IMG/VR virus record: IMGVR_UViG_3300026493_000016
Coordinates: 1-64,000 of that record
DNA: 64,000 nucleotides
Strand: one strand, 5' to 3'
Origin: a virus
Shown: in pieces, positions 1-64,000 of the stretch
Numbering within the stretch: position 1 is the first letter of the stretch
Layout: every line of letters begins with the position of its first letter
Translations under genes and position numbers: made by a program
Notes under the pieces: generated by a model
The model's input: the letters and a program-made list of their open reading frames with translations, nothing else
Database searches by the model: none
What the model was told of the DNA's origin: nothing

Positions 1-1402
1 CTGGGATGTATTGAACGTTACGGATACGAACCCATTTCTTAGGAGCGTACAGTGCAAGAGCGCCGTACCAAAGGACAGTGAACGTAGTTGTAGCATTCAT
101 TTGCGCTAATGGTAGTTTCATCATTGGTAGTAACTCTAGTAAGCTAAGAACTTGAGGAGTCATTTCACCAACGAATACATCAGTTGTTTCTGGAATTGTT
201 TCGTTGCGGTCGATTACTACTAACTCATCTTGGTCGTTACGTTTTGAAACTGGGAAACGAGCGATTAAGAAGTAGTGACCTGTTTCATTACCACGACGGT
301 ATACAGAGATGAACTGTGGAGATGCTTGGTATAAGTTAGCTAGTTTAACAGTTAACTTAACTTCACTTTCAGCTGCTGCAACTGTAGCAATAACTTCGTC
401 AGACGGTAATGATTCTGCATCGTCAGAATGAACTACAACTTTGTAAGCTTGCTCTTTGATATCTTCCGGACGGAATTTACCTTTACCTGCTGCAACTGTT
501 GCTACAACTGATGCTGGAGCTTGAGGAGCGTTAGGTTCAATCATACGACCTTCTACTAAGATATTATCATTCTCCATGATTGTTGAACCGTGAAGATTGA
601 TAGCACCACGAGTAGATAAGAATTGGTTGATTGAGAATCCAGTAGAGAATCCACCAGCTTGTGACGGTTGAATTACACGTTGACGGTCTAGTAAGTTATT
701 CGTGAAGTCCGCTTGCACCCCAATCGGCATAAACGCATCTGTAGCACGACCGTAACCTTTACCAACGATAACTGCTGCTTTGTTTAAAGTTTCTTCAGTT
801 AAACGTTTACCAGCTAAGTCAATTACGTTTGTATCTTTATCAATTAATTTAGTTAATCCATCAAACTCTAATCCTGCTTGACTATCATCTTCTGCCGATA
901 ATGCTGCATCTCCGTAGAAAATACCCCACTCGATAGATTTTGCAATAACAGAGATTGCGTCTTCTGTCAAGATTGACATTGGGTCAGCGATGTTATTCAC
1001 AAGACCAGCTGCGATAGATTGTTGTTTAGTGTCAGATAAGAATTTCATCTGTACTGTCTTTTGACGGATATTAGGGTCATTGATACTAGCTACCCCAACC
1101 TCACGAACGAAACGTGAATGACCTGTACGACCATGTTGGTTAAATACAGCATACTTAGCAACAGTTGAATTTACTTGCTGCTTATTAATTAATGGATAAA
1201 TCGTAAAGTCTGCATTGTCATAAGCAAGCATTTTTACTTGGTCTTCTAGTAATTCACGACGTAATGCAGCTGCGTTTTGTTGCGTGTCAGGAGTGATACC
1301 TGTACCAGTTGTAAACGACTTGCTTACAATCTCAGCTAACTGGGCTTCAGCTTGCTCAGGCAACTTAACCTCTTTTTCTTTTTCTACTTTTACTTCAGTC
1401 AT
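1..1402 (-). CDS. Major capsid protein (runs off window edge, nearly complete)
   Basis: Manual translation MTEVKVEKEKEVKLPEQAEAQLAEIVSKSFTTGTGITPDTQQNAAALRRELLEDQVKML...SIEWGIFYGDA...LEFDGL, typical Herelleviridae (Twort/A511-like) capsid with KS-FTTG maturation site; RBS GAAAGGAAG. Confidence 0.95.
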   Translation of the reverse strand, partial: MTEVKVEKEKEVKLPEQAEAQLAEIVSKSFTTGTGITPDTQQNAAALRRELLEDQVKMLAYDNADFTIYPLINKQQVNSTVAKYAVFNQHGRTGHSRFVREVGVASINDPNIRQKTVQMKFLSDTKQQSIAAGLVNNIADPMSILTEDAISVIAKSIEWGIFYGDAALSAEDDSQAGLEFDGLTKLIDKDTNVIDLAGKRLTEETLNKAAVIVGKGYGRATDAFMPIGVQADFTNNLLDRQRVIQPSQAGGFSTGFSINQFLSTRGAINLHGSTIMENDNILVEGRMIEPNAPQAPASVVATVAAGKGKFRPEDIKEQAYKVVVHSDDAESLPSDEVIATVAAAESEVKLTVKLANLYQASPQFISVYRRGNETGHYFLIARFPVSKRNDQDELVVIDRNETIPETTDVFVGEMTPQVLSLLELLPMMKLPLAQMNATTTFTVLWYGALALYAPKKWVRIRNVQYIP

Positions 1403-1538
1403 TATTTTTATCTTCCTTTCAAAGTGGTTTGTATTTTATTCACAATATTCAAAATATTCTGTTTCCTCACTATAAAACTAGTATATCATAACAAGAGGAA
1501 GTAGCTTAGGAGGAGTCCACTACAACCTCTTCTGTACT

Positions 1539-1548
1539 TAATATAACA
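1539..1548 (-). promoter_or_regulatory. Putative late promoter TGTTATATTA upstream of capsid gene
   Basis: Variants recur upstream of other late genes: TGCTATATTA ~3347-3356(-), CGCTATATTA ~7235-7244(-), TTCTATATTA ~7274-7283(+), CGCTATATTA 11840-11849(+). Confidence 0.6.
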
Positions 1549-1569
1549 CTTAGTACTACCTTTTTCTAA

Positions 1570-2514
1570 TTAGTAGCGTCCTTCTACAATTGCTTTGACA
1601 GCTGATTCATCTTGTTCACTTGCATATCCACCTTTAACACGGTTAACTACGCCAAACAAGAATCCTTTTTCTGTAGGATTAGCTTTACCAGACTGTACAT
1701 AGTTAATTACAGAACCGATATGGTCGGCAGCTTTAAATACTTCCTCTTCTACTTCAACTTCAACTTCCGGAGCATCAGCAGATTTAGCAACGTACTCTAC
1801 GCCTTTACCATCTAAGTCTTCATCTTCATCCATAGATTTAGCTACAGCTTCTGTTTCTGGTACAACTACAACTTCCTCTTCTACTTTGGTTTCTGGAATT
1901 TCTAACTCTACCTTTTCTTTATCTTCTTCTTCTTTAACTTCGTCGACAACCTCTGCCTCTTTAACCTCTTTAGCTTTAAGCTCTTCAACATGTTTAGCGA
2001 TGTTCTCAATCATAGGAAGTACTGATTTTTCAATTCTCTCTAAACGTTCAACTACAGATTCTTGATTCTTGGCAACAGCAGTAGTTGACTTGACAACTGA
2101 TTCTAGGAATGTAATAAACTCTGCACCAATTGGTAATGCTTCCGCAGATTTAGTAACTTCCTCTTCTTTGTCTTCGGATTTCTCTACTTTCTTTTTATCT
2201 TTCTTTTCAGTCTTTTCTTCTTCATGCTCATCACACTCTTCGTCAGACTTTTCTACGTCCTCTTTGTCTTCTTTCTTTTTATCTTTATCTTCTTTCTTTT
2301 CTTCCTTAGCGGACTTCTCAACAACTTCCTCTTCTTCCTTAACCTCTTCTTCTTTTTCTTTTTCTTTAACTTCCTTTTCCTCTTCCTTCACTTCAACTTC
2401 CTCCTCTACTTCTACTTTAGGCTTTTCTGGAGCAATTACTTCTGTCTGAGCCAACTCCATTGATTTTGTTACTTCCTCTAACTCTTTGTTTAATCCTTCA
2501 ATTGATACTGTCAT
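1570..2514 (-). CDS. Acidic E/K-rich protein, probable capsid scaffold
   Basis: Lies between protease and capsid genes; low-complexity coiled-coil; many (V/I)xKS motifs. Confidence 0.7.
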   Translation of the reverse strand: MTVSIEGLNKELEEVTKSMELAQTEVIAPEKPKVEVEEEVEVKEEEKEVKEKEKEEEVKEEEEVVEKSAKEEKKEDKDKKKEDKEDVEKSDEECDEHEEEKTEKKDKKKVEKSEDKEEEVTKSAEALPIGAEFITFLESVVKSTTAVAKNQESVVERLERIEKSVLPMIENIAKHVEELKAKEVKEAEVVDEVKEEEDKEKVELEIPETKVEEEVVVVPETEAVAKSMDEDEDLDGKGVEYVAKSADAPEVEVEVEEEVFKAADHIGSVINYVQSGKANPTEKGFLFGVVNRVKGGYASEQDESAVKAIVEGRY

Positions 2515-3317
2515 TTTACATTCTCCTTCATAATTTTATTTTTAACTTCTCGTAATGCATCGTCTCGTGACATACCTTTTGCTAATTGTAAAAACAATAC
2601 TGCACTTTCTGGTTTGTTTCTTCCCATATCATCTAAGTGTTTACCAATCTTTCCCCATACATCCTTAAACTCTTTATCAGACTTTCCTTTTAAAGTCCAA
2701 GTTAGATTGTAAAGACTTCTAGCGAAATTCTCTGGACTTAACGCACCAGCATCAATTGAATCCTCAGGTGAAATGCCATATCCAGCTGTGAACGATTTTG
2801 CGAAGTGTTCCCACACTGCATTAGGATTAGCTGGGTTAGTAGTAACGGCTACATTTGTTACGCGTAGTTTACGCATAATACGAGGGTCGTCTGCGTCACG
2901 TTGTAAACAGAATCCCTCAACTGAGAATCCTAGTGTTCTAGGGACACCGGAAGTTTTAATATTGTTTGCTAAGTCCCACATACTTTTAGCGTATGGGTTT
3001 TCTTTGTAAAGTTTACATTCTACGTATAACCCAATATCTTCATCGATGTATGTCCCATCTGTAGGGACTCCTACTTTATAGAAGTCTCCTTGTTTATGTT
3101 CATAGTTTATATATCCATGATGCATAAAGTAAGAGATGTCAATGCCTTTAGGGTCTACGATATCGTCCTGTCTATCTAAATGTTGTGTAGTTGCATATCC
3201 GCGTAGATACCAAGAACGCTCATCAGGAGAGTCGTCATTCTTCTTAATAGATTCTTCAATATCAATCGGAACGAACATTGTAAATGCTCCTGTGTTTCTA
3301 TCAACAAGTGTTTGCAT
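2511..3317 (-). CDS. Prohead (capsid maturation) protease
   Basis: GYATT..DRQDD, YEH, LGFSVEG, NVAVTTNPANP motifs of phage prohead proteases; position after portal. Confidence 0.92.
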   Translation of the reverse strand: MQTLVDRNTGAFTMFVPIDIEESIKKNDDSPDERSWYLRGYATTQHLDRQDDIVDPKGIDISYFMHHGYINYEHKQGDFYKVGVPTDGTYIDEDIGLYVECKLYKENPYAKSMWDLANNIKTSGVPRTLGFSVEGFCLQRDADDPRIMRKLRVTNVAVTTNPANPNAVWEHFAKSFTAGYGISPEDSIDAGALSPENFARSLYNLTWTLKGKSDKEFKDVWGKIGKHLDDMGRNKPESAVLFLQLAKGMSRDDALREVKNKIMKENVK

Positions 3318-3380
3318 CTTTCGTCTCCTTTCTAGAGGTACTTCCCTTAATATAGCAAAAGTACCTCTTTGTTTGGAGTT

Positions 3381-3479
3381 TTATTTAAAAATTCCGACAA
3401 CTTTGTCTTTAATATCCCATACGAGGTAATAAAGACCAGCAGCTATAGTAACTAAAAACTCAAAAGCGTTATCGCGCAT
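3381..3479 (-). CDS. 32-aa hydrophobic peptide coupled to portal stop (TAATG)
   Basis: MRDNAFEFLVTIAAGLYYLVWDIKDKVVGIFK; start overlaps portal stop; GAGGT upstream. Confidence 0.5.
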   Translation of the reverse strand: MRDNAFEFLVTIAAGLYYLVWDIKDKVVGIFK

Positions 3480-5170
3480 TACTTCTTACCTCGCTTTGCA
3501 TCTTCATTCACAGTTGCTTTATTCTCACTCTTACCACCTTGCTTCATAGCAGTTCCGGATTTAACGCCCTTCACTTGTCCATCTTGCTTAGGTTTTCCTG
3601 CGTTACCATTAACAGCATCAGACTTACCATTCATCCCTTGCTGCTTCATCTCGGACATCTGTTTATCATCTGACTGACCTTCGGCTTCTTGCTGCTGGGC
3701 AATCATTTTCTCTTGCATGATTTGACCTTTAGACTGAACGTGGTATGGACTGTTGATTACATCTCCACCTTCGATTGCGCCGTATCCTAAGATAGCTCTT
3801 GCCTCGTTGAATGTTAATCCAACCTGAGTACGGAGTTCTAGTAACTCTAGCGCTTCTTTCTCTGTAGCGGCGTCCCCACCTACGAATTGGAATAGATACT
3901 CATCACCGAACTGTTTTACGATGTACTTGTTAATTGTATCTTCGATGAATTTAAGTAACGGCTCTAGACCTTTATCACGAGATATACGGTTCTTCTCTTT
4001 GGCAGACGTTTCATTTAATGAGCTACCTGATGAACCTGTGGCTCCTCCTCGGTTAGGGAAGTTAATCTCTGATGGGTCAATTGCGAAAATACTACACATA
4101 ACGTTGATAAGGTAGTTTAACCATCTCTCAAATTCCATATCCTTAGATGATTGTGTCATATTGATAAAGTTTACATCTTCAGCAGATACAACTGGAATCT
4201 TCCAAGCTCCGTTTACACCAGAGAACATTGATTGCCACTCTCGACGGAATGATTGCAACGCAGAACGTGATTGTTCTTGTCCGGTCTTAATGTGTAATAA
4301 GCCTCTTGTCGTACCGCCCTGAGCGAAGTAACGAGCATTGAATAGTTCGGTATTCTCATGATACTGAAGATGCTGTAAGCATATCTCAAGCTCGCTATAA
4401 CCGTATTTACCAACTGTGATATCTGTACGAGGATTGTGAACCTCCCACGCCATCTCGTTAGATTTAAAAGATGCTACCTTCTGGTTATCAATCATCTGTA
4501 CGTATTTATATGCGTCTTTACCTTTTGGTAGTTTACCATTAGAGTCTACTGCTGTAAAAATTGTTGATGCATCTCGAGCAGCAAACCTAGCTAGTTGTTT
4601 CTCTTTATTATAAATAAGTTCAAAGTTAATTTTATCGTATATTAGTCTATCGCGAGTAATCTTTTTAATGAACGTCCTAAACGTGTCTCTCGTCAAGTCT
4701 CCGTTATCTACGCCAGTGTACTCTAGGAAAGTCTCAATCTCTTTAATCTTCGCTTCCTCCGCCTTGCTAGGGTTCTTTAACGGGTCCTTAAGTCGAACCT
4801 CATATCCGACACCTTTAGTTGAGTACCGCGATGGAGTACAGAACATTGATACTTGATTGACACGTGTGTTTATGATAGCGTTGACTATAATATTCTTTCT
4901 GGACCATAACTTAAGCGTATCTAATAATCTATAATCCCCATCTCTTGATGGTGCTTCTTTATAATCTGGATTAACTGACATGGATGCGAGATACGGTTCC
5001 TCATAACCTTTTGTTCTACCTATATCTTTTTTGTCTCCAGATTTAGATACTACTTCTTGCTCTAGTCCGTTAATCATGACTGAGAAGTCACCCATGTCTT
5101 CTGGATTTAGAATATCCAGCTTTGACAGTGTGGTTGGTTTCTTCTTTCTAAACCACTTAAACGGATTCAT
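3479..5170 (-). CDS. Portal protein
   Basis: 563 aa; YGYSELE, GVNGAWKIPV, KDMEFERWLNYLINVMCSIFAIDPSEINFPNRGGATG, characteristic of Twort-like portals. Confidence 0.95.
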   Translation of the reverse strand: MNPFKWFRKKKPTTLSKLDILNPEDMGDFSVMINGLEQEVVSKSGDKKDIGRTKGYEEPYLASMSVNPDYKEAPSRDGDYRLLDTLKLWSRKNIIVNAIINTRVNQVSMFCTPSRYSTKGVGYEVRLKDPLKNPSKAEEAKIKEIETFLEYTGVDNGDLTRDTFRTFIKKITRDRLIYDKINFELIYNKEKQLARFAARDASTIFTAVDSNGKLPKGKDAYKYVQMIDNQKVASFKSNEMAWEVHNPRTDITVGKYGYSELEICLQHLQYHENTELFNARYFAQGGTTRGLLHIKTGQEQSRSALQSFRREWQSMFSGVNGAWKIPVVSAEDVNFINMTQSSKDMEFERWLNYLINVMCSIFAIDPSEINFPNRGGATGSSGSSLNETSAKEKNRISRDKGLEPLLKFIEDTINKYIVKQFGDEYLFQFVGGDAATEKEALELLELRTQVGLTFNEARAILGYGAIEGGDVINSPYHVQSKGQIMQEKMIAQQQEAEGQSDDKQMSEMKQQGMNGKSDAVNGNAGKPKQDGQVKGVKSGTAMKQGGKSENKATVNEDAKRGKK

Positions 5171-5189
5171 TTATTCTCCACCTTTACTT

Positions 5190-5459
5190 TTATTCGCTAC
5201 TAAATATTTTCCTAGCGTTCTTTACTTCATAGTAATCGGATAAAACAACTTCCCCTAAACTATCTTTTAGCTTCACTTTTGTATCATCTTCGTCCGACAA
5301 TCCTAAAAGTGTATATCGGTTATTTTCTAGGAATATATAAACAGTGACTTGTGTACCACCTAATAGTTTATAGTACGTAACTACTTCAATCCAAGAATAA
5401 CCTCGAGATAATAAAGTTTTAGCTGTTTTCCATTTTGCATCAGTTACATGAATTGACAA
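5190..5459 (-). CDS. Hypothetical protein upstream of portal
   Basis: 89-aa ORF, TTG start with AGAGGTG RBS. Confidence 0.7.
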   Translation of the reverse strand: MSIHVTDAKWKTAKTLLSRGYSWIEVVTYYKLLGGTQVTVYIFLENNRYTLLGLSDEDDTKVKLKDSLGEVVLSDYYEVKNARKIFSSE

Positions 5460-5547
5460 ATGGTTACACCTCTATCTTGTATAATATAATGGTTACTCGT
5501 ATGTATTAATTATAACACTATTCTATGTTATTACCTATTTGTGGACA

Positions 5548-5586
5548 TAAAAAAACCCTACTATAGTTACCGAACTAGTAGTAGGG
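5548..5586 (-). terminator. Rho-independent terminator
   Basis: CCCTACTACTAGTTCGGTAACTATAGTAGGG followed by T8 on minus strand. Confidence 0.8.
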
Positions 5587-5785
5587 AAAAAATAACCAGA
5601 GGGGGTGTTTCATGAGTACCGAAGTAATCATAAACGTTCAAACAATAAAAGGGGTTGAACAAACATGTTACCGCATACTTGTTCGAAAGGGTGTATAACA
5701 AACAAAAGAAAAAATAATGATATCCGTTCAGTCGGAGGAGAGAACATTGATATCTAGGGTTGTAAGGGGGAGCAACCCTTACAAT
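5548..5785 (-). ncRNA. Putative ~240-nt structured small RNA with C-rich (anti-SD) loops
   Basis: No ORF; upstream TTGACT-N17-TATATA; successive hairpins including a C(UUCG)G tetraloop; ends in hairpin + U8 terminator. Confidence 0.6.
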
Positions 5786-5788
5786 ATC

Positions 5789-5817
5789 TATATACCACTA
5801 TCTTAATGAAAAGTCAA
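5789..5817 (-). promoter_or_regulatory. Sigma-A-like promoter for the putative sRNA
   Basis: TTGACT-17 nt-TATATA with TG extended -10 (imperfect -10). Confidence 0.5.
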
Positions 5818-5843
5818 TACACATTTAAAATATTTTATTTATA

Positions 5844-5872
5844 TTTGACAAAGGTGAATTGCTTATATAAAA
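5844..5872 (+). promoter_or_regulatory. Sigma-A promoter facing an AT-rich non-coding tract
   Basis: TTGACA-17 nt-TAAAAT, AT-rich UP element. Confidence 0.6.
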
Positions 5873-6233
5873 TTAAAACATACAGCTGAACCGGATGTTT
5901 ATGTTTTACGAATTTCTCTATATATTATATTGTTAAATATATATTATTAATAATTAATTAGTTATTATATATTATTAAACTATATATAAATAGAAGACTA
6001 GTTAAAACATAAACCCCCAACTCCGTCGGTGGTTTTAAATAAGAATATGAATATATTAATAATACAATATACTTATTAACAAAAGAAATGAACAGTATCA
6101 GATTAGGTTTACAATATATCAGTTAGTCTATTATAGACTACATCAAAAATTACATAATAGTTACGTGTTTTAAACCGTTGGTATCACTGGGTTTGTACGG
6201 GTTTTTTGTTAAAAACAAAATGTTTTAATTACA

Positions 6234-6267
6234 ATAAAGAATACACTAAGCATTACGCCTAGTGTAT
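6234..6267 (-). terminator. Terminator after 6275-6505 gene
   Basis: ATACACTAGGCGTAATGCTTAGTGTAT hairpin + TCTTTATT. Confidence 0.6.
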
Positions 6268-6274
6268 CAGTTTG

Positions 6275-6505
6275 TTAACGATATACAATTTTAAACGATT
6301 GGATATTTTGTGCGACAATGTAAGCAGCATCAGTTTTAACTACAGCTGCTTTATATGCTAAAAATACAGGTGAGTTAGAACCTCGAACAGCGTTACCAAT
6401 TGTTGCTTCTGGTCTATCTACGATACCTGCCGTTACGAATAAATCATAATGCAAGAACCAAACCTCACCGTTTTGCATCGTTACTTCTACATCAAATTCT
6501 CTCAT
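6275..6505 (-). CDS. Hypothetical protein (small beta-rich)
   Basis: 76 aa, GGAGG RBS. Confidence 0.7.
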   Translation of the reverse strand: MREFDVEVTMQNGEVWFLHYDLFVTAGIVDRPEATIGNAVRGSNSPVFLAYKAAVVKTDAAYIVAQNIQSFKIVYR

Positions 6506-6517
6506 TATAAAAACCTC

Positions 6518-6835
6518 CTATTTATTTGCTAAACTAAAGATATAACTTAGTAATCCACCAAGAACAACCATCAAAGCATTCTCAACTAAAGCCCGTTGCT
6601 TATCACTGCCTTTCTCTCCGCGCATCTCAACAGCGTTAAGTTTTTGGTTAAGTACTTCAATCTTGTAAGCTAGCTGAGATTGTTTCTCTCCATTAAGTGC
6701 GACGTTTTTATCAAGTTCATGAACAATATCTTCTAATTCCTTAACAACTTCATTCATCTCATCAGAAGTACCTGCATGTTCTTTTAAAATCATCTCAATC
6801 TCTTTAATCTTACTTTCTAGTTCCATAGCTTTCAT
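6518..6835 (-). CDS. Coiled-coil protein with C-terminal membrane anchor
   Basis: Start MKAMELESK after GGAGG; hydrophobic C-terminus LMVVLGGLLSYIFSL. Confidence 0.75.
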   Translation of the reverse strand: MKAMELESKIKEIEMILKEHAGTSDEMNEVVKELEDIVHELDKNVALNGEKQSQLAYKIEVLNQKLNAVEMRGEKGSDKQRALVENALMVVLGGLLSYIFSLANK

Positions 6836-6911
6836 ATAAATCCTCCATTCAAGACTTATTTTCCGCATTTTATAATCCAAGTATACCATTTATCAAAGAA
6901 ACTTTAGAAAG

Positions 6912-7205
6912 CTAGCCGTGTTTAACACCTCCTTTATCGCGAGAAGCCGTTAAAGAGCTAACCATAACCGTTGACATAACCCCATTTTTAAAAGCAACAG
7001 AGTCGTACTTCTGCGCGTTGAAGAGGACGATATCTGCTATAATAGAGGTATACACGATAACAATGAACGTTAACGCTTTTACCGTAGGCATCAGTAATCT
7101 AAAAATAAAACCACGATGCAGTATAGAAGCGGTTACGAATGATATGTAGATTGCAACTACATACATGATTATCGTGAAAGCAATAGACAGTACGAAATAT
7201 AGCAT
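6912..7205 (-). CDS. Membrane protein
   Basis: 97 aa with 2-3 hydrophobic helices; late promoter motif upstream. Confidence 0.7.
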   Translation of the reverse strand: MLYFVLSIAFTIIMYVVAIYISFVTASILHRGFIFRLLMPTVKALTFIVIVYTSIIADIVLFNAQKYDSVAFKNGVMSTVMVSSLTASRDKGGVKHG

Positions 7206-7322
7206 AAGGGTACCTTCTTCCCACGTTCGTTGTGTTTAATATAGCGGTTGCTTTTCCAATAAAACACACTATCTTCTATATTAGATACAGTAAAGATATT
7301 TCTCAATGGAGGTTATTGGAAA

Positions 7323-7565
7323 ATGTGGAGTAAACATACACGAGAGAAGTTTATTATTATGCTGGTTTCACAAGTAATTGGTTACGAAATAGTACACCTA
7401 GTATCTCAGCATCACTCGAACGTACATGTAACTACAGTCTTATCTGTATGTACGGGTGTCGTTGTAACATGTTTAAGTCTATTGGTTTACGAATTAGCAA
7501 TTAAGAAGGAGAATAAAAGAGTTCGAGACAGATTAGAAAGAATCGCACATCAACACAAAATTTAG
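7323..7565 (+). CDS. Small membrane protein
   Basis: Two hydrophobic segments and charged C-terminus; GGAGG RBS. Confidence 0.7.
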   Translation: MWSKHTREKFIIMLVSQVIGYEIVHLVSQHHSNVHVTTVLSVCTGVVVTCLSLLVYELAIKKENKRVRDRLERIAHQHKI

Positions 7566-7578
7566 GGAGGATTTAAAA

Positions 7579-8055
7579 ATGAAAGATACATTAGAAGAAA
7601 TGTTTGAATCGGTACAGGACTACGTAGAGACTAGTTTAATGGTCACTGTAGATAAGCATAAAGAAGGAATAACACCCTCATATATGGTTGGCAAGAATAG
7701 AGTTGCAGATTTAGATGGGTACCAAAAAACGAAGAACGACTATAAACATGTCTTGACACTTGTTATGACTAAGATGGCTGTAGATTATTACAACAAACCA
7801 CATTTCCACGACAAAGAGAGACAATCCATTAAGAATATTTTTTACAAGTACAATGTAGATTTAGAAAGCGCCATTGTTCGTGAAGGGTTAAGCTATACTA
7901 CAGATTTACTGGATGAGCTATTAGCAGAAATGATTGTGGAACTTCCATTCACATATGCGAATGCGCTGTTCAAAAACGATAAAGTATATGAAGAGTTCCT
8001 AGAAAGTATCCTAGATGCATACGAACCTTTCATCATTTTCTTAAATGCAGAGTAA
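7579..8055 (+). CDS. Hypothetical protein
   Basis: 158 aa, GGAGGA RBS. Confidence 0.75.
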   Translation: MKDTLEEMFESVQDYVETSLMVTVDKHKEGITPSYMVGKNRVADLDGYQKTKNDYKHVLTLVMTKMAVDYYNKPHFHDKERQSIKNIFYKYNVDLESAIVREGLSYTTDLLDELLAEMIVELPFTYANALFKNDKVYEEFLESILDAYEPFIIFLNAE

Positions 8056-8335
8056 AAAAGAGGTTCTAAGAAAAAGAAAGTATTTGTTTAGTATAGCGAA
8101 AACGAAGAATAGTTTTAATAAAGGGGATAAACGAGTACACACTCCTCGTATATGCTCATCTTGCGGGAGAGCTCTAGCTGAGTTCTCTCCTATTAAACAG
8201 AAGTACGTAACAGCAGTTACGCATATACATTGTAAGATAGAGTCCTGTGTATCTCTAAATGTTTGTAAGGACGTACAGAGTTGCTACAGGTACCTTAAAA
8301 AGAAAGGAGAACTAGAAGATGGCAATGGTGGATAA
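8045..8335 (+). CDS. Basic Cys-containing hypothetical protein
   Basis: CSSCG and later Cys residues; in terminase operon. Confidence 0.7.
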   Translation: MQSKKEVLRKRKYLFSIAKTKNSFNKGDKRVHTPRICSSCGRALAEFSPIKQKYVTAVTHIHCKIESCVSLNVCKDVQSCYRYLKKKGELEDGNGG

Positions 8336-8747
8336 CATTAAAAGAAACATGAAAACTAAGAACAATTTGTTTGATGCACAAGAGGAACTGCGTCAGAGCC
8401 TTAACTTAGGATTCTCGGAGTTGATGCTACAGTTTGCTAACCGTGTGCAGAATGGTGATATCAAAATAGATAACGTAGCAGATGCTGTACGAGCGTTCGG
8501 AGTGTTCAAAGAGTTGAATGGTATCGAGGATGTAATGGCTGGGCAGAACAAGTCAGGCGCTTTACCAGAGCTTAATATGCGTCAAGAGAAAGTTGTGGAT
8601 GATTTTGTTCGAGAAGGTACGTTAATCAAGTCTGATGAGGATGGAGAAGAAAGAATCGATATTGGTAGTTTACAAGATGACGATGTAGCTAAGATGATTC
8701 GTGATATGGACATCGCACAAAATACAGAGAATGAGGAGACGTTCTAA
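8319..8747 (+). CDS. Putative terminase small subunit
   Basis: 142 aa, helical, upstream of TerL as in Twort-like phages. Confidence 0.6.
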   Translation: MAMVDNIKRNMKTKNNLFDAQEELRQSLNLGFSELMLQFANRVQNGDIKIDNVADAVRAFGVFKELNGIEDVMAGQNKSGALPELNMRQEKVVDDFVREGTLIKSDEDGEERIDIGSLQDDDVAKMIRDMDIAQNTENEETF

Positions 8748-8938
8748 TGCAAAAGAGACCTTGGCAAATTGATATTATTGCGAACGACGATGTAACGCAG
8801 TACAAGTCCGTTAAAAAGTCTCGTGCCATGGGACTTAGTGAAATTAAACAAGAAGACTACAACGTGCTAGCTAAAGCGCGATGTGCAATATTTAACAATG
8901 TCATTATGGGAGTACCATACGATAGGAAGGAAGATTAG
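8747..8938 (+). CDS. 63-aa mini-protein duplicating TerL adenine-binding and Walker A motifs
   Basis: RPWQIDII...KSRAMGLSE versus TerL RPWQVDII...KSRQLGLSE; GAGGAG RBS, TAATG coupling to upstream gene. Confidence 0.7.
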   Translation: MQKRPWQIDIIANDDVTQYKSVKKSRAMGLSEIKQEDYNVLAKARCAIFNNVIMGVPYDRKED

Positions 8939-8940
8939 TA

Positions 8941-9485
8941 ATGTCAAACATCACAGGAGAACTAATACAACGAATAGCTAAACAAACTTTCGGAAGGACA
9001 GACCTGACAAAAGAAGAACTAACATATATACTAACAATGGTGAACTGTTCTTCTTATTTATTGAAGAATCATAGTGTTAAATCACACCCAATTACATTCC
9101 ATGTATCAGGTAAAGATGCGGCAAGGAGACAGGCTCACCGTCCTTGGCAGGTAGATATAATCAACGATACTCACCCTGATAAAGCTGTAATAAAATCTCG
9201 TCAGTTAGGTCTGTCAGAGGTTGGTGTAGGTGAGATGATGCACTTCGCGGACATTCACAGTTACGCAGGTGTTAAATGTCTATATACGTTCCCAACGAAC
9301 AGACAGATGAAAGACTTTGTATCTACACGTATAAATCCGTTACTAGCTTCCGGATACTACGGTTCTATCACGGACCCTTATGTAGATTCGCTAGATAAGA
9401 AGAAAATTAGAAATAGCTTCTTAATCTTCCGTTCTAGTTCCAAAGCAGCAGCGGTAGAGGGTATCGATATTGACTACCTATCCAT
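8941..9485 (+). CDS. terL: Terminase large subunit, exon 1
   Basis: RPWQ motif, Walker A KSRQLGLSE; ends ...DYLS-AT at the 5' splice site. Confidence 0.92.
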
Positions 9486-10580
9486 AAACTTACTTGTGGC
9501 TTGATGGGGCGACCCATCTCGAAAACTCCGTTAAACGGGGAAAAGCTAAGTCCGAGAGGATATGCCAATCCCGTACCAAAGAAGCCTAACGGCAGAAAAG
9601 GTCTAACGACTAAATTTCTAGGTAACTATCAAAATGGTGATAGTGAGAACTAGATAAGAAAACCTTGTATTTTAAGATAGTTGATGGTATTCTGTAGGAA
9701 AGGAGATGTTTGAAATGGCTAGACCTACAGACGAGTATTTAAATAGTAAAAGAAATAAATTCGCAGAAGACTTCATTAGGCAAGTCGAAGAGTTAGAAGG
9801 AACTAGGTACTCAGTCATTGGTGAGTATACTAAAGCTAAAACTAAAATAATGATGAGGCACAACGAGTGTGGTTTCGAATGGGGAGTTACACCGGACAAT
9901 TTCTTAAGAAGAAGTTCTAGATGTCCTGACTGTAGCGGTAACGCTAGATTAACGACAGAACAATTCAAAGAAAAGATGAAAAGAGAAATAGGTGAGGAAC
10001 ATAAGTTTCATGGTAGATTCTATAGCATGAGAAAGAAGATATTATGTGAACACATACCTTGCGGGAATAAATGGTATGTCATACCTTACTCTTTACAGGC
10101 AGGGGTTACTTGTCCAACGTGTAATGAATCTAACGGCGAGATGAAAGTTAGAAAAATACTAGAGGCTAACTTATTATCTTTTGAACCACAGAAATCATTC
10201 CATAAATGCCGAACAACTAAATCCCTAAACTTCGATTTCTACGTACCGTCTTTAAACTTATGTATTGAGTTTGATGGAATACAGCATTTCGAACCAGTAG
10301 ACTTCGCGTCTAAAGGTACTGCATGGGCGAAAGAACAGTTCAACGGTGTAGTTACAAGAGATTCTATTAAAAATGAATTCTGCGAATCTGAAGGAATTAA
10401 CTTATTAAGAGTTAACTATAAAATGAATGATGAAGAAATAAGAGAAGCCATCAATTCTACTATTTCTAAAATACAAGGAAGTAAAGCGGAGAGTCTCTAA
10501 CCTAAGCTAGAGATTATGATATAGTCTATCCCGTCTCCCTAGAGGAGAGTTAAAGTACTAGGAAACTAGCGGTGTAAGAG
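9486..10580 (+). mobile_element. Group I self-splicing intron in terL
   Basis: Removal restores Walker B DYLSM-DEYDR in frame (599-aa TerL); exon ends in U with P1 CCAU/GUGG; terminal G; P7 elements AACGACTA (~9605) and ATATAGTC (~10519). Confidence 0.9.
9706..10500 (+). CDS. Intron-encoded homing endonuclease (zinc-ribbon repeats + Vsr-like/DUF559-type nuclease)
   Basis: Two HxxCG.xW...CPxC repeats then FDFYVPSLNLCIEFDGIQHF...RDSIKNEFC...INLLRVNY. Confidence 0.85.
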   Translation: MFEMARPTDEYLNSKRNKFAEDFIRQVEELEGTRYSVIGEYTKAKTKIMMRHNECGFEWGVTPDNFLRRSSRCPDCSGNARLTTEQFKEKMKREIGEEHKFHGRFYSMRKKILCEHIPCGNKWYVIPYSLQAGVTCPTCNESNGEMKVRKILEANLLSFEPQKSFHKCRTTKSLNFDFYVPSLNLCIEFDGIQHFEPVDFASKGTAWAKEQFNGVVTRDSIKNEFCESEGINLLRVNYKMNDEEIREAINSTISKIQGSKAESL

Positions 10581-11835
10581 GGATGAGTATGACCGTGTAC
10601 CAGCTTCAGCTGAGCAGTCTGCTATCGAGTCGATGGCATCATCTCAGTTCAAGATTATGCGTAGATGGTCAACACCAACTGTTCCGAACTACGGTATCCA
10701 TAAATTGTTTGAAGAGTCAGACCAGCGTATTTATATGCACAAATGTGATGCGTGTAATTACACACAAGAAATAGACTACGATTTAAACGTAGAGTGTTTA
10801 GACCAGTCAGGCGTCGATACACTTGCAAAGACAGTTAGAGATGGTACGTATCGTTTTATCTGTCAGAAGTGTAAGGCTCCATTAGACAGATGGTATAATG
10901 GTCTATGGGTACCACGTTATGCAGACCGTTCATTAAACAACCAAGGTAAACGAGGATATCTAATCTCTCAATTAAATGCAGTATGGTTATCCGCCGATGA
11001 TATTAAACGTAAAGAAATAAACTCAGAGTCAAAGCAGCATTTCTACAACTACGTTTTAGGGTTCCCTTACCAAGATGTAGCGTTAGCAGTTCAGCCGGAC
11101 GATATACTAGGGCATAAGCGCGAGTACCTACCTAAGCCGCTTCACAATCGTGGAGACTACCGATTCATCTCTGTAGGTATTGACTGGGGTAACCGTCACT
11201 GGGTTACTGTACGGGGATTTAAAGATGACGGACGTATTGATTTAATCCGTATGTTCTCTATCGAGCGTGCTCGTGGCGTTGCTAATATCGAGGCAGACTT
11301 ATGGCAAGTCATCAACGAGATTGCACCATACCAGCCAGATATTATTTGTGCGGATATCGGTGACTCTGGTAACTATGTAGACAAATTAATCCAACATTTC
11401 GGAGAAGGTATTGCTTACGGTGTTAAAGTTAACCCTAACCCTCGTTCAACAGGACAAATTGTTCCGGTATGGTCAGAGAACAGAAATATGGTTACAGTGG
11501 ATAAGTTAACGCAGAATAAAAAGCATATTGCAGATATGAAGATGGGACGACTAGGATTCTATCAAGAAGAGGACCAGTTGTTAAAGTTGTATCTGGAACA
11601 TTGGCAAAACGTAGTTATCCGAGATGAACAAGATGAGAAAACAAAAGAAATGTATCAGGTAATCATGGATAAAGGTCCGGACCATTTCGCTCAATCGTCT
11701 GTATACTCAATGGTAGGAATGGAGCATGTGCTAGAACCTTATATTAAGAAGACATTCGAAAACGCGTTCGACTACACAGCATTAGACGTGATGGGTTCAT
11801 CGGCTAAACCTGACATATTTGAGAAAGGTTGGTAA
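10581..11835 (+). CDS. terL: Terminase large subunit, exon 2
   Basis: DEYDR Walker B, STPT coupling motif, Zn motif, nuclease VGIDWG and DHFAQ. Confidence 0.92.
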
Positions 11836-11906
11836 GTTCCGCTATATTAGTAAAGTCAGCAGGATACATGTAGTCTTTACTAATATAGATAAGGAGGTTA
11901 TATTCT

Positions 11907-13103
11907 ATGAATAAGCATGTGCGTAACGAAGTTTATTCAAACTTGTACTCTGAAGCAGAATCTACACAAAGCGGAGAATCAGGAAATTATTACACGAGAC
12001 CTGAGACAGATGAATTAGTAAGAAAAGCAGTAGCACCTAAGGTAGATAAAGCGTACGTAACAGATGCTATAAAAGATTTACCAACAAAAACGTTTGTTGA
12101 ACATGAGTTAGGTAAAAAAGCAGATAAAACTTATGTAGACGAAACTTTCGCCACAAAGAAAGAACTATATGATTGGGGACACCCTGAAGTCCCTCAAGGA
12201 GAGTCTTCTGAGGCGAATGTTAACACGCTAGATACTATAAAGAATGTCGGAAGGTATTCTCTAGCGTTTGATTATAAAGGAAACCCGCTACCTTCAGACG
12301 ACTATGCTTTCTTGCTTGTAACTAGAAAGGTTGACAACGGTGATATCCGTCAAGAGTACTCGCACATCAATGTGAACTTTGAAGCAGATACCTCTACCGT
12401 AATGTTTGCTTACCGTATGTATGACACTACAAAGCAAGAGTGGAGCGGTTGGGCGGTCATTGATTCTGTTTCTGGAGGAGACATTACAGAGACTCTTAAG
12501 AATTACTATACTAAGAAGCAAGCAGATGAAACTTTCTCAACTGTTCTCGCTCATGATGCTTTGGCTACAGCTATCACTGATATTTATAACCAAAAAGTAG
12601 GGTATGAGGAAATATACACTAGAGAGGAGTCTGACGCTAGATTCGCTCTTAAAGGTGAAATCGTGGAACCTGTACCAGCTAAGAGACTACAGTTAAATAT
12701 CGGGGACCGATTTAATAACGCATACGGAACTAGTAACTCTTATGCTACTCACGAAAACAACGAGGTATCTATTCATGTAGATGTAGCTAACGAGATAGCA
12801 GGAAGTGTGTTAGACGCTCAAGGCGAACATATAGAAACCATACTACAATCTATACTACTGTGTAGTTTAGAAAAAACATTTATGGATGAGTTAACTAGTA
12901 AAGGTAAGACACTCCAAGTCAAGAAAGTTTACATCCCGCATATGCTAGAATACCCTCAGGGTGATAACGCAGGGTACGCTTTTATGGGGATAACTACTGT
13001 AGAGGTAGACCAGAATGGACAAATATCTACAAAATCGCCTCTAGATATAAATAAAGTCCTATACTTCAGATTTGATATTGTTGCAGAAATTATAGATAAG
13101 TAA
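11907..13103 (+). CDS. Fibre-like virion protein with YT(K/R)xE(S/T)D repeats
   Basis: Repeats YTRPETDE, KADKTYVD, YTKKQADE, YTREESDARFALKGE typical of phage fibre shafts; late promoter upstream. Confidence 0.6.
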   Translation: MNKHVRNEVYSNLYSEAESTQSGESGNYYTRPETDELVRKAVAPKVDKAYVTDAIKDLPTKTFVEHELGKKADKTYVDETFATKKELYDWGHPEVPQGESSEANVNTLDTIKNVGRYSLAFDYKGNPLPSDDYAFLLVTRKVDNGDIRQEYSHINVNFEADTSTVMFAYRMYDTTKQEWSGWAVIDSVSGGDITETLKNYYTKKQADETFSTVLAHDALATAITDIYNQKVGYEEIYTREESDARFALKGEIVEPVPAKRLQLNIGDRFNNAYGTSNSYATHENNEVSIHVDVANEIAGSVLDAQGEHIETILQSILLCSLEKTFMDELTSKGKTLQVKKVYIPHMLEYPQGDNAGYAFMGITTVEVDQNGQISTKSPLDINKVLYFRFDIVAEIIDK

Positions 13104-13117
13104 GGAGATGTATCCAT

Positions 13118-14236
13118 ATGCCTAAAACTAATGGAACGGCTGATTTATCTAAGTACTTGTTAAAGAGTGTCGCTAAAGAATTGTATTACAACAAACAAGA
13201 ATCTGATGGTAAGTATGCTCTTAAAGGTGAAGTAGGTGAAACTGCATCATACGAATATCAAGACTTGAAAGATGAAGAGGGTAACTTCGTTTTAGAAAAT
13301 GGCACATGGGCTATTGATAAAATCAAAAAGTCTGGATACTATTATGGCGGAGTATATGATGATGGTGACAATGGTCTTTGGTCTTACTACTACGTCGCGC
13401 ACTTCCATCCTACAGACCCCTTAAAAGATATTATCATAACTTATAATGTATACTATAGTAGTGATATCAATAAATGGTCTAACAGACATCACGCTATTGA
13501 GATAAGTCGTAGAGTAGGGGCTTCACAGAAGTTCACGGTAACAAGTTATGTACCTTCAAAGGGAAACATAGAAGCTGTTAAATTTAACATTGAGAATATG
13601 TACAAGGCATATGTTAAAGCTTATTCATACTCAAAAGAAGAATCTGACGGCAAGTATGCTCTTAAAGGTGAAGGGGGTGGAACGCTAGACCCTGCGAATT
13701 ACTACGACAAGAACTGGATTGACTCCGAACATGCAAAATTCCGGAATACTTTAATGAATCATACAGATGAACTTGGTAAGACGATGACTAGAGAGTTCTT
13801 TGACTCAGAAATTGTCAAGTACCTTAGTATACATGACTTCAACATAAAGTATAAAGAACTGGAAGGGAAGATTCCATCAACACTAACAGAAAATGTTTAT
13901 AGTGCTACGCATCCCGAAAGTGTACATGTAGATGGAGTTAATCATAAGAAAGTAACGGTTATCGGAAAGAATGTGTTTCCTGACCTTAAATGTTTCAATC
14001 TAGGGACTGCGGCAATAAACAAAAATGTCTCACTGTTCAGTTTGCCAGCGGCAGCTAGACCTAATACAGTTAGGTATGTTAACGGTACATTGGGTAACTT
14101 TTCGTCAGGAGCATTCTCGAGTGTGGTCGTTAAAATAGATACTAGTGGAGCGGTAATGCTTATGTCAGGTAAAGATTTTCAAGTAGGGGATTTCCTTATC
14201 GTAACTGAAAGGTATTCTCTTGACTATATAAACTAG
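13118..14236 (+). CDS. Fibre-like protein with receptor-binding-type C-terminal domain
   Basis: Two Y.K.ESDGKYALKGE repeats; C-terminal LFSLPAAARP motif typical of fibre head domains. Confidence 0.6.
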   Translation: MPKTNGTADLSKYLLKSVAKELYYNKQESDGKYALKGEVGETASYEYQDLKDEEGNFVLENGTWAIDKIKKSGYYYGGVYDDGDNGLWSYYYVAHFHPTDPLKDIIITYNVYYSSDINKWSNRHHAIEISRRVGASQKFTVTSYVPSKGNIEAVKFNIENMYKAYVKAYSYSKEESDGKYALKGEGGGTLDPANYYDKNWIDSEHAKFRNTLMNHTDELGKTMTREFFDSEIVKYLSIHDFNIKYKELEGKIPSTLTENVYSATHPESVHVDGVNHKKVTVIGKNVFPDLKCFNLGTAAINKNVSLFSLPAAARPNTVRYVNGTLGNFSSGAFSSVVVKIDTSGAVMLMSGKDFQVGDFLIVTERYSLDYIN

Positions 14237-14252
14237 AAAGGATGATTTATTA

Positions 14253-15086
14253 ATGAATATTAACACACAGTATTTAGTTACTGATAAAGCGCGATTAGAA
14301 GTTATCGGACCTAACTGGATGAACCCTACGGAGATTACGTTCCACAACACGTATAACGACGCTTCAGCTTCAGCAGAAGTACGTAACGTACGAAACAACT
14401 CTACAGGAACATCCTTTCACACAGCTGTAGATGATTTTGAAGTTCAACAAGTAGTACCGTTTGACCGTAACGCATGGCATGCGGGCGATGGTGGCTCCGG
14501 TAGAGGTAACCGTCATTCTATTGGTGTTGAGATTTGCTACTCTAAGAGTGGCGGAGAACGTTATCGTAAAGCTGAGTTAAACGCAATTGACCACATCTCA
14601 GATTTAATGGTACGTTTTGATATCCCAATCTCTAAAGTTAAGACTCACCAAGAACGTAATGGTAAATATTGCCCACACCGCATGTTAGATGAAGGTCGTG
14701 TACAATGGTTTAAAAACCAATGTGAAGCTATGGCTAACTCTAAACGTAACGGTGGAGGATATGTACCACCAGTAACAGAGCCATCTAAACCAGATACTAA
14801 ACCCCCAACTAGTAGCGGTGGAGGAGCTTACGATTCTAGCTGGTTCACTAAAGAATCCGGTACATTCAAAACGAACACTGCGATTAAATTACGTACAGCG
14901 CCATTCACTGGTGCAAGTGTAATCGCTACATTACCAGCTGGTTCTACAGTTAACTACAATGGTTACGGTATCGAGGCAGAAGGCTATGTATGGATTCGTC
15001 AACCACGTTCTAATGGATACGGATACTTAGCTACAGGTGAATCTAGTGGTGGACGACGTCAAAACTATTGGGGTAAGTTCTATTAA
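14253..15086 (+). CDS. Endolysin, N-acetylmuramoyl-L-alanine amidase (Amidase_2) + SH3 cell-wall binding domain
   Basis: ITFHNTYNDASA..E, AWHAGDG, SIGVEIC, KYCPHRML; Pro/Gly linker; SH3_5-like GYVWIRQPR. Confidence 0.95.
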   Translation: MNINTQYLVTDKARLEVIGPNWMNPTEITFHNTYNDASASAEVRNVRNNSTGTSFHTAVDDFEVQQVVPFDRNAWHAGDGGSGRGNRHSIGVEICYSKSGGERYRKAELNAIDHISDLMVRFDIPISKVKTHQERNGKYCPHRMLDEGRVQWFKNQCEAMANSKRNGGGYVPPVTEPSKPDTKPPTSSGGGAYDSSWFTKESGTFKTNTAIKLRTAPFTGASVIATLPAGSTVNYNGYGIEAEGYVWIRQPRSNGYGYLATGESSGGRRQNYWGKFY

Positions 15087-15092
15087 TAGATT

Positions 15093-15122
15093 AAAAGAAT
15101 CCTTCGGGGTTCTTTTTTTTTT
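15093..15122 (+). terminator. Rho-independent terminator
   Basis: AAGAATCC-TTCG-GGGTTCTT followed by a T run. Confidence 0.9.
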
Positions 15123-15133
15123 GTAAATAAGTG

Positions 15134-15162
15134 TTGCAATTTAAAAATATGTATGTTACTAT
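15134..15162 (+). promoter_or_regulatory. Sigma-A promoter
   Basis: TTGCAA-17 nt-TACTAT with TG. Confidence 0.75.
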
Positions 15163-15203
15163 AAGTTTGTAGCAAGGAACACAAACAAAAGGAGGAGAAA
15201 CAA

Positions 15204-16040
15204 ATGATTAAAGTAAACGATGAGTTAGTAGTAGTTACAGAGTTTCCTAATAAAGAAATTCTATTAAACGGTGGAGCAATTCAAGCGGCAGCGAGTCGTA
15301 CGGATATCCCAGTTATCGAATTTAAGTACGAGGACAACAGCGACTTAATTAAATTGATGTTCGTTAAACGTCATCTTGATAACCACGGTATCAATGATAA
15401 AATGATTTTGAAAGTGCGATACATGCCTTACTCACGGATGGATAGAGAAGAAGGAAACTCAGTATTCACACTTAAATATGTAGGTGAGTTTATTAACAGT
15501 CTGAACTTCCATAAGGTAATGATTATCGAGCCTCACTCAAACGTAACGCCAGCAGTTGTTAACAAAACATTGTCGGTCTTCCCTACTAAAGTTCATTTCA
15601 TGGAACAGACGTTGAAGATTATTAACTTTAACAAAGACGAAGATTACTTGTTGTTTCCAGATGCTGGTAGCCAATCGCGTTATAAAGATTTAAAGGGGTT
15701 TAAAACTCTGGTTGGTCATAAAGAACGAGATTTCCAAACTGGTAATATTACAAAGTTCGCAGTTTTAGGTGACATGGAGAAAGGTAAGAAAGTGTTAATC
15801 GTAGATGACCTAATCTCTAAAGGTGGAACGTTCGTCGGGTACTTCAATGGAAAGTATTCTGGAGCAGCAGTTACAGCTAAAGAGATGGGAGCTCAATCTG
15901 TATACCTATTGACCACGCATTGTGAGAAGACAATATTTGACGGCGAAATTCTTAAGACGGATTACATTGACGAAGTTTTCACATCAGACTCAATGCTAGA
16001 TGAAACAGATGTACATCCTAAATTAACAATTTTAAAATAG
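15204..16040 (+). CDS. prs: Ribose-phosphate pyrophosphokinase-like protein (Adps of NARP1)
   Basis: FPNKE, YMPYSRMDR, EPHS, FPDAGS, VLIVDDLISKGGTF PRTase loop. Confidence 0.9.
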   Translation: MIKVNDELVVVTEFPNKEILLNGGAIQAAASRTDIPVIEFKYEDNSDLIKLMFVKRHLDNHGINDKMILKVRYMPYSRMDREEGNSVFTLKYVGEFINSLNFHKVMIIEPHSNVTPAVVNKTLSVFPTKVHFMEQTLKIINFNKDEDYLLFPDAGSQSRYKDLKGFKTLVGHKERDFQTGNITKFAVLGDMEKGKKVLIVDDLISKGGTFVGYFNGKYSGAAVTAKEMGAQSVYLLTTHCEKTIFDGEILKTDYIDEVFTSDSMLDETDVHPKLTILK

Positions 16041-16043
16041 TAG

Positions 16044-16072
16044 TTGACTATATTGATAGAAAATGATAGTAT
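16044..16072 (+). promoter_or_regulatory. Sigma-A promoter
   Basis: TTGACT-17 nt-TAGTAT with TG. Confidence 0.7.
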
Positions 16073-16113
16073 AAAAGAGTAGAAAAATAAAAAAATGAAA
16101 AGAGGAATTTATT

Positions 16114-17595
16114 ATGACAGCAACTAAAAACCCTATGTTAAGAACTGATTTCTACAAAACAGGACATGCACCACAGTATCCAGAAGGAACAGAATTTATT
16201 TATTCAGTTTGGGTTCCGCGTTCTAATAAATATATGCCTTATACAAAAGGTGTAGTAGCTTGGGGAATTCAAGGGATGATTAAAGAAGATTTAATTGAAG
16301 CTTTCGAACAACACTTCTTCGGATTGCCAGAACATGTAGCAGTACGACAATATACACGAATCTTAGAGTTTTGCTTAGGGGCAGATAAAGCAAATGGAAA
16401 ACTAGTAGCAGAGCTCCATCAACTAGGTTATCTACCAGTTCGTATTAAAGCAGTTAAAGAAGGTACTGTAGTTCCATTGCGTACACCTATGATGACAATC
16501 GAAAATACGCATAAACGATTCTTCTGGGTTACTAACTTCTTAGAAACTATTATCTCTAACCAGCTATGGCAAGCGATGACGTCTGCAACTATTGCTTACA
16601 ACTACCGTAAAATTATGGATGCATTCGCTAAACAAACAATGGATGACCCAGAGCAAGTTAAATGGTTATTACATGACTTCTCAATGCGTGGAATGGGTTC
16701 ATTACAAACTACAGAGAAATCAGGTTCTGGTCATTTACTATCATTCGTAGGTACTGACAGCATTCCAGCTATCGTATATTTAGAAGAATACTATGGTGCT
16801 AACGTTGAGAAAGAGCTAGTAGCTGGTTCTGTAAGTGCAACCGAACACAGCGTAATGTGTGCATCAGCAGATATTAATTTAGATGAAGAAGAAACATTCC
16901 GTCGTTTATTGACAGAAGTATATCCAACTGGTATCGTTAGTATTGTATCAGATTCATTCGACTTCTGGGATAACGTATCGCGTGTACTTCCTAATCTTAA
17001 AGATGTGATTGAAGGTCGTGATGGAAAACTAGTGATTCGACCAGACTCTGGTGTTCCGGAAGATATTTTATGCGGCGATGCTGGTGCGGATAACAAGTGG
17101 GCTCGTATGGGACTAGTAGCATCATTGGCTGAAATCTTCGGATACACAGTTAATAGCAAAGGTTACAAAGTATTACCACCATGTATTGGAGCTATTTATG
17201 GAGACTCAATCACTTACGAACGTATGCAAGAAATCTATAACCGTTTAGAATCTATGGGATTCTCTATTGAAAATGTTGTATTAGGTGTAGGTTCTTACAC
17301 TTACGCTTACAACACTCGTGATTCTTTAGGATTCGCGATGAAAGCTACTTGGGCTCAAGTTAACGGAGAAGAAAAATTAATCCAAAAGAATCCTAAAACA
17401 GATGATGGTACTAAGAAATCTAACAAAGGACGTGTTGCAGTAGTTATGCGCGACGGAGAAATTCACACAATTGATAACTTAAGTATTCACGACAAAGAAG
17501 TAGAAGGAGACTTACTAGAAACAGTATTTGAAGATGGTAAGTTAGTTCGTGAACAAACATTAAGTGAAGTACGAGAAATCTTAGAACAATTTTAA
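16114..17595 (+). CDS. nadV: Nicotinamide phosphoribosyltransferase-like protein (Namat of NARP1)
   Basis: TDFYKTGH, LHDFSMRG, GTD, ATEHSVM, VSDS, VIRPDSG, IYGDSIT, TRDSLGFAMKAT. Confidence 0.92.
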   Translation: MTATKNPMLRTDFYKTGHAPQYPEGTEFIYSVWVPRSNKYMPYTKGVVAWGIQGMIKEDLIEAFEQHFFGLPEHVAVRQYTRILEFCLGADKANGKLVAELHQLGYLPVRIKAVKEGTVVPLRTPMMTIENTHKRFFWVTNFLETIISNQLWQAMTSATIAYNYRKIMDAFAKQTMDDPEQVKWLLHDFSMRGMGSLQTTEKSGSGHLLSFVGTDSIPAIVYLEEYYGANVEKELVAGSVSATEHSVMCASADINLDEEETFRRLLTEVYPTGIVSIVSDSFDFWDNVSRVLPNLKDVIEGRDGKLVIRPDSGVPEDILCGDAGADNKWARMGLVASLAEIFGYTVNSKGYKVLPPCIGAIYGDSITYERMQEIYNRLESMGFSIENVVLGVGSYTYAYNTRDSLGFAMKATWAQVNGEEKLIQKNPKTDDGTKKSNKGRVAVVMRDGEIHTIDNLSIHDKEVEGDLLETVFEDGKLVREQTLSEVREILEQF

Positions 17596-17598
17596 TTT

Positions 17599-17623
17599 AG
17601 AACCCTTCGGGGTTCTTTACTTT
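17599..17623 (+). terminator. Rho-independent terminator
   Basis: AGAACCC-TTCG-GGGTTCT followed by TTACTTT. Confidence 0.75.
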
Positions 17624-17636
17624 AGGAGGAGAAACA

Positions 17637-18047
17637 ATGGATACTTATATGAATGAAAGTAACGCAGCATACAGGTTAGTAAAAGAATGGGAGCAATATG
17701 GACGGATAGTAGTAGCTTACGATTTTGATAATACAGTATACGACTACCATAAAGAGGGACATGATTACAGTGAAGTTATAGAACTGATTCATGAGTTACA
17801 CGAGGCTGGTGCTTACCTTATGGTGTATACGGCACGACCTAACACAGAACTGTATAAGGTTAGCAACTACCTAAAAGAAAATATGATTCCGTTCGACTCA
17901 ATTAACAAGATGCCCGATTTCTTACCATTTACCGAAAATAAGAAACTATATTATAATATTTTACTAGATGATAGAGCTGGTTTGAAAAGCGCAGTAAATA
18001 TTTTAAGAACAGTATTGACTGTTAGGGAATTACGTGGTAACATGTAG
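17637..18047 (+). CDS. HAD-superfamily hydrolase (cap-less)
   Basis: VAYDFDNTV (motif I), YTAR (II), LLDDRAG (IV). Confidence 0.75.
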   Translation: MDTYMNESNAAYRLVKEWEQYGRIVVAYDFDNTVYDYHKEGHDYSEVIELIHELHEAGAYLMVYTARPNTELYKVSNYLKENMIPFDSINKMPDFLPFTENKKLYYNILLDDRAGLKSAVNILRTVLTVRELRGNM

Positions 18048-18067
18048 TTAATGAGGAGGAGATATAC

Positions 18068-18394
18068 ATGTTATTCAAATTTATAGTAGAAAGTTCAAAT
18101 GGAAAGAGTTACGAGTTTACTAAAGCAGCAGATACAATGCAAGAAGCTGAAGGTAACATTGACCAAGAGGCACACACTCGAGGTATTATTGGAGAATTAA
18201 CCGTAGTAGAAAGGTATAACTACGAACTTGGAGGTAAATGGACAAGCCTAGAAGGAGTACCTTATGAAGACTATGACATTGTTGAACAAGCATTAACAGA
18301 AACTGTGGAACAAAAGTATGCAGAGTACATCGAACCAGAACCAGAACTGGAACCTTTAAAAGAGGAAGAAGATGGGCAGTACTCATTATTTTAA
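18068..18394 (+). CDS. Acidic hypothetical protein ending in QYSLF
   Basis: 108 aa, strong RBS. Confidence 0.75.
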   Translation: MLFKFIVESSNGKSYEFTKAADTMQEAEGNIDQEAHTRGIIGELTVVERYNYELGGKWTSLEGVPYEDYDIVEQALTETVEQKYAEYIEPEPELEPLKEEEDGQYSLF

Positions 18395-18424
18395 ACTATG
18401 ATATAATTGAATAGAGGTGATAAA

Positions 18425-18637
18425 ATGAAAATAGTTAAAAGTGTACTAGAAGTACTATTAGTAATCTTACAGATTATAGTTTGTGTACCACTGTTAATAA
18501 TCATGGCTTTAATATCAGTAGCACTCGTTCTAGGAGCTATCGCTTTCGGTTTAGCTTTAGTAATAATTGCAGCTCCTTTCGTTTTAGTTGGAATGGGATA
18601 CGACTATATTAAAGAGAGAGTAAAAGGAAGACGTTAA
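18425..18637 (+). CDS. Membrane protein
   Basis: Long hydrophobic stretch; GAGGTG RBS. Confidence 0.7.
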   Translation: MKIVKSVLEVLLVILQIIVCVPLLIIMALISVALVLGAIAFGLALVIIAAPFVLVGMGYDYIKERVKGRR

Positions 18638-18638
18638 T

Positions 18639-19373
18639 GTGGCAGAGGCTCTCGCTGTCAATTATCTAATAGTGAAGATTATTATAATTGCTTTACTAGG
18701 TTACACGCTCATTCTGTTTTTTGGAGTTAAGAAATCAGTTAAAGAGCATAAAGAAGAGATACACTACAGCGATTCTATTAAAAAAGCGCTAGGTAAGCTT
18801 AGCGAAATAAAAAACGAAATTAAAGGAGAAGGTAGAATGACAAAATTAGACACTAAAGTAGAAGGCGTTAAGAATACAATGAGTTTAACAGATATCGTAA
18901 CACGTAAGGCGACAGTATCTCAATACGGTGAAGTTATTGAATTAGTTGCGCAGCTTATTAAAAATAGATTTGAAAACTATCAGTTCACTCTGTACCCATC
19001 TTCAGATGAAGAGAAGACTCCACACTTTATTCAAATTGTTAGTAATTGGCATGATGACCCAGAACTTCACAAAAAGATTTTTGCTAAAGGTATGGACTAC
19101 GGAATTGATATGAATACCTTACAAGAATTGTTCCGTAATCATATTGCTGATGGTCATGTAATTGATTTAGGTAGTGATGTAGTAGTTATCACTGATGACG
19201 GAGAGAAGTCATCACCTACTAATCTAAGCCCAATCCAAACTGGTTTAGAGGGCTCTGAGGTAGCTGTAATCATCTCGTTCGTTAAGAAAGAGCATTATAA
19301 GGAATGGGTTAAGAATACCTTCGAAGAAGAAGAAAAAGTTAAAGAAAAATTACAATTGGTGGTGAACAACTAA
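18639..19373 (+). CDS. Hypothetical protein with N-terminal TM helix (possible internal start MTKLD)
   Basis: 244-aa ORF. Confidence 0.7.
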   Translation: MAEALAVNYLIVKIIIIALLGYTLILFFGVKKSVKEHKEEIHYSDSIKKALGKLSEIKNEIKGEGRMTKLDTKVEGVKNTMSLTDIVTRKATVSQYGEVIELVAQLIKNRFENYQFTLYPSSDEEKTPHFIQIVSNWHDDPELHKKIFAKGMDYGIDMNTLQELFRNHIADGHVIDLGSDVVVITDDGEKSSPTNLSPIQTGLEGSEVAVIISFVKKEHYKEWVKNTFEEEEKVKEKLQLVVNN

Positions 19374-19771
19374 TGGAACTAGGTAAAGAGGTAAATGAAG
19401 AGTTAGCCTCATTGATAGACGATGTTAAAGTTGAGAAGTTTCCGTCACGACGAACATTCTTGGAAAATTTCATTCTATCAGTTGAGAAGTTTAAGAGACG
19501 AGAAATACTAGGAGGTACTGTTCTTGAGGGTGCAGTATTCCTCCCAGCTGAGTTAGTACAAGCCAAGGACGCAGAAGTAGTCAAGATGATGAAGACTGCT
19601 AAACGAATCAAGAACACACCACACATGAATACTAGTGTTAGTATGGAAAGTAAGACTATCCCTGTAACAGCTGGTGTAAGTGTGACAGGTATCGAGATTG
19701 TATTCGGATTCAAACAAGATAGTGATTTTGATGATATTATTAAAATCGCAAACCATTTTAAAGAGAGATAG
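19373..19771 (+). CDS. Hypothetical protein
   Basis: 132 aa, coupled to upstream ORF. Confidence 0.7.
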   Translation: MELGKEVNEELASLIDDVKVEKFPSRRTFLENFILSVEKFKRREILGGTVLEGAVFLPAELVQAKDAEVVKMMKTAKRIKNTPHMNTSVSMESKTIPVTAGVSVTGIEIVFGFKQDSDFDDIIKIANHFKER

Positions 19772-19802
19772 TAATTCTCTCTTTTTTTTTTATATAAAAG
19801 TA

Positions 19803-19831
19803 TTGACATATAAACTCCTTTAGTGTATAGT
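19803..19831 (+). promoter_or_regulatory. Sigma-A promoter
   Basis: TTGACA-17 nt-TATAGT. Confidence 0.8.
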
Positions 19832-19861
19832 AAACTTATACAAAAGAAAGGAGATAAAAAA

Positions 19862-20101
19862 ATGGCTAGAGAGAAAAATACACACGTAAAGGAGACCAGC
19901 CTAAGATGTAGTGAATGTAACCATGTTACACGACTATGGAGAAGTGGAGGTCGAATGAAAAAGAGAGACCACACAAAAGACCTGCATTGTGTGAAATGCA
20001 ATAAGACAACGGCACATAAAGAATTGAAGTTGGAAGAGGAAATACCAGCTTGGATTGTAGAATTCCAAAAGAGACACGAGGATGAGAGAGGGGATAGTTA
20101 A
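19862..20101 (+). CDS. Zinc-ribbon protein resembling ribosomal protein bL33
   Basis: LRCSECNH...HCVKCNKTTAHKELK; AAAGGAG RBS. Confidence 0.65.
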   Translation: MAREKNTHVKETSLRCSECNHVTRLWRSGGRMKKRDHTKDLHCVKCNKTTAHKELKLEEEIPAWIVEFQKRHEDERGDS

Positions 20102-20102
20102 C

Positions 20103-20315
20103 ATGTTGAAGGTTACTAGAGAGTTATTAGATATCCAAGTTAAAGAGGCGTATAAATTACACGGGGTTACAGATGTACAGAACGACCAAACGTTCCGAGA
20201 GTTCATCCGAGAAAGCGAAAAAGAGTTCGAGATGGCACCACGAAATCTAGATGCGCTATCAGACGATGAGTTAAACAGCTATAGCGACTTCTTGGACGAG
20301 TTATGGAACAAGTAA
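20103..20315 (+). CDS. Hypothetical protein
   Basis: 70 aa, GAGGGG RBS. Confidence 0.7.
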   Translation: MLKVTRELLDIQVKEAYKLHGVTDVQNDQTFREFIRESEKEFEMAPRNLDALSDDELNSYSDFLDELWNK

Positions 20316-20545
20316 GACTACTAATAACTGCATTCTTATGCGTGTTCTGGATGTTTGTTAGGGACATGAAGAAAAGCCCTTTCTTAAGCGGCTCAGAATA
20401 CGCTAGCAGTTTTAAAAGAGCATCATTCACCTGTTGGCTGCTAGGTCACTGGTGGTTTCATATGAAAACGGAACACGGTTACTACTCAAGACACAAAACA
20501 TATTTCTGTCCTGTATGTGGGGCTAAATATTTATATCATTGCTAA
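20303..20545 (+). CDS. DUF1660-like small Cys/His protein
   Basis: CWLLGHWW...CPVCG. Confidence 0.55.
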   Translation: MEQVRLLITAFLCVFWMFVRDMKKSPFLSGSEYASSFKRASFTCWLLGHWWFHMKTEHGYYSRHKTYFCPVCGAKYLYHC

Positions 20546-20557
20546 AGGAGCAAACAA

Positions 20558-21460
20558 ATGACAACATTACAACAGATTAGAGAAAACGACGTAGACTATT
20601 TAACGAATGCTATGTTTAAGGATGTATTAACACATGGTGAGCGCAGAGAGGACAGAACTGGGACAGGTACTATTAGTCTATTTAATGTGAATCACACATT
20701 CGATTGCAGCAATAAGTTCCCTGTAGTTACAAATAAGAAGGTACCACTGCGAGTAGTATTCGAAGAGCTTATGTGGTTCTTAAGCGGAAGTACGGACTTA
20801 AAGTGGTTGTTAGATAGAAATGTCCATATATGGGATGCAGATGCACATAGATTCTATCAAGAACAAGGTGGAGAGTTAGACTTTGATAGTTTCATTGAGA
20901 TGGCTAGCATCTACGGATTCGATTTAGGACCTATTTATGGCAAACAATGGACTGACTGGAACAGTGAAGGGTTTAATCAGATTGAATGGGTAATTAACGA
21001 GATTAAGACAAACCCAGAATCAAGACGACTGTATATCAGCGCGTGGCACCCGACAGCTTTCAAGAAGGCAGCATTACCTTGTTGTCACGTATCATTCCAA
21101 TTCTATGTAAGTAATAAGGATACTTTGAATCTTAAATTCTCGATGCGTTCTAACGATTTATTCTTAGGTTACGCATTTAATGTAAGCTCTTATGGATATT
21201 TGTTATTCTTAGTAGCGGCTATGACTGGATTAAAAGTAGGCTCGCTAACGTATGATGCAGGGGATGCACATATCTACTTAAATCATCTAAAACAAGTAGA
21301 ATTACAAATTTCTCGTAAACCATTCCCGCAGCCACAACTTAAAGTTAACGGCGTGAAAGATAAGATTACAGATTACAAGTGGGAAGACATGGAATTCACG
21401 GAGTATCAACACCATGAAACTATCAAAGGAAAAGTATCTGTGGGCGAGGTGAAAGCATGA
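20558..21460 (+). CDS. thyA: Thymidylate synthase
   Basis: DRTGTGT, ELMWFLSG, LGPIYGKQW, SRR, LPCCH, RSNDLFLG..FN, DAHIY. Confidence 0.97.
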   Translation: MTTLQQIRENDVDYLTNAMFKDVLTHGERREDRTGTGTISLFNVNHTFDCSNKFPVVTNKKVPLRVVFEELMWFLSGSTDLKWLLDRNVHIWDADAHRFYQEQGGELDFDSFIEMASIYGFDLGPIYGKQWTDWNSEGFNQIEWVINEIKTNPESRRLYISAWHPTAFKKAALPCCHVSFQFYVSNKDTLNLKFSMRSNDLFLGYAFNVSSYGYLLFLVAAMTGLKVGSLTYDAGDAHIYLNHLKQVELQISRKPFPQPQLKVNGVKDKITDYKWEDMEFTEYQHHETIKGKVSVGEVKA

Positions 21461-21630
21461 CAACTAAATTCGAAGATGATATGTTAAGCCTATACATGTG
21501 GATGGACCGTAGAGCGAAGAATGGACATGTAACTAAAGATATGGTAAAGTACATGATAAAAGAGTTCCAAACGGCGGTTAAGCGAGATTTCCCAGAAGAG
21601 ATTGCGAAATATAAGGAGGAAGCAAAATGA
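21457..21630 (+). CDS. Hypothetical protein (57 aa)
   Basis: MTTKFEDDMLSLYMW...; ATGA overlap with thyA. Confidence 0.65.
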   Translation: MTTKFEDDMLSLYMWMDRRAKNGHVTKDMVKYMIKEFQTAVKRDFPEEIAKYKEEAK

Positions 21631-21764
21631 ACAACGTACAATTATTAATTAATGAGTTAAAGGATATGCAGGTGTTATTTGATAAAGGGTTTATGAGTGC
21701 AGCGGAGTTTGACCGCATCAAGACCACGATTAATCAAGAAATTGAATTATCGGAGGTAAGATAA
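21627..21764 (+). CDS. SHOCT-like small protein (45 aa)
   Basis: ELKDMQVLFDKGFMSAAEFDRIK pattern; AGGAGG RBS. Confidence 0.6.
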   Translation: MNNVQLLINELKDMQVLFDKGFMSAAEFDRIKTTINQEIELSEVR

Positions 21765-22426
21765 TGAGTTATAGTGACATCCATCACCCGTTTGATAAGT
21801 TAGGTATTAAACATAAAATTGCGATTACAGGGTTAGCTCGAACAGGTAAATCAACAGCAGCTGACTACGCTAGTGAAATGTATGGTTTCTACGTATATGA
21901 CATGAGCGATGACTTGAAATTAGATTATAATAATGAAGCGTACTCTAAAGGGGCGTCTACCTACGAAGACCACGAAGGTAAGCCTAGAGAAGGATATCAA
22001 CTATTCGGTCAATTAAAACGATACGTACACGGAGATGATTACTGGATTCATAAAGTGCAGGAACGTATCTCACGAGATTCGTTTGCTATTAAAAACAGAA
22101 AATACGAATCTGGTCCAGTAACATTAAGAAATAACCCACATCAGAAGGTTTTGTTAACTGGTCTTAGGCAACCTAATGAGTTCGAGTACGCTCGCGCGAA
22201 CGGTTTTACTATAATTAGACTGGAAGTAGATGAAGACATCCGTATCGAGCGTATAAAAGCGTCTGGTGAGGTTGCAGACGAGAAGACTATTAAGCATGAA
22301 ACAGAGCAGACATTAATGAACGAAAAAGTAGATTACGTAGTTAAGAATAACACGAATAACCCAGAGAATATGATTGACTGGTTGGATGAAATTATTAGAG
22401 ATACTATTAACGAGGGGCGATTTTAA
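21764..22426 (+). CDS. Deoxynucleoside monophosphate kinase
   Basis: P-loop GLARTGKST, REGYQLFG, LRQPNE, HETE motifs. Confidence 0.85.
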   Translation: MSYSDIHHPFDKLGIKHKIAITGLARTGKSTAADYASEMYGFYVYDMSDDLKLDYNNEAYSKGASTYEDHEGKPREGYQLFGQLKRYVHGDDYWIHKVQERISRDSFAIKNRKYESGPVTLRNNPHQKVLLTGLRQPNEFEYARANGFTIIRLEVDEDIRIERIKASGEVADEKTIKHETEQTLMNEKVDYVVKNNTNNPENMIDWLDEIIRDTINEGRF

Positions 22427-22740
22427 TGAGTAGACGAGAAGAGTTAGAGAATAAGTTGTCAGACCTTAAAGAGAGTCTGGAAGTAGCGGAAGGATTACTA
22501 GATGAAGCAGATACAACGTGTAATGAGACAGAATATGAAATCGATAGTTTAGAAAGTGAAGCTGAGGCATTGCAACGAGATTTAGACGAGGTAGAGAGCC
22601 AACTGGATAGCATGAGAGATAAACTAAAAGATGATGAGAGAGAATACACACGACTAGAAGAAAAGGTAGATAATGTAGAAGCGGAAATCAGTGAAGTAGA
22701 GTATCAGCTAGATAATTTAGAGGAAGAGGAAGAAGAGTAA
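22426..22740 (+). CDS. Very acidic coiled-coil protein
   Basis: Heptad repeats, E/D-rich. Confidence 0.75.
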   Translation: MSRREELENKLSDLKESLEVAEGLLDEADTTCNETEYEIDSLESEAEALQRDLDEVESQLDSMRDKLKDDEREYTRLEEKVDNVEAEISEVEYQLDNLEEEEEE

Positions 22741-22769
22741 AATCTTCTTCTTTTTTTTATATAAAAGTA

Positions 22770-22798
22770 TTGCAATCTAAAAAACTATGTGTTATGAT
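22770..22798 (+). promoter_or_regulatory. Sigma-A promoter
   Basis: TTGCAA-17 nt-TATGAT with TG. Confidence 0.75.
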
Positions 22799-22827
22799 TA
22801 GTTCATACCAAATAAGGAGGAGATAAA

Positions 22828-23202
22828 ATGGATACAAGAGCTTTTGTCGTATTTAAAGAAATCAAAGAATGGGAAGTAGAGCATGGAGAGTCATTTATTG
22901 ACCATTACGGATACAATATTGAGGCTCCCGATTTTATGGAGTGGGCATTAGAGAAAAAGTTAATTACAGATGCGCAATTTGATGGTTGGCAAGATGCATA
23001 CCCTTCGTTAGAGGCAGATGACCCTAACTATTACATCATGACAGATGACAAAGATGTGACTTGGGCATTAATAATTGATGTGGAACGTACAGAAGAAAGT
23101 GAAGATAAAGGATTGATATATCTAGCTAACTTTATTGCAGAACGTGATGACTTGTTAGAAGAGTTTAGAGAATTTATTGATGGAGAGGACGAAGGATATT
23201 GA
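22828..23202 (+). CDS. Highly acidic hypothetical protein
   Basis: 124 aa, strong AAGGAGG RBS. Confidence 0.75.
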   Translation: MDTRAFVVFKEIKEWEVEHGESFIDHYGYNIEAPDFMEWALEKKLITDAQFDGWQDAYPSLEADDPNYYIMTDDKDVTWALIIDVERTEESEDKGLIYLANFIAERDDLLEEFREFIDGEDEGY

Positions 23203-23702
23203 TTATCAGCAGCATTGTAGCACGAGACATGAATGGCGCGATTGGTCGTAATAACGAACTATTATTTAGAGCTAAAGAAGACATGGAATGGTTTAAGAAA
23301 AATACAATGGGTAAGGTTGTTATCATGGGTTCTACTACACACCTATCAATCGGAAGATTCCTAGATGGTAGAATCAATGTGGTGTTAACTAGAAACCCAG
23401 ACTTCGTACCATTAGACGAAGATGTACAGGTTTTTAATAATATTCAAGAAGTTTTAAACAAATTTAAGGATGAAAAAGAACTTATGGTAATCGGAGGCGG
23501 TCAGATTTACGAGCAATTTGCTCCGATGATTAATCGTCACTATGTGACAGAGATTAAATACAAGTTTAAGGACCCAGACACTTTTTATCCAGATTTCGAT
23601 AAAGAGGTGTATAAAGAGTTCTTCCCTAAATTTAATGAAGGCATAAAGATGTATAAAAATGATATTGAGTATGAATTCAAAGTATATAAGAAGGTGGACT
23701 GA
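23199..23702 (+). CDS. folA: Dihydrofolate reductase
   Basis: VARDMNGAIGRNNEL, DMEWFKKNTMGKVVIMG, GRINVVLTR, VIGGGQIY, DTFYP. Confidence 0.95.
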   Translation: MIISSIVARDMNGAIGRNNELLFRAKEDMEWFKKNTMGKVVIMGSTTHLSIGRFLDGRINVVLTRNPDFVPLDEDVQVFNNIQEVLNKFKDEKELMVIGGGQIYEQFAPMINRHYVTEIKYKFKDPDTFYPDFDKEVYKEFFPKFNEGIKMYKNDIEYEFKVYKKVD

Positions 23703-23706
23703 TAAT

Positions 23707-23883
23707 ATGTTGATTATTGATAGTGGGTATTTAGAGTTTAGAAACTTTGATAAGGCTGTAGAAGGTCTTGAACTTGAGTATGGATACGAAGGTATGGGAT
23801 GGGAAATGGTTAAAGCTAGCGGAGACATGGATGTGTTATTAGACTTCTTGGAATCTGATGGAATTAACGCGGAGGTTGAATGA
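23707..23883 (+). CDS. Hypothetical acidic protein
   Basis: MLIIDSGYL..., 58 aa. Confidence 0.6.
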   Translation: MLIIDSGYLEFRNFDKAVEGLELEYGYEGMGWEMVKASGDMDVLLDFLESDGINAEVE

Positions 23884-23962
23884 TGACATTTTTTCTAGAA
23901 CTATTGGGAGTGATTCTGGATACATTAGGAGCATGGGCGCATTCACAAGAGGAGGATAATAA

Positions 23963-24277
23963 ATGAATATTAGAATTGGAGACAAGTATTTACTAACATC
24001 AGATACACATAATATTATTATCAACGAGAAGGTAAAAAAAGTACAAAAGAAAGACGAGACAGACGAGGCGTTCGCGGAGAGAAACAAAGAAGACAAGTTT
24101 GCAGCTACAGGTTATCATTCTAATGTGGAGAAGGCATGCATTCACTTATTGAACCAAGTAGGAAAGGAAGAGAAGGATACTATCCTAACATTGGACATGC
24201 TGGTCCATGAGATTAGACAAGCTAAAGAAGAAATAAAAGAAATGGGATTATCTTTAGAAAAGCCTTTACAAGACTAG
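23963..24277 (+). CDS. Hypothetical protein (DUF5405-like)
   Basis: MNIRIGDKYLLTSDTHNIII...GYHSN pattern. Confidence 0.65.
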   Translation: MNIRIGDKYLLTSDTHNIIINEKVKKVQKKDETDEAFAERNKEDKFAATGYHSNVEKACIHLLNQVGKEEKDTILTLDMLVHEIRQAKEEIKEMGLSLEKPLQD

Positions 24278-24384
24278 CAATCTATGATAATATATAAATT
24301 GTAGAAAGTGGTGATGAGATGAACAAGAATATATAGACTCACAGTCATCATAAATAATAAAAAAAAAACTCGGAGGTAGTTAAT

Positions 24385-24972
24385 ATGAATTTAACAGAAG
24401 TTAGAGATTTATTAAAAGATGTGTTAGATGGCGGGAGAATGACGAAAGAGAATAAAGAGAAGTTAGCTGAGGCTTACCACCAAGTTAACGAAAAGGTAGA
24501 AAAGAATAAATACCGTGATGAGCAGCGCGCTAAAGGTGGAGAATTTGCAGACTATGGTGTGTCTGCAATCATCAAAGATATGACAGGCGCAATGAACATC
24601 TTCAATAAGTACCCTAAGGCTCATAATTGTGCAGTAGACGATGTTAAGCACTTAGACGGAATCCGTCAAGACATGTTCCATGACGCAGAGTTTTTACGTA
24701 AAGGTAAAACGGTAGAAGAGAAGGCAGCTAAATGGGACGAGCTAGGACGAGCAGCAGAGCGTCGTCGTGTAGCTAAGGAACTTATTGAAGCAACAAAACC
24801 TATTAAACTATTAATGGCTAAATACAAGAATAATGACATTGCTAAAGATATGAGAGATTTATTAGCTCAGCTACGTAACATTGAAAAGATTCAAAGTGAA
24901 CGACACTACGAGCCTCGCGTTCTAAATGAGATGGAAGAGGCATTTGCACAGGCGAAAGGGGTGAAACACTAA
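24385..24972 (+). CDS. Helical hypothetical protein
   Basis: 195 aa, GGAGGT RBS. Confidence 0.75.
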   Translation: MNLTEVRDLLKDVLDGGRMTKENKEKLAEAYHQVNEKVEKNKYRDEQRAKGGEFADYGVSAIIKDMTGAMNIFNKYPKAHNCAVDDVKHLDGIRQDMFHDAEFLRKGKTVEEKAAKWDELGRAAERRRVAKELIEATKPIKLLMAKYKNNDIAKDMRDLLAQLRNIEKIQSERHYEPRVLNEMEEAFAQAKGVKH

Positions 24973-25144
24973 TGAGAGACATTGCAGGTACACTACTTTA
25001 TAAAATATGTGATGCAGTAGGGACATTATCCGTTTTCTTTATTATAACAGATGATTTTAAGGCGAAATACTTAGTAGCGCTAGGTATCAGTACGATAATA
25101 TCCACATTACTACCATATGAAGTTAGTAGAAAGGAAGGTTAATA

Positions 25145-25303
25145 ATGACAAGACATGCACGATACAAGCAACTAGGTAAATGTACAATTAAGCAAGGAAC
25201 CATCAATAGCATTATGCTGCGAACACCTACGATTGAAGAGAATGTATTTGTATTTAAGAACATTGGAATTCTAGTAAAGTCAAATAAGAAGGTGAGACCA
25301 TGA
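25145..25303 (+). CDS. MTRH-family small basic protein
   Basis: MTRHARYKQLGKCTIK..., 52 aa, AAGGAAGGT RBS. Confidence 0.6.
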   Translation: MTRHARYKQLGKCTIKQGTINSIMLRTPTIEENVFVFKNIGILVKSNKKVRP

Positions 25304-25491
25304 TTGAATATAACACATCAATGAAAATGAAGGTTGGTATGATTTTAATAACTGTTCTATATTGTACGTTTAGTTTTGTAGACACACCATTTCAGTACCG
25401 ATTAGCTATGTTCGGTCTGTTATCGTATCACCTGTACCTATTTTGGGAACAATATGTGATTCTACCAAAAGGAGCTGGATATAATGTTTAA
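25300..25491 (+). CDS. Small membrane protein
   Basis: Two hydrophobic segments. Confidence 0.6.
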   Translation: MIEYNTSMKMKVGMILITVLYCTFSFVDTPFQYRLAMFGLLSYHLYLFWEQYVILPKGAGYNV

Positions 25492-25960
25492 GGTTCACGA
25501 TAAAGCGGTAATTAGATTTTATGAAAGATACAATGGAGCAACATATGTAGATGGTAAAGTTGTTAACATTGATGACGATGTTATAGTAGTTCATGTAGAT
25601 AACCCTATCAAGAAGGAAGGAGAGCCGAAAGTTAAATCATTCTTCTTCGATAACAAAACGCTAAGAGAAAAGAGTTCGCGAGGATGGGATTCGAGCTATC
25701 CTATGGATTACGATATGGAACATAATAGAATTACTGTAGAGCTTTTAAGTAAAAAAGAGGCTCGTAAACACAAAGCTAAATATGTGTTAATCCATATGAA
25801 GAACGGAGAACAGTTGTGCTTATATCATGAGTACGAGTCTAGTATCGAAAGTTTACTAGAAGATGATAATAAGACATTAAAATTCTTCAACTACGAGTTT
25901 ACTAAATCATTTGTGATTCGATTAGATGAAACCATTATGTTTGAGGAGGATGTAAAATGA
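25484..25960 (+). CDS. Hypothetical protein (SH3/Sm-like beta domains)
   Basis: 158 aa. Confidence 0.7.
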   Translation: MFKVHDKAVIRFYERYNGATYVDGKVVNIDDDVIVVHVDNPIKKEGEPKVKSFFFDNKTLREKSSRGWDSSYPMDYDMEHNRITVELLSKKEARKHKAKYVLIHMKNGEQLCLYHEYESSIESLLEDDNKTLKFFNYEFTKSFVIRLDETIMFEEDVK

Positions 25961-26123
25961 GCGCTGTAGGTGTTATTTGCGGACTAAACATTTTAGCGAT
26001 TATCGCTTGCTTGTTCGTATTATGGGCAGAATACGATTACTTAGAAACTACAAGTAAGATTATTATGCTCGCAATGTCGTTAATAAATGTTATTAGTCTA
26101 CTAATTAATATGGGTATGATACG

Positions 26124-26372
26124 ATGAGTTTACTATGCAAATGGTTTGGGCATAAACGTGGAGATGTTAGACCTTGGAAACCTACACCTCTAGGAATATC
26201 TCGAGGGTATACTAAGGAGAAGATAGAGGTATTATTTACCGTAGAGAGTAACTGTCCGCGTTGTGGCGCGAAAGAGACAGAACTAAAATGGTTCAGATTA
26301 GAAGAATGGGAAAATAGATACACATATAAAACGATGGGCTGTGAGTTCTTAATGAAGAGAAACTTAGATTAA
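26124..26372 (+). CDS. DUF1660-like protein
   Basis: LLCKWFGHK...CPRCG. Confidence 0.65.
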   Translation: MSLLCKWFGHKRGDVRPWKPTPLGISRGYTKEKIEVLFTVESNCPRCGAKETELKWFRLEEWENRYTYKTMGCEFLMKRNLD

Positions 26373-26397
26373 TTTCTAAGTTTTTTTTTATTTTCTC

Positions 26398-26426
26398 TTG
26401 TAATCTATGGAATATTATGCTATTAT
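26398..26426 (+). promoter_or_regulatory. Sigma-A promoter
   Basis: TTGTAA-17 nt-TATTAT with TG, after a terminator-like hairpin/T run. Confidence 0.65.
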
Positions 26427-26450
26427 TTAATCATAAGGAGGAGATACAAT

Positions 26451-26732
26451 ATGGAATTTTTAGAAATAGACCTATTTCACAGATACTGGGTATTCCACAC
26501 AGTAGAGTACTACCCAAACGGGGACTTTGGTGACATTGTATTTACATCAGACCATTGGATGGACGTAGAACGACTGCTAAAAGAGCCGGATATGGAGACA
26601 TTGCAAGAGTTCAATTTATTCTTACAAGACTACAACATTATGGTGTTCGATTCGGAAACGAAAGAGACGTGGACCCCTAACGGAGGTTGGACGGAACACA
26701 GACCTAAAACAATACAGAAGGTGGACTACTAA
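26451..26732 (+). CDS. Hypothetical protein
   Basis: 93 aa, strong RBS. Confidence 0.75.
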   Translation: MEFLEIDLFHRYWVFHTVEYYPNGDFGDIVFTSDHWMDVERLLKEPDMETLQEFNLFLQDYNIMVFDSETKETWTPNGGWTEHRPKTIQKVDY

Positions 26733-27013
26733 TGGCAAAACATTCCTTGACATTTTATAACAACGGTGTTACACTTAGAAAGTACGGAGGAACAGCAACG
26801 GACATGTATTACATGGAGCGAGATTGGTGGAACACAGCGCACATTATGTTCCCTCGTATTATGGAAGGCGAGTTAGTTTTAGTAAGAAAGTATAATGGTA
26901 GAAAATATGTTTGTGGTAGATTTATAGTAGATAAATTTGGAGGGATAACAAATGCTAGCGACAATGGAAAGACCGAAACGACTGGAGCCAAAATCAACAT
27001 CACCTGTGGATGA
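26732..27013 (+). CDS. Hypothetical protein
   Basis: 93 aa, coupled start. Confidence 0.65.
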   Translation: MAKHSLTFYNNGVTLRKYGGTATDMYYMERDWWNTAHIMFPRIMEGELVLVRKYNGRKYVCGRFIVDKFGGITNASDNGKTETTGAKINITCG

Positions 27014-27176
27014 CGAGTATTACGTACTAGTACTAAACGGGAGACCTTATGGTTCTGGTCGTATGGACTACATGAAAGAATTGATATGGGACAGGCTGTT
27101 TTGCTTCCCTAAAAACAATGATGAATTTAAAGTGTTAACAAAAGAACAGGCAAGGAAGGAGTTTATCTATGTTTAG
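26952..27176 (+). CDS. Hypothetical protein
   Basis: ORF track; start uncertain. Confidence 0.55.
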   Translation: MLATMERPKRLEPKSTSPVDDEYYVLVLNGRPYGSGRMDYMKELIWDRLFCFPKNNDEFKVLTKEQARKEFIYV

Positions 27177-27363
27177 AGAAAAAATTAAAGTTGTCGATAA
27201 GAACGGTTTAGTAGGTTACCATTTTCATGAGCAGTTGATGACATTCGGGACACTATATCAGGGTTGTGTTATCCACTTACAAAAGGAGCCATATGTTGTC
27301 GAGATGTTGGAAGTAGACCATATGCATGTAGTTACAATAAGAGTACGGAGGTTAGGACGATGA
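27169..27363 (+). CDS. Hypothetical protein
   Basis: 64 aa, AAGGAG RBS. Confidence 0.65.
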   Translation: MFREKIKVVDKNGLVGYHFHEQLMTFGTLYQGCVIHLQKEPYVVEMLEVDHMHVVTIRVRRLGR

Positions 27364-27716
27364 TTAGAGAGCGCGATAGAGTTTATTTAGAAGATGCAGG
27401 ATACAAGTACGAAGGGTTAGTCGGAGTAGTAGAAGAAAACCCATACAGTAAACAGGTGTGGATTAAGTTCCCTAACCATGAGAGCTCTGTTGTTATGCCG
27501 CTAAATAAGGTTAAGTTGTTAGATAGACCGTTCCTATCATTCTTCGACGCCATCAGAATTGCAGAAGAAGAGGATGTTTTAGTTTGTGAGTATGCTGGAT
27601 ACCAAAATATCGTTTGTGATGATAAGTACGCATTCACATGGGAAGAGAGCCAAAAGACGGTTAAACTTGTCGGCGAATTTATCGGTATGAAATGGAAAAT
27701 AGCCATTGACAATTAA
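27360..27716 (+). CDS. Hypothetical protein with SH3/KOW-like N-terminus
   Basis: Start MIRERDRV after GGAGGT. Confidence 0.7.
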   Translation: MIRERDRVYLEDAGYKYEGLVGVVEENPYSKQVWIKFPNHESSVVMPLNKVKLLDRPFLSFFDAIRIAEEEDVLVCEYAGYQNIVCDDKYAFTWEESQKTVKLVGEFIGMKWKIAIDN

Positions 27717-27756
27717 AGATGAGTAGTGTAATATATACCTATAAGGAGGAGATAAT

Positions 27757-28158
27757 ATGTTACAAATAGTAGATAACGAAAATAATGAAGGCACATTAAC
27801 AATTACCGAGTCAGGAGATAGACTTAAGTTTAAGGTTAGTGATAACAACACGGACGAGCAGTATTCTATTAAACTGGGTTATAAGAAACTTAAAAAGTTA
27901 TCAGACAAGTTGCACGATTTTCTAAACACAGAAGAAAACGATATCGAAGACGGTGCGTCTATTATCATTACAAAGAAGACTAAGTTCTTAGAGGTTGAGC
28001 TTTCATTTGTAGATATCGGGTTCGTGGTAGGTACGATGGATGGAAGTAGACAGGATGACTGGGAAGTTCTATCGGTCCAGCACCATCATTTGGAAAGCAT
28101 TGTAGAAAAGATTGATGATAAGTTAATTTCTCTGGAGGAGGATATGCTTAATGTTTAA
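27757..28158 (+). CDS. Expanded paralog family member (beta-beta-beta-alpha repeat)
   Basis: 133 aa; own TTGACA-17-TAATAT promoter at 27706-27734. Confidence 0.75.
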   Translation: MLQIVDNENNEGTLTITESGDRLKFKVSDNNTDEQYSIKLGYKKLKKLSDKLHDFLNTEENDIEDGASIIITKKTKFLEVELSFVDIGFVVGTMDGSRQDDWEVLSVQHHHLESIVEKIDDKLISLEEDMLNV

Positions 28159-28588
28159 AATTGTCGATACGACTATGGCGGATGAGTTTATTGAAGGTAA
28201 ACTAACTAAAAAAGGTAATATAAAATTAACGATTATCGGTCGAGAACAGAGTGTACATGATGATAACATTACATTTAAATTAAAGTTCACTAATGAATAT
28301 GCAACTAGATTTGCAAGATTACTCGAGCATATAGCGTTTGGTAAAGTTAGTGAAGATATTATGAACAGGAACACGTTTAACTTCATCAATGTCCGTACAG
28401 GTAGTCAAGTTAAGTTTAAGACACATGTATCTATGACAGGAGATACGATAATGGTTAGTGTTGTTGAGGAAGATGAGGGTGTAACTAAAATAGTAACATT
28501 GTCGATTACGCGAGAAGATGCGAAAGCGGCGGTAAATGCCATCGATGCGAAAGCGGATGAATTATTAAAAAGAAGATACAGACAATAG
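28151..28588 (+). CDS. Expanded paralog family member
   Basis: 145 aa. Confidence 0.75.
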   Translation: MFKIVDTTMADEFIEGKLTKKGNIKLTIIGREQSVHDDNITFKLKFTNEYATRFARLLEHIAFGKVSEDIMNRNTFNFINVRTGSQVKFKTHVSMTGDTIMVSVVEEDEGVTKIVTLSITREDAKAAVNAIDAKADELLKRRYRQ

Positions 28589-28599
28589 GAGGAGCTATA

Positions 28600-29043
28600 A
28601 TGGATAAGTTAATAACAGTTATTTCTGATGGTAAGTATGGCGCAGATAAGGATAAACTAAATGTAGAGTATTATCATAACAACGAAAGGGTAACGTTTTC
28701 TGTGATTGAGGATATTGGAAACATACAGCCTTATGAAAAGAGTACTAAACTGAACCATAACCAGTTAGAAAAGTTCATCTATAAGTTGACAAAAACAACA
28801 GAAAAGTTTAGAGAGAAACTAGAAGATTATACACAAGAAAGTGGTACTATCTCTGTAAAAGAAAGATTTGTTAAGAAGAGTAGTAGAGCGTCATTGTCTG
28901 TATGGGGTAGTGGAGGAGAAATTGGTATAGCGGTAAATCCAGATAATGCGACATGTGCTGTTATGTTCATGACAGTAGACAAGGCAGAAAATTTAACAAT
29001 GCAGCTAATCGAATTAACAGAACTATTAGAAGGAGGAAATTAA
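28600..29043 (+). CDS. Expanded paralog family member
   Basis: 147 aa; IGIAVNP similar to IGIAITP in 33267-33638. Confidence 0.75.
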   Translation: MDKLITVISDGKYGADKDKLNVEYYHNNERVTFSVIEDIGNIQPYEKSTKLNHNQLEKFIYKLTKTTEKFREKLEDYTQESGTISVKERFVKKSSRASLSVWGSGGEIGIAVNPDNATCAVMFMTVDKAENLTMQLIELTELLEGGN

Positions 29044-29044
29044 T

Positions 29045-29401
29045 ATGTTTATTATTCGCGATGTAGATTATAATGATTCATACTTGAGAGTTGACCTAGC
29101 ACTAACGGGAATTGAGTTTAAGTTTGTGGATGGACCAGAAGAGGATGATGAGCTAACGGTAATCCTAAATAAAAAGCAGTTACGACGAGTAGTAGATATT
29201 TTAGAAGGTCGGACCACTAAATCAGTTGGAAACTATGTAAAACTACCTCAAATTAGCGAAAGAGAGGAACTGGATGTGTGCAACCTACGTTCATTTGAAC
29301 AGCATATGTTAACATTAGAAAGGGCAGCGCTAGGTGTAACATTCACTCCCGAAGATAAAGATTTACTAGTGTCATACATTAATCATTATCTGGAGCAGTA
29401 A
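29045..29401 (+). CDS. Expanded paralog family member
   Basis: 118 aa. Confidence 0.75.
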   Translation: MFIIRDVDYNDSYLRVDLALTGIEFKFVDGPEEDDELTVILNKKQLRRVVDILEGRTTKSVGNYVKLPQISEREELDVCNLRSFEQHMLTLERAALGVTFTPEDKDLLVSYINHYLEQ

Positions 29402-29402
29402 T

Positions 29403-29618
29403 ATGAGTATAACTAGGTACGACCATGACGATAAAGGAGAGACTATTAAATGTCTATTCTTCGATACAAAAAGATATAGATTATTATTTGCATTATCAGA
29501 AACACTATGGTATACTAAAATTATAGATTTGAAGAGGTATCATTACATCGAGTATAACAGACAGAGAAAAGAGCTCTTCATATTTAAATTAGCGATTAGA
29601 TGGGGGAGAAATAAATGA
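29403..29618 (+). CDS. Hypothetical protein
   Basis: 71 aa. Confidence 0.6.
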   Translation: MSITRYDHDDKGETIKCLFFDTKRYRLLFALSETLWYTKIIDLKRYHYIEYNRQRKELFIFKLAIRWGRNK

Positions 29619-30064
29619 TTAAGAGTTTTGATTTTAATAGTGACAGTGAGAATATTTTCGCAACCATGCACCTACGACTAACAGATAAAGGTAAGTTTAA
29701 GTTAACGATTAGAGAGTATGAAACAGAGGGTAAAACAGGTAATAATAGAAAACAAACAGCTGTGTTAGATGTAGCCGAAACTCATAGACTTCTAAACAAC
29801 TTAGAAAAGAAATTAAACGAGTACGCTCACCGTGCATCGACAATGACTATTACTAGAGAGTACTACTCATCAAATTATCTAGAGGGCGTATCAACTTGGA
29901 TGCTAGAGGATAAAAGTTTGTTCGGTATGGCAACGTTAGACCCAGTAGACATCCACAATGTAGCATTCTTCAAACTTAGAAAATTCCAAGAGGTAATCGA
30001 TGCAGTTAAAATCATCGCAAAACGTCAGGAGGAGATGTCACGTGCCAAGACACTCAAGGAATAG
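29615..30064 (+). CDS. Expanded paralog family member
   Basis: 149 aa; LTDKGKFKLTIRE similar to LTKKGNIKLTIIG in 28151. Confidence 0.75.
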   Translation: MIKSFDFNSDSENIFATMHLRLTDKGKFKLTIREYETEGKTGNNRKQTAVLDVAETHRLLNNLEKKLNEYAHRASTMTITREYYSSNYLEGVSTWMLEDKSLFGMATLDPVDIHNVAFFKLRKFQEVIDAVKIIAKRQEEMSRAKTLKE

Positions 30065-30410
30065 ACAGTTACGTAAGATTCACTCCATTATGGCTACTGT
30101 AGGCGGTACACTAGAGATTAGACATAACATAGAGGGTGTATATTTTATGGATATGGATGAATCGTATGTGGAGATGCCATACGTGCAAACCACACATAGA
30201 GAAGTACGTAAGCCGAATTATCGTATAAGAAACACAAAACGATACAAGATGGACAAGTTAGGAAACGTTCTACGAACTCCTAAGTCTACGTATCTATTCG
30301 GGGAGGTTTACTTTAGAAAGGATATGCGTGTCATCTTCTTCAACAAACAGCAACCAGATGCACACAAAGTAGATATGTTAGATTACAAGACTGGAGAGGA
30401 TGTAGTATGA
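30042..30410 (+). CDS. MTRH-family basic protein (GTG start, MPRHSRNRQLRK)
   Basis: AGGAGGAG RBS upstream of GTG at 30042. Confidence 0.7.
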   Translation: MPRHSRNRQLRKIHSIMATVGGTLEIRHNIEGVYFMDMDESYVEMPYVQTTHREVRKPNYRIRNTKRYKMDKLGNVLRTPKSTYLFGEVYFRKDMRVIFFNKQQPDAHKVDMLDYKTGEDVV

Positions 30411-30814
30411 ACGCGATAGACTGTAATGGTCGTAATAATGAACTATATACTAGGCAGACTAAGAAATTAAAAACACGAATAGAGCTTACTTCGGTTAATA
30501 GAGGATTATCACTATCTGTTAAACTTAATCCTAAACAGATTGCTACAGTGATAAGTTTTATAGAATCGACAAAGGTTAGAGCAGATAGCAGTACACAAGA
30601 CAGCAAAATATTTCAAAATATAGGAAAGAAAAGAATCATTTTTACTTCTTTAGCAGGTACAAGGAATTTAGAGATTACTATAAATAGTTATAGGAACATC
30701 GGAGAGATTCCACAACATTTCTTGACTGTACGATTAGATGATGCCGCCGCCAATGTACTTCTATCAACGTTATACGCAACTTACTACAAAGCATTGCAGC
30801 AAGGTAAACTATGA
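30407..30814 (+). CDS. Hypothetical protein (possible paralog family member)
   Basis: 135 aa. Confidence 0.7.
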   Translation: MNAIDCNGRNNELYTRQTKKLKTRIELTSVNRGLSLSVKLNPKQIATVISFIESTKVRADSSTQDSKIFQNIGKKRIIFTSLAGTRNLEITINSYRNIGEIPQHFLTVRLDDAAANVLLSTLYATYYKALQQGKL

Positions 30815-31005
30815 TTACGGTAGCTATCACTCTACTAATAATCGTAGGTGTGGTAATGATTGTTCTGGGATGCTTATTTAAAAGTGACAAGTTGTCCCAG
30901 ACATCCGCTATAGCTGCGGTAGGATTCGGTCTAATCATATCGTGTTGGTCTATGTTTCTGGTACTAATGGTACTTATCTTTATTCTAGGAGGAGATATAA
31001 AGTGA
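30811..31005 (+). CDS. Small membrane protein
   Basis: Two TM helices. Confidence 0.65.
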   Translation: MITVAITLLIIVGVVMIVLGCLFKSDKLSQTSAIAAVGFGLIISCWSMFLVLMVLIFILGGDIK

Positions 31006-31211
31006 ACTTCGAAGTAGGTTGGATATCTCTAGTTAATAATACGATAATGTCTCTATTCTTTTTATTCTGTATTGTAATTACATTCGACGAGGTAAGGTAT
31101 TCACGATTCGATACGAAAAAAGATAAGTTTATAGGTGTTGTGGTTCTATTAGTACTAACGGTGTTATTCTTATGGACGTTAAAAGCAATAGGGAAGGGGC
31201 TTGGACTATGA
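31002..31211 (+). CDS. Small membrane protein
   Basis: GTG start after AGGAGG; two TM helices. Confidence 0.6.
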   Translation: MNFEVGWISLVNNTIMSLFFLFCIVITFDEVRYSRFDTKKDKFIGVVVLLVLTVLFLWTLKAIGKGLGL

Positions 31212-31486
31212 GTCAATTATCAACAATAGATGCAACAATGGTATTCTTTCTAACATGGGCGCAAGGATTATCGTATATGGTATGTGCGTTCATGTTATGT
31301 AAGGGGCTTTACACGACGATACAGAAGCTTTGCGAGAGACGTAGTCTAATTAGTCGAGCTGGATGGTGCATTCTATTAATAGTCATCCCAGCGCTATTAG
31401 GCTCCACACTATGGTTGTGGTGGGAATTCTTAGGGATGAGTGCAGCCGACATGATTCAACTATATCAAAATCATAAAACTTCCTAA
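31208..31486 (+). CDS. Membrane protein
   Basis: Start MSQLST; two TM helices. Confidence 0.6.
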   Translation: MSQLSTIDATMVFFLTWAQGLSYMVCAFMLCKGLYTTIQKLCERRSLISRAGWCILLIVIPALLGSTLWLWWEFLGMSAADMIQLYQNHKTS

Positions 31487-31500
31487 CGGGAGTTTTTTTT
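31475..31500 (+). terminator. Rho-independent terminator
   Basis: AAAACTTCC-TAAC-GGGAGTTTT followed by a T run. Confidence 0.8.
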
Positions 31501-31511
31501 GTAGAAAAGTG

Positions 31512-31540
31512 TTGCAATTATAAAACTAGAATGGTATACT
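31512..31540 (+). promoter_or_regulatory. Sigma-A promoter
   Basis: TTGCAA-17 nt-TATACT with TG. Confidence 0.8.
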
Positions 31541-31568
31541 AAGAGTAACTTAAAGGGAGGTAGTAAAT

Positions 31569-31955
31569 ATGAGAAAATGGAAATGTGCACACACAACGTT
31601 AGGAACTAACAACTACGATATTCTTAAAATTAAAGTAAGTAAGAAAGGCAAACTGATTATTGCTATTGGGGAAGAGGAGCATAACAATAAAGAGAAAGTG
31701 AAGATTACACAAGAACAGGCACAAGAACTATCTAGCGGTATGGAAGACGTGTTAGAGCGTAGGCGATGCAATGTAGTCCAAGTTAATGATAACAAAAGTA
31801 TAGATGTGGACATGATTAACTGTCTAGGAACGCCACATTACTGCTTCGGTATCGAATCAGAGTACGACTTCGAATCGGTACATCTCGAGAGGAGTCAATT
31901 CGAACAAGTCTATGAGCAAATCCGACACTTCGGTATGGAAGGAGAGTTACTATGA
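31569..31955 (+). CDS. Expanded paralog family member (CAH subtype)
   Basis: KCAH...VSKKGKLII...ESVHL. Confidence 0.75.
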   Translation: MRKWKCAHTTLGTNNYDILKIKVSKKGKLIIAIGEEEHNNKEKVKITQEQAQELSSGMEDVLERRRCNVVQVNDNKSIDVDMINCLGTPHYCFGIESEYDFESVHLERSQFEQVYEQIRHFGMEGELL

Positions 31956-32377
31956 TAGGAGTTAAAAAGATGTATCCATGCGCACATAACGAGGATTTAT
32001 ACGGAGCGCAAGAATTTATGACAATTGGCGTTAACAAGAAAGGTAAATTAGTATTAATTCATACAGAGCGTGATTCAACAGAGGAAGTTACAGTTAAGCT
32101 GCCAATTAAGAAAGCGGTAGAGTTCCGGAATCAACTTCGTAAGGCTGTTAACGAGAAAGACGACCGTCACTTCGAACTTGAGCATAAGAAGTATTATGTA
32201 TCTGTTGAACGAGCAGATTGCACGGGTAAGGAAATTCATATAGTCATACTTTTAGAGGTTGACAAAGATGAGGTCGTTACGGTGCACTTAGCACAAGCAA
32301 ACGCAGAGAGTTTCCTAGCAGCTGTAGAACAAATCATAGAACATGGAACTTTAGAGTTCCAGCCCGTAAACCGATAA
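31952..32377 (+). CDS. Expanded paralog family member (CAH subtype)
   Basis: PCAH...VNKKGKLVL...VTVHL. Confidence 0.75.
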   Translation: MIGVKKMYPCAHNEDLYGAQEFMTIGVNKKGKLVLIHTERDSTEEVTVKLPIKKAVEFRNQLRKAVNEKDDRHFELEHKKYYVSVERADCTGKEIHIVILLEVDKDEVVTVHLAQANAESFLAAVEQIIEHGTLEFQPVNR

Positions 32378-32415
32378 GACGAAATTTATAAACCATATTT
32401 TAGGAGGAGGATACT

Positions 32416-32814
32416 ATGTTTAAACTTAGACCGAAAATTAAATTCCCTTGCTTTTATAACGACCGAGCGTTCGACCAGAAAGACTTCCTTATCGTAAAGG
32501 AAACTAAGACTGGGATTAAATTTACCATACAGGACAAGCTAAACGGAGTAGAAGTAGCAATCAATGTTCCTCTACTAAACGCGATGGAGATACGAACAGC
32601 AATTAGTTCAGCTATGATAGGAACGATAGACGAACGTTTCGACATCAACCATAACATAGGTATATGGGTGCGTGACACTCGCGCGTATAACACGCCGCTA
32701 GTATCCCTACTATTAGCAGGACTTAATGACTCCGAGAGTATCTGCATCACAACTAAGCAAGCATTGCAGATAAACAACTTTATCAAGGAGGCGTATAACA
32801 ATGGAATGGCGTAA
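32416..32814 (+). CDS. Expanded paralog family member
   Basis: KFPCFYND...DFLIV. Confidence 0.75.
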   Translation: MFKLRPKIKFPCFYNDRAFDQKDFLIVKETKTGIKFTIQDKLNGVEVAINVPLLNAMEIRTAISSAMIGTIDERFDINHNIGIWVRDTRAYNTPLVSLLLAGLNDSESICITTKQALQINNFIKEAYNNGMA

Positions 32815-32889
32815 TTGGAAACCGCGCTTCTACAATGGACAAGATGTATACATTATTACTTGGTTCGGTTATGAGTTGGTGATTTCTAA

Positions 32890-33093
32890 ATGATTCTATT
32901 AGGGCAGATATTCTTTGTTGTATTTGCATGCTTCGGGTGGTACGCAATATCATGCACGGTAGCCTTCTTGTTTATGTATCTGATGAACGCCTTCCAAGGT
33001 ATGGGTTCTACCGTAATTGAAGATAATGATATTGCAGTCGGTGGTTTTATCATTTGGATTCTATCAGCAGTAATTTTATGCTTTACAATTTAA
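32890..33093 (+). CDS. Small membrane protein
   Basis: Two TM helices. Confidence 0.6.
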   Translation: MILLGQIFFVVFACFGWYAISCTVAFLFMYLMNAFQGMGSTVIEDNDIAVGGFIIWILSAVILCFTI

Positions 33094-33266
33094 TAGAGGG
33101 GTGTTATAATGACTATAGGAGAGTTAAAGAGTTATATAAAGGACATGGATGACAAGCTAGACTTTATGGCATTCGACCATAAGACAGGAAAGTATACGTC
33201 ATTCTCGTTAGTTAAAGAGGATTATAGTTTAGATATCGAAGTAAATATACTAGAGGAGGAACAATA

Positions 33267-33638
33267 ATGTTAACAATTAATACGCATAGAGATAACGCTT
33301 ATAGTGACACAGTCATTATCACAACGGAAAGAGACAACGGTAGTACGGTTTATGGAGTGACAATCATCGAAAGTCGTACGAAAGACATCCAGTACGTGCA
33401 GCGAACGATATTAAACGAAGGACAGATGCTTAAGTTAAAGTATAACATTGCACAGATGCTAGATGGTAAGGTTAAGCCAGAGACAGAACTGTATGCAACT
33501 AGACAAGACAGAAGTAGAGCAGTATCAGTTATTAATTCAACTACAGACCGTATCGGTATCGCGATTACGCCACGTCATGCATTAAGCGCAGTTACATTTA
33601 TGTCGCATGCACAAGCAACGGAATTATTAGAATACTAG
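33267..33638 (+). CDS. Expanded paralog family member
   Basis: 123 aa, similar to 28600-29043. Confidence 0.75.
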   Translation: MLTINTHRDNAYSDTVIITTERDNGSTVYGVTIIESRTKDIQYVQRTILNEGQMLKLKYNIAQMLDGKVKPETELYATRQDRSRAVSVINSTTDRIGIAITPRHALSAVTFMSHAQATELLEY

Positions 33639-33805
33639 GAGGGTTAATATGAGTATCCGTAAAATGATGATTGAGTTTTGTTATATGAAGATGAGAGAAC
33701 TTGGTGACGAGTATGTAGTAGGGTTTGAAGAAGTTAGTACAGCAGAGTTATGCAGCATGTATAATCGATACAAACAAAATAAGCGACTAGGGTGGGTGTG
33801 GTAGT

Positions 33806-34132
33806 ATGACGAGACATACACGCAACAGACAAAGACGTCTAGCAGCAGAAATGGAGACAGGTTTAAATCATGATTTCTTTATGAAGGATAAGAACCTCAC
33901 TATCGCTAGATATAGAAACGCATTAACTGGTAGGGAACTGGATGTAACATTCACATGGGTTCGAACAAAACGACACAACTTCGTATATGATGAGGTTAAC
34001 GGTATTACAGAGTATCTTGTAGACAAAAATGTAATCTCGTGGGTATCACAAAAAGGTGGACAACTATTTAAAAGTAATATGAATCCTAAAGGAAGCAGTA
34101 TCATGACATATCAAGTCAAGAAGGTGGTGTGA
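33806..34132 (+). CDS. MTRHTRNRQ-family protein
   Basis: 108 aa. Confidence 0.75.
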   Translation: MTRHTRNRQRRLAAEMETGLNHDFFMKDKNLTIARYRNALTGRELDVTFTWVRTKRHNFVYDEVNGITEYLVDKNVISWVSQKGGQLFKSNMNPKGSSIMTYQVKKVV

Positions 34133-34326
34133 TGAAGGATTATCTAGACATTAAAGAAGAAGTATTAGTTGACAAGATAGCTGCTGTAAAAGAACAAATG
34201 GATTTATGTACTGACAAAGATGTTAGGGCTCACTTAATAGAAATCAGAGCGAAACATCTTAAGGAGTTATATAGGCTTATAGAAAGAAAGGAGAGATATC
34301 TACGCTATGGAGGTAGTTCACGTTAA
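34129..34326 (+). CDS. Hypothetical helical protein
   Basis: 65 aa. Confidence 0.65.
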   Translation: MMKDYLDIKEEVLVDKIAAVKEQMDLCTDKDVRAHLIEIRAKHLKELYRLIERKERYLRYGGSSR

Positions 34327-34546
34327 AGATGTAATACTAGGTCAGTTCGAAGCAGGAGCAACATATGACATTCGTGTGCAAGACGAAAAGACAGGTAAAA
34401 TGGAAGACTTATTAGACGTGCTTGTACATCAGGTGTGTGAAGATTATCTCGTTATCCAAGAAGTTACAGGTGAGACAAAGAACCTATACTGGGTAGTGAT
34501 TATTATGTTCATCTATAAAGGAGTGAATTCTGGTGTCGTTCATTAA
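34307..34546 (+). CDS. Hypothetical protein (Sm-like)
   Basis: 79 aa. Confidence 0.6.
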   Translation: MEVVHVKDVILGQFEAGATYDIRVQDEKTGKMEDLLDVLVHQVCEDYLVIQEVTGETKNLYWVVIIMFIYKGVNSGVVH

Positions 34547-34703
34547 TAAATTAATTTGTGCGTTGTTCGGATGTAAAATGGAACATAAAGGTAGTACTGT
34601 TATGAAAAGGTTTACGATAAGGTACCACGTATGTAAGAGATGTAACTATCGTATGGAAGAAACAATCCACCATGACTTAATGATAGATAATAGGGGGGAT
34701 TAA
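34533..34703 (+). CDS. DUF1660-like protein
   Basis: Manual translation MSFINKLICALFGCK...CKRCN, 56 aa, AAGGAG RBS. Confidence 0.6.
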   Translation: MSFINKLICALFGCKMEHKGSTVMKRFTIRYHVCKRCNYRMEETIHHDLMIDNRGD

Positions 34704-34704
34704 G

Positions 34705-35130
34705 ATGAATCCGGAAGAACAGGAGTATTACGATATAGATGAAAAGAACCGTGTAATACTACGAATTGTAGACGATAGAGAGCTCAACCTAGTAGAAAGA
34801 GGACGACAATTAGGGGAAGCAATAGAGGAATGCGTAGCAAATGGTAGAAGTGAATCTACATTCCTAGAGATATTCGTTAAGGAACTAGCAATCCTTCAAC
34901 ATATACTAGGAAGGTTTGATAATCTCCGAGAGTTAGATACAGAAGGTTACGACATTGTGAACTATATAGACGCGTATCTAAAATGTAATAACGCAGTAGA
35001 CCAGATTAAACACTTAGGTAAACATAGCCTAAACATCTGGAGTGTAGGAGCAGCTTATGAGAAGTTCATCTATGATAAAGGACTAATAGAAGTCTATAAG
35101 TCTATTTTAGAAGAATTTAACAAGATTTAG
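34705..35130 (+). CDS. Hypothetical protein
   Basis: 141 aa. Confidence 0.7.
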   Translation: MNPEEQEYYDIDEKNRVILRIVDDRELNLVERGRQLGEAIEECVANGRSESTFLEIFVKELAILQHILGRFDNLRELDTEGYDIVNYIDAYLKCNNAVDQIKHLGKHSLNIWSVGAAYEKFIYDKGLIEVYKSILEEFNKI

Positions 35131-35182
35131 TTGACTTTTCCATATGAACATAGTATTATAAAGATAACAAGGAGGGGGAACA

Positions 35183-35587
35183 ATGAAAGTAGATGAACTA
35201 GTACTTGCAGATGTGGATTATCCCGAGGAGGCACAGCTAGTTGCGAGAATAGAAGAGGATTACTTGTACATTCTAGCAGAAGACGATAAGAGCATACCTA
35301 GAGAAGGGAATAAAGAGAATAGAGAGTTCTTTATAGGTAAGTTAACAGCACAGAGAATGCACGACCAACTAAAGACCATTAGAGCTCCGTATACAATCAG
35401 GAGACAAATACACACAGACCTAGAAGGGAATGACTTCTACATCTCAATACTAGCTGGTACTCAAGAAGTGTTCCTAGTAGATTACGAGACATATGTAGGA
35501 GCAACAGTTACCTACGAGGATGCAATTAAGTTCCGAGAATACTTGTGGATATTCATTAACAAAGAAGAAATAGGGGTGGAAGTATGA
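35183..35587 (+). CDS. Expanded paralog family member
   Basis: 134 aa; promoter TTGACT-17-TATTAT at 35131-35159. Confidence 0.75.
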   Translation: MKVDELVLADVDYPEEAQLVARIEEDYLYILAEDDKSIPREGNKENREFFIGKLTAQRMHDQLKTIRAPYTIRRQIHTDLEGNDFYISILAGTQEVFLVDYETYVGATVTYEDAIKFREYLWIFINKEEIGVEV

Positions 35588-35970
35588 GATACACACGTAA
35601 CAAGCAAATGGAGAAAGCAACAAAAGGTAAGTTCGGTAGAAGTATCCGCACAGGAGAAAAATTAGGTATCCATAATGTACCTATTGCAAAGTTTAACCTA
35701 ATCGAAATGAACTTGGACAAGTCTTTTAGATGGGAGAGCGGATTTGAAGTAGAATCCGTACACCATAAAGGTAACTATCGTCAACAGAGGACGTTCGGGT
35801 TAGGTAGATTCGGTAAATTTAAACCATTCTACATCTATACGTTTGCACAAGTGTCATTCGAACGAAAAGGTAAATCAGAGAAGACAAGAGTATACGTTTC
35901 GCACCAATCAAACGGAAAAGTAAAAGTAGAGGAAGTAATTGCAGAAAGCTGGTGGAATAATGTACAGTAA
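35584..35970 (+). CDS. MTRH-family variant (MRYTRNKQ)
   Basis: 128 aa, basic. Confidence 0.7.
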   Translation: MRYTRNKQMEKATKGKFGRSIRTGEKLGIHNVPIAKFNLIEMNLDKSFRWESGFEVESVHHKGNYRQQRTFGLGRFGKFKPFYIYTFAQVSFERKGKSEKTRVYVSHQSNGKVKVEEVIAESWWNNVQ

Positions 35971-36364
35971 ACATAAATTCTATTGTCAACATCATAATAG
36001 CCAAGGTGTTCACGACGAGTTAATCAAAGTACACCTTAAGTCAGAGTTTGAAATGGTTGTAAAGTATGAGGATACAGATTGTGAAACTAAATTCAAACTA
36101 GTGTTAGATAAACACCGTGTAGAGCGTTTTATAAAGATGTTAGAAGCAGCATACCAAGGAGAAGATGGTTATGAATCTCCTAGCATTTTAATGGAGGATA
36201 AATACACAGAACTGTGCATCGAAAACCAAGACTGTGCAGCTTCTATGCATCATGTAATATCATTTGAAGACGATTCTCTGTACGAATGTGTACATCTATC
36301 TTCTAGTGACCTATTGTTACTTAGTGTCATTGTAGGTAATCTAAATAGAAAGATGAACTACTAA
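35960..36364 (+). CDS. Expanded paralog family member
   Basis: KFYCQHH...ECVHL, similar to 31569-31955. Confidence 0.75.
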   Translation: MYSKHKFYCQHHNSQGVHDELIKVHLKSEFEMVVKYEDTDCETKFKLVLDKHRVERFIKMLEAAYQGEDGYESPSILMEDKYTELCIENQDCAASMHHVISFEDDSLYECVHLSSSDLLLLSVIVGNLNRKMNY

Positions 36365-36479
36365 TGAAAGAACTATTCGAATTCTATCTGTCACTAGCAG
36401 TTATTATTCTAATTGGGTATGCAGGGATTAACTCTCTTGTATACCTAATATGCGCATATATAGAACGGAGGAACAAAAG

Positions 36480-36689
36480 ATGACTAGACATACTCGTAAC
36501 AGACAATTAAAGAAGATAGGAGTAAAGCACTATAAGTTGAACGTAAGTATACCAGTTAGATGTTACCTAGCTATAGCAGAAGGTGAACTGGACCATACGT
36601 ATAATTACTATGAATACGTACCTAACTTTGTACTACCAGCAAAAGGATTCAAGAACTTCCATAAAACTGCATTGGAGAGATATGAATGA
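36480..36689 (+). CDS. MTRHTRNRQ-family protein
   Basis: GGAGG RBS before ATG at 36480. Confidence 0.7.
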   Translation: MTRHTRNRQLKKIGVKHYKLNVSIPVRCYLAIAEGELDHTYNYYEYVPNFVLPAKGFKNFHKTALERYE

Positions 36690-36967
36690 CTAGACATACA
36701 AGGAATAAACAGTTAAGAGACATTAACAAAGAGATGTACGAGAGCTACGAGATTAACATGAAAATGCCAACTAGTATTATGTTCGAGAAAGGTGCAGGTA
36801 ACATTGATAAAGATTTCATGTGGTTACGTAACCCTAGATGTGAAGTATCAGTTGAACGATGGAAGAAGAAACGATATAAAGAGAAAGATAGATTTAACAT
36901 TCACACGAATATCGAGAACTTAATTTTCTTCGGTAAGAATGGTTTTGTCAAGAGTAAATATAAATAA
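36686..36967 (+). CDS. MTRHTRNKQ-family protein
   Basis: 93 aa. Confidence 0.75.
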   Translation: MTRHTRNKQLRDINKEMYESYEINMKMPTSIMFEKGAGNIDKDFMWLRNPRCEVSVERWKKKRYKEKDRFNIHTNIENLIFFGKNGFVKSKYK

Positions 36968-36979
36968 GGAGTGATTCAC

Positions 36980-37546
36980 ATGACAAGACATACACGTAAT
37001 AGACAAATGGTAGAGGTTAATAGACTTAACCCTAAGAAGAGATTGCATGTAAGACAAGAGATGGGTTTTCTAAACGTGTCCATGAAGTCTGTATACGCAG
37101 AGCCTAAAGTATGGGACCTAGACCCTAACTTCCACGCTGAACGTTTAAACGTAATTCGTATCACGCATCGTAAAGGTGATTTTGCCTACCGTACAAATAA
37201 ACGTATTATCGATAAACATCGTAAGCAAAAGCATAAGGAGATATACGAACAGTTAAATCATGGAGACAAGTATCCGGTATTCGTAGTATATAACGAAGAC
37301 GGTACACCACACTTCCATGCTATGACGTATAGACGTACACTGAAGACAGTATATTATCACACTGTCAAACAACCACACATCTCCGGTAACGGTAATTACT
37401 TTAATAGAATACTAGGAGTCACTAAACGAGGAGAACGTTATTACAGCAGCAAAGACTTACCTAGAGATATGGTAGGACTGTTCGATGAGTGGGGATACAG
37501 ACTAGTGAGAGAGAATAACGATGGTACATTCCATAAAACTTGGTAA
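36980..37546 (+). CDS. MTRHTRNRQ-family protein
   Basis: 188 aa, basic; AAGGAG RBS. Confidence 0.75.
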   Translation: MTRHTRNRQMVEVNRLNPKKRLHVRQEMGFLNVSMKSVYAEPKVWDLDPNFHAERLNVIRITHRKGDFAYRTNKRIIDKHRKQKHKEIYEQLNHGDKYPVFVVYNEDGTPHFHAMTYRRTLKTVYYHTVKQPHISGNGNYFNRILGVTKRGERYYSSKDLPRDMVGLFDEWGYRLVRENNDGTFHKTW

Positions 37547-37629
37547 GAGAGATTACAATGTTACCATAATATGGAAGTACTCCATAACCAACGTTTAAAA
37601 TTTTCTGGAAAATGATAGGGGGTGGGTGA

Positions 37630-37845
37630 ATGGGTGTTATTCTCATTATACTAGGTATAGGACTTTTAGTGTTATGGTATATTGTTAACGACGAGGTAAG
37701 TAAAGCACAGAAAATAAAAGACCAGATAGGATATAACCCTAGTACGTTCGATGAGATGATGAACTTTATATTTGTAATGGTAACTATCATTCTAACAATA
37801 CTATACGGCGTGTGTACGGTGTGTTATGTTATGGGGGTGATATAG
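37630..37845 (+). CDS. Two-TM membrane protein
   Basis: Hydrophobic; first of four similar tandem ORFs. Confidence 0.7.
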   Translation: MGVILIILGIGLLVLWYIVNDEVSKAQKIKDQIGYNPSTFDEMMNFIFVMVTIILTILYGVCTVCYVMGVI

Positions 37846-38049
37846 ATGATAACACTGTATATGATTACTACTTTAATTGTAATGGGGTGGGGTGTTAAAG
37901 TAATCTGGTATATGTGCGAGGATGTTATAACGGACCCAGACCCTCCATCAGATACTCATGTAGCATATATCATTGTTATGGTAGTACTTGTTTCATTTAT
38001 GGAAGTAGGTTTGTCAGGATTACTTGCAATGTTCTGGAGTATGTGGTAA
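37846..38049 (+). CDS. Two-TM membrane protein
   Basis: Hydrophobic. Confidence 0.7.
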   Translation: MITLYMITTLIVMGWGVKVIWYMCEDVITDPDPPSDTHVAYIIVMVVLVSFMEVGLSGLLAMFWSMW

Positions 38050-38082
38050 GATATACTTATAAATAGATATGGGGTAGGTATT

Positions 38083-38274
38083 ATGGGTTTACTGTTTGTT
38101 CTCGTTATGATGGGAGTAGGTATATACTTCCTTAAGTTAGTATGGGATTACGTATCAATATTCGGACTAAAGCTAAACGGAACATCTGTTCTGCTTATTA
38201 TTTTAAGCGTATTAATTTTTTGTCTGGAAATTTTCCTAATATGGGTACTTGCAATTGCTTCTAGAATGTTGTAA
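38083..38274 (+). CDS. Two-TM membrane protein
   Basis: Hydrophobic. Confidence 0.65.
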   Translation: MGLLFVLVMMGVGIYFLKLVWDYVSIFGLKLNGTSVLLIILSVLIFCLEIFLIWVLAIASRML

Positions 38275-38301
38275 AATAAAAGTATAGGGGGTGGGTATCT
38301 A

Positions 38302-38496
38302 GTGATAATCTCAATACTACAGACTATACTATTTCTTTCAATGATAGCTGTTTGTCCGATGCTACTATATGTAGCTTGTGTAAGACTAAAAACTGAGACG
38401 GTAGGAGATAAATTATTTGTGGGGGCGGTAATAGTCCTTACATTAGCTGCTGAAGTAATATTGTATTCATCGTTTACGATGCTGTCTACTATATAA
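38302..38496 (+). CDS. Two-TM membrane protein
   Basis: Hydrophobic. Confidence 0.65.
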   Translation: MIISILQTILFLSMIAVCPMLLYVACVRLKTETVGDKLFVGAVIVLTLAAEVILYSSFTMLSTI

Positions 38497-38649
38497 AACT
38501 TTTTCTCAGTCTCAAAAATTTTTACCTCAGGTACAGTGGGGTACAAATAATACTTGACATTTGTATGGGAATTTGGTAGGGGCGGGGTTATAGCACATCT
38601 GGTCGAGTATGTCAAGTATGCACATCGAATTAAATTTGTCAACTAATAA

Positions 38650-38671
38650 TTGGAGGGGGTACCCCCTCCAA
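38650..38671. terminator. Perfect 22-bp palindrome between convergent transcription units
   Basis: TTGGAGGGGGTACCCCCTCCAA. Confidence 0.7.
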
Positions 38672-38675
38672 TATA

Positions 38676-39011
38676 CTATTTATTCCATTTGCGCAAATTG
38701 TCTATTAAGTCCTCACACGCTCTGTCTATATGCTTTAATCCGCTATCCGTAACGTGTTCACCCTTAACCACTCCTGACACTACTGCACTAATACGCTTGG
38801 ACACATAGCCAGCCTCAATCGTAGCAAGTTCACGCTTTAAGCCGCTCATACCCTTACCTATAAGGTTGATAGCGTCCACTATACCCACGTGCATATGAGC
38901 AGGTAATACAACCGAGTATGTCTTTCTAGTAGTGTACATAGCACCAAGCACCTCAGCATGCTTAGCAATAGTTTCAAGTTCAATAATAGCCAGTTCTATA
39001 TTAGCGTTCAT
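38676..39011 (-). CDS. Hypothetical protein
   Basis: 111 aa, AAGGATGG RBS. Confidence 0.7.
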   Translation of the reverse strand: MNANIELAIIELETIAKHAEVLGAMYTTRKTYSVVLPAHMHVGIVDAINLIGKGMSGLKRELATIEAGYVSKRISAVVSGVVKGEHVTDSGLKHIDRACEDLIDNLRKWNK

Positions 39012-39075
39012 AGTAATCCCATCCTTATATAATAGTATTTGTCAAGCGTTAATTATAAGGGGCTCAGCGCCCCGA

Positions 39076-39591
39076 CTAGCAAGTGTATACTGATACTGCA
39101 CCTTCGATATCGAAGTACTTTTTAAGCTTCGTACGCATCGCCTTAGCTGCCTTAACTGCTTCCTTCTCATTGTAGTACGTACCGAAGTATACGCAGAACA
39201 TATAATTCCCATTCTCATCATATGCAGAGAATTCGCAGTCATATACTTCCTCTCCGTCTTCGTCGTTATTATATACCATAACTGTATGGTAGTCAGCGTC
39301 TTCCCATTGCTCCGCTAACTCCTCTTTATATTCTGCTTTAATAGCAGTAATATTCTTGACATCATATGGAAGTTTAACCTCTTTAGTTTCTTCCTTAACC
39401 GGATGCACTAAAGACATTTTATCGTTATCTAAATCAATTGGGAACCAGTCTAAACCATTGTCAACCCATGCAATATTACCAGCGTCATTTAAGTCAACCA
39501 TACGTCCAGTGAAAGAACGTCCATCTAAAGTAGTAACCATTACCTCTTGATTCATCATATCAACCGCATTAATTGTGTTAGTCATTTTCAT
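39076..39591 (-). CDS. Acidic hypothetical protein with N-terminal Sm/SH3-like domain
   Basis: 171 aa; VMVTTLDGRSFTGRMVD is Sm-like. Confidence 0.75.
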   Translation of the reverse strand: MKMTNTINAVDMMNQEVMVTTLDGRSFTGRMVDLNDAGNIAWVDNGLDWFPIDLDNDKMSLVHPVKEETKEVKLPYDVKNITAIKAEYKEELAEQWEDADYHTVMVYNNDEDGEEVYDCEFSAYDENGNYMFCVYFGTYYNEKEAVKAAKAMRTKLKKYFDIEGAVSVYTC

Positions 39592-39698
39592 CTACCATCC
39601 TTCGTTATGTAAGCTAGCAAGGTGTTTCCCTGCTGCTCTTATAATATCTCATATATCGACGGCAATTGCAAGCACTATTCTTAAAGTAAAACTATTCA

Positions 39699-40837
39699 TA
39701 ATTGTCAGAATCTTTTATACAATTAAATTGTCAGAATATTACGAATAAACTATTAACTTGACATAAGTCTAATAGTATGATAGATACACGCACGCACACT
39801 CATGCAATATAATAGGGCATTCTAATTGTCAGATAGTTTGAATTGTCTGATAACTTCCCATAACATACTATTGGCTGTTTGTCAAATCTTATTTAAGAGC
39901 CCTCACAAGCCCGTACAGCGATTCTAGGATATCCCACTAGTATTTGTATTAGGAAGGCTGCTAGAAGCCCATACAGAGCAAATAGCCTCCCAAGCCAGTC
40001 ATACCAAGGGCTCACAAATTGACAGACTATTCTAACAGCTTACCATTGTCAGATAATTCATACTATTCTAATTGTCAGAATATTAAGACTGCTATTACTA
40101 TCACATACACTGCTCCTTGTCAAGTATACAGTGTATTCTAAATTGTCTGATAACTTGAATAGTCTGATAACTTAACAGCAGTTCAGTCACCCAACAATTG
40201 TCAGAATATTCACGCTAGTGATAATTGTTTGAAAAGTCTGACTAACATAATAGTTCGAATTGTCAGTTAATTCTATTGTACACCTCTACAATTGTCAGAC
40301 TATTTGAAACATTCATACTGTTCAAACTGTCAGACTATTCACAATATACCGAACATTCTAATTGTCAGACTATTCAATCATTCGCAATTATCAGACTATT
40401 CATAATAATCAAACAAAAATCACCGAGGGTTTTTAAATAAATTATCAGACAATTCAAATAAATCCGAACAATGGCAATATTTAGAGCATTTTAATAGTCA
40501 GACTATTTAGAACATTCATACTATTAACGCAATTGGCAATATACTAGCTATTCTTATTGTCAGACTATTCATACAACTTACCTACATGTATATTGTCGGA
40601 CTATTTAGAACATACTAATTGTCAGACTAATCTTTTAACTTGACAAACTGCCTCATCTGTGGTATTTATACGTGAGCTAATTGTCAGACTACTCAATTTG
40701 TCAGAATACTTACAATATTACGCGTATTCGACAGCACTTTACATGCGTCAACATAAATGATATTCTTATGGAGCAGGACGAATAAATATTTGTCGTCTTG
40801 TGTAGCAGAGGTATAACGACTGAATTGTCAGATAACT
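39699..40837 (+). repeat. Array of about 23 degenerate 15-bp repeats AATTGTCAGA(A/C)TATT (CodY-box-like)
   Basis: Exact AATTGTCAGAATATT at 39726, 40070, 40196; AATTGTCAGACTATT at 40290, 40360; many variants; no ORF in the region. Confidence 0.9.
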
Positions 40838-40972
40838 GCTAATAGTACGATGGGCTTGTTTGCTCATGTACTAAATGGGACAAGGTATACAATTGCCCAT
40901 GTGTTCTAGGGAGCTACTAAGCAACCTCGAGCCTTTCCAGTGAGCTACTAGTAGATTTAATGATTACATAAG

Positions 40973-41010
40973 AAAAGCCCCGCAATCGCTGCGAGGGCTC
41001 TTTTGTTGTT
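40973..41010. terminator. Bidirectional terminator-like hairpin
   Basis: AAAAGCCCCGCAATCGCTGCGAGGGCTCTTTT. Confidence 0.65.
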
Positions 41011-41305
41011 CATAATACATTTGTACTAGTTAGTTTGTAAAACGACGTGTAACGGAGTGTGAGACACCTTAAAACACCTGTACAAGTTTGCAGAACGGGC
41101 ATATACTCGTGTACAAGGATGCAATCTACTCTATCTAGCATGAAGCGTGTATCCGAGAAAAACCTGAGGCTCTGATATCAGTCTTTCAATTAGTTGTTCT
41201 GATATAACTCTTTAGGGAGGCTCTGATATAGTGTTATTGTAATGATTGATATTAATTAGTTATTGTAAGGCTTCTTATTGCCTCTCTGTACGCTATTGCA
41301 TCAGT

Positions 41306-41596
41306 CTAGTGTAATACAATCCCCTTAACACTGATAAGCTCATACAAAGGAAGTGTGAACGCCTCACTGTTATTATCCGTGAATTCTACCCATGAATTAT
41401 GTTGTTCATGTACATCATATATAATACGTTCTAGTTTAACTAAGTCCGATGTGATAAACTCACGTACCTTAGAATCATTACCCATTATCTTATACTCCCT
41501 ATATACAATATGGAAGTGTGTTGCATCTTCCTTTAATGCTTGTAATAGTTCTTGCCATTCCATAACCATTGTTGATGAATAGTATTTGATTGCCAT
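41306..41596 (-). CDS. Hypothetical protein (paralog of 42809-43090)
   Basis: 96 aa. Confidence 0.7.
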   Translation of the reverse strand: MAIKYYSSTMVMEWQELLQALKEDATHFHIVYREYKIMGNDSKVREFITSDLVKLERIIYDVHEQHNSWVEFTDNNSEAFTLPLYELISVKGIVLH

Positions 41597-42094
41597 TTAT
41601 AACACTTCCTTATATAGTTCTATTCTTTTATCACGTGCTCTTTGTTCTTCTAATAAAGTCGCCACACCTCTATACACGGGATGATTATATTTTACGTTAT
41701 CTTTGTTTTTATTATTCATTAAACTTAATCGAATATCTATTACCGTTTGTATTAATGTAATCGCCTCATCAATTGGAACTGTTACAAATACGCGTTCTTC
41801 TAAAGGGTGTGCGAATACTGTTGTTTCTTTCAATGTTTGTTCGAAATCCATTTTGATGTGTATAAGCATCCAACCTACCGCCTCATCAAAGCTATTGAAG
41901 TTACAATTGAGTTGCTTAATGTCTTTGACTGATTCAGTTGCTTTCTGTATCCATACTTGTTCTTTAATGCTTAGTTGTTGTACAGTGTCTACATTGATTG
42001 TATAATCTGTATGCCCTGTTTGTAAGTAGAGCATGATATGTTTTAATGCTAAACGTTTAATAACTGTTAACTCATGACCTTCGAAACTGTACAT
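41597..42094 (-). CDS. Hypothetical protein
   Basis: 165 aa, AAGGAG RBS. Confidence 0.75.
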   Translation of the reverse strand: MYSFEGHELTVIKRLALKHIMLYLQTGHTDYTINVDTVQQLSIKEQVWIQKATESVKDIKQLNCNFNSFDEAVGWMLIHIKMDFEQTLKETTVFAHPLEERVFVTVPIDEAITLIQTVIDIRLSLMNNKNKDNVKYNHPVYRGVATLLEEQRARDKRIELYKEVL

Positions 42095-42224
42095 ATTCTA
42101 TCGCTCCTTTTTCGCTATGATGAATGGTTTTCTTTTCAAGTACTTATCTAGTGCTTCCTCGTTTGGGAAGTCTCTCTTTTCTTTTGTACCACCGATAATG
42201 TTAATTAACGTTACCTTTAACATA

Positions 42225-42515
42225 TTACATTCCCCCTTGTATTGAACTGTTTACGAATTGTCTTTCTGTGACATCCTTGTTCGTATTGTTTCTTTTCTTT
42301 CTTATGATACCTGTGTTTACTAACATTCTTGTTATTTCATTATCTTTACTGAAGTATGCATGCGTGTTATTTCTTCTGTGTTCTTCTTCTCTTAGTTGTT
42401 TTAGTCTGTCCTTACTACGTTTAATAATATGCTCCAGTGTAACAATTTGCGTATCTAGTTCTTTATCTGTCCATGTGCTTATATCATTTACTTTGTTTCT
42501 TTTTATCATATACAC
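42225..42515 (-). CDS. Hypothetical protein
   Basis: 96 aa. Confidence 0.65.
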   Translation of the reverse strand: MYMIKRNKVNDISTWTDKELDTQIVTLEHIIKRSKDRLKQLREEEHRRNNTHAYFSKDNEITRMLVNTGIIRKKRNNTNKDVTERQFVNSSIQGGM

Positions 42516-42546
42516 CTACACCCTTTCATTATCATTTAGTTATTGT

Positions 42547-42786
42547 TTAGTCTTCGTTTAGATAATATTCTTCGTAGCTAAAGATATTTCCCCCGAGGTC
42601 TTTGTTTGCTTGGTCACATCTAGCCTTTGCTTTCTCCTCTGTACTGTAAACCCCTTCAAAGTCGTTCGTATCATACCCATAATTAGATGTAACAATGTAT
42701 ACGTATATCTTGCCATCTTTGATTGTAAGCTCTTTTAATAAGTCTACTAATGATAAACATATCGCTAATTCCTTTTCCTTTGTCAT
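42547..42786 (-). CDS. Hypothetical protein
   Basis: VYIV...GVYSTEEKAK common small phage fold. Confidence 0.7.
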   Translation of the reverse strand: MTKEKELAICLSLVDLLKELTIKDGKIYVYIVTSNYGYDTNDFEGVYSTEEKAKARCDQANKDLGGNIFSYEEYYLNED

Positions 42787-42808
42787 GGTTATGCCCCTTT
42801 CATTTCGT

Positions 42809-43090
42809 TTAAGTACATGTTTTGATAATCAATATATCTTCCATAGGGATAACTAATATATTCCCCTCATAGTCAACGAATCGAATGTGTGTTACCTTTA
42901 ACGCTGTGCTATATACAATCTCATGTAGCTTGTACACTGTTGTTACTAAGAACTTTCTTTCTGGTTTTCCCTCTTTACGTCTGATATGTGTTACCATAAA
43001 GAATTGTGTGTCTCTTGTTCGGGGTCTTGCTAGTGTTTTCATGATAACATCATAACTTGTTATCTCCTCTGACTTATATAGACCTAACAT
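42809..43090 (-). CDS. Hypothetical protein (paralog of 41306-41596)
   Basis: 93 aa. Confidence 0.7.
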   Translation of the reverse strand: MLGLYKSEEITSYDVIMKTLARPRTRDTQFFMVTHIRRKEGKPERKFLVTTVYKLHEIVYSTALKVTHIRFVDYEGNILVIPMEDILIIKTCT

Positions 43091-43302
43091 TATAATATTT
43101 CATCCTCTAATCTTTCTTTTGTCGCTTTACTGTTTAATACTCGCATCAACCCTATATAAGCGTTGTCTAAATGATTATTTATCTTGTTCCATTCTTCAAA
43201 GGACATTTCCCCTTCACTACACCCGATACTTATTTTCTTTTTAGCTGATTCAATCAGTTCTAATGTTCTATAAGAGTTCATTCTCATTGTTAAATTCCCC
43301 AA
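43090..43302 (-). CDS. Hypothetical protein
   Basis: 70 aa. Confidence 0.6.
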   Translation of the reverse strand: MGNLTMRMNSYRTLELIESAKKKISIGCSEGEMSFEEWNKINNHLDNAYIGLMRVLNSKATKERLEDEIL

Positions 43303-43664
43303 TCTAACAAATCTAGAATCGTTTGTTTGCTGTCTTGTGATGCTATAATGTCACTGCTGTTGTATGAGAATGTAATAGTATGATTCCAGTTATCAATTGA
43401 CACTTCTAATTCGTTTGTACCATCATCAAAACGAATGCTGTTATCAATGTTCACCCCGTCAATGTAATCATAAAGAATATTTTCTTCTTTCTTGTCCAAT
43501 AATACTGTATAATTGATTCGCTTGTGTCTCTTGTCCTGTACATCTCTAATGAATTCGAATTCAAGTTTTAAATCACTTGTATTGGATGACTTAGTGAGCG
43601 TCAATGTGTCTTTGTTGAACTCCTCACAGATTAAACAAATAGAAACGTCTTTTTGGTGTCTCAT
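43290..43664 (-). CDS. Expanded paralog family member
   Basis: LICEEFNKDTLTL...VLLDKKE. Confidence 0.7.
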   Translation of the reverse strand: MRHQKDVSICLICEEFNKDTLTLTKSSNTSDLKLEFEFIRDVQDKRHKRINYTVLLDKKEENILYDYIDGVNIDNSIRFDDGTNELEVSIDNWNHTITFSYNSSDIIASQDSKQTILDLLDWGI

Positions 43665-44029
43665 GCATTTAACCCCCTTTCTAACTCATCTCTAAACTTA
43701 CTGCACGTTGTACGGTTTAAAGCGATAGTGTCAACGCCTATATAAATGTATGCGCGCTTTCTGGCTGCGTCTGATACGATTGCAACTGTATCCTTAATGT
43801 CATAACCCTTGTTAATTTCTTCATGTACATCCTCGTACATGCATATAGATAATGTTTTGATAAGGCGTAACGTTTCAACACGTGATAATAGTTGATGTTT
43901 TGTAAGTGGTTCTTCATTAAAGATTACATGCATGAATAGGTTTGTCATGCCTTTGTCATTCATTGCCACTGTTAAATTATCACTTTCCATTACATCACAC
44001 ACAATATGAAATTCATTTACTTTTGTCAT
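43661..44029 (-). CDS. Expanded paralog family member
   Basis: IVCDVMESDNLTV...LLSRVETLRL. Confidence 0.7.
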   Translation of the reverse strand: MTKVNEFHIVCDVMESDNLTVAMNDKGMTNLFMHVIFNEEPLTKHQLLSRVETLRLIKTLSICMYEDVHEEINKGYDIKDTVAIVSDAARKRAYIYIGVDTIALNRTTCSKFRDELERGLNA

Positions 44030-44061
44030 TATAATCTACCATCCTTTATAATTGTTTTAGT

Positions 44062-44286
44062 TTAGTGTTGCGCGAAATACCAAATACCTTGTAATTCTTC
44101 TTTTGTAAACTTTGTAGCAGCTTTCTTATAATCCCCTTCGCCTAACAAATTGACAAATGTCTCTGCCTTTTGTTCTCCGCAAAAGTCTGCACCATTCCAT
44201 ACACGCGACACCTTAATGTTATGAGGTAAAAACCTTAATTCATTATCAATTGCATGTACATACTCTAATTTATTAGCTGGTTTCAT
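44062..44286 (-). CDS. Hypothetical protein
   Basis: 74 aa, GGAGGT RBS. Confidence 0.65.
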   Translation of the reverse strand: MKPANKLEYVHAIDNELRFLPHNIKVSRVWNGADFCGEQKAETFVNLLGEGDYKKAATKFTKEELQGIWYFAQH

Positions 44287-44609
44287 AGTGTAGCACCTCC
44301 ATAGATTGCGAAGAATTCTGCTTTACGCGCCATTACCTCCGGAGCTGGTCCGAACTGGTTATATAGGTTGCAAGTGTCTTCGTAAAGATTTTCTAATGCT
44401 ATGATTTCCTTAATCCAAGCAATACGATATTTTTTGAATTCATTGTAACGAATGTCAGTAGGACTTAATTGAACTGCTTTATACAATCTATCCTTCTCCT
44501 CCATAACATCAACACCAAGTGCATAGATGTTTGTAACCTCCTCAACCTTAGTTGGAAAAGCTTTTTCTACTACAGTACCATTACTTAACAAGATTTGTTT
44601 GATTTTCAT
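44283..44609 (-). CDS. Hypothetical protein
   Basis: 108 aa, first gene of a promoter cassette. Confidence 0.75.
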   Translation of the reverse strand: MKIKQILLSNGTVVEKAFPTKVEEVTNIYALGVDVMEEKDRLYKAVQLSPTDIRYNEFKKYRIAWIKEIIALENLYEDTCNLYNQFGPAPEVMARKAEFFAIYGGATL

Positions 44610-44703
44610 TTTTAACTACCTCCGTTAATTTAGTTGTTTATGTATTTCTTAACTGACTTCATTGTATCATATTTATAAAGGGGGTGCAACCCCTTATTTT
44701 AAA

Positions 44704-45135
44704 TTAGTTGAAAGAAATGTTTCCTTTAACTCTTTCCTTTTGGATTAAATCCATAATTTTCTCAATCTGCTCTAACACGAGGATAACACCGGAGCCGTTA
44801 AGCTCAATCAAAACTTCCTGTTCTTCTACATCATGACCTATACGCAAATCAATGTCATTTTCTTCATCATGTACAATACGTTCAACCATATTACCCATAA
44901 CACCAGTATTTTGATACATTGATAATAGAAGTTGTGTGATTTTATCCGTGAACGATGCTGTTTGTTCTGCTGTTAATTGACGTTCAACACGCTCAACAGT
45001 TTCGCCCATGTCATCGTGCATTAAGATTGAGATGTTTTCTTCAGCAGTAATACCCACATTAACATAATCCGTACCAGAGCACACACAACCAAGACTAACC
45101 ATTTCCACAACTGCTTTTAATTCTCTCATATTCAA
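44704..45135 (-). CDS. Expanded paralog family member (close to 50365-50814)
   Basis: VVEMVSLGCVCSGTDYVNV versus VVSEMVMFECKYGTGDYIRV. Confidence 0.75.
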   Translation of the reverse strand: MNMRELKAVVEMVSLGCVCSGTDYVNVGITAEENISILMHDDMGETVERVERQLTAEQTASFTDKITQLLLSMYQNTGVMGNMVERIVHDEENDIDLRIGHDVEEQEVLIELNGSGVILVLEQIEKIMDLIQKERVKGNISFN

Positions 45136-45216
45136 CTACCACCTTATAAGTTTTTTTTTGTATTTCTTAACTGACTTCATTGTATCATGTATGTAAGGGG
45201 GTTGCAACCCCCAATT

Positions 45217-45672
45217 TTATAAATCACTTAAAAAGTTATCTATGTTATCAAGTTGTTCCGTTTGTCCCCATAACTCTGTGTAGTACTTATCATATGTGCT
45301 ATCGTTTGTGTAGTCACGCTTTTCGAACTTAACAAGCGCGCTTGTCTTTACGATAGTTTGTATTAGGCTTTCCACACCCTGACACACATCGTCAATACTA
45401 TCTGGTTTCCTTAAGATTGCTAGATAACCCGAGCCAACTTCTACAATCTTACAAATATGTGTGTATAACTTACCATCGTATTCGCGATATGTCAAGTTAA
45501 TAAACTCATCTGTTGCGTGAAGGTCATGAACCGCCTCCAATAACTCAGATACGTTTAAACTAATACGTTTTGACATAATATAGTTACGATTGATTTCAGT
45601 CATTGTATTCAACATCCTTCCCAGAAAAGTAAATGTATGCATTCTCCAAGATAGCGAACAACGCATACCCAC
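45217..45672 (-). CDS. Hypothetical protein, Sm/YolD-like (true start probably downstream)
   Basis: INLTYREYDGKLYTHICKIVEV pattern. Confidence 0.65.
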   Translation of the reverse strand: MGMRCSLSWRMHTFTFLGRMLNTMTEINRNYIMSKRISLNVSELLEAVHDLHATDEFINLTYREYDGKLYTHICKIVEVGSGYLAILRKPDSIDDVCQGVESLIQTIVKTSALVKFEKRDYTNDSTYDKYYTELWGQTEQLDNIDNFLSDL

Positions 45673-46000
45673 CGTCGTTAGGTCGTTTTAAATCATACTC
45701 CCAACCCTCCGCGATATGTGTATGTGGTTCGTTACGCTCCAGTTCGTCCCATGCGTCATACATAGAATTATTGTTCGTTCTTCCAAGAGCAATAGTAAAC
45801 TTCTCTAACACCTCTAATTTTACAACATAGTTTGAACTCTTGTCAAATGAATCTTTTAATGTGTCTGTGTCCTGTTTTGCAAGCGCTGCGAACAACGTGT
45901 TATTATACACAGGACTCAGAGAGAATACAATGTTATCCCCTAACATAGCAAACTTATTTTTAACTCTAGTCACTTCGTTATCAAGTAATCTTTTAACCAT
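45596..46000 (-). CDS. Hypothetical protein
   Basis: 134 aa, GAGGAGG RBS. Confidence 0.7.
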   Translation of the reverse strand: MVKRLLDNEVTRVKNKFAMLGDNIVFSLSPVYNNTLFAALAKQDTDTLKDSFDKSSNYVVKLEVLEKFTIALGRTNNNSMYDAWDELERNEPHTHIAEGWEYDLKRPNDGGYALFAILENAYIYFSGKDVEYND

Positions 46001-46430
46001 TGTATTCTACCTCCTCATTATCCATAATTCGTTGATTACGTGTAATCTCGTTGCACATTAACTCAAATTTGTCAAGTGTGACAGTCACTTCTCCTGTTAT
46101 ATTCTTCCCTAAATGATACATTCGCATATCTGCTACAATTTCTCGTTTACCATCTGTTAAACGAACCTTGATGTCGACTGAAATTGTAATATCATCATTT
46201 TGATTACGGAAACATACATAATTGTTTTCCTTTAATTTGTCAACACCTTTTTCGAATTGCGCACGGTCTACAATTGTAGTAATCTTAGTGTAAATAAGTT
46301 CACTGTCGCGAACCTCACATACTTGTTTAAATACAATAGTATCCCTATCAAAAGTATATACTATCTTACCAGTTTTTTCAAATCCCTCACCATTAAATGG
46401 TATTGATAACTCCATAATACGTCCAGACAT
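45993..46430 (-). CDS. Hypothetical protein
   Basis: Start MSGRIMEL after GGGGA. Confidence 0.7.
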   Translation of the reverse strand: MSGRIMELSIPFNGEGFEKTGKIVYTFDRDTIVFKQVCEVRDSELIYTKITTIVDRAQFEKGVDKLKENNYVCFRNQNDDITISVDIKVRLTDGKREIVADMRMYHLGKNITGEVTVTLDKFELMCNEITRNQRIMDNEEVEYNG

Positions 46431-46431
46431 G

Positions 46432-46860
46432 TTATTCCCCCGCCTTTTCTCTATAGTTTTGATAACGCTTGTCAAAGTCATAAAATGTATGATTCCCTAA
46501 CTCTGCAATGATAATAATATCAACAAAGTCAATATATGTCAAGTCATAGTTTACTTGATGTTTAACAATTAGTTTACCGTCAAGTTTACCTTGTATAACT
46601 CCATCAACTATGCTATAATTCTGTTTTTTGCTGCTATCAATATATATGACGCGTACTGTATTAACCTCTAAAGACAACAAAACTTTATCTAGTAAGTCAG
46701 TTTTGAAGGTAAGTTCATCCATGACGCTGTTTGAGGGCTCTAGAGGCTCGCTGCGCGCGATTACCTCCGGAGCTGGTGCGATTGTCTTCTTTTCATCTAA
46801 CGTAGGCATAAAGTCCCACATAGAGCCTGTGTGTGTTTGTGTCATTTTGTAGACCTCCAT
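46432..46860 (-). CDS. Sm/YolD-like domain protein
   Basis: VRVIYID...VDGVIQG...IDFVDIIII. Confidence 0.7.
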   Translation of the reverse strand: MEVYKMTQTHTGSMWDFMPTLDEKKTIAPAPEVIARSEPLEPSNSVMDELTFKTDLLDKVLLSLEVNTVRVIYIDSSKKQNYSIVDGVIQGKLDGKLIVKHQVNYDLTYIDFVDIIIIAELGNHTFYDFDKRYQNYREKAGE

Positions 46861-47453
46861 AGATTATTATTGATGAAAGTAAACTCAATGCTGTCTTCAT
46901 TTTGTAATCGTTCTTGAATGCTCATAACTTCCTCGAATCCAATTTCTGTACACTGACTAGGCGAGTCGTCATGTCTAACAACAAACACCTCACTTTCAGC
47001 GTTCACAACGTCGATTCGCCCTGTAATATTTCTAATAACCTTGTAATTCATGTCTTTAGCTATTACAGTAATCAATATGCGCTTTTCATCAATATTGGTA
47101 AGGTATTTAAATAACGCTGTTTCTGTAATGTCAAGAGCATGTTTAAACAAATCAGCGCGTAAATCATATATAGAACCATTCTCAAGGAATACAATTTGTT
47201 CAACATTCTGATATTGAATGTTTGTTATTTCATCAAACGCGCTTTTAACATCGAAAGATTGTAGAAACGAATTTGCTATTCTACCATCAACAGATTTTAG
47301 GGGCTTGTCTACATGCTGTACATCTCTATACCAGAAACGGAACTGCTTACCTTTCTGTATACGTTGGAATGATTTAATTAAATCACTAACGAATAAAATC
47401 TTATCCGTTTCCTCTGCATTTGTTAAAGTTACCTCTGACATTATAACGACCAC
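46842..47453 (-). CDS. Tandem Sm/YolD-like domain protein
   Basis: Two repeats: VDGRIANS..IQYQNVEQI and ITGRIDVV..IGFEEVMSI. Confidence 0.7.
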   Translation of the reverse strand: MVVIMSEVTLTNAEETDKILFVSDLIKSFQRIQKGKQFRFWYRDVQHVDKPLKSVDGRIANSFLQSFDVKSAFDEITNIQYQNVEQIVFLENGSIYDLRADLFKHALDITETALFKYLTNIDEKRILITVIAKDMNYKVIRNITGRIDVVNAESEVFVVRHDDSPSQCTEIGFEEVMSIQERLQNEDSIEFTFINNNLWRSTK

Positions 47454-47860
47454 CCTTTATAATAGTTTGTTTTACCTAACATTTCTACCAAACTGTTAAA
47501 CTCTAAATCTTTGAACATTTTTGCTAGTTCACTAGGATTAGCACCGTATACCATGTTACACCATAATGTTTCTTTTGTCAACCACTCTAGATAATTGTTT
47601 AAATGCTCCTGCTCGTCTGCTATAATTCTAGAAGTACCTACACCGCTGTACGCTGCTAAAACCCTAACCTCAGCATCGCAGTAATCATAAGATAGTAAAC
47701 TATCACCGTTGTAAACGACGTCTTGTATCGAGCCGTAAAACCCTGCATACCGTTCCGCATAATCACAAGTTTTCCCATACATTTCGGTAATAGCTCCAGC
47801 AGGTAAACCGCCACCCATTAAAAGACTTGTCTCAGTATCGAAAGCAATCATTTGTGTCAT
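47441..47860 (-). CDS. Motif-mosaic protein (Pol I exonuclease, RecA, Pol A motif A/B and Walker-like fragments)
   Basis: AFDTET; GGGLPAGAITEMYG; LLSYDYCDAEVRVLAAYSG; IIADE; VYGA; AAGGAG RBS. Confidence 0.75.
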   Translation of the reverse strand: MTQMIAFDTETSLLMGGGLPAGAITEMYGKTCDYAERYAGFYGSIQDVVYNGDSLLSYDYCDAEVRVLAAYSGVGTSRIIADEQEHLNNYLEWLTKETLWCNMVYGANPSELAKMFKDLEFNSLVEMLGKTNYYKGWSL

Positions 47861-48095
47861 TATCCTGCACTCCTTTTCCCAAACATTTATATTTAACTGG
47901 TACTTTTAGAAACTCTATAGGGTCATACTCTTTGAATTGTTCATCTTCCCAAGAATCCCAATACACCCACCATCTAACGATGAGTGTATTACGGTCAAAG
48001 TTCTCGTTTGAATATTCCCAGCCGTTTCCATTTGTAAGACTATCGCCGCTATTCATTTTCTCCACCTGCGAACGGGTGAATTTTAATACTTGCAA
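47832..48095 (-). CDS. Hypothetical protein
   Basis: ORF track; start likely MNSGDS. Confidence 0.55.
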   Translation of the reverse strand: MQVLKFTRSQVEKMNSGDSLTNGNGWEYSNENFDRNTLIVRWWVYWDSWEDEQFKEYDPIEFLKVPVKYKCLGKGVQDNDTNDCFRY

Positions 48096-48402
48096 TCGTT
48101 GAAAGCTGTTTGAATCCTGCTTCCTTTAGTGCCTCCGCTAAAGTCTCAACGAATGGATAGAATGTGAATGTTTCGTCATGTGTATGTTCTACAAATGCCT
48201 CTTTAGAAACCCACCCCTGTGCATTGCTATAATCAGGGTTTACATATTCGATTCCCGCGATAAGCTCCATATCAACCGATAAACCGAAATCGTTACTCAT
48301 TCCCATTTGATTAAAACTTTCTAACTTATAAATCATTGTTTCCTCCTCGTTGATTGCATAAAGTGCTCCAGAGAATTCAGTTTTACCGTATACGTTTGTC
48401 AT
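48049..48402 (-). CDS. Hypothetical acidic protein
   Basis: 117 aa, first gene of a cassette. Confidence 0.75.
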   Translation of the reverse strand: MTNVYGKTEFSGALYAINEEETMIYKLESFNQMGMSNDFGLSVDMELIAGIEYVNPDYSNAQGWVSKEAFVEHTHDETFTFYPFVETLAEALKEAGFKQLSTIASIKIHPFAGGENE

Positions 48403-48491
48403 TATAATCTACCATCCTTTAATTTGTATTTGTATTTCTTAACTGACTTAATTGTATCATATTAAAAGGGGGCTTGCAACCCCCTATTTTA

Positions 48492-48773
48492 TTAAAATGT
48501 AATCTCGATATCTGTGATATCATGACCGCTTAAAAGATAATCAATAGTTTTAAGAATGACATATTCCGCTCCATCATAATAAACATTCCCTAAAACTTCA
48601 CTAATGAATTGATTGTCGTCAAGTCCATCCCCGCCGATATAATTTGATGCTAAATCGATATCATAAGAATAGCCGTTAACCTCAACAGTGACCGCAATAC
48701 CTTCATTTAATACCTCAACAGCATCCTTATACCATACTTGACCTTTGATTAACTCATCATTTAATGTATACAT
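48492..48773 (-). CDS. Highly acidic hypothetical protein
   Basis: 93 aa. Confidence 0.7.
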   Translation of the reverse strand: MYTLNDELIKGQVWYKDAVEVLNEGIAVTVEVNGYSYDIDLASNYIGGDGLDDNQFISEVLGNVYYDGAEYVILKTIDYLLSGHDITDIEITF

Positions 48774-48774
48774 A

Positions 48775-49242
48775 TTATTTCCCCTCTTTCATAGTTTTTG
48801 TGATTTTGATTACTTGCGATAAAACAAGAGACATAAAGTTATGTTTATCGAACTCGTAAAGCCCCGCAATAGTATTACATAATTCACTTATACGGCTGTT
48901 ATGGACATGTCCATATTCTTTGTACTCTTTGATAATCTGCATTGCAACCTCTGTCGACTTAGATGCAAATAACTTATCTTTGTTGACTTCTAAATATAAA
49001 TCATACTCATCATCATTTAGCTGATTTTTACGCTTTAATACTAGTAACGGCAACATTAACGTTTCTGTTAAGTCATCTTTGAAGTTGTAACCCGTGTATT
49101 TACACTCAACAACGCCCTCGTCAATGCTCAGGTTATCTGTTACAATAACCGTTTCCATTAACACTTTCTTATACTTTTTGTTAAAAAGATTTGTGTTGAT
49201 AATTACCATTTCTTCACCTTTTTGAATTCTATCCGTAGTCAT
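48775..49242 (-). CDS. Hypothetical protein
   Basis: 155 aa, first gene of a cassette. Confidence 0.75.
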   Translation of the reverse strand: MTTDRIQKGEEMVIINTNLFNKKYKKVLMETVIVTDNLSIDEGVVECKYTGYNFKDDLTETLMLPLLVLKRKNQLNDDEYDLYLEVNKDKLFASKSTEVAMQIIKEYKEYGHVHNSRISELCNTIAGLYEFDKHNFMSLVLSQVIKITKTMKEGK

Positions 49243-49327
49243 ATGTAACTACCTCCATTAATTTGTATTTGTTTTCTTAACCTGTAATCATTGTATCATG
49301 AAACCTTTGAAACTGTCAACATTTATT

Positions 49328-49660
49328 TTACAAATCACTATCTTTTATCTTTCTAACATAGCAAACCCATGGGAACCCTTTTTCTTTCATTTCTGCGATT
49401 GCGTCGAACGTGTCAACGATTGCCGCGATAACATCTATCATCGGGCGGTTATTTCCTACAGCCGTTACTGACTCCGTTATACGCTCGTTGTGTACAGCAG
49501 AGATAACAATGTCTTTAGTTAATGAATGAGCTTGTATATACAGTTCGTTCCCTACTTCATTTACTAAATGAAAATAGTTAGGTTTAACCCCTTTCAACTT
49601 CATGAACATAGAACCTTCAAACTCTCTCGCAACATCCTGTACAGTTATTAAGTTTTTCAT
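49328..49660 (-). CDS. Hypothetical protein
   Basis: 110 aa, cassette gene. Confidence 0.75.
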   Translation of the reverse strand: MKNLITVQDVAREFEGSMFMKLKGVKPNYFHLVNEVGNELYIQAHSLTKDIVISAVHNERITESVTAVGNNRPMIDVIAAIVDTFDAIAEMKEKGFPWVCYVRKIKDSDL

Positions 49661-49841
49661 ATGTAACTACCACCTTATAAGTTTTTGTATTTCTTAACTG
49701 ACTTCATTGTATCATGTATGTAAGGGGGTTGCAACCCCCTATTTTATTAAAATGAATAATGTACTATTAAGTTAGATAAAACATGAAGTAGACCAAACCC
49801 GACACCAGTGTACACCGCTATTTTTAAACTGCCTCGCATGC

Positions 49842-50177
49842 TCATTTGTTTCGCTCCTCCTGTGCTTCCTCTATTAAACATTGCACTTTCGTTGTAACCT
49901 TGTTACTCGCCATCGAGAAACCTTTTAACTCTAGTTCTTCACGTAGACTATTAGACCACGCGAACCAAACCATGTACGCCGCCCTTGCCTCATCCTCAGC
50001 CCTATTAGAGTATTTGAATCTGTCAATATACTCCCCGTTCTCCAGACCTGCTAAAAGGTACACGTTAAGGTCATACATTAATATTGCGCCTTCCTTTTGT
50101 TCCCCAACATCCAAACCGAATACCGCCTGTGAATCATTACTGATAACTACAAATTGAAAGTCGTTAACATTAAACAT
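49842..50177 (-). CDS. Hypothetical protein
   Basis: 111 aa. Confidence 0.7.
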   Translation of the reverse strand: MFNVNDFQFVVISNDSQAVFGLDVGEQKEGAILMYDLNVYLLAGLENGEYIDRFKYSNRAEDEARAAYMVWFAWSNSLREELELKGFSMASNKVTTKVQCLIEEAQEERNK

Positions 50178-50365
50178 TAGTATCTTACCTCCTCAAAAAG
50201 TTCGTTCCATAATTCACTTACTAACGCCATTCTAATTCCGCGACAATCCGCAATTAACGCTATGCACTGTTTTTTACTCATAGCCCCGCTTATAACGTCC
50301 TCATGTGCTTCTTTAATGTCTTCCATAACCTGTGCAATGTTGTTTTGTCTTAGTTTAACTTGCAT
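50177..50365 (-). CDS. Hypothetical protein
   Basis: 62 aa, coupled start. Confidence 0.65.
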   Translation of the reverse strand: MQVKLRQNNIAQVMEDIKEAHEDVISGAMSKKQCIALIADCRGIRMALVSELWNELFEEVRY

Positions 50366-50814
50366 TACTTCCCACCCCCTATAACACGCTCTGTTGTTGG
50401 TACGCTTACTAGTTTCTTATCTAACAAGCTTATGATATCCTCTAACTGCCATAACCCTAATATGACAGTGTGACCGTACGAACGGAACATGACATCCAAG
50501 TCGTTGATATTCATTTCAATAGTTAACTTTGTATTGTCGCTTTCTGGACATATAACAACTTCTTTTTCGCTCATTTCCTTATCACCTGCATTCATACTTT
50601 CAAAGAATAATACTAATGTTTCTTTAAATAATTCAGCCTCTGCACCACTAAGTACATTAGAAACGGTTTGCGTTTCTTCTCCGTAGTCAACTGCCAAACT
50701 GACCATAACCTCATTTTTAGAATCCTTATGGACTCGGATATAATCCCCTGTACCGTACTTACATTCGAACATTACCATTTCACTAACCACTTGTAACTTG
50801 TCTACGTTTTTCAT
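50365..50814 (-). CDS. Expanded paralog family member
   Basis: 149 aa, similar to 44704-45135. Confidence 0.75.
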   Translation of the reverse strand: MKNVDKLQVVSEMVMFECKYGTGDYIRVHKDSKNEVMVSLAVDYGEETQTVSNVLSGAEAELFKETLVLFFESMNAGDKEMSEKEVVICPESDNTKLTIEMNINDLDVMFRSYGHTVILGLWQLEDIISLLDKKLVSVPTTERVIGGGK

Positions 50815-50896
50815 ATTTAACTACCACCTTATAAGTATTTGTTTTCTTTAGCCTGTAATCATTGTATCATATGTATTTTCTAGATGTCAACACTTT

Positions 50897-51100
50897 TTAT
50901 ATTACCTTATAACTCTCACTGACACCCTCATCAGTGACAAACGTTTCAACCACTAGATTACAGACGCACTCCGGACATATCACGGGTTCCCCATGGTACG
51001 CAACCGCGTAACATTCACCGTTTGCACAGTGATATACAAATCTATCATCAATCACAGCCCCATGCGCTTTATAGTTTGTGAACGAGACCACTTGACACAT
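50897..51100 (-). CDS. Small zinc-ribbon protein
   Basis: CANGEC...CPEC. Confidence 0.65.
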   Translation of the reverse strand: MCQVVSFTNYKAHGAVIDDRFVYHCANGECYAVAYHGEPVICPECVCNLVVETFVTDEGVSESYKVI

Positions 51101-51395
51101 GTTACAAAGCCCCCTCTATTACTGTGACTTTGTCGTTTTTCAAGTCTACTACATGCATTGTTCCCTCATAGTCATTGATAACCCAGATTGTACGAGAACC
51201 CACACAAGTTGTAACTGTACCCGTGAATTTATACCCCATTTGAGTTTTAACACTAACCTTAGAACCTTCTTTAATTGTCATATGAATCTACCACCTTATA
51301 AGTATTTGTTTTCTTAACCTGTAATCATTGTATCATATGTATAATAGGAAGACAAGCCCCTATTTAAAATATTAAGCTTGTCCACCTTTATTATT

Positions 51396-52376
51396 TTAGA
51401 ACTGTATTTCTTCGTTCTCTGTGCTCCACACTACATTAACACCAGCGTTTCTAAGTGCTGCACACAAGTCTACCGCCTTTTTACACTCTGTTGTCGAAGG
51501 GTTGAAGTTGTCCATTCCCGCATAATCAAGTATAGCTGAGATTCTTTCATATGGTTCCGCGTCCATGCTAATTCCTGCATACTCGTTAATATCATACCAG
51601 TTAATCCAACCATCGTTTAAATCAATATACATACTATCTAAATAGAATGATTCAAATTCGTTACCGGACACACGCTCCACATAATAACTATTGTCTGTGT
51701 CTTCGTCTTTCTTGATAAACATTGCGCCCTCTGTGATAGTTACATCACCGATATTTTCCCAATCTTGATTATCAAGGGCTTGTCCCATTTCAAGACCTGC
51801 AATATATGAATCAATGAATTCTTCCAACTGAGAAAACATTTCGTCATCCATGTAATCAAACTCACTATAGCTATTTTCCGCCTCGTCTGCATAGTTTTCA
51901 ATTTCCTGCTCAATACCTTCTATGTCCATTTGTGTTACATGCTTGTCCACTAACATTTTATTAACACGGTAAACGATGTAGTTATATAGAATCTCATTTC
52001 TATTTGCTTGTAACTCACTATCTAAAAGATATAGATAAGCGTTTAACATTGTGTCATTCATGTCCTCCGGATTAACGACAACCATTCCCTCACTTATTGC
52101 ATCTTGAAAGGCGTCACGTGCGTCTCTCATCATTGTCCAGATATCATAAGTACTATCGGTACTATAGCGGTCAACCATATCAGAGATAACTCTGTCGAGG
52201 TCTCCGGATTGGTTATCCTCTACAATAAAACGTAATGCTTGACGAGTAACGCGGTTCCCTTCACTATCACATAATTCCTCGTTGTAACCATCATATAATG
52301 GGAAATTAAATTCCTTGCTTTCGATTTGAACTACTTCTTTTTCCTCAACTTGTACTAATTCATTTACGTTTGTCAT
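51396..52376 (-). CDS. Highly acidic protein with Ocr-like (DNA-mimic) N-terminal domain
   Basis: DLDRVISDMVD..YDIWTMM..EGMV..DMNDTMLNAYLYLL..EILYNY aligns by eye with T7 Ocr DLHDAIHMAAD..ADIFSVM..SGLM..DVIRILQARIYEQL..DLLNEY. Confidence 0.6.
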   Translation of the reverse strand: MTNVNELVQVEEKEVVQIESKEFNFPLYDGYNEELCDSEGNRVTRQALRFIVEDNQSGDLDRVISDMVDRYSTDSTYDIWTMMRDARDAFQDAISEGMVVVNPEDMNDTMLNAYLYLLDSELQANRNEILYNYIVYRVNKMLVDKHVTQMDIEGIEQEIENYADEAENSYSEFDYMDDEMFSQLEEFIDSYIAGLEMGQALDNQDWENIGDVTITEGAMFIKKDEDTDNSYYVERVSGNEFESFYLDSMYIDLNDGWINWYDINEYAGISMDAEPYERISAILDYAGMDNFNPSTTECKKAVDLCAALRNAGVNVVWSTENEEIQF

Positions 52377-52542
52377 TTAAAACTACCACCTTATAAGTTT
52401 TTTTGTATTTCTTAACTGACTTCATTGTAACATATGCCGTCGAAAAGTGTCAACACTTTTTTTTATTGGCAACCCCCGCCCTTATTAGGCGGGACGCTCT
52501 GGACTTAATGCCCTTTGACTTTCGTCACTGTCCAGACAGTTC

Positions 52543-52824
52543 TTACCAAGGCGCACCCCATTTATTGGGAGTGTAGAATGCCTTCATTTCTTCTTTCGTT
52601 TTGAATTGAAGTAATTCACCTTTCTTTTGTTTAGGTTTGTTAGCACAAATGTAAACGTATTTCATTTCCTCGCGACCTGTTCCGTTACCTGCTACAATTT
52701 GCGCTTCTTCATAAGATTCACATTCGAAAGCTAATTTGTTTTTACGGTCTTTAGCTTCACCCCACCCGCTCATGAAAGTATCAATCATAGTAACATAATA
52801 TTTGTAATCTGGAGTTTTCTTCAT
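52543..52824 (-). CDS. Hypothetical protein
   Basis: 93 aa, YYVTMIDTFMSGWG. Confidence 0.75.
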   Translation of the reverse strand: MKKTPDYKYYVTMIDTFMSGWGEAKDRKNKLAFECESYEEAQIVAGNGTGREEMKYVYICANKPKQKKGELLQFKTKEEMKAFYTPNKWGAPW

Positions 52825-52904
52825 TTTAATCTACCTACCTTTTTTTTTAGTTGTTTTCTTAACCTGTAATCATTATAGCATGTCCAGTTTTATAATGCAA
52901 GCGT

Positions 52905-53120
52905 TTATTTCCAAATTCCGTCGATTAATTCATTTTCATTTAAATCAAAGCGACCAACCAATTCACTTACAATGTACCCTAAAGACTTAAGTGTCTTTTG
53001 TTTGACGCCGCGACCGTCCATTTCATCTTTAACCATTTCAACACTTATACGGTGATACGCTAACATTAACTTTGTATCAGACATTTCTTTAACTTCATTG
53101 CGCTTATACATCAAGCCCAA
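52905..53120 (-). CDS. Hypothetical protein
   Basis: 71 aa. Confidence 0.65.
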   Translation of the reverse strand: MGLMYKRNEVKEMSDTKLMLAYHRISVEMVKDEMDGRGVKQKTLKSLGYIVSELVGRFDLNENELIDGIWK

Positions 53121-53380
53121 CCCCTTTCAATATCGTAACTAAAGTTTATCACAGCCGTTACAATCATGTCAAGCGTTCTTTTTCCTATATTCACGAAATA
53201 AGAAAATTCTTCGTTTACGATTGCTAGGTATATCATACTAGCCTTGTAGCATGTCATGTTAAGTCTAACACCTAGATATCTTTCTACTAATAAGCGTAAC
53301 TTTGTAGAATCATAAGAACACCTTTTATCGATAGCTTTAATGCACTCTTGAGCTCGCAAGACCATTTCTTTTTTAGTCAT
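53111..53380 (-). CDS. Hypothetical protein
   Basis: 89 aa, first gene of a cassette. Confidence 0.7.
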   Translation of the reverse strand: MTKKEMVLRAQECIKAIDKRCSYDSTKLRLLVERYLGVRLNMTCYKASMIYLAIVNEEFSYFVNIGKRTLDMIVTAVINFSYDIERGWA

Positions 53381-53461
53381 ATGTAACTACCACCTTATAA
53401 AGTTATTTGCATTTCTTAACCTGTAATCATTGTATCATGTATGTAAGGGGGTTGCAACCCC

Positions 53462-53665
53462 CTATTTTAATTTAATTCTAATATACTTGTACCCGTTAAT
53501 ATCACCAATATCAGAAGTGTAACTAATTCCTAGTATGTCTAGTACGTCTTTTAACTGATATGAGCTAACATTACTAGTGAAAAATACATCAAAGAATCCG
53601 TAGTGCATAAGCTCATGCAATGCACCATGTAATGCAAGTAAACTCTTATGATTGGATGAAGTCAT
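53462..53665 (-). CDS. Hypothetical protein
   Basis: 67 aa. Confidence 0.5.
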   Translation of the reverse strand: MTSSNHKSLLALHGALHELMHYGFFDVFFTSNVSSYQLKDVLDILGISYTSDIGDINGYKYIRIKLK

Positions 53666-53912
53666 CTTGTGTCAACCCCGTTTCGTATAATCTCGCATCA
53701 CTAGAACTATACCAAGCTTCCTCATTCATATTATCGTCTAACATTTCCAACTTATTAGAAATATCATTAATAGATTGCTCGTGTTGTCTAATCATAGTTT
53801 TTAACGCCTGTCTTTCTTCTCCTGTAGTAGCTGCGTCGAATGCATCCATTAAGAACTCAAGATTATCCTGCAATCCTTCTCGTTGCTCCTGTAATGTTTC
53901 TGCTGTTTTCAT
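53646..53912 (-). CDS. Acidic coiled-coil protein
   Basis: 88 aa, GGAGGT RBS. Confidence 0.7.
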   Translation of the reverse strand: MKTAETLQEQREGLQDNLEFLMDAFDAATTGEERQALKTMIRQHEQSINDISNKLEMLDDNMNEEAWYSSSDARLYETGLTQDDFIQS

Positions 53913-53931
53913 TTTAACGACCTCCAGTTAT

Positions 53932-54132
53932 TTAGTTTTCAATGTCCAATAATTCATAATACGACTCATAGAAATCAAGATAGAAACGTCTATCATATTC
54001 GCCTTCTATAATGTCTAACGTTTCGTTAAACTCTATGACTTCTTTCATAGAAGTTCGAGGGGCGTCAAACCCTTTAACAAAATCCTTCACCTTCATGACA
54101 AAGGTTTTATCATCTAATAACTCCCAATCCAT
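53932..54132 (-). CDS. Hypothetical acidic protein
   Basis: 66 aa. Confidence 0.65.
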   Translation of the reverse strand: MDWELLDDKTFVMKVKDFVKGFDAPRTSMKEVIEFNETLDIIEGEYDRRFYLDFYESYYELLDIEN

Positions 54133-54302
54133 TATTTTTCCACCTTCTTACTTTTGCGCAGCGCCTTTAACATTTCATTACTATTACTATTGTTAAATTT
54201 ACGTACCGCGCGGTGTTGGCTTTTAATGCTTGTCCCACCTTTATATAACGTAGGTTCTTTAGTCATCATAGTCTACCTCCTTATTAAGTTAACCTTAGTT
54301 TA

Positions 54303-54890
54303 CTAAAATTGTGACAGTCTGTCAATACAATCTTTTAGAGTTTTTTCTAATCTTTCGATATTGCGGTTTGCTTCCTTTAAATCGCACACAAGCACATCTA
54401 AAACAGTGTCATTTGTCACGCTTGTCATACTTGAAATAATGCTAACTTTTTCATTAGTAAAGAACTGTAAATCTTTCTTACATTCATCAATCTTAAGTGT
54501 AACCTTTTCCTTCTTATAGTCCATACCTTCAAATTCAATACCCTTGTGTGTTAACCACTTTTCAAATAACAAACAAGTTTTCTGTAAGTCTATTTCATTA
54601 ATCCTTATAATTTGGCGGTTTAGTTCGACCGCGGTCATTTTTGAGTTAACCATATACTTAAAGTATAAAGCACGCTCACTTTTGTATAGGTCATGCTCAC
54701 GACGAAAATGTTTGTGCATAGATTTTACAAAGTTTACAACTTCTTCTTTTTCTAAATAAATAGTTGTAAGCGCTACGCCTCCGCTATCTGTAATAGAGAC
54801 GATTAATTCACATTGACTTAACGCTTCCCTAACTTCTAATTGACGCCCCATTTGCTCGTTAACTACTTCCAACTTATCTGTAAATCTCAT
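54303..54890 (-). CDS. Hypothetical protein with C-terminal coiled coil
   Basis: 195 aa, cassette gene. Confidence 0.75.
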   Translation of the reverse strand: MRFTDKLEVVNEQMGRQLEVREALSQCELIVSITDSGGVALTTIYLEKEEVVNFVKSMHKHFRREHDLYKSERALYFKYMVNSKMTAVELNRQIIRINEIDLQKTCLLFEKWLTHKGIEFEGMDYKKEKVTLKIDECKKDLQFFTNEKVSIISSMTSVTNDTVLDVLVCDLKEANRNIERLEKTLKDCIDRLSQF

Positions 54891-54939
54891 TTTTAACTAC
54901 CTCCATTAATTTGTTATTTTCTTAACTGATTCCATTGTA

Positions 54940-55146
54940 TCACACATATCTTATTTGTACAACACTTTTTGAAACTCTTTTTATTTTACCTTGATGTGTA
55001 TGTGATACGCATGCAATGAACATTGTATCACCTGTTATGTATAGCACTTGATATTCTTTATTGTTGTATGCAAACACATCGCCGTAACTGTATACGCGTC
55101 TTACAAAGAAACTGATATTACTATCAACTATGTATGCTCTTGTCAT
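54940..55146 (-). CDS. Hypothetical protein
   Basis: 68 aa, GAGGAGGGG RBS, promoter TTGCAA..TACGAT. Confidence 0.65.
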   Translation of the reverse strand: MTRAYIVDSNISFFVRRVYSYGDVFAYNNKEYQVLYITGDTMFIACVSHTHQGKIKRVSKSVVQIRYV

Positions 55147-55310
55147 CTTGTCCCCTCCTCTCGTTTAACTCTGTAAACATCGTAACATGGTAAACAAGGA
55201 AATTGCAACTATTATTTTAAATAACTTTTTTATGTTTCCTATAATGGAAGAAACTATTCACAAAACACGAACAAACCCAGTCGCACCAAGGGTTTACAGG
55301 GTTTTAAAAT

Positions 55311-55345
55311 AAATAAAAAAGCCTGACAGAATTGTCAGACTCTTT
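55311..55345 (-). terminator. Terminator hairpin
   Basis: GTCTGACAATTCTGTCAGGC followed by TTTTTTATTT on minus strand. Confidence 0.7.
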
Positions 55346-55396
55346 ATAACTACCACTATTATTCTTGGTCGGCGCCTCTTGTGTTCCAGTGAGCTA

Positions 55397-55849
55397 CTAG
55401 TCAAATGAACCGCATGAATCTGAGGAGCTACTAGAACCCCCTCCGTCGTCATTGTAACTGCGCCCACAACTTGGAGCTGGTGAGCTACTAGGCGTATACG
55501 TCGGTGTGTTAGGTGATGTAAAGAACGACACACTCAAATCATCTCTATCATCCCAGTTCTTACGCGTATCTTTAGGTCTAGTAGGTGTAGGTGGTCTCTT
55601 TACATGAAGCCTAAACCCTTTATCACTCAATGGTGTTTTATGTTTGCTAGGGTTAAAGTTACTCTTAATTAGATACTCTCGCGTCTCTCGTCTAACCTCT
55701 TCCAACCTAGCTTTATTATTCGCCTCAACAGCGTCATTCATGTCCTTACTTAATCGTCTATCCTTGTTCTTTGGAGGTGTACTATTAGAATACATACGCA
55801 CAATAAAGTATATTGCACACAGTCCAAAGAATGCTAATAAGATACTCAT
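55397..55849 (-). CDS. Membrane-anchored protein with Ser/Gly/Asp-rich tail
   Basis: N-terminal TM; DDGGGSSSSSDSCGSFD. Confidence 0.75.
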   Translation of the reverse strand: MSILLAFFGLCAIYFIVRMYSNSTPPKNKDRRLSKDMNDAVEANNKARLEEVRRETREYLIKSNFNPSKHKTPLSDKGFRLHVKRPPTPTRPKDTRKNWDDRDDLSVSFFTSPNTPTYTPSSSPAPSCGRSYNDDGGGSSSSSDSCGSFD

Positions 55850-55873
55850 ACCCTCATCCTTTCTAGGGAGCTA

Positions 55874-56104
55874 CTAGTTTACTAGTGAGCTCTCCACAGC
55901 TTTTAGAATTTTCTCAAATGCTTTAACACCAATTACTTTACGTGTTCCGTTCTTCCACCCTGTAGGGCTCATATACATTGGTTCCAAAACATAAGATGGG
56001 TTCGAACCTTTGTAACATTTCTTAACCGTGAATTTATTTTTATCATCCGTTTGCTCACTATAAATTTCTTCTTCTTTATCCCAACCTGTCCATTCTTTCG
56101 CCAT
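55874..56104 (-). CDS. Hypothetical protein (PC4-like)
   Basis: FTVKKCYKG..YVLEPMY..GWKNG..IGVKAFEKIL pattern. Confidence 0.6.
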   Translation of the reverse strand: MAKEWTGWDKEEEIYSEQTDDKNKFTVKKCYKGSNPSYVLEPMYMSPTGWKNGTRKVIGVKAFEKILKAVESSLVN

Positions 56105-56451
56105 TATTTAATCCTCCCAACAATTTTACACATATACTTACAATCATAATCGCTCGGTTCGAAACCAACATGGATATCGTGATTAGAGTCAACGAAAGCC
56201 CATTGAGAGATAAATCTCGTTGCGTTTATGTTAGCCACTGTACGTTTACCATATCCGAACGCATTAGCGAAATCATTGCCGCTAATGTGGTACATGTACT
56301 CACCTTCTTTAAAACTATTAAGTTTAACCGCTAGACCCTCCACTTGCATCGCAGCTCTAGCTTGGTTCCATGTACACATTGCGTCTTCGCCTTCTTGTTT
56401 CTTACGTAGGTAGTGTGTTTCCCATTTCCCAATTAATCTTTCGTTATCCAT
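56104..56451 (-). CDS. Tad2/DUF2829-like protein (diverged)
   Basis: TWNQARAAMQ..GLAV..YMY..FANAFGYG...GFEPSDYD. Confidence 0.6.
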   Translation of the reverse strand: MDNERLIGKWETHYLRKKQEGEDAMCTWNQARAAMQVEGLAVKLNSFKEGEYMYHISGNDFANAFGYGKRTVANINATRFISQWAFVDSNHDIHVGFEPSDYDCKYMCKIVGRIK

Positions 56452-56470
56452 ATTAATCTCTCCTTATTAA

Positions 56471-56764
56471 CTATTTAACTCGCCATCCGCTTCTTTGAAT
56501 ATATCTATCAGGTTTATAACCTAGATTAATAACTTGACCGCTACTATACCATTTCTTATCTACTCTAACAACTTCTGCAATTGTATCCGCAAAAGCAGGT
56601 TCCCCTTCATACTCGCCATAACCATACCCAAAAGCTGCACATAATTTCTTGCTTGTAATCATGTAAAGGTAAGCTTTACCGTTAAACGACTCATGTTCAA
56701 CGGTATGTCCTTGTTTTAACAAAGTTTTAGCTTGGTCCCAATCTAGATTAAATTGCTCACTCAT
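56471..56764 (-). CDS. Tad2/DUF2829-like anti-defence sponge protein
   Basis: WDQAKTLLKQGHTV..SFNGKAYLYM..LCAAFGYGYGEYEGEPAF resembles recalled SPO1 Tad2 FGEALEVLKQG..WNGKNMFLF..LASDFGFGFGEYINEPVF. Confidence 0.7.
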   Translation of the reverse strand: MSEQFNLDWDQAKTLLKQGHTVEHESFNGKAYLYMITSKKLCAAFGYGYGEYEGEPAFADTIAEVVRVDKKWYSSGQVINLGYKPDRYIQRSGWRVK

Positions 56765-57063
56765 ACGGTAACCCCTCTGTCCGTTAAGAACTTCTCATAG
56801 TTTTCATAAGAGTAGATGAATTTAACTTCTACGAAAGAGAAGTCATCACCGACTAACTCATCTAATTCGTCATCCTCGATAATAGCTCTTGCATAGTGTG
56901 TGAACTCGCTATGTCTATCCCATCCATGTTTGACAATCTCACCTTCATTTAAAATAATAGTCCCGATACCACTTTTAGTGCTTTTTAGAATGTACTCTTC
57001 TTGCTCCTTCTCAACTAAAGCCTCTTGTCGGTCTGTCTCAGTAATAATTCTTAACATGTCCAT
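56761..57063 (-). CDS. Acidic hypothetical protein
   Basis: 100 aa, AGGAGG RBS. Confidence 0.7.
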   Translation of the reverse strand: MDMLRIITETDRQEALVEKEQEEYILKSTKSGIGTIILNEGEIVKHGWDRHSEFTHYARAIIEDDELDELVGDDFSFVEVKFIYSYENYEKFLTDRGVTV

Positions 57064-57175
57064 TCCTCCTAATATATTTATTGGTGTACCAAACCCACCA
57101 GAACAGAGTCTAGTCAGTATTCCAGTGAGCTACTAGTGACTTGAGTTTAGTATAGCATGACTTATTTAACCCCCG

Positions 57176-57475
57176 TTAATTGTTCTCACTCTTCTTTTCC
57201 CCCTTAAACTTTATATGATAGATAAGCATATCACGGTTGTCAAACTTAACTGTAATAGTCGAACCTTCTTGAATAGCCTTGAACTGGCTGTCTTGGATTT
57301 TAAGTTCCAATTTAACATCTGTACCTTCTACCGTAATCGTGCTGTAACGAGCTCTAGCTGTCGAGTAGTTCTTACCAACAACCTTAACATCCTCAAGTGT
57401 AGTTACATAATTATCAGTCTCACAACCTATTAATAGTGTAGCACACAAAACTAGTAAAGTCAATAATTTTTTCAT
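57176..57475 (-). CDS. Putative lipoprotein (OB-like)
   Basis: MKKLLTLLVLCATLLIG-C lipobox. Confidence 0.75.
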   Translation of the reverse strand: MKKLLTLLVLCATLLIGCETDNYVTTLEDVKVVGKNYSTARARYSTITVEGTDVKLELKIQDSQFKAIQEGSTITVKFDNRDMLIYHIKFKGEKKSENN

Positions 57476-57741
57476 AGTTTAGCATCCTTCTTTCGTAGTG
57501 GGATACCCGCTTGGTCTAACGCACCTTTAGCATTATCTACACAATTCCGAAGTTGCTCCTTATACAAATTAATACATTGTTGTGGAAACATAACCTCACC
57601 CATCTCAGAGTAGAACCCTACCCATCGCTTACGACGCGCAATGTTCTTCATCGTAGCTGTTAGGATATCTACTTGGTTTCTAGCCTCATCACGCTCTTTA
57701 GTTAATAACTCTACCATTTCTTCTAATTGCTGCTGTCTCAT
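57472..57741 (-). CDS. Hypothetical protein
   Basis: 89 aa. Confidence 0.7.
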   Translation of the reverse strand: MRQQQLEEMVELLTKERDEARNQVDILTATMKNIARRKRWVGFYSEMGEVMFPQQCINLYKEQLRNCVDNAKGALDQAGIPLRKKDAKL

Positions 57742-58052
57742 TGTGCTGCCTCCAGTTCTGGTTTAATAGCTCTAGCCTTGTCCCACATCATTCTAATAAT
57801 CTTTCCTCTAGTTAGCCCCTCACACTCTAGCTGAAATGTCATATTGCTAGAATGACTTTTATAGTAACCTTGTAGATTCGTATCATCCGCAGACAATACT
57901 AGCGCGAACACGCCCCCAATATCATAAGATTTAACAGTCTCATCGAGTACGTGCCTACGGTAATAAGCATCGTCCTCTTTCTCCCAACGTTGATACATTC
58001 TATCTCTATAAGTCAACCTAAATCGCTCCCTCCATATAGTTCCTCTTGACAA
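57738..58052 (-). CDS. Hypothetical protein
   Basis: ORF track; start uncertain. Confidence 0.6.
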   Translation of the reverse strand: MSRGTIWRERFRLTYRDRMYQRWEKEDDAYYRRHVLDETVKSYDIGGVFALVLSADDTNLQGYYKSHSSNMTFQLECEGLTRGKIIRMMWDKARAIKPELEAAQ

Positions 58053-58255
58053 AAGATTTCAAAAGCGTATAAGATATAGTCTTTATGATATCCCTTCACA
58101 CTCAACTCTATTATCTTATCAACATGCTTCTTTTCCTTTATCATATACCCGTTGTACTTAATACCTGTATAAAAGTCGAATGGTTTTCTAGTAACCCCAA
58201 CATATGTCATTCCCTCTACTTGTGGTACATCTTTTTTGAAGATGATGTTACTCAT
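58013..58255 (-). CDS. Hypothetical protein
   Basis: 80 aa. Confidence 0.65.
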   Translation of the reverse strand: MSNIIFKKDVPQVEGMTYVGVTRKPFDFYTGIKYNGYMIKEKKHVDKIIELSVKGYHKDYILYAFEIFCQEELYGGSDLG

Positions 58256-58590
58256 TAGAATTCGTCCCTTGGAATGTTATTTACATGGACAACATGTAGG
58301 TCGTTAGCCTCATCTGATAGCTCATTATGGTAGTCGTCCTCCGTCATGTCGCGAGAACCTTCAATGTAATCGTCGAATATTGATACAATTTTGCGAACTG
58401 GTTCAATAGATAGTTCTAACTCTTTCATTGTACAATTAACCTTCACAGAGTGCTTGTCCATATGTTCTTTAGCGTTAGCCATCTTCTTACGCAGCTTGTC
58501 CCACTCTGCAAACTCCCAATCCGGCGTGCTTAGTAGCTTTTCGTATAAATCAAAGATAGCTTGTACATGTCCTGCGTTTACGATTTTCAT
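58255..58590 (-). CDS. Hypothetical protein
   Basis: 111 aa. Confidence 0.7.
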   Translation of the reverse strand: MKIVNAGHVQAIFDLYEKLLSTPDWEFAEWDKLRKKMANAKEHMDKHSVKVNCTMKELELSIEPVRKIVSIFDDYIEGSRDMTEDDYHNELSDEANDLHVVHVNNIPRDEF

Positions 58591-58759
58591 TATAACATTA
58601 CCCCCGTCATGTTAATGTATGGCGTTGTTGCCTCGTCAATTGCATCATCTACTAATTCCCTAACAGCCTCTTGTGCGTCTAAAGGCAGACTCTCGATAAA
58701 CTCATCAATATCCTTAAAGAAACTACCTTGACCATCCTCTTTTAAATCGATGTATACCA

Positions 58760-59134
58760 TTATACAGCCCTCCCTAAAGATACAATCACTTTATTACTAT
58801 TCTCCAACTCTAGTATATTAAGTCTAACACCTGTTAACATGGCATCATATGCTCGTTGGAACACCTCTAAATGTTCTCTTGTAACTTTCACTGGTGTACC
58901 ATTAATAAGATGCGCGAACATGTTATGAACGATGAACATTTTCTCTTGGTAATTAATCTTAGAAATAACTCCTATCTCTTTAGCACTCATCTCGTAGTCC
59001 GTCTTAAAGTTCTTCAGCTCGTACATCATGTCACTCTCATCGACAATCTCTAGCGCATGCTCCTTGTCACGCGCTTTTATAGTCCTAGTAATTTCTGCTG
59101 TCATTTTACATGTGAAATATTTAAGTTCACTCAT
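58760..59134 (-). CDS. Hypothetical protein
   Basis: 124 aa. Confidence 0.7.
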   Translation of the reverse strand: MSELKYFTCKMTAEITRTIKARDKEHALEIVDESDMMYELKNFKTDYEMSAKEIGVISKINYQEKMFIVHNMFAHLINGTPVKVTREHLEVFQRAYDAMLTGVRLNILELENSNKVIVSLGRAV

Positions 59135-59316
59135 TGCTTGTCCATCCTTTCTTTTACCGCTCTAAAGTAATTGTATAAGTGGATAATCCCTCTGTCCGTG
59201 TAATCTTCAAAGTTATCGGGCAGCCCTAGCTGGGTTACCCGATTCATTTGTACACAGAACATGATAGCTTCTTCCCTTGAACACCCGATAGATGACATAG
59301 GATACAACGTACTCAT
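59131..59316 (-). CDS. Hypothetical protein
   Basis: 61 aa. Confidence 0.65.
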   Translation of the reverse strand: MSTLYPMSSIGCSREEAIMFCVQMNRVTQLGLPDNFEDYTDRGIIHLYNYFRAVKERMDKQ

Positions 59317-59867
59317 TACTTCACTCCATTCCCCATCTCCGCCATTACATCTCCGGTTTCATTAATGATTTGTAATGTGATTTGATGTGTCTTTGCTTTA
59401 CCTCCGTGAAAACGGTCATTCATTTCGTCTAATACGTATGATACATCTTTCGCTACCGCTGCTGCATACTCTTTGTGGATGATTGGTTTAATCCCATCAA
59501 TCCGTTCTACAGCTCGAAAGTTAACAGATAATTGGATTGTGTTCTCATCTGGAACAATCCACTCAATGTTATATTTACTTGCTTCTGGCTTTCTGTCTGC
59601 GTTCAGTGCATTTTCTAGTACTTTTGTATTGTTAGCTTCCGCAATGAGGTTCTCCGCCTTCTGAAGCGCCTCTCTGTCCTTATCTGTGACCTCGTTCTTC
59701 TTGTGCAGTGAGCTACTATAGTTTGTGTCTACTGTATCTCCCGCGTTATGTGGTACAAGGGTTTGTGCAGCGCTACCTCCGTACGTATACACACCTACCA
59801 CTAAAGTTGTAACTACTACTGTTGCCTTGAGTGTAAAGTTTACGAATCCTTTTCTGAACTTAAACAT
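59316..59867 (-). CDS. Exported or membrane-anchored protein
   Basis: N-terminal basic + hydrophobic signal, 183 aa. Confidence 0.7.
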   Translation of the reverse strand: MFKFRKGFVNFTLKATVVVTTLVVGVYTYGGSAAQTLVPHNAGDTVDTNYSSSLHKKNEVTDKDREALQKAENLIAEANNTKVLENALNADRKPEASKYNIEWIVPDENTIQLSVNFRAVERIDGIKPIIHKEYAAAVAKDVSYVLDEMNDRFHGGKAKTHQITLQIINETGDVMAEMGNGVK

Positions 59868-60448
59868 TTTTTATCTTCCTCCAATAAGAAATATCCGAAT
59901 TTTAGTAACCGAATATTAACTCTTTCTCGGTCCTTTGTGTCATTATACTCGATAATCACGTCGGTGTCAATACCTAAGTCTGTATGTTTTAATCGTTCAA
60001 CAATTTTCACTTCTCTTCCTTTATATGTTGCTTTAGGGTCAACACCGAATAATTGCCCACTGAAGTCGATACGATAGTATCCTTCAAACTCTTGGTTGAA
60101 GTCTATCAAGTTAACTCCTACCTCCGGCTCTTCCTTTACTATAAGAGATTTGATATATTCGTGAACCTCTTCTGCTACCTCTTGACTTGCCCAGTAGAAG
60201 TTAACATCACACTTACGTCCCATTTGCGTCGAGAATGCCATCGGCTTATCATCGAAGAAGTAAACTTGGAATCCTACGATTGTATCTGTACAGTACCAGT
60301 TTGCTAACCAATAAGATGTAATTCGGCAATCTTCCGGCTCACTAATGTAATCTTCCCAGATTTGAAACTCACTAGCAATCTCACTTAAGTCTAACCATCC
60401 GCTACCCTTTGATTTGTCAACTCTGTCGAAAATGTGTTTTGCGTTCAT
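59840..60448 (-). CDS. Hypothetical protein
   Basis: 202 aa; promoter TTGCAA-17-TAAGAT at 60494-60522. Confidence 0.75.
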   Translation of the reverse strand: MNAKHIFDRVDKSKGSGWLDLSEIASEFQIWEDYISEPEDCRITSYWLANWYCTDTIVGFQVYFFDDKPMAFSTQMGRKCDVNFYWASQEVAEEVHEYIKSLIVKEEPEVGVNLIDFNQEFEGYYRIDFSGQLFGVDPKATYKGREVKIVERLKHTDLGIDTDVIIEYNDTKDRERVNIRLLKFGYFLLEEDKKCLSSEKDS

Positions 60449-60529
60449 AACTTAATTCCCCCTAGTAATTTGTTGTTCTCTTAACTTGTCTTTATCTTAT
60501 CATAGGTAAAACTAGATTGCAACACTTTT

Positions 60530-60564
60530 ATAAAAAAAAATAGCCCACTATTTCTAGTGAGCTA
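60530..60564 (-). terminator. Rho-independent terminator
   Basis: TAGCTCACTAGAAATAGTGGGCTA followed by T9. Confidence 0.8.
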
Positions 60565-60575
60565 CTACAACCGTA

Positions 60576-60998
60576 TTAAATTCCTAACTTAGCAGAAATG
60601 TCTCCTAGTTTACGGTCTGCTTTCATTTCTTCAGATAACATACCATCGATTTCCTTAGAACCTGCCTCTAGCTCTTCACGCTCCTTCTTAAGGTTGTGCT
60701 TATTGATGATAGTTGCAATATCTTGCATCCAATCCATAATAGGGAATCCAGCAAACTTATACGTATATTGAACCTTAAGGTCCTTAGCCGAGATATGATG
60801 CATGTTAAGTTGTACTTGCACCTCACGCAGCTTATCAACGGATAGTGTATGGAAGTTTAACTTCTCCCCGTATAATGTAAGACTACATGGAGTCTTGAAG
60901 TCTGGTACATTAGATAAAGCTAGCTCAATAGCGTTTAATTTGTGCTTAATACTAGTCTGCATTCCTACAATTTTAGCATCTTGTTTAGTTTGAATCAT
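60576..60998 (-). CDS. Hypothetical protein
   Basis: 140 aa, AAGGGAG RBS. Confidence 0.75.
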   Translation of the reverse strand: MIQTKQDAKIVGMQTSIKHKLNAIELALSNVPDFKTPCSLTLYGEKLNFHTLSVDKLREVQVQLNMHHISAKDLKVQYTYKFAGFPIMDWMQDIATIINKHNLKKEREELEAGSKEIDGMLSEEMKADRKLGDISAKLGI

Positions 60999-61019
60999 TA
61001 TAAATCTCTCCCTTTAATT

Positions 61020-62246
61020 TTATCGGTATTGGCTTTCTGCGCCAACTTCTTCGGCTAAACCTTTATTCATTTCTTTACTTCCACCATAAACTTTGTACGG
61101 CTTACCAGATGCATGACGAACAAGTAACGCATAAGGTTTGTATTCATTAGCTAGTTTCTCACGAAGTGCATTCTCTGTTAGTGAGTAAGTGCACCCCATA
61201 CTCTCATGACCACCTAAAACACAAGTCTTACAGATTGCATACTCATACTCAGGCTCTTGAGGTGTGTCTTTATGTCTAATCGTATACTGGTACTTTTGTC
61301 TACGTTCTACTCGATAGTGATACTTAGCTGCTTCTGGTCCTTCTAGATGGAACGCGAATGAATCAGCACTCTTATACCCGACATACGAAGCTAGGTAAGA
61401 CATGATATCCTCCACATCAATCTCGTAGTACTCAGGTTCCCAAATTTTTACCTCACTAGCTTCATAACTAGTATCTAGTAACTCTTGAAACGGGGTGAAA
61501 TCCTGTACACAGCCCCAATCAGCTTCCTCACAGAAGAAGTTTTTAACATTAGAACGTGTTACGATACGCCACTCTTTGTCAGACCATGAATACTTCTTAG
61601 CGAAGAACCATTGCTTTGCTTTAGTTCCATAGACGTTCTTACGACGCTGCTCCTCATCCTTCCAACCATACGATGAGTTAGATGGGTAGCTATACTTAGT
61701 GAACCTACCAAGGTAAACCCATTCCTCTTGATTCTTTGTATCAATATACGTGTATCCAATCTTAAGGTCCTTAGGTTCCACAAACTCTAGTTTCTTAATT
61801 ACAGCGGAGTATGCAGACATAGTTTGATAGACATCAGATTCTACTGGAAGTAAGTACAGCTGCTGCCCTTCCCATGCTAGAATCAACTTACCTTCAATAC
61901 CTTTACCTTTCGTTACGCTACAGTGTGCTAGGATAAACATGAGGTTGTCCAAGTCAATCTCAAACTCGAAACCTTCTGGGTGCCACACACGAATGAATGC
62001 TTTACGCTCACTCCATTTAGGTACACCTCCCCCAGAACGGTTAATAACAAATCCTTCAGTAGGTACGTTATCTAGCTCCATGATACCTAATTCTTCTCTA
62101 ATCCAACCTTTCCAACTATTCTCTTTACGCAACACTCCTTTCTCATCATAGTAAGTGATGTAGCTAAGTTTACCAGAGTACGTATCGCTACGACTCTGGA
62201 AACCTACTTTTAACTTATCAGGGATATACATTTTAGACACTGGCAA
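61020..62246 (-). CDS. Large hypothetical phage protein
   Basis: 408 aa; IPDKLKVGFQSRSDTYSGKLSY...DNVPTEGF. Confidence 0.8.
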   Translation of the reverse strand: MPVSKMYIPDKLKVGFQSRSDTYSGKLSYITYYDEKGVLRKENSWKGWIREELGIMELDNVPTEGFVINRSGGGVPKWSERKAFIRVWHPEGFEFEIDLDNLMFILAHCSVTKGKGIEGKLILAWEGQQLYLLPVESDVYQTMSAYSAVIKKLEFVEPKDLKIGYTYIDTKNQEEWVYLGRFTKYSYPSNSSYGWKDEEQRRKNVYGTKAKQWFFAKKYSWSDKEWRIVTRSNVKNFFCEEADWGCVQDFTPFQELLDTSYEASEVKIWEPEYYEIDVEDIMSYLASYVGYKSADSFAFHLEGPEAAKYHYRVERRQKYQYTIRHKDTPQEPEYEYAICKTCVLGGHESMGCTYSLTENALREKLANEYKPYALLVRHASGKPYKVYGGSKEMNKGLAEEVGAESQYR

Positions 62247-62550
62247 TCGTCAACTCCTCTAACAATAGTTTAACAGGGACAACATTAAATGTATCATCAA
62301 TCTCTGATAATAGAATTGTATTATCTACATGACCGCCATCCCATCTAACAGTCGTAATAACAAGCCTTGTGTCATTGTACTCGTTGACGATACCGTATTC
62401 CTCTTCCCATCTCATTGCTACCGGACCGGATGTGTATGTTTGAATGAGTACAGGAGACCCTACTGAAAAATGGTCCTTATTGAATACCTCTTTCGTCGTT
62501 GTTACTTTACCCTCTACAAAATACTTTGCGTCTACATGTGGTTTTTCCAT
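62233..62550 (-). CDS. Hypothetical protein
   Basis: 105 aa. Confidence 0.7.
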   Translation of the reverse strand: MEKPHVDAKYFVEGKVTTTKEVFNKDHFSVGSPVLIQTYTSGPVAMRWEEEYGIVNEYNDTRLVITTVRWDGGHVDNTILLSEIDDTFNVVPVKLLLEELTIASV

Positions 62551-62562
62551 TATTTCTCCCCC

Positions 62563-62784
62563 TTAATAGATTTCGTTATACATTACTTGTAATGCTGATT
62601 GCATTGCGTAGTCTGCGGAGATGATATCTCGACCTAGACTAATAATATGACTCGCATCCGCATCTCTTTCGATTGCATCTTTAAGCTCCTCGTGCAAATC
62701 TTTCCACTCTTGATAGATTTCACTGTATTCCCTAATCGAGTCTAACATATTACCCCTCCACTGGCTGGTACGTATCAAACGCAT
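62563..62784 (-). CDS. Hypothetical protein (likely start MLDSIRE)
   Basis: GGAGGGG RBS. Confidence 0.6.
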   Translation of the reverse strand: MRLIRTSQWRGNMLDSIREYSEIYQEWKDLHEELKDAIERDADASHIISLGRDIISADYAMQSALQVMYNEIY

Positions 62785-62959
62785 CCATACCTGTTTTCTC
62801 TGCTGTACGATACATCTGGTAAGCTAGTATTTCTAGTTGGTCATCTGTAAAGTCTACCAATAACGCTTTGATTCGTTCGTAAGACGCCCCGTATCCGTGA
62901 CGTGTCATGTTCCAAGCTAACACCTCTGCTGGTGTTTCTGGCATCATATCTGTGTTCAT
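62750..62959 (-). CDS. Hypothetical protein
   Basis: 69 aa, GAGGAG RBS. Confidence 0.65.
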   Translation of the reverse strand: MNTDMMPETPAEVLAWNMTRHGYGASYERIKALLVDFTDDQLEILAYQMYRTAEKTGMDAFDTYQPVEG

Positions 62960-63121
62960 TCTACCACTCCTCTTCCCAATCTACATTTGTTAGTCCCCAA
63001 GTCTGTTCATACGCCCATTGTGCGCTCTCCAATACTTGCTCCATCTCGTGACCTACTATACTTTCGATAACAAATGAACCAACTTCTACGTTATCCACAT
63101 AAGCTACACATTTTACATCCC

Positions 63122-63862
63122 TTACTTGAAACATTCTTCAACCTCCACTACCTTAAACCCTAAAGACCTGACAGCTCCCATGTGTTCTACCATTCCTTTA
63201 TCTAAGTGCATACAATACACACGTTGTCGTAAATCTCTATCAGGGATAGCCTCTACTAGGTTAGTTAGCGATAAGTGAACATTCCCTTCGTAGTGTAACC
63301 AGCTCGTATCTTGATAGATGTAATCAAACTTGTTGACAATCGTCGGCTTCTTAACGAACCAAGGTAGTGTACTAGTGTCACCGCTATAATAGATTGTCTT
63401 ATCACCGATTTCGATAACATACCCATAAGATAGAATCTCCTTTACGTGTTTTTGTGGTACCGCTATGAGTTTAATATCATTATAACCTTCGAACTTCATA
63501 TCAATGTTATTATCGAAGTTTCTAGGATGATAATAATCTGTTGTACATCCTGCTTTTTCTAAAACTTCTTTTAGTTTAATGTCGTAAGGTGAGTACACCC
63601 AGATATTCTTTTCTCCCATCACACCCATGTTAAAGTAGTTACGCATGATAAGTGTTCCCAGAGAGCCTACATGGTCGTCATGAGTATGTGTAACAATCAC
63701 GCGGATATTCGTGAACTCATCTAGAATACCGGAGTTGTCCAGTCTGTCAAATGTTACATTACCACAATCAATCAGAATTAACTCTTTTCCATATACAAAG
63801 TAAGCTGCGTTGTTTCCTTCTTTAGAATTAAATGCGCTACCTCTACCAATAAACTTTAACAA
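63122..63862 (-). CDS. Metallo-beta-lactamase-fold hydrolase (RNase Z / phosphodiesterase-like)
   Basis: LKFIGRGSAF, LIDCG, THTHDDH, YSGDT, CMHLD. Confidence 0.88.
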   Translation of the reverse strand: MLKFIGRGSAFNSKEGNNAAYFVYGKELILIDCGNVTFDRLDNSGILDEFTNIRVIVTHTHDDHVGSLGTLIMRNYFNMGVMGEKNIWVYSPYDIKLKEVLEKAGCTTDYYHPRNFDNNIDMKFEGYNDIKLIAVPQKHVKEILSYGYVIEIGDKTIYYSGDTSTLPWFVKKPTIVNKFDYIYQDTSWLHYEGNVHLSLTNLVEAIPDRDLRQRVYCMHLDKGMVEHMGAVRSLGFKVVEVEECFK

Positions 63863-64000
63863 GCTAATCCCTCCTATTTAATTTCGTTGTAAGCTTTAGC
63901 GAATACAGGAATCATAAGAAGTATCGAAATGACTACAGAGATAAGTCCGATTACGATGGCGCTTTGACGTAATGATTCATCATCACTAGTAATAGCTACC

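Follow-up and report, generated by a model that had tools for sequence, protein, structure and literature searches.

An undescribed candidate RNA family with C-rich loops upstream of the portal gene of Bastille-like Bacillus phages

The c4 RNA of phages P1 and P7 is a structured antisense repressor whose loops are antisense to the ribosome-binding region of its own operon transcript. Hardly any regulatory RNAs have been explored in virulent phages of Gram-positive hosts. Bacillus itself has RoxS, FsrA and CsfG, which pair C-rich regions with ribosome-binding sites (PMC8216469), and RoxS is also able to stabilise a target (PMC5419742). RNAC and RNAD of phage T4 are small stable RNAs from the tRNA region whose role is unknown (PMC3014915), and the tRNA-adjacent non-coding RNAs of Kayvirus (Herelleviridae) are abundant, several hundred nucleotides long and resemble GOLLD and ROOL (PMC10383478).

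We analysed a 64-kb window, which is the whole stretch of DNA considered here, from a viral record of about 146 kb whose nearest relatives are Wphvirus phages (Bastillevirinae, Herelleviridae) of the Bacillus cereus group. A sequence-only reading had proposed that it encodes an unannotated small RNA with five C-rich tracts complementary to ribosome-binding sites. For Bastille-like Bacillus phages, no regulatory RNA was found in Rfam, in about 100 GenBank records or in the literature searched. As described below, sequence comparison indicates that the RNA family is real and new, and that its functional kind is a known one.

Anatomy of the RNA gene

Comparison with related phages established the anatomy, strand, conservation and structure of the RNA gene. 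The unit occupies about 235 nucleotides of the minus strand (~5785-5549) and comprises a promoter, a series of hairpins and a terminator, with no conserved ORF. It lies in a gap of 780 bp between two minus-strand genes, the second of which precedes the portal gene, and it is present in a single copy in the phage genome. The coordinates of all features are given in Table 1.

Table 1. Positions of the RNA gene, its parts and its neighbours in the window
Feature	Position	Strand	Remarks
Small upstream gene	6275-6505	minus	own terminator at 6268-6240
-35 box TTGACT	5817-5812	minus	direct reading
Extended -10 TGgTATATA	TG 5797-5796; TATATA 5794-5789	minus	spacer between -35 and -10 of 17 nt
Hairpin 1	5783-5761	minus	UGUAAGGG / loop UUGCUCC / CCCUUACA; MFE fold
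Alternative hairpin	5779-5756	minus	AGGGUUG / CUCCCCCUUA / CAACCCU; mutually exclusive with hairpin 1
C-rich tract 1	5772-5763	minus	CUCCCCCUUA
Hairpin 2	5754-5719	minus	outer stem GAUAUC/GAUAUC, inner stem GUUC/GAAC
Hairpin 2 loop	5741-5730	minus	12 nt, UCUCCUCCGACU
C-rich tract 2	5741-5732	minus	UCUCCUCCGA
U-rich single-stranded linker	5718-5685	minus	ends in ACACCCUUUC
C-rich tract 3	5692-5684	minus	ACCCUUUCG
Hairpin 3	5684-5657	minus	11-bp stem GAACAAGUAUG/CAUGUUUGUUC, loop CGGUAA
Single-stranded segment	5656-5645	minus	AACCCCUUUUAU; CCC kept in Wphvirus and Evoli
C-rich tract 4	5654-5645	minus	CCCCUUUUAU
Hairpin 4, UUCG tetraloop	5631-5612	minus	C(UUCG)G at 5624-5619; lineage-specific
Single-stranded segment	5607-5598	minus	CACCCCCUCU; mean P(unpaired) 0.86
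C-rich tract 5	5607-5598	minus	CACCCCCUCU
Intrinsic terminator	5586-5549	minus	13-bp bulged stem 5586-5556, U7 at 5555-5549
89-aa gene ahead of portal gene	5190-5459	minus	
Portal gene	3479-5170	minus	

The promoter TTGACT-N17-TATATA claimed in the sequence-only reading can be read directly on the minus strand and is conserved. The TTGAC of the -35 box was invariant in ten of ten Wphvirus representatives, and it is still kept in phages Crookii and W.Ph., in which the sequence upstream of it is wholly divergent. The extended -10 element (TGGTATAT) was likewise invariant among Wphvirus representatives, and its distance to hairpin 1 is equal to that of TGtTATAAT in the Bastillevirus phage Evoli and of TATAAT in the Bequatrovirus phage BigBertha. 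The -10 ends in A and not in T, for which reason a consensus promoter scan passed over this promoter. An SPO1-type late promoter (GATATT, 5788-5783) was also considered and rejected, its spacing to any -35-like box being wrong. Hairpin 1 probably stands at the 5' end of the RNA. At the other end, the expected intrinsic terminator is present, with a tail of seven and not eight U residues.

The stretch of about 240 nucleotides had been described as free of ORFs. It contains no conserved ORF, but short ORFs of 28 to 44 aa occur: those of the minus strand measure 39 and 44 aa and those of the plus strand 28-30 aa, among them a 28-aa ORF at 5612-5698 whose ATG follows AGAGGGGGTG at a distance of 4 nt. 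The short ORFs are without ribosome-binding sites or are broken in relatives by indels of 1-3 nt and of 24 nt; the 1-3-nt indels in the U run break reading frames, as does a hairpin inserted in some relatives. As real genes, the small ORFs of both strands were rejected, not being conserved in relatives.

The element is unannotated, as had been stated: no RNA gene is annotated over it in 54 Wphvirus, 15 Bastillevirus and 30 Bequatrovirus records, and it has no Rfam match. A few relatives' records place a 'hypothetical protein' over it. In the record of phage Tomato a 'tRNA-Ser' is called over the promoter and the first hairpins, an identity which we consider unsupported, as neither ARAGORN nor the Rfam tRNA model gave a match at the locus.

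Fold, strand and conservation

The succession of hairpins proposed earlier was borne out by the predicted minus-strand fold (-57.2 kcal/mol, z of -4.1 against shuffles) and by the way in which its stems are kept in relatives, through compensatory and G-U changes. The plus strand folds equally strongly (z of -4.3), so that energy alone gives no orientation. In an alignment of ten distinct Wphvirus-type copies (A3), 269 of 269 stem cells paired as minus-strand RNA versus 90% as plus strand, because constant as well as new G-U pairs become A-C mismatches on the latter. Two A-U pairs of hairpin 3 have become G-C, with full compensation, in W.Ph. and in the metagenomic relative L019, and Crookii has a G-U intermediate. 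Further changes are G-C to G-U in hairpin 1 of L019, U-A to U-G in hairpin 2 of BPS10C and U-A to U-G in the terminator stem of Nemo. Since the body of the RNA is nearly invariant within each genus, most of the covariation comes from few lineages. Across genera, 11 pairs were altered on both sides compared to 2.2 in shuffles, in a model-fitted alignment that leans to the model and in which hairpin 2 of Evoli and of Bequatrovirus is mis-registered; MAFFT without fitting gave an alignment in which one pair of the outer hairpin 2 stem is AU, GU or GC and another CG or UA.

Several parts of the fold differ between lineages. The alternative fold of hairpin 1, with loop CUCCCCCUUA, is disrupted in Crookii and W.Ph., where only the UGUAAGGG/CCCUUACA stem survives; the alternative hairpin resembles hairpin 1 of Bequatrovirus. 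BPS13, W.Ph. and L019 carry an extra self-contained hairpin of 24-26 nt after hairpin 2, at the start of the linker, and such an inserted hairpin is behaviour typical of structured RNAs. The C(UUCG)G tetraloop noted previously is present but lineage-specific: the UUCG hairpin is confined to the lineage of the window, BPS10C and BPS13, its place is taken by another, longer hairpin in Nemo and Nigalana, and it is missing in tRNA-bearing phages.

Conservation in Bastille-like phages, which the sequence-only reading had only anticipated, was found in three genera, together with a similar leader in Caeruleovirus. Ahead of the portal gene, 54 records of Wphvirus, 15 of Bastillevirus and 30 of Bequatrovirus have the RNA at a matching position. 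In the 54 Wphvirus records, its 5' 140 nt occur a single time in each genome. A covariance model built from Wphvirus copies alone matched the Bastillevirus phage Evoli with an E value of 1.5e-7, and the core of the Evoli RNA is identical in Bastille, CAM003 and Maceta. In Evoli, TGtTATAAT is followed by hairpin 1 (GUAGGA/UCCUGC, loop UGUUCC), a hairpin with a CUCUCCUCCUCU loop, hairpin 3 (loop CGGAAA, stem compensated), a 15-bp hairpin with a U run and tRNA-Asn. The syntenic spot of BigBertha has TATAAT, an AUAGGUU/AACCUAU hairpin with loop CCCCCAU, a hairpin with loop UUCUCCUCCUCU, further hairpins and a terminator. Bequatrovirus terminators vary in sequence with compensation, the hairpin and a U6 run being kept, and the sequence ATGTCCAC after the terminator U run is common to BigBertha and the window. 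The similar leader of Caeruleovirus (23 records) is about 170 nt long; it stands behind TGcTATAAT, directly ahead of the first of 18 tRNAs, and contains a CUCCUUAU loop as well as a hairpin of 16 bp whose loop is UUUCUCCUCCGAUUUUC.

Beyond these genera, a pattern scan of IMG/VR returned known phages and a single metagenomic contig, L019, only, and none of the 63 matches of a loose gapped pattern in metagenome contigs was a homologue by the covariance model. A weak match of this kind of model within the window (41727-41880) was dropped because it is ordinary sequence without C-rich loops.

Within Wphvirus, invariance is not specific to the RNA, since the whole intergenic block is conserved: positions 6300-5650, which include an AT-rich stretch that is 100% identical, are 90-100% identical to Nemo and Abinadi, compared to 54-90% for the flanking small genes. 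Between genera, the RNA and the tRNAs are the only alignable parts of the region. The alignments place the element in a so far undescribed RNA family, carried by Bastillevirinae that infect the Bacillus cereus group.

C-rich loops and candidate function

The five C-rich tracts were all found at the places given earlier, in loops or linkers, except that tract 1 is half base-paired in the fold conserved in Wphvirus, where UUGCUCC alone is looped. The 237 nucleotides contain six runs of three or more C, which is matched by 0.25% of the genome windows of the same size on both strands. The C runs are unpaired and have no G-rich partner inside the RNA, whose only two G runs are both buried in stems; mean P(unpaired) of the C runs in the hairpin 2 loop and three linkers was 0.56-0.86. 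As for their conservation over varying stems, the expectation held for two of the five motifs, the loops of hairpins 1 and 2, and not fully for motifs 3 to 5: motifs 3 and 4 are loosely kept, and motif 5 occurs only in the tRNA-less Wphvirus lineage. What is conserved across genera is the position of the promoter, the 5'-end hairpin and, above all, the loop sequences. A C-rich loop was always found in hairpin 1. In hairpin 2, all four of Wphvirus, Bastillevirus, Bequatrovirus and Caeruleovirus keep CUCCUCC unchanged, each on a different stem. Invariant loops on changing stems are the signature of seeds presented on a scaffold.

CUCCUCC is exactly complementary to GGAGGAG, which is the extended Shine-Dalgarno sequence that the window phage uses most often. 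According to crude gene calls, GGAGG is present in the ribosome-binding site of 109 of 256 genes; it is continued by AG in 30 genes, often in a GGAGGAGAUAACAUG-like sequence, and by TG, the exact 16S complement, in 3. The 5' arm of hairpin 2 lengthens the GGAGGAG match toward the start codon, and the true flanks of the hairpin 2 loop beat 97-99% of flank-shuffled versions on non-early sites (exploratory). No single target stood out among the phage's own translation-initiation regions, many of whose ribosome-binding sites are complementary, and the longest perfect matches (10-11 nt) were slightly above internal control windows. Shine-Dalgarno complementarity is weak evidence, because any CU-rich loop complements Shine-Dalgarno sequences.

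The idea that the RNA serves an early-to-late switch by silencing early genes found no support in the distribution of sites. With the early region taken as 40.0-55.4 kb (37 genes, crude gene calls), GGAGGAG was present in 0 of 37 early-region versus 30 of 219 non-early ribosome-binding sites. Predicted RNA duplexes were weaker with early-region sites (p = 0.0005, one of several complementarity tests, all exploratory and on crude gene calls), the fit to the 16S tail being equal. These tests speak against a shut-off of early genes and are compatible with a tuning of middle and late genes or of host mRNAs.

We rank first, tentatively, a trans-acting C-rich-region sRNA that pairs with mRNA Shine-Dalgarno regions, on account of the conserved-loop signature and of the Bacillus precedents for C-rich-region sRNAs. 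We infer from the features described above that the RNA is expressed, acts in trans and finds targets through its loops. The sigma-A-type promoter of this stand-alone gene would drive a minus-strand RNA of about 235 nt, ended by the intrinsic terminator. Its working parts would be the pyrimidine-rich hairpin loops and linkers, chiefly the invariant CUCCUCC of hairpin 2, which could base-pair in trans with Shine-Dalgarno regions and alter translation or stability of the mRNA. Within the phage, the best-matching sites are found in about 30 non-early genes with ribosome-binding sites of the GGAGGAG(A) type. Counting against a trans-acting sRNA, the element heads a tRNA operon in most genera, as a cis-acting element might.

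This position makes a 5' leader of a tRNA operon the first alternative to be weighed. Without any function in trans, the element would be a structured, nuclease-resistant segment that aids the expression, processing or stability of the tRNA transcript, and a still transcribed relic where the tRNAs were lost. The region upstream of the portal gene is a tRNA island across Bastillevirinae. In Bastillevirus, in Caeruleovirus and in about a dozen Wphvirus phages, including Zuko, Abinadi, BJ4, Tomato, Crookii and W.Ph., the element immediately precedes the first tRNA. In these Wphvirus phages, a hairpin CUCUCCUC...GGGGAGAG whose U tract is weak stands between the conserved 5' module and the tRNAs (tRNA-Asn, -Glu and -Asp, where annotated). 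In Caeruleovirus, a hairpin-3-like loop recurs inside tRNA spacers on unrelated, covarying stems (L085:1904-1929, L138:2069-2096). A hairpin near the 5' end protects Bacillus RNAs from RNase J1, and hairpin 1 begins a few nucleotides from the predicted 5' end. Against a leader stands the RNA of tRNA-less phages. ARAGORN detected no tRNA gene in the window or in the whole genome to which it belongs, and yet the RNA is kept almost unchanged, with a strong terminator of its own, in the window, Nemo, Nigalana, BPS10C and BPS13 and also in the 30 records of tRNA-less Bequatrovirus. The RNA has thus persisted where the tRNAs were lost, which speaks for an independent function. Moreover, where tRNAs exist a terminator-like hairpin lies between the RNA and the first of them, and a mere stabiliser would not need invariant loops over changing stems. 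We regard a tRNA leader as unlikely.

A protein-binding or decoy RNA, whose CU-rich loops and CGG(U/A)AA loop would sequester or recruit a host or phage RNA-binding protein or nuclease, seems to us quite unlikely. It would account for several alike exposed motifs on one scaffold, for a near-total invariance within genera that includes unpaired positions and exceeds the needs of base-pairing seeds, and for the loop of hairpin 3, which is kept on unrelated stems and is not complementary to Shine-Dalgarno sequences. On the other hand, no candidate partner gene is linked to the element, and the motifs fit the known type of sRNA seed. We know of no Bacillus protein that recognises CUCC loops.

A promoter followed by a long, structured leader and a terminator, ahead of co-directional genes, could also make up a cis-acting attenuator that conditionally sets read-through into the tRNAs, an 837-nt tail-spike-like gene or the portal operon. 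The two mutually exclusive folds of hairpin 1 in Wphvirus would suit such a device, as would the 5' arm CUCUCCUC of the terminator-like hairpin in tRNA-bearing Wphvirus, which repeats the loop of hairpin 2. Attenuation is nevertheless improbable, as the downstream gene varies among relatives, the small gene before the portal gene has its own TGnTATAAT promoter in the window, Evoli and BigBertha, no conserved antiterminator pairing was found, and neither a riboswitch nor a T-box of Rfam matched.

Least probable is a signal of the plus strand or of the DNA itself (small ORFs with Shine-Dalgarno sequences, a GGA-rich CsrA-type sponge or a DNA element in the conserved intergenic region): the equally good plus-strand fold, the 28-aa and other short ORFs and the high conservation of the whole block within Wphvirus would fit it, but the G-U pairs and one-sided changes are valid on the minus strand only, promoter and terminator are minus-strand features conserved across genera, the starts of the plus-strand ORFs fall in the variable 3' part and are missing in Nemo and Abinadi, the linker carries indels that are not multiples of three, and between genera nothing but the RNA and the tRNAs stays alignable.

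Should the RNA act as an sRNA and pair with host sites or with the ribosome-binding-site variant that the phage itself favours, phages considered for the control of the B. cereus group would have a further, post-transcriptional level in their infection programme. The family is easily tested, as the RNA is short and its candidate seed is one invariant loop; many carrier phages are in culture, including classroom-isolated B. thuringiensis phages.

Comparison with known RNAs

Searches of Rfam at gathering and permissive thresholds, with the window and with homologues of three other genera, gave no relevant match. The RsaE/RoxS model RF01820 (gathering threshold 79 bits) did not match at the locus even at E values up to 10, and its best score over the whole phage genome was 9.2 bits, away from the RNA locus. 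On the basis of these searches, the RNA is not a member of the RsaE/RoxS family. A literature search found neither a description of a Bastille-like phage RNA of this kind nor a transcriptome paper for phages carrying it.

Two other phage RNAs were considered. The portal neighbourhood prompted a comparison with phi29-type packaging RNA, which was rejected, as there was no Phage_pRNA match and no mutually complementary pair of loops. With c4 the RNA would share that it is phage-encoded and structured and has loops antisense to a ribosome-binding region. A difference from c4, which acts on complementary sites in the transcript of its own operon, may be the apparent lack of a conserved complementary site downstream: in the window the site AGAGGUG of the downstream gene matches CACCCCCUCU imperfectly, the downstream genes differ among relatives, and no Rfam C4 match was obtained.

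In putative function, the nearest counterparts of the RNA are the C-rich-region sRNAs of Bacillota, which form a functional class and not a homology family. The own promoter, the intrinsic terminator and the lack of a conserved ORF, as predicted from sequence and conservation, are those of this class, and in the predicted fold the C-rich motifs are exposed in loops or linkers, as in RsaE/RoxS-type sRNAs. The likeness to RoxS/RsaE, FsrA and CsfG extends to a sigma-A promoter with an intrinsic terminator, exposed C-rich tracts complementary to Shine-Dalgarno sequences, a G-poor body and Bacillus hosts (PMC8216469, PMC5419742, PMC6158497). In contrast to these sRNAs, the phage RNA is twice as long and without homology in sequence or structure. 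Its gene belongs to a virulent phage and is associated with a tRNA island. As candidate seed it has CUCCUCC instead of UCCC/CCCC motifs.

By position, the closest analogues are T4 RNAC and RNAD and the tRNA-adjacent non-coding RNAs of Kayvirus. The RNA differs from the GOLLD/ROOL-like Kayvirus RNAs in being a simple string of hairpins of about 235 nt, and the Rfam models of ROOL and GOLLD (RNAs of 500-800 nt) had no match in the window at gathering thresholds. Like RNAC and RNAD, compared by their description, it is a small non-coding RNA that lies within a phage tRNA cluster or borders on it and has the orientation of the tRNAs; it differs from them in phage family and host, in having its own promoter and terminator and in persisting without tRNAs. 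One may speculate, although we think it doubtful, that the RNA represents one branch of a convergent, widespread class of RNAs in phages. Its members would carry anti-Shine-Dalgarno copies matched to the ribosome-binding-site variant favoured by the phage, sit at tRNA islands or ahead of packaging and structural genes and act as an RNA-level governor of the translation or mRNA stability of middle and late genes. If this were true, RNAC and RNAD of T4 and other long-unexplained small RNAs from phage tRNA regions would gain a model and a function open to test.

Flanks of the small RNA

An AT-rich, palindrome-rich block upstream of the small RNA was 100% identical to that of the Wphvirus phages Nemo, Nigalana and Abinadi, with the small genes beside it reaching just 54-90% identity with the relatives, and a comparable AT-rich block was found about 250 nt upstream of the copy of the small RNA in the Bequatrovirus BigBertha. 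This block may be a DNA-level element. As listed in the table, two terminator-like hairpins were located upstream of the small RNA's promoter, together with a divergent promoter-like site. Further small transcripts may exist here.

On the other side, a TGnTATAAT-type promoter dedicated to the small gene that precedes the portal gene is placed immediately past the terminator of the small RNA, as was also observed in Bequatrovirus and Bastillevirus. The sequence ATGTCCAC, 3' of the U run, was common to Wphvirus and Bequatrovirus.

Elsewhere in the window, a match to the Pistol ribozyme model of Rfam spanned the full model length; its score of 36.4 bits exceeds the gathering threshold of 34.5.

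Positions of features in the window phage and its relatives
Feature	Position	Strand	Sequence
TGnTATAAT-type promoter	window 5481-5520	-	
Same placement, Bequatrovirus and Bastillevirus	L084:3600-3620; L083:3630-3645		
Divergent promoter-like site	window 5845-5873	+	TTGACA-17-TAAAAT
Terminator-like hairpin	window, one of 5866-5905 / 6005-6029	-	AAAACAUA...UAUGUUUU + U run
Second terminator-like hairpin	window, one of 5866-5905 / 6005-6029	-	CCGACGGAGUUGG + GGGUUUAUGUUUU
AT-rich block	window ~5900-6050		
Pistol match	window 52468-52541	-	
tRNA-Ser annotation, Tomato	L005:886-974		
Hairpin, Caeruleovirus	L085:1904-1929; L138:2069-2096		loop UGCGGAAACA
Hairpin, metagenomic relatives	L133:3729-3780; L139:2881-2930		loop CCUCCUCCU

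Ribosome-binding sites of the phage

Among the ribosome-binding sites of the whole phage genome (G000), GGAGG was followed by AG ten times more often than by TG (n = 30 and n = 3, respectively); TG provides the exact 16S complement. No GGAGGAG-class sites were found in the early region.

The tRNA island and related hairpins

ARAGORN detected zero tRNA genes in the whole 145.9-kb genome; the syntenic site upstream of the portal gene carries three tRNAs in close relatives and 5-19 in other Bastillevirinae. Also absent from the window phage is an 837-nt tail-spike/pectate-lyase-like gene, which most relatives have at this site. In phage Tomato (MT584805), the GenBank tRNA-Ser annotation covers the promoter and hairpins 1 and 2 of the small RNA, and is probably a false tRNA call.

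In metagenomic relatives, the coding strand carries a 12-bp hairpin with the loop CCUCCUCCU, and the portal gene lies about 1.9 kb upstream of this hairpin. Two Caeruleovirus phages carry 10-11-bp hairpins within tRNA-cluster spacers, immediately 5' of a tRNA and with a TATAAT-like box upstream, whose stem change between the two phages is compensatory and whose loop, UGCGGAAACA, is the same as that of hairpin 3.

Follow-up and report, generated by a model that had tools for sequence, protein, structure and literature searches.

Gene order at the terminase locus

The window analyzed here is a stretch of 64,000 nucleotides from a virus record of 145.9 kb (IMG/VR record IMGVR_UViG_3300026493_000016), and the region described is ~89% DNA-identical to Wphvirus phages such as Hakuna (Herelleviridae, Bastillevirinae). 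On the plus strand the locus comprises, in order, terS, a small ORF (here the mini-ORF), terL exon 1, an intervening sequence with a homing-endonuclease ORF, and terL exon 2. The terS gene (8319-8747; 142 residues, phrog_1063) ends in a TAA codon (8745-8747) that overlaps the ATG of the mini-ORF (8747-8938; 63 residues, a member of phrog_4486), giving a TAATG junction at 8745-8749. A Shine-Dalgarno sequence, GAGGAG, was read directly at 8733-8738, 8 nt 5′ of this ATG. The mini-ORF stop codon, TAG (8936-8938), lies 2 nt 5′ of the terL ATG at 8941, and the preliminary description was correct in placing the ORF between an overlapping terS stop and the start of terL.

Exon 1 of terL (8941-9485) encodes TerL residues 1-182, and exon 2 (10581-11835) encodes residues 182-599. 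The intervening sequence (9486-10580; 1095 nt) has U at position -1 and G as its last base, and lies between codon positions 545 and 546 of the Hakuna gene. Its 3′ end resembles that of the self-splicing SIOphi terL introns. The ORF within it (9706-10500, plus strand; phrog_559) encodes a VSR-like homing endonuclease with a CapR-like zinc-finger region. Rfam searches of positions 8000-12000, RF00028 included, detected nothing, the terL intron included. On the 5′ side of terS (window 7579-8335) lie two conserved genes of unknown function (phrog_2298/Pfam DUF7398 and phrog_1321), in the same order in all relatives examined.

An intact copy of the mini-ORF occupies the same position in 74 Bacillus phage records (tblastn, 37-71% identity), the carriers belonging to Wphvirus, Bastillevirus and part of Bequatrovirus. 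Homologous mini-ORFs beside terL are thus present in three genera of Herelleviridae and not in a single genome. Annotated copies, placed between the two terminase genes, are found in Hakuna, Belinda, Bastille, BPS13, AvesoBmore, and W.Ph. (gp4); these are 71-73 residues long and always start on the terS stop. The TAATG start is present in the window, at each of the 16 related loci examined, and likewise in W.Ph. gp4, and a good Shine-Dalgarno sequence precedes the start across the conserved copies of the three genera. The window protein matches phrog_4486 over its full length (E 3e-33; residues 1-63 aligned to positions 1-63 of a 72-position profile) and also matches phrog_22344. A profile search of 1.8 billion representative proteins returned only five clusters, all from this phage group; four of the five contain small family proteins, and the named members are from Wphvirus, Bastillevirus, Troll, and W.Ph. 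phages. The mini-ORF is a genuine small gene, confined to Bastillevirinae with hosts in the Bacillus cereus group.

RefSeq often labels the relatives "terminase large subunit" (Hakuna gp70, Bastille gp266, AvesoBmore gp60). The label stems from a short motif match and is wrong, since these proteins of 63-73 residues have no Walker B motif, catalytic glutamate, or nuclease domain; the present assignment corrects an annotation error repeated in dozens of RefSeq phage genomes. A literature search found no published study of the family, which is present in databases only, under this mistaken label.

Two TerL-like blocks in a 63-residue protein

The preliminary description reported that the ORF resembles the ATP-binding motifs of TerL, and this resemblance is far beyond chance. 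Residues 3-33 of the mini protein align with TerL residues 66-94 with 17 of 31 positions identical (single BLASTP comparison, E 8e-9), and a profile–profile comparison with TerL gives a probability of 94.6% (E 7e-8), the hhalign alignment showing the N-terminal block only. TerL is the sole second match to the mini protein in the phage's own genome (E 5e-5). This N-block (Lys3-Glu32; 8753-8842), homologous to TerL 66-93, contains an RPWQ adenine/Q motif and a KSRxxGLS Walker-A-like strand-loop; the corresponding stretch of terL (TerL 67-93) is at 9139-9219 in exon 1. Comparison of alleles defines a hypervariable loop within the block, at codons 11-21 (8777-8809).

The sequence that follows had been described as unrelated to TerL. 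This was mistaken: the part after GLSE matches TerL 322/324-345 (..KRKE..FYNYVLGFPY). An HMM of the mini family matches TerL twice, at 66-98 and at ~333-351 in the coordinates of the stop-to-stop ORF, the latter equivalent to TerL ~324-345. The C-block (Ile33-Tyr58; 8843-8920) is homologous to TerL ~319-345 (SADxxKRKE..FYNYVLGFPY), the counterpart of which is encoded at 10990-11070 in exon 2. When Smith–Waterman scores of individual alleles were compared with those of 2000 shuffles, the C-block of AvesoBmore scored z 7.2 (0 of 2000 shuffles as high), that of Hakuna z 4.3 (p 0.0025), and that of the window z 3.7 (p 0.0055), all three matching TerL at one and the same site; in this test the alleles of Bastille and BPS13 were not significant alone. 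The block is incomplete in the BPS13-type allele, which has lost VLGxPY. In phages of the BPS13/SalinJah type (loci L004 and L013), a deletion of ~17-19 nt took this end of the mini-ORF together with the ATG of terL, and BPS13-type terL is annotated with a TTG start inside the 3′ end of the mini-ORF, a 41-nt overlap.

By alignment, the mini protein is composed of TerL ~67-93, a variable linker of 5-6 residues, and TerL ~319-345, joined head to tail. The first segment holds the Q motif and Walker-A-like strand-loop of TerL, and the second is the end of its ATPase domain. Absent are TerL 1-65, 94-318 (including Walker B), and 346-599 (the nuclease domain). DNA identity between the N-block and the terL stretch is only ~70%, which indicates an old duplication. 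Recent gene conversion from terL is excluded by this low identity together with conserved residues specific to the mini proteins (KKSRAMGLS against IKSRQLGLS in TerL). The two-block anatomy, the exact point of insertion, and the link to intron hot spots are new in this analysis.

Insertion point, selection, and origin

In relatives without a mini-ORF, the terS stop directly overlaps or abuts the terL start. This arrangement was seen at over 40 loci of more distant relatives, where the gap is -1 to 8 nt, and also in Enterococcus phage EfV12-phi1 and Brochothrix phage ADU4. All carriers, which are phages of the B. cereus group, fall in one clade with 100% support; three Bequatrovirus loci (Spock-like) inside this clade have no mini-ORF, and the tree requires two state changes. 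The loci of AvesoBmore and a Spock-like phage are 89-91% identical on both flanks and differ by 208 nt, the indel beginning right after the shared ATG and being bounded by AATG..AATG. As placed by these comparisons, the insert (~175-215 nt; ~305 nt in W.Ph.) sits exactly behind the ancestral terL start codon, and the mini-ORF has thereby captured the original ribosome-binding site, start codon, and terS overlap of terL. GAGGAG at 8733-8738 is, by the presence of the same motif before terL in Spock-like loci, identified as the ancestral terL ribosome-binding site. At the 3′ end of the insert, terL received a new Shine-Dalgarno sequence and ATG. The new Shine-Dalgarno sequence, the purine-rich AGGAAGGAAG (8924-8933, read directly), codes for RKED in the tail of the mini-ORF; the tail after the C-block is this sequence translated, which probably explains its conserved EED type.

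A functionless peptide would fit part of this picture. The mini-ORF could be a recombination scar kept open only as a translational relay from terS to terL, as it occupies the place where terS and terL ancestrally overlapped, holds the Shine-Dalgarno sequence of terL in its final codons, has a conserved tail that is simply that sequence translated, and is dispensed with in the Spock-like loci. This is improbable, however. The end of the mini-ORF relative to terL ranges from a 41-nt overlap to the 89-nt gap of W.Ph., where coupling to terL is accordingly not conserved, and the start of terL, counted from that of the mini-ORF, is offset by 3n+2 in the window and Hakuna but by 3n+1 in Bastille, BPS13, and AvesoBmore. 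The variable end and the genus-dependent offset argue for a role at the protein level rather than a pure relay. Further against the relay, amino acids are selected in both halves of the protein while synonymous sites change freely (pooled pN/pS 0.14 over three independent pairs, binomial p 1.5e-14; N-terminal half 0.17, C-terminal half 0.07), and 11 residues (Arg4, Pro5, Trp6, Ile8, Val22, Lys24, Ser25, Arg26, Ser31, Val40, Ala42) are invariant across alleles that are 28-47% identical. Two closer relations to terL were also rejected. Fusion to TerL by frameshifting is ruled out by the differing offsets between genera and by the W.Ph. gap, and a present-day terL exon is disfavored by the lack of a conserved frame relation to terL and of any Rfam RNA family match in 8000-12000.

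The reading frame is intact in all 17 loci aligned. The mini-ORF is under purifying selection in both halves and is not a pseudogene, so that codon-level conservation, proposed earlier as a check, is borne out. The earlier impression that the ORF looks expressed rather than decayed likewise gains support from its presence in three genera, its start on the terS stop, its good Shine-Dalgarno sequence, and its pN/pS. Its amino acids nevertheless change far faster than those of TerS or TerL. In close pairs, dN/dS is 0.08-0.26 for the mini-ORF against 0.00-0.07 for terS and terL. Among Wphvirus phages TerS is 95-100% and TerL 98% identical, and mini alleles of the Hakuna and BPS13 types are ~30% identical (dN 0.77, dS 2.9) in phages whose TerS and TerL are 95% and 98% identical and whose flanks have dS of 0.3-0.8. 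Alleles have been shuffled between lineages and are shared across genera. The window allele is itself a mosaic, with a BPS13/Bastille-like loop in an otherwise Hakuna-like gene: codons 11-21 have 70-76% nucleotide identity to BPS13 and Bastille and only 24% to Hakuna, and the flanks of the loop are Hakuna-like (78-94%).

Mapping of terL exons in relatives by tblastn (Hakuna numbering) placed insertions at codons 72/73 (L060, ADU4, Remus), 91/92 (SIOphi, L063, Staphylococcus phage Remus), 118/119 and 121/122, 176-184 (the window itself and others), 214-216, 292/293 (SIOphi), 318/319 (L063, ADU4), 342/343 (EfV12-phi1), and 385/386. The L063 insert at 318/319 matches the Rfam family Intron_gpI (E 1e-6, below the gathering score); of the L063 introns only this second one was detected by Rfam, the first being missed. 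The terL of Remus (L069, 1-3800) is split into five or more exons; one is a micro-exon of 19 codons (TerL 73-91), bounded by the introns at 72/73 and 91/92. In L061, an IMG/VR phage record of 159,492 bp, terL switches frame at codon 98 (2793-2795), either a frameshift or a sequencing error.

The mini protein joins TerL 93/94 to 319, an internal junction only 1-3 codons away from the intron sites 91/92 and 318/319, which flank a single exon in L063; the C-block ends 3 codons past the 342/343 site. The chance of the two junction/intron coincidences is ~0.01, a rough estimate for some ten sites along 599 codons, with a match allowed at up to 3 codons. A common cause could also underlie the coincidence, as introns and mini protein both favor the most conserved motifs.

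In relatives, introns are inserted in the DNA that corresponds to each of the two blocks, and the terL of the window is itself interrupted by an intron with a homing endonuclease. The insert could alternatively act as DNA: a diverged ectopic version of terL homing sites (those at 72/73 and 342/343 fall within it) serving as decoy target or repair template. This is very improbable. Identity to terL of ~70% over ~80 bp is too low for homologous repair, selection acts on codons with synonymous sites changing freely and not on DNA, and none of the 17 aligned mini-ORF copies contains an intron.

The terL transcript of SIOphi self-splices, and its dominant product skips an internal exon (PMC11878797); exon skipping in Twort orf142 is cited in the same study. 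The SIOphi introns at 91/92 and 292/293 (L068, 5354-8291) have near-identical ends (5′ GGGT/TAA..; 3′ ..GAGACGGTAxAxTTG/T), which accounts for the published skipping. The skip changes the reading frame, and its product would be a stub, TerL 1-91, that stops at the Walker-A motif. An exact exon skip at the RNA level is a doubtful origin for the mini-ORF, because splice phases disallow an in-frame skip: a direct join of 91/92 to 318/319 would be out of frame, and the N-block extends 1-3 codons beyond the splice site.

An origin by stepwise loss from a copy of terL is slightly favored over other routes taken together. In the proposed sequence of events, the 5′ part of terL was duplicated, and the duplicate then lost the segment 92/94-318 between two intron sites, either by recombination of two paralogous group I introns or because the homing endonucleases of both introns cut at both sites. 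The remnant would subsequently have been trimmed and kept as a small protein. The earlier suggestion of a repair scar from homing-endonuclease cleavage gains indirect support from the proximity of the junction to 91/92 and 318/319.

Putative function and comparison with known systems

The mini protein is not an ATPase. A Pfam search gave no match, GpA_ATPase included; the Walker-A-like motif KSRAMGLS is KSRSEQIS in the W.Ph. allele, with loss of the P-loop glycine; and no confident fold is predicted (AlphaFold2 of the protein alone: mean pLDDT 55.6, pTM 0.18), a result that allows a disordered peptide. It has neither a conserved glycine-rich Walker A loop nor a confident fold that could hold a nucleotide, as expected of P-loop NTP-binding proteins. 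As for a large terminase, TerL 94-318 with the DIDYLSxDEYD motif is absent and no complete ASCE ATPase domain is formed, and the protein ends at the equivalent of TerL 345, before the RNase-H-like nuclease domain. A complex prediction with TerL 1-360, TerS, and the mini protein scored 0.02 (mark 0.32). AlphaFold2 modeling of full-length TerL, from an alignment of only 15 rows, gave a pLDDT below 50 for the ATPase domain. A PDB sequence search with the TerL profile found no match, and an ESM Atlas search no usable match. A ribosome-arrest leader peptide was considered and rejected, as the RPW at residues 4-6 is too near the N-terminus and the acidic tail is a translated Shine-Dalgarno sequence.

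Taken as a whole, the balance tips a little toward the reading in which this real, selected small gene, built from two TerL fragments, has an intron-linked origin and a product that mimics TerL. The peptide would be made in step with TerS, and would be a largely disordered mimic of TerL, not an enzyme, acting in trans by occupying a binding site meant for the two TerL blocks. The likeliest target would be the terminase or packaging assembly (TerS, a neighboring TerL, or the portal), where the peptide could tune when or how TerL engages. This putative packaging function is the first choice over a host-sensor target, if a tentative one, and position in the terminase operon favors it.

The pattern of divergence favors, on the contrary, a partner outside the phage: mini alleles that are ~30% identical beside near-invariant TerS and TerL would fit such a partner better than a terminase partner. 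The preliminary description raised the possibility of a decoy or inhibitor of terminase-sensing immunity. On that reading a disordered peptide would occupy host sensors that recognize TerL (Avs1-3, Upx-like) without triggering them, presenting the first strand and Walker-A loop of TerL and a late segment of its ATPase domain as the decoy surface. The low-confidence AlphaFold2 model would allow such a peptide. The gene is restricted to phages of one host group, and its change ahead of its neighbors (dS 2.9 vs 0.3-0.8), hypervariable loop, and cross-genus alleles are typical signatures of an arms race. Published work keeps the idea alive: the ATPase domain of TerL is reported to suffice for triggering Avs2 and Upx, and Upx has been modeled as threading the unfolded strands β1, 4, 5, and 6 by β-augmentation, possibly on nascent TerL (PMC13601566). 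It is nonetheless rather unlikely, as recognition by Avs needs a large folded surface beyond the reach of a 63-residue peptide. In either case, a selected, fast-evolving gene of one host group within the terminase operon is a candidate terminase regulator or counter-measure against terminase sensing.

It is tempting to speculate that the mini protein belongs to a wider class of phage "motif-concatenate" peptides that blunt host pattern-recognition sensors gripping conserved blocks, though this is a long shot. Such peptides would be short and disordered, assembled from the best-conserved parts of essential, intron-ridden enzymes of the phage itself, and would arise by deletions driven by introns or homing endonucleases; Upx-like binding of unfolded TerL strands would be an example of the sensor. 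Elsewhere in the window, orf139 (47441-47860, minus strand; phrog_5612, function unknown) resembles enzymes of the same phage in three short stretches, located at catalytic motifs. Its residues 4-14 match residues 217-227 of a PolA-like protein (Exo I; shuffle z 2.9), residues 50-73 match PolA-like 738-761 (motif A; z 4.5), and residues 15-29 match residues 57-71 of a 415-residue RecA-like ORF (z 4.8); blastp within the proteome gave weak E-values of 0.6 and 2.4. From these matches, orf139 may be a second such mini protein of this genome.

Among known proteins, the closest to the mini protein are its phrog_4486 and phrog_22344 relatives, which belong to the same family, match over the full length, are likewise located between terS and terL, and begin on the terS stop as well. 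The functional large terminase (GpA_ATPase/GpA_nuclease, phrog_675) shares RPWQ, KSRxxGLS, and ..YNYVLGxPY with it by descent. However, ~90% of that protein is missing from the mini protein, which, with no Pfam match, cannot be a packaging motor. Protein vs.8 of phage T4, an ATPase-like paralog of the T4 terminase ATPase domain (PMC13601566), is similarly a lineage-restricted extra phage protein derived from the TerL ATPase domain, with an unknown role. In contrast to the mini protein, with its two short blocks and no confident fold, vs.8 is a whole folded ATPase-like domain with both Walker A and Walker B (PMC13601566).

The exon-skipped terL product of SIOphi has an internal deletion that starts from the same place as that of the mini protein, the Walker-A codon Leu91, its piece ending in KSRQLGL. 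In SIOphi this is a frame-shifting RNA event in the real terL, whereas in the mini-ORF the deletion is fixed in DNA and resides in a separate, extra ORF, whose product also lacks TerL 1-65 and everything after residue 345. The right-hand edges differ as well, that of the mini protein lying at 318/319, as in L063 and ADU4, and the second SIOphi intron lying at 292/293. The mini-ORF is a clear example of a new gene formed from pieces of an essential one, and its breakpoints at group I intron hot spots would tie the traffic of introns and homing endonucleases, and the exon skipping of SIOphi, to the origin of phage genes.

Follow-up and report, generated by a model that had tools for sequence, protein, structure and literature searches.

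We examined a window of 64,000 nucleotides, the whole stretch of DNA analysed here, from the 145,872-bp genome of a Wphvirus-like myovirus of the Bastillevirinae, a phage of the B. cereus group. The feature under study, a tract of repeated 15-bp boxes, forms the non-coding part of the direct terminal repeat of this genome. Position 1 of both the Kida and the BJ4 records aligns to position 41165 of the window, and the inner end of the BJ4 repeat_region (1–2823) aligns to the junction 38528/38529; the repeat_region of Spock (1–2800) has a layout identical to that of BJ4. The BJ4 and Kida boundary alignments therefore place the repeat in the window at 38529–41165. The motif CCTNAGG is found at both boundaries, as CCTCAGG at 38525–38531 and as CCTGAGG at 41163–41169. 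The repeat and its main parts are the following.

Predicted direct terminal repeat: 38529..41165, 2,637 bp, present once in the assembly (collapsed)
Second repeat gene: 38676..39011, minus strand, 111 aa, phrog_2782
First repeat gene: 39076..39591, minus strand, 171 aa, very acidic product, phrog_2236
Box-free, G+C-richer element: 39877..40009
Bidirectional terminator: hairpin at 40977–40999 and a T run, from the terminator scan
Terminal block: 41002..41165, for the most part 85–97% conserved, with 74% in 41092–41121 and a fall near the cut
Predicted physical genome end: 41165/41166, where the Kida and BJ4 records begin

In 98 B. cereus-group phages the gene for phrog_2236 comes immediately after the array; the product of this gene gave no Pfam match. 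Between 39592 and 41305 there is no ORF of at least 60 aa, which bears out the description of the tract as gene-free in the initial annotation, and an Rfam scan of 38000–42000 gave no match at E ≤ 1. Some 40 B. cereus-group myovirus records (positions 242–1520) align with the tract at about 70% identity; counting partial alignments there are 95 records in all, from the Bastillevirinae and mostly from Wphvirus. The element at 39877–40009 is the sole part of the tract that BLAST can still align with Bequatrovirus phages and LY2. We considered this stretch of 130 nt as a structured RNA and rejected the idea, as folding of the alignment, for either strand, yielded weak energies with little covariation.

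A scan allowing at most three mismatches to AATTGTCAGACTATT found 23 distinct 15-bp boxes between 39700 and 40837, so that the earlier count of about 23 sites at 39699–40837 was reproduced. The boxes start at the following positions, on the plus strand unless marked.

Box starts, first part: 39700, 39726, 39824, 39841 (minus), 40017, 40044, 40070, 40141 (minus), 40158 (minus), 40196, 40258, 40290
Box starts, second part: 40325, 40360, 40386, 40440, 40493, 40555, 40591, 40617, 40679, 40696, 40823
Additional weaker CodY-like box: 40223

The array consensus is AATTGTCAGA(C/A)TATT, a near-palindrome with 7-1-7 symmetry. Twenty of the 23 boxes lie on the plus strand and three on the minus strand, in keeping with the co-orientation noted before. 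In the 64-kb window there are 16 occurrences of the core TTGTCAGA, as against 3.2 ± 1.6 in shuffled sequences, and 13 of the 16 fall within the box tract. For the wider family AATTDTCWGAMWATT, allowing at most one mismatch, a genome-wide search gave 21 matches inside the tract and one outside. A position weight matrix (PWM) derived from the sites likewise found a single strong match outside the tract when applied to the whole genome, at 55330. This lone site was considered as an autoregulatory operator and rejected, because it forms one side of the hairpin of a rho-independent terminator. The information in the PWM is limited to positions 1–15, with a weaker, one-sided tail beyond the box (C16, A17, A19 and A22). 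Cytosine at position 7 and guanine at position 9 are invariant (23/23 each), as is thymine at position 15 (23/23), and adenine at position 10 is found in 22/23. Other positions are variable: G5 is present in 18/23 boxes, C11 in 14/23 and T12 in 16/23, T5 is found in none (0/23), and AA never occurs at positions 11–12.

Four predicted sigma-A promoters lie inside the array, each of the form TTGACA-17 nt-TRTGnTAnnnn, and their −35 hexamer and TRTG element are conserved in six phages, which upholds the earlier mention of embedded promoters. The boxes themselves resemble a −35 element (TTGTCA) and inflate the counts of promoter scans for that reason; they were considered as sigma-A −35 elements and rejected, because the −10 elements downstream are inconsistent. 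The predicted promoters and the transcript expected from one of them are listed here.

P2, predicted: 39758..39786, plus strand, TTGACA, 17-nt spacer ending in TATGA, TAGATA
P4, predicted: 39857..39885, minus strand, −35 at 39885–39880, TTGACA, 17-nt spacer with TATGT, TATGGG
P5, predicted: 40095..40123, minus strand, −35 at 40123–40118, TTGACA, 17-nt spacer with TGTGA, TAGTAA
P3, predicted: 40640..40668, plus strand, TTGACA, 17-nt spacer with TGTGG, TATTTA
Non-coding transcript, predicted: 40675..41010, plus strand, about 330 nt, from P3 to the bidirectional terminator

All four promoters have boxes on both sides. Relative to the predicted starts, the upstream boxes lie at about −44 to −93 at all four, and the downstream boxes at about +4 to +45 for P3, P4 and P5 and at about +31 to +62 for P2. 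The boxes of P2 are found at about −93/−67 and +31/+48. At P4, which faces both terminal-repeat genes and forms the inverted repeat I2 together with P2, the predicted start is covered by the box at 39841. P5 is followed by the boxes at 40070, 40044 and 40017, at about +4 to +72, and has those at 40141 and 40158 upstream. P3 has the boxes at 40679 and 40696 at about +4 to +35, and the box at 40617 ends 9 nt before its −35 hexamer. The boxes at the predicted promoters are placed as expected of CodY operators, at or just downstream of the promoter. The predicted transcript of about 330 nt has a fold z-score of −2.5 and contains two copies of TTCYAGKGAGCTACTA.

CodY is a GTP- and branched-chain-amino-acid-sensing winged-helix repressor of the host. 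We scored the likeness of the boxes to its operators by counting mismatches to the consensus AATTTTCWGAAAATT and by comparison with the published operators of braB. Four sites have two mismatches, ten have three, eight have four and one has five, with a mean of 3.3; the best copies are indeed two mismatches from the consensus, as claimed earlier, although the copy that represents the array consensus is three away. Genome-wide, 21 positions have three or fewer mismatches to AATTTTCWGAAAATT, and 15 of these fall in the tract, which makes up 0.8% of the genome length. By mismatch counts the boxes are the best CodY-consensus matches of the genome and stand above the background, the level to which scores had been expected to fall if the initial reading were wrong. 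Functional CodY sites have been reported with up to five mismatches (PMC10415144). In CodY motifs the bases G9 and A10 are ‘very highly conserved’ (PMC4608796), and both belong to the bases that are fixed, or nearly so, in the boxes (C7, G9, A10 and T15). In B. subtilis, the strong motif 3 of braB is AATTgaCAGAAtATT and motif 2 is tATTaTCTGAcAATT (PMC4608796). The first of these, as AATTGACAGAATATT, is one base off the sequence AATTGTCAGAATATT, of which the window has three copies, and may also be compared with AATTGACAGACTATT at 40017; the second, as TATTATCTGACAATT, is a C11 variant comparable to the AATTATCAGACAATT type of the window. In length and symmetry, in the core positions and in likeness to proven operators the boxes agree with CodY sites. 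To our knowledge, none of the motifs for Spo0A, TnrA/GlnR, Fur, DnaA, ScoC or sigma-E promoters fits the box.

The spacing of the boxes, which gives the most specific comparison with CodY and was described at first as irregular, is not simply so. Eighteen of the 20 adjacent spacings are equal to 8 or 0 modulo 9 (17, 26, 35, 53 and 62 bp, or 27, 36 and 54 bp), a ladder with a binomial P of 2e-10. The autocorrelation of CodY-likeness peaks at lags of 9, 17/18, 26/27, 35/36, 44/45, 53/54, 62 and 71, and at lags of 9, 17, 26 and 35 none of 200 control segments of the genome reaches the value of the array. CodY dimers bind cooperatively to boxes that are offset by exactly 9 nt, and higher oligomers can form; one extra base pair lowers the affinity and two abolish cooperativity (PMC10415144). 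In the window the main class of spacings is 9k−1 rather than 9k, and strong overlapping pairs are absent. A weak second box can be made out at one offset alone, +9, where mismatches average 6.6; at every other offset they number 8–12. One arrangement consistent with the 9k−1 class, on our own reading, is that of blocks of 15+9n bp with 2 bp between them. The tract also shows a 62-bp periodicity at 40493, 40555, 40617 and 40679 and holds the repeat families D1–D3.

Conservation is concentrated in the boxes. In an alignment of six phages, the bases of the window are shared by 81% of the other phages within boxes, versus 58.5% between them. The equivalent tract carries 10–22 copies in Wphvirus, Bastillevirus, Bequatrovirus, Tsarbombavirus (BCP78) and LY2, and the box is kept even across genera whose tracts no longer align. 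Fewer boxes are found in phiNIT1 and phiAGATE, with only two to three per repeat, one of them 72–86 bp from the genome end, and Listeria phage A511 has four at 31.7–32.1 kb. No array was found in SPO1, in one Staphylococcus herellevirus or in two Enterococcus phages, and the hosts of the array-less Staphylococcus and Enterococcus herelleviruses do have CodY.

Beyond these isolates, a pattern scan of IMG/VR recovered the same boxes from numerous metagenomic viral contigs. Three complete metagenomic phage genomes, of 181, 92 and 123 kb, have 18–31 exact matches to AATTKTCWGAMWATT, compared with none for the control, and these cluster where genes are few and promoters and terminators are plentiful. 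The predominant spacings there are 9, 18, 27, 36 and 45 bp, with many pairs overlapping at 9 nt; one such pair, AATTGTCAGAATATTCTGAAAATT, matches the optimised CodY double site at 22 of 24 positions. The 181-kb genome shares no ORF with our phage (first 160 kb searched), the 92-kb genome shares seven and the 123-kb genome three, and no ORF is common to our phage and all three. In one further contig, L032, nearly every small gene has one or two boxes about 20 nt upstream of the −35 element of a strong sigma-A promoter, and its box family includes the exact CodY consensus. By BLAST against isolates, the metagenomic phages gave weak matches only, to Enterococcus, Staphylococcus and Fusobacterium phages; one contig with five boxes was binned with a Bacteroidales MAG. 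To compare lineages we used a detector blind to positions 5, 11 and 12. These positions vary by lineage, with the CodY-invariant positions fixed: G5 and T12 prevail in Wphvirus, and T5, C11 and A12 in Hoody T-like and several metagenomic phages. This is the pattern expected from a tolerant common reader combined with homogenisation within arrays.

Bacterial chromosomes were also searched. The B. wiedmannii chromosome (5.3 Mb) has six sites within one mismatch of the phage variant, as against three in the control, and two of these, AATTATCAGAAAATT, precede lipoprotein genes. The boxes AATTGTCAGAATATT and AATTATCAGAATATT occur at matching spacing in 11 Enterococcus genome records, mostly named as avium-group species, and in E. 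avium, the one examined, both stand just upstream of the gene for an APC-family amino-acid permease.

Taken from the sequence, the tract is probably a dense array of CodY-type operators interleaved with at least four conserved predicted sigma-A promoters. Its reader has been sought among the proteins of the phage. No match to the CodY-type HTH domain (PF08222) was found in the whole phage genome. Among the terminal-repeat genes and the leftward genes checked at 41.3–47.5 kb, none had a Pfam match above the curated cut-off, and Pfam and PHROGs together assigned these to families of unknown function, with no DNA-binding domain. An HTH protein annotated in Bastille was considered as a shared binder and rejected, as this phage has no homologue. 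As no candidate binder encoded by the phage emerged from these searches, we take host CodY to be the likeliest reader and lean towards the view that it reads the array in a regulatory role. The CodY reading of the initial annotation is strengthened by the consensus matches, by G9 and A10, by the likeness to braB, by the 9-bp ladder and by the presence of boxes in phages unrelated in gene content; the binding of CodY itself, the direction in which it would regulate and any titration of it are inferred. A small, fast-evolving phage protein of the same specificity may instead be the binder.

The boxes could instead be operators of a phage-encoded dimeric DNA-binding protein with CodY-like specificity, for example a repressor for the switch from early to middle expression, and the terminal-repeat promoters would then be shut off or timed regardless of host nutrition. 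Lytic phages often encode repressors of their own early promoters, the exact variant of the box is rare in the host-type chromosome, and the array is always accompanied by phrog_2236. Furthermore, the window consensus is sharper than that of host operators and departs systematically from the CodY consensus (G5, C11 and T12). The phage boxes are perhaps only moderate CodY sites, since recognition by CodY relies mainly on a narrow A/T minor groove. However, the search described above gave no candidate for such a repressor: there is no CodY-type HTH, no Pfam match in the genes checked and no homologue of the Bastille HTH protein, and the protein encoded next to the array is very acidic. The box has not changed even where the phrog_2236 protein has diverged to 31% identity. 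That a shared phage protein reads the boxes is also unlikely, because phages with essentially no common genes carry the same boxes; the 9-bp register, too, recurs in phages sharing 0–7 ORFs with this one. The Enterococcus chromosomes carry boxes at matching spacing, with the permease gene downstream in E. avium. We consequently regard a repressor of the phage's own making as unlikely, and control of the repeat promoters regardless of host nutrition as doubtful.

The position of the array raises the separate issue of DNA handling, since it is part of the terminal repeat and 330 bp separate it from the predicted physical end, and phiNIT1 and phiAGATE have single boxes 72–86 bp from their genome ends. 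As a cis element it might hold sites for TerS or end recognition, iterons of an origin, or an injection stop like that of T5, whose terminal repeat has a repeat-rich, non-coding injection-stop region. A further point in favour is that the cumulative GC skew turns near 38–39 kb, but this turn coincides with the switch in gene orientation, and no initiator gene is adjacent. Iterons would be direct repeats of helical period, whereas the boxes are palindromes that occur in either orientation and follow a 9-bp ladder; the flanking genes have no Pfam domain. With regard to the terminase, the predicted cuts fall at CCTNAGG, 330 bp from the last box; both repeat boundaries have their own copy of this motif, and the stretch beside the cut (41002–41165) is mostly 85–97% conserved, making the motif and the terminal block the better candidate for a terminase or end signal. 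Boxes occur in phages with no detectable shared terminase and at promoters far from genome ends; in unrelated phages they are scattered over kilobases of promoter-rich early regions, just upstream of individual sigma-A promoters, and those of A511 lie at 31.7–32.1 kb. These observations tell against the iteron and TerS/pac alternatives offered at the outset, and we consider a role in DNA handling very unlikely. It could also be argued that the array has no present function and is the remnant of repeated tandem duplication of a unit holding an A/T-rich palindrome. Some copies are clearly duplicated, as seen in the 62-bp periodicity (40493–40679) and the families D1–D3, and the co-orientation of 20/23 boxes fits common descent. 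Such a remnant is hardly credible, though, for boxes that are conserved well above the spacers, persist across genera with non-aligning tracts and recur in unrelated phages, and the ladder spans different spacings, not one repeated unit.

If host CodY is the reader, a simple scheme can be proposed. When the cell is well fed, CodY is active and would cover the array cooperatively, occupying boxes at about +4 to +45 and −44 to −83 relative to P2–P5. This would hold down the transcripts of the terminal repeat, namely those of the two repeat genes and at least one non-coding RNA. The 23 boxes could also act as a sink, draining CodY from host operators, because the repeat stands twice in each genome and the genome replicates. 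It is improbable, in our estimation, that the array is mainly a DNA sponge drawing CodY off the host chromosome. If it were, host amino-acid uptake, peptide transport and branched-chain synthesis would be switched on to the benefit of the phage, by a device of 23 boxes per repeat, two repeats and hundreds of genomes that unrelated Firmicutes phages would have evolved independently.

Should CodY bind these boxes, then the Bastille-like Bacillus phages, a large and well-sampled group, would tie the DNA that enters first to the GTP and amino-acid state of the host, and several unrelated phages would do likewise. This would be a nutrient analogue of the use of Spo0A by phi29, and a simple natural test case for the titration of a regulator by replicating phage DNA. 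As candidate agents for the biocontrol of B. cereus, these phages may perform differently according to how well the host is nourished. In the literature searched, no lytic phage has been described with CodY operators, and neither the role of CodY in phages nor the exact 13-mer turned up anything relevant there.

Compared with the known CodY operators of Firmicutes (such as hutP, ureA and braB of B. subtilis), the boxes are alike in their 15-bp, 7-1-7 pseudo-palindromic form with a central C-W-G, in their two to five mismatches to the consensus, in their near-identity to braB-3 and braB-2, partly in the 9-bp register, and in their position over or just downstream of predicted sigma-A promoters. 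They differ in number, as host promoters have one to a few operators and the phage has 23 boxes in 1.1 kb of non-coding DNA. They differ also in the lineage-specific G5/C11/T12 variant and in spacings that are mostly 9k−1, without strong overlapping pairs, whereas known CodY double sites are 24 nt long with a 9-nt offset. T5 and T7 offer a parallel of another kind. T7 has short repeats beside its terminal repeat, and the repeats of both phages are tied to DNA entry or concatemer processing. Like them, our phage has a non-coding, repeat-dense stretch in or next to a direct terminal repeat, but its boxes are palindromes of the transcription-factor type at promoters, and in other phages they are found outside terminal repeats.

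A host master regulator has been linked to phage promoters before. CtrA boxes are found in the promoters of alphaproteobacterial phages and are proposed to defer or time lysis according to the state of the host (PMC9437464). The arrangement described here resembles the CtrA case in that phage promoters carry the motif, here a probable one, of a host master regulator. Many CtrA-box phages reportedly encode a CtrA copy of their own. The sites in those phages are at individual promoters, whereas ours are gathered in one non-coding tract of the terminal repeat, in a phage with no CodY-type domain. The closest proven precedent is that of the virulent Bacillus phages phi29 and Nf, in which genomic Spo0A boxes couple development to sporulation, as has been proven experimentally (PMC2731898). 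Both phages carry sites for a host regulator, and their development therefore follows the physiological state of the host. Our phage is similar in being a lytic Bacillus phage with several putative sites for a global regulator of the host near promoters and genome ends, as those phages have near their early promoters. In phi29 and Nf the regulator is Spo0A~P, acting at 0A boxes, of which phi29 has a handful; in the present case there is an array, and the putative regulator, read from sequence, is CodY.

Within the terminal repeat, the array of CodY-type boxes (CodY being the host GTP/branched-chain amino acid-sensing regulator that we favour as their reader) is interrupted at 39877-40009 by a 130-nt element that lacks boxes and is richer in G+C. 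This is the sole part of the non-coding tract that can still be aligned to the Bequatrovirus phages and LY2, at 72-80% identity. It contains two copies of GCCCRTACAG, with GGGCTCACAA and GCCCTCACAA at its edges, and a search of both strands for a convincing RNA fold found none. In 98 B. cereus-group phages the gene that comes directly after the array encodes phrog_2236, a protein that has diverged to as little as 31% identity. A DNA mimic or a factor in host takeover would be possible roles for an acidic early protein encoded beside a regulator-binding array. The predicted boundaries of the terminal repeat lie inside copies of a CCTNAGG palindrome, and an identical sequence is found at the annotated inner boundary of the terminal repeat in the related phage BJ4. 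The palindrome is a likely terminase cleavage signal; a short hairpin-forming motif has been mentioned for the termini of Thurquoise (PMC10043171).

Features of the terminal repeat (window positions)
38525-38531, CCTCAGG, palindrome at the predicted inner boundary
39076-39591, minus strand, first terminal-repeat gene, 171-aa very acidic protein (phrog_2236)
41163-41169, CCTGAGG, palindrome at the predicted outer boundary

The sole strong box beyond the array, at 55330-55344, was rejected as a candidate autoregulatory operator: it is one arm of a terminator hairpin with an 8-bp stem, GTCTGACA-attc-TGTCAGgC, and has a T run after the hairpin. This hairpin lies directly downstream of ORF 55397-55849, beside a copy of the 16-nt motif TTCYAGKGAGCTACTA. 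All seven genomic copies of this motif are on the plus strand, and the reversed control gave 0 matches. Two of the seven copies fall inside the predicted transcript from P3, a predicted promoter within the array, and at least two in the leftward gene block are intergenic (55384, 55861). Additional copies are present in BJ4 and in Kida, another related phage.

Copies of TTCYAGKGAGCTACTA from the motif scan
40904, 40935, 55384, 55861, 57120 and 60552 (window), plus strand
113854 (genome), plus strand

Chromosomes of the Enterococcus avium group carry AATTGTCAGAATATT and AATTATCAGAATATT, 33 bp apart.

Enterococcus loci with both boxes
L068, 6103-6150, E. avium
ten more, including L069, L070, L077-L081, L083 and L084

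At L068, the single locus inspected, the two boxes sit a short way upstream of a gene for an APC-family amino-acid permease, and they mark a likely CodY-regulated promoter. Contig L082, binned with a Bacteroidales MAG, has five boxes in 1.2 kb of its 55 kb, which would count against CodY as the reader if the host truly lacks it; the contig may instead be a mis-binned phage. Matches in two cyanobacterial Okeania sp. MAGs (L071 and L085) were discarded as coincidental, being 20-bp tandem repeats of another type that contain AATTGTCAGAAYATT.

Among other phages, the box search of SPO1 (NC_011421) returned 0 matches, against 9 for the reversed control. In SPO1 DNA, hydroxymethyluracil replaces thymine. 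Listeria phage A511 (NC_009811) has a four-box cluster at 31.7-32.1 kb, and phiNIT1 (NC_021856) and phiAGATE (NC_020081) carry two to three boxes per terminal repeat, with one box 72-86 bp from the physical end.
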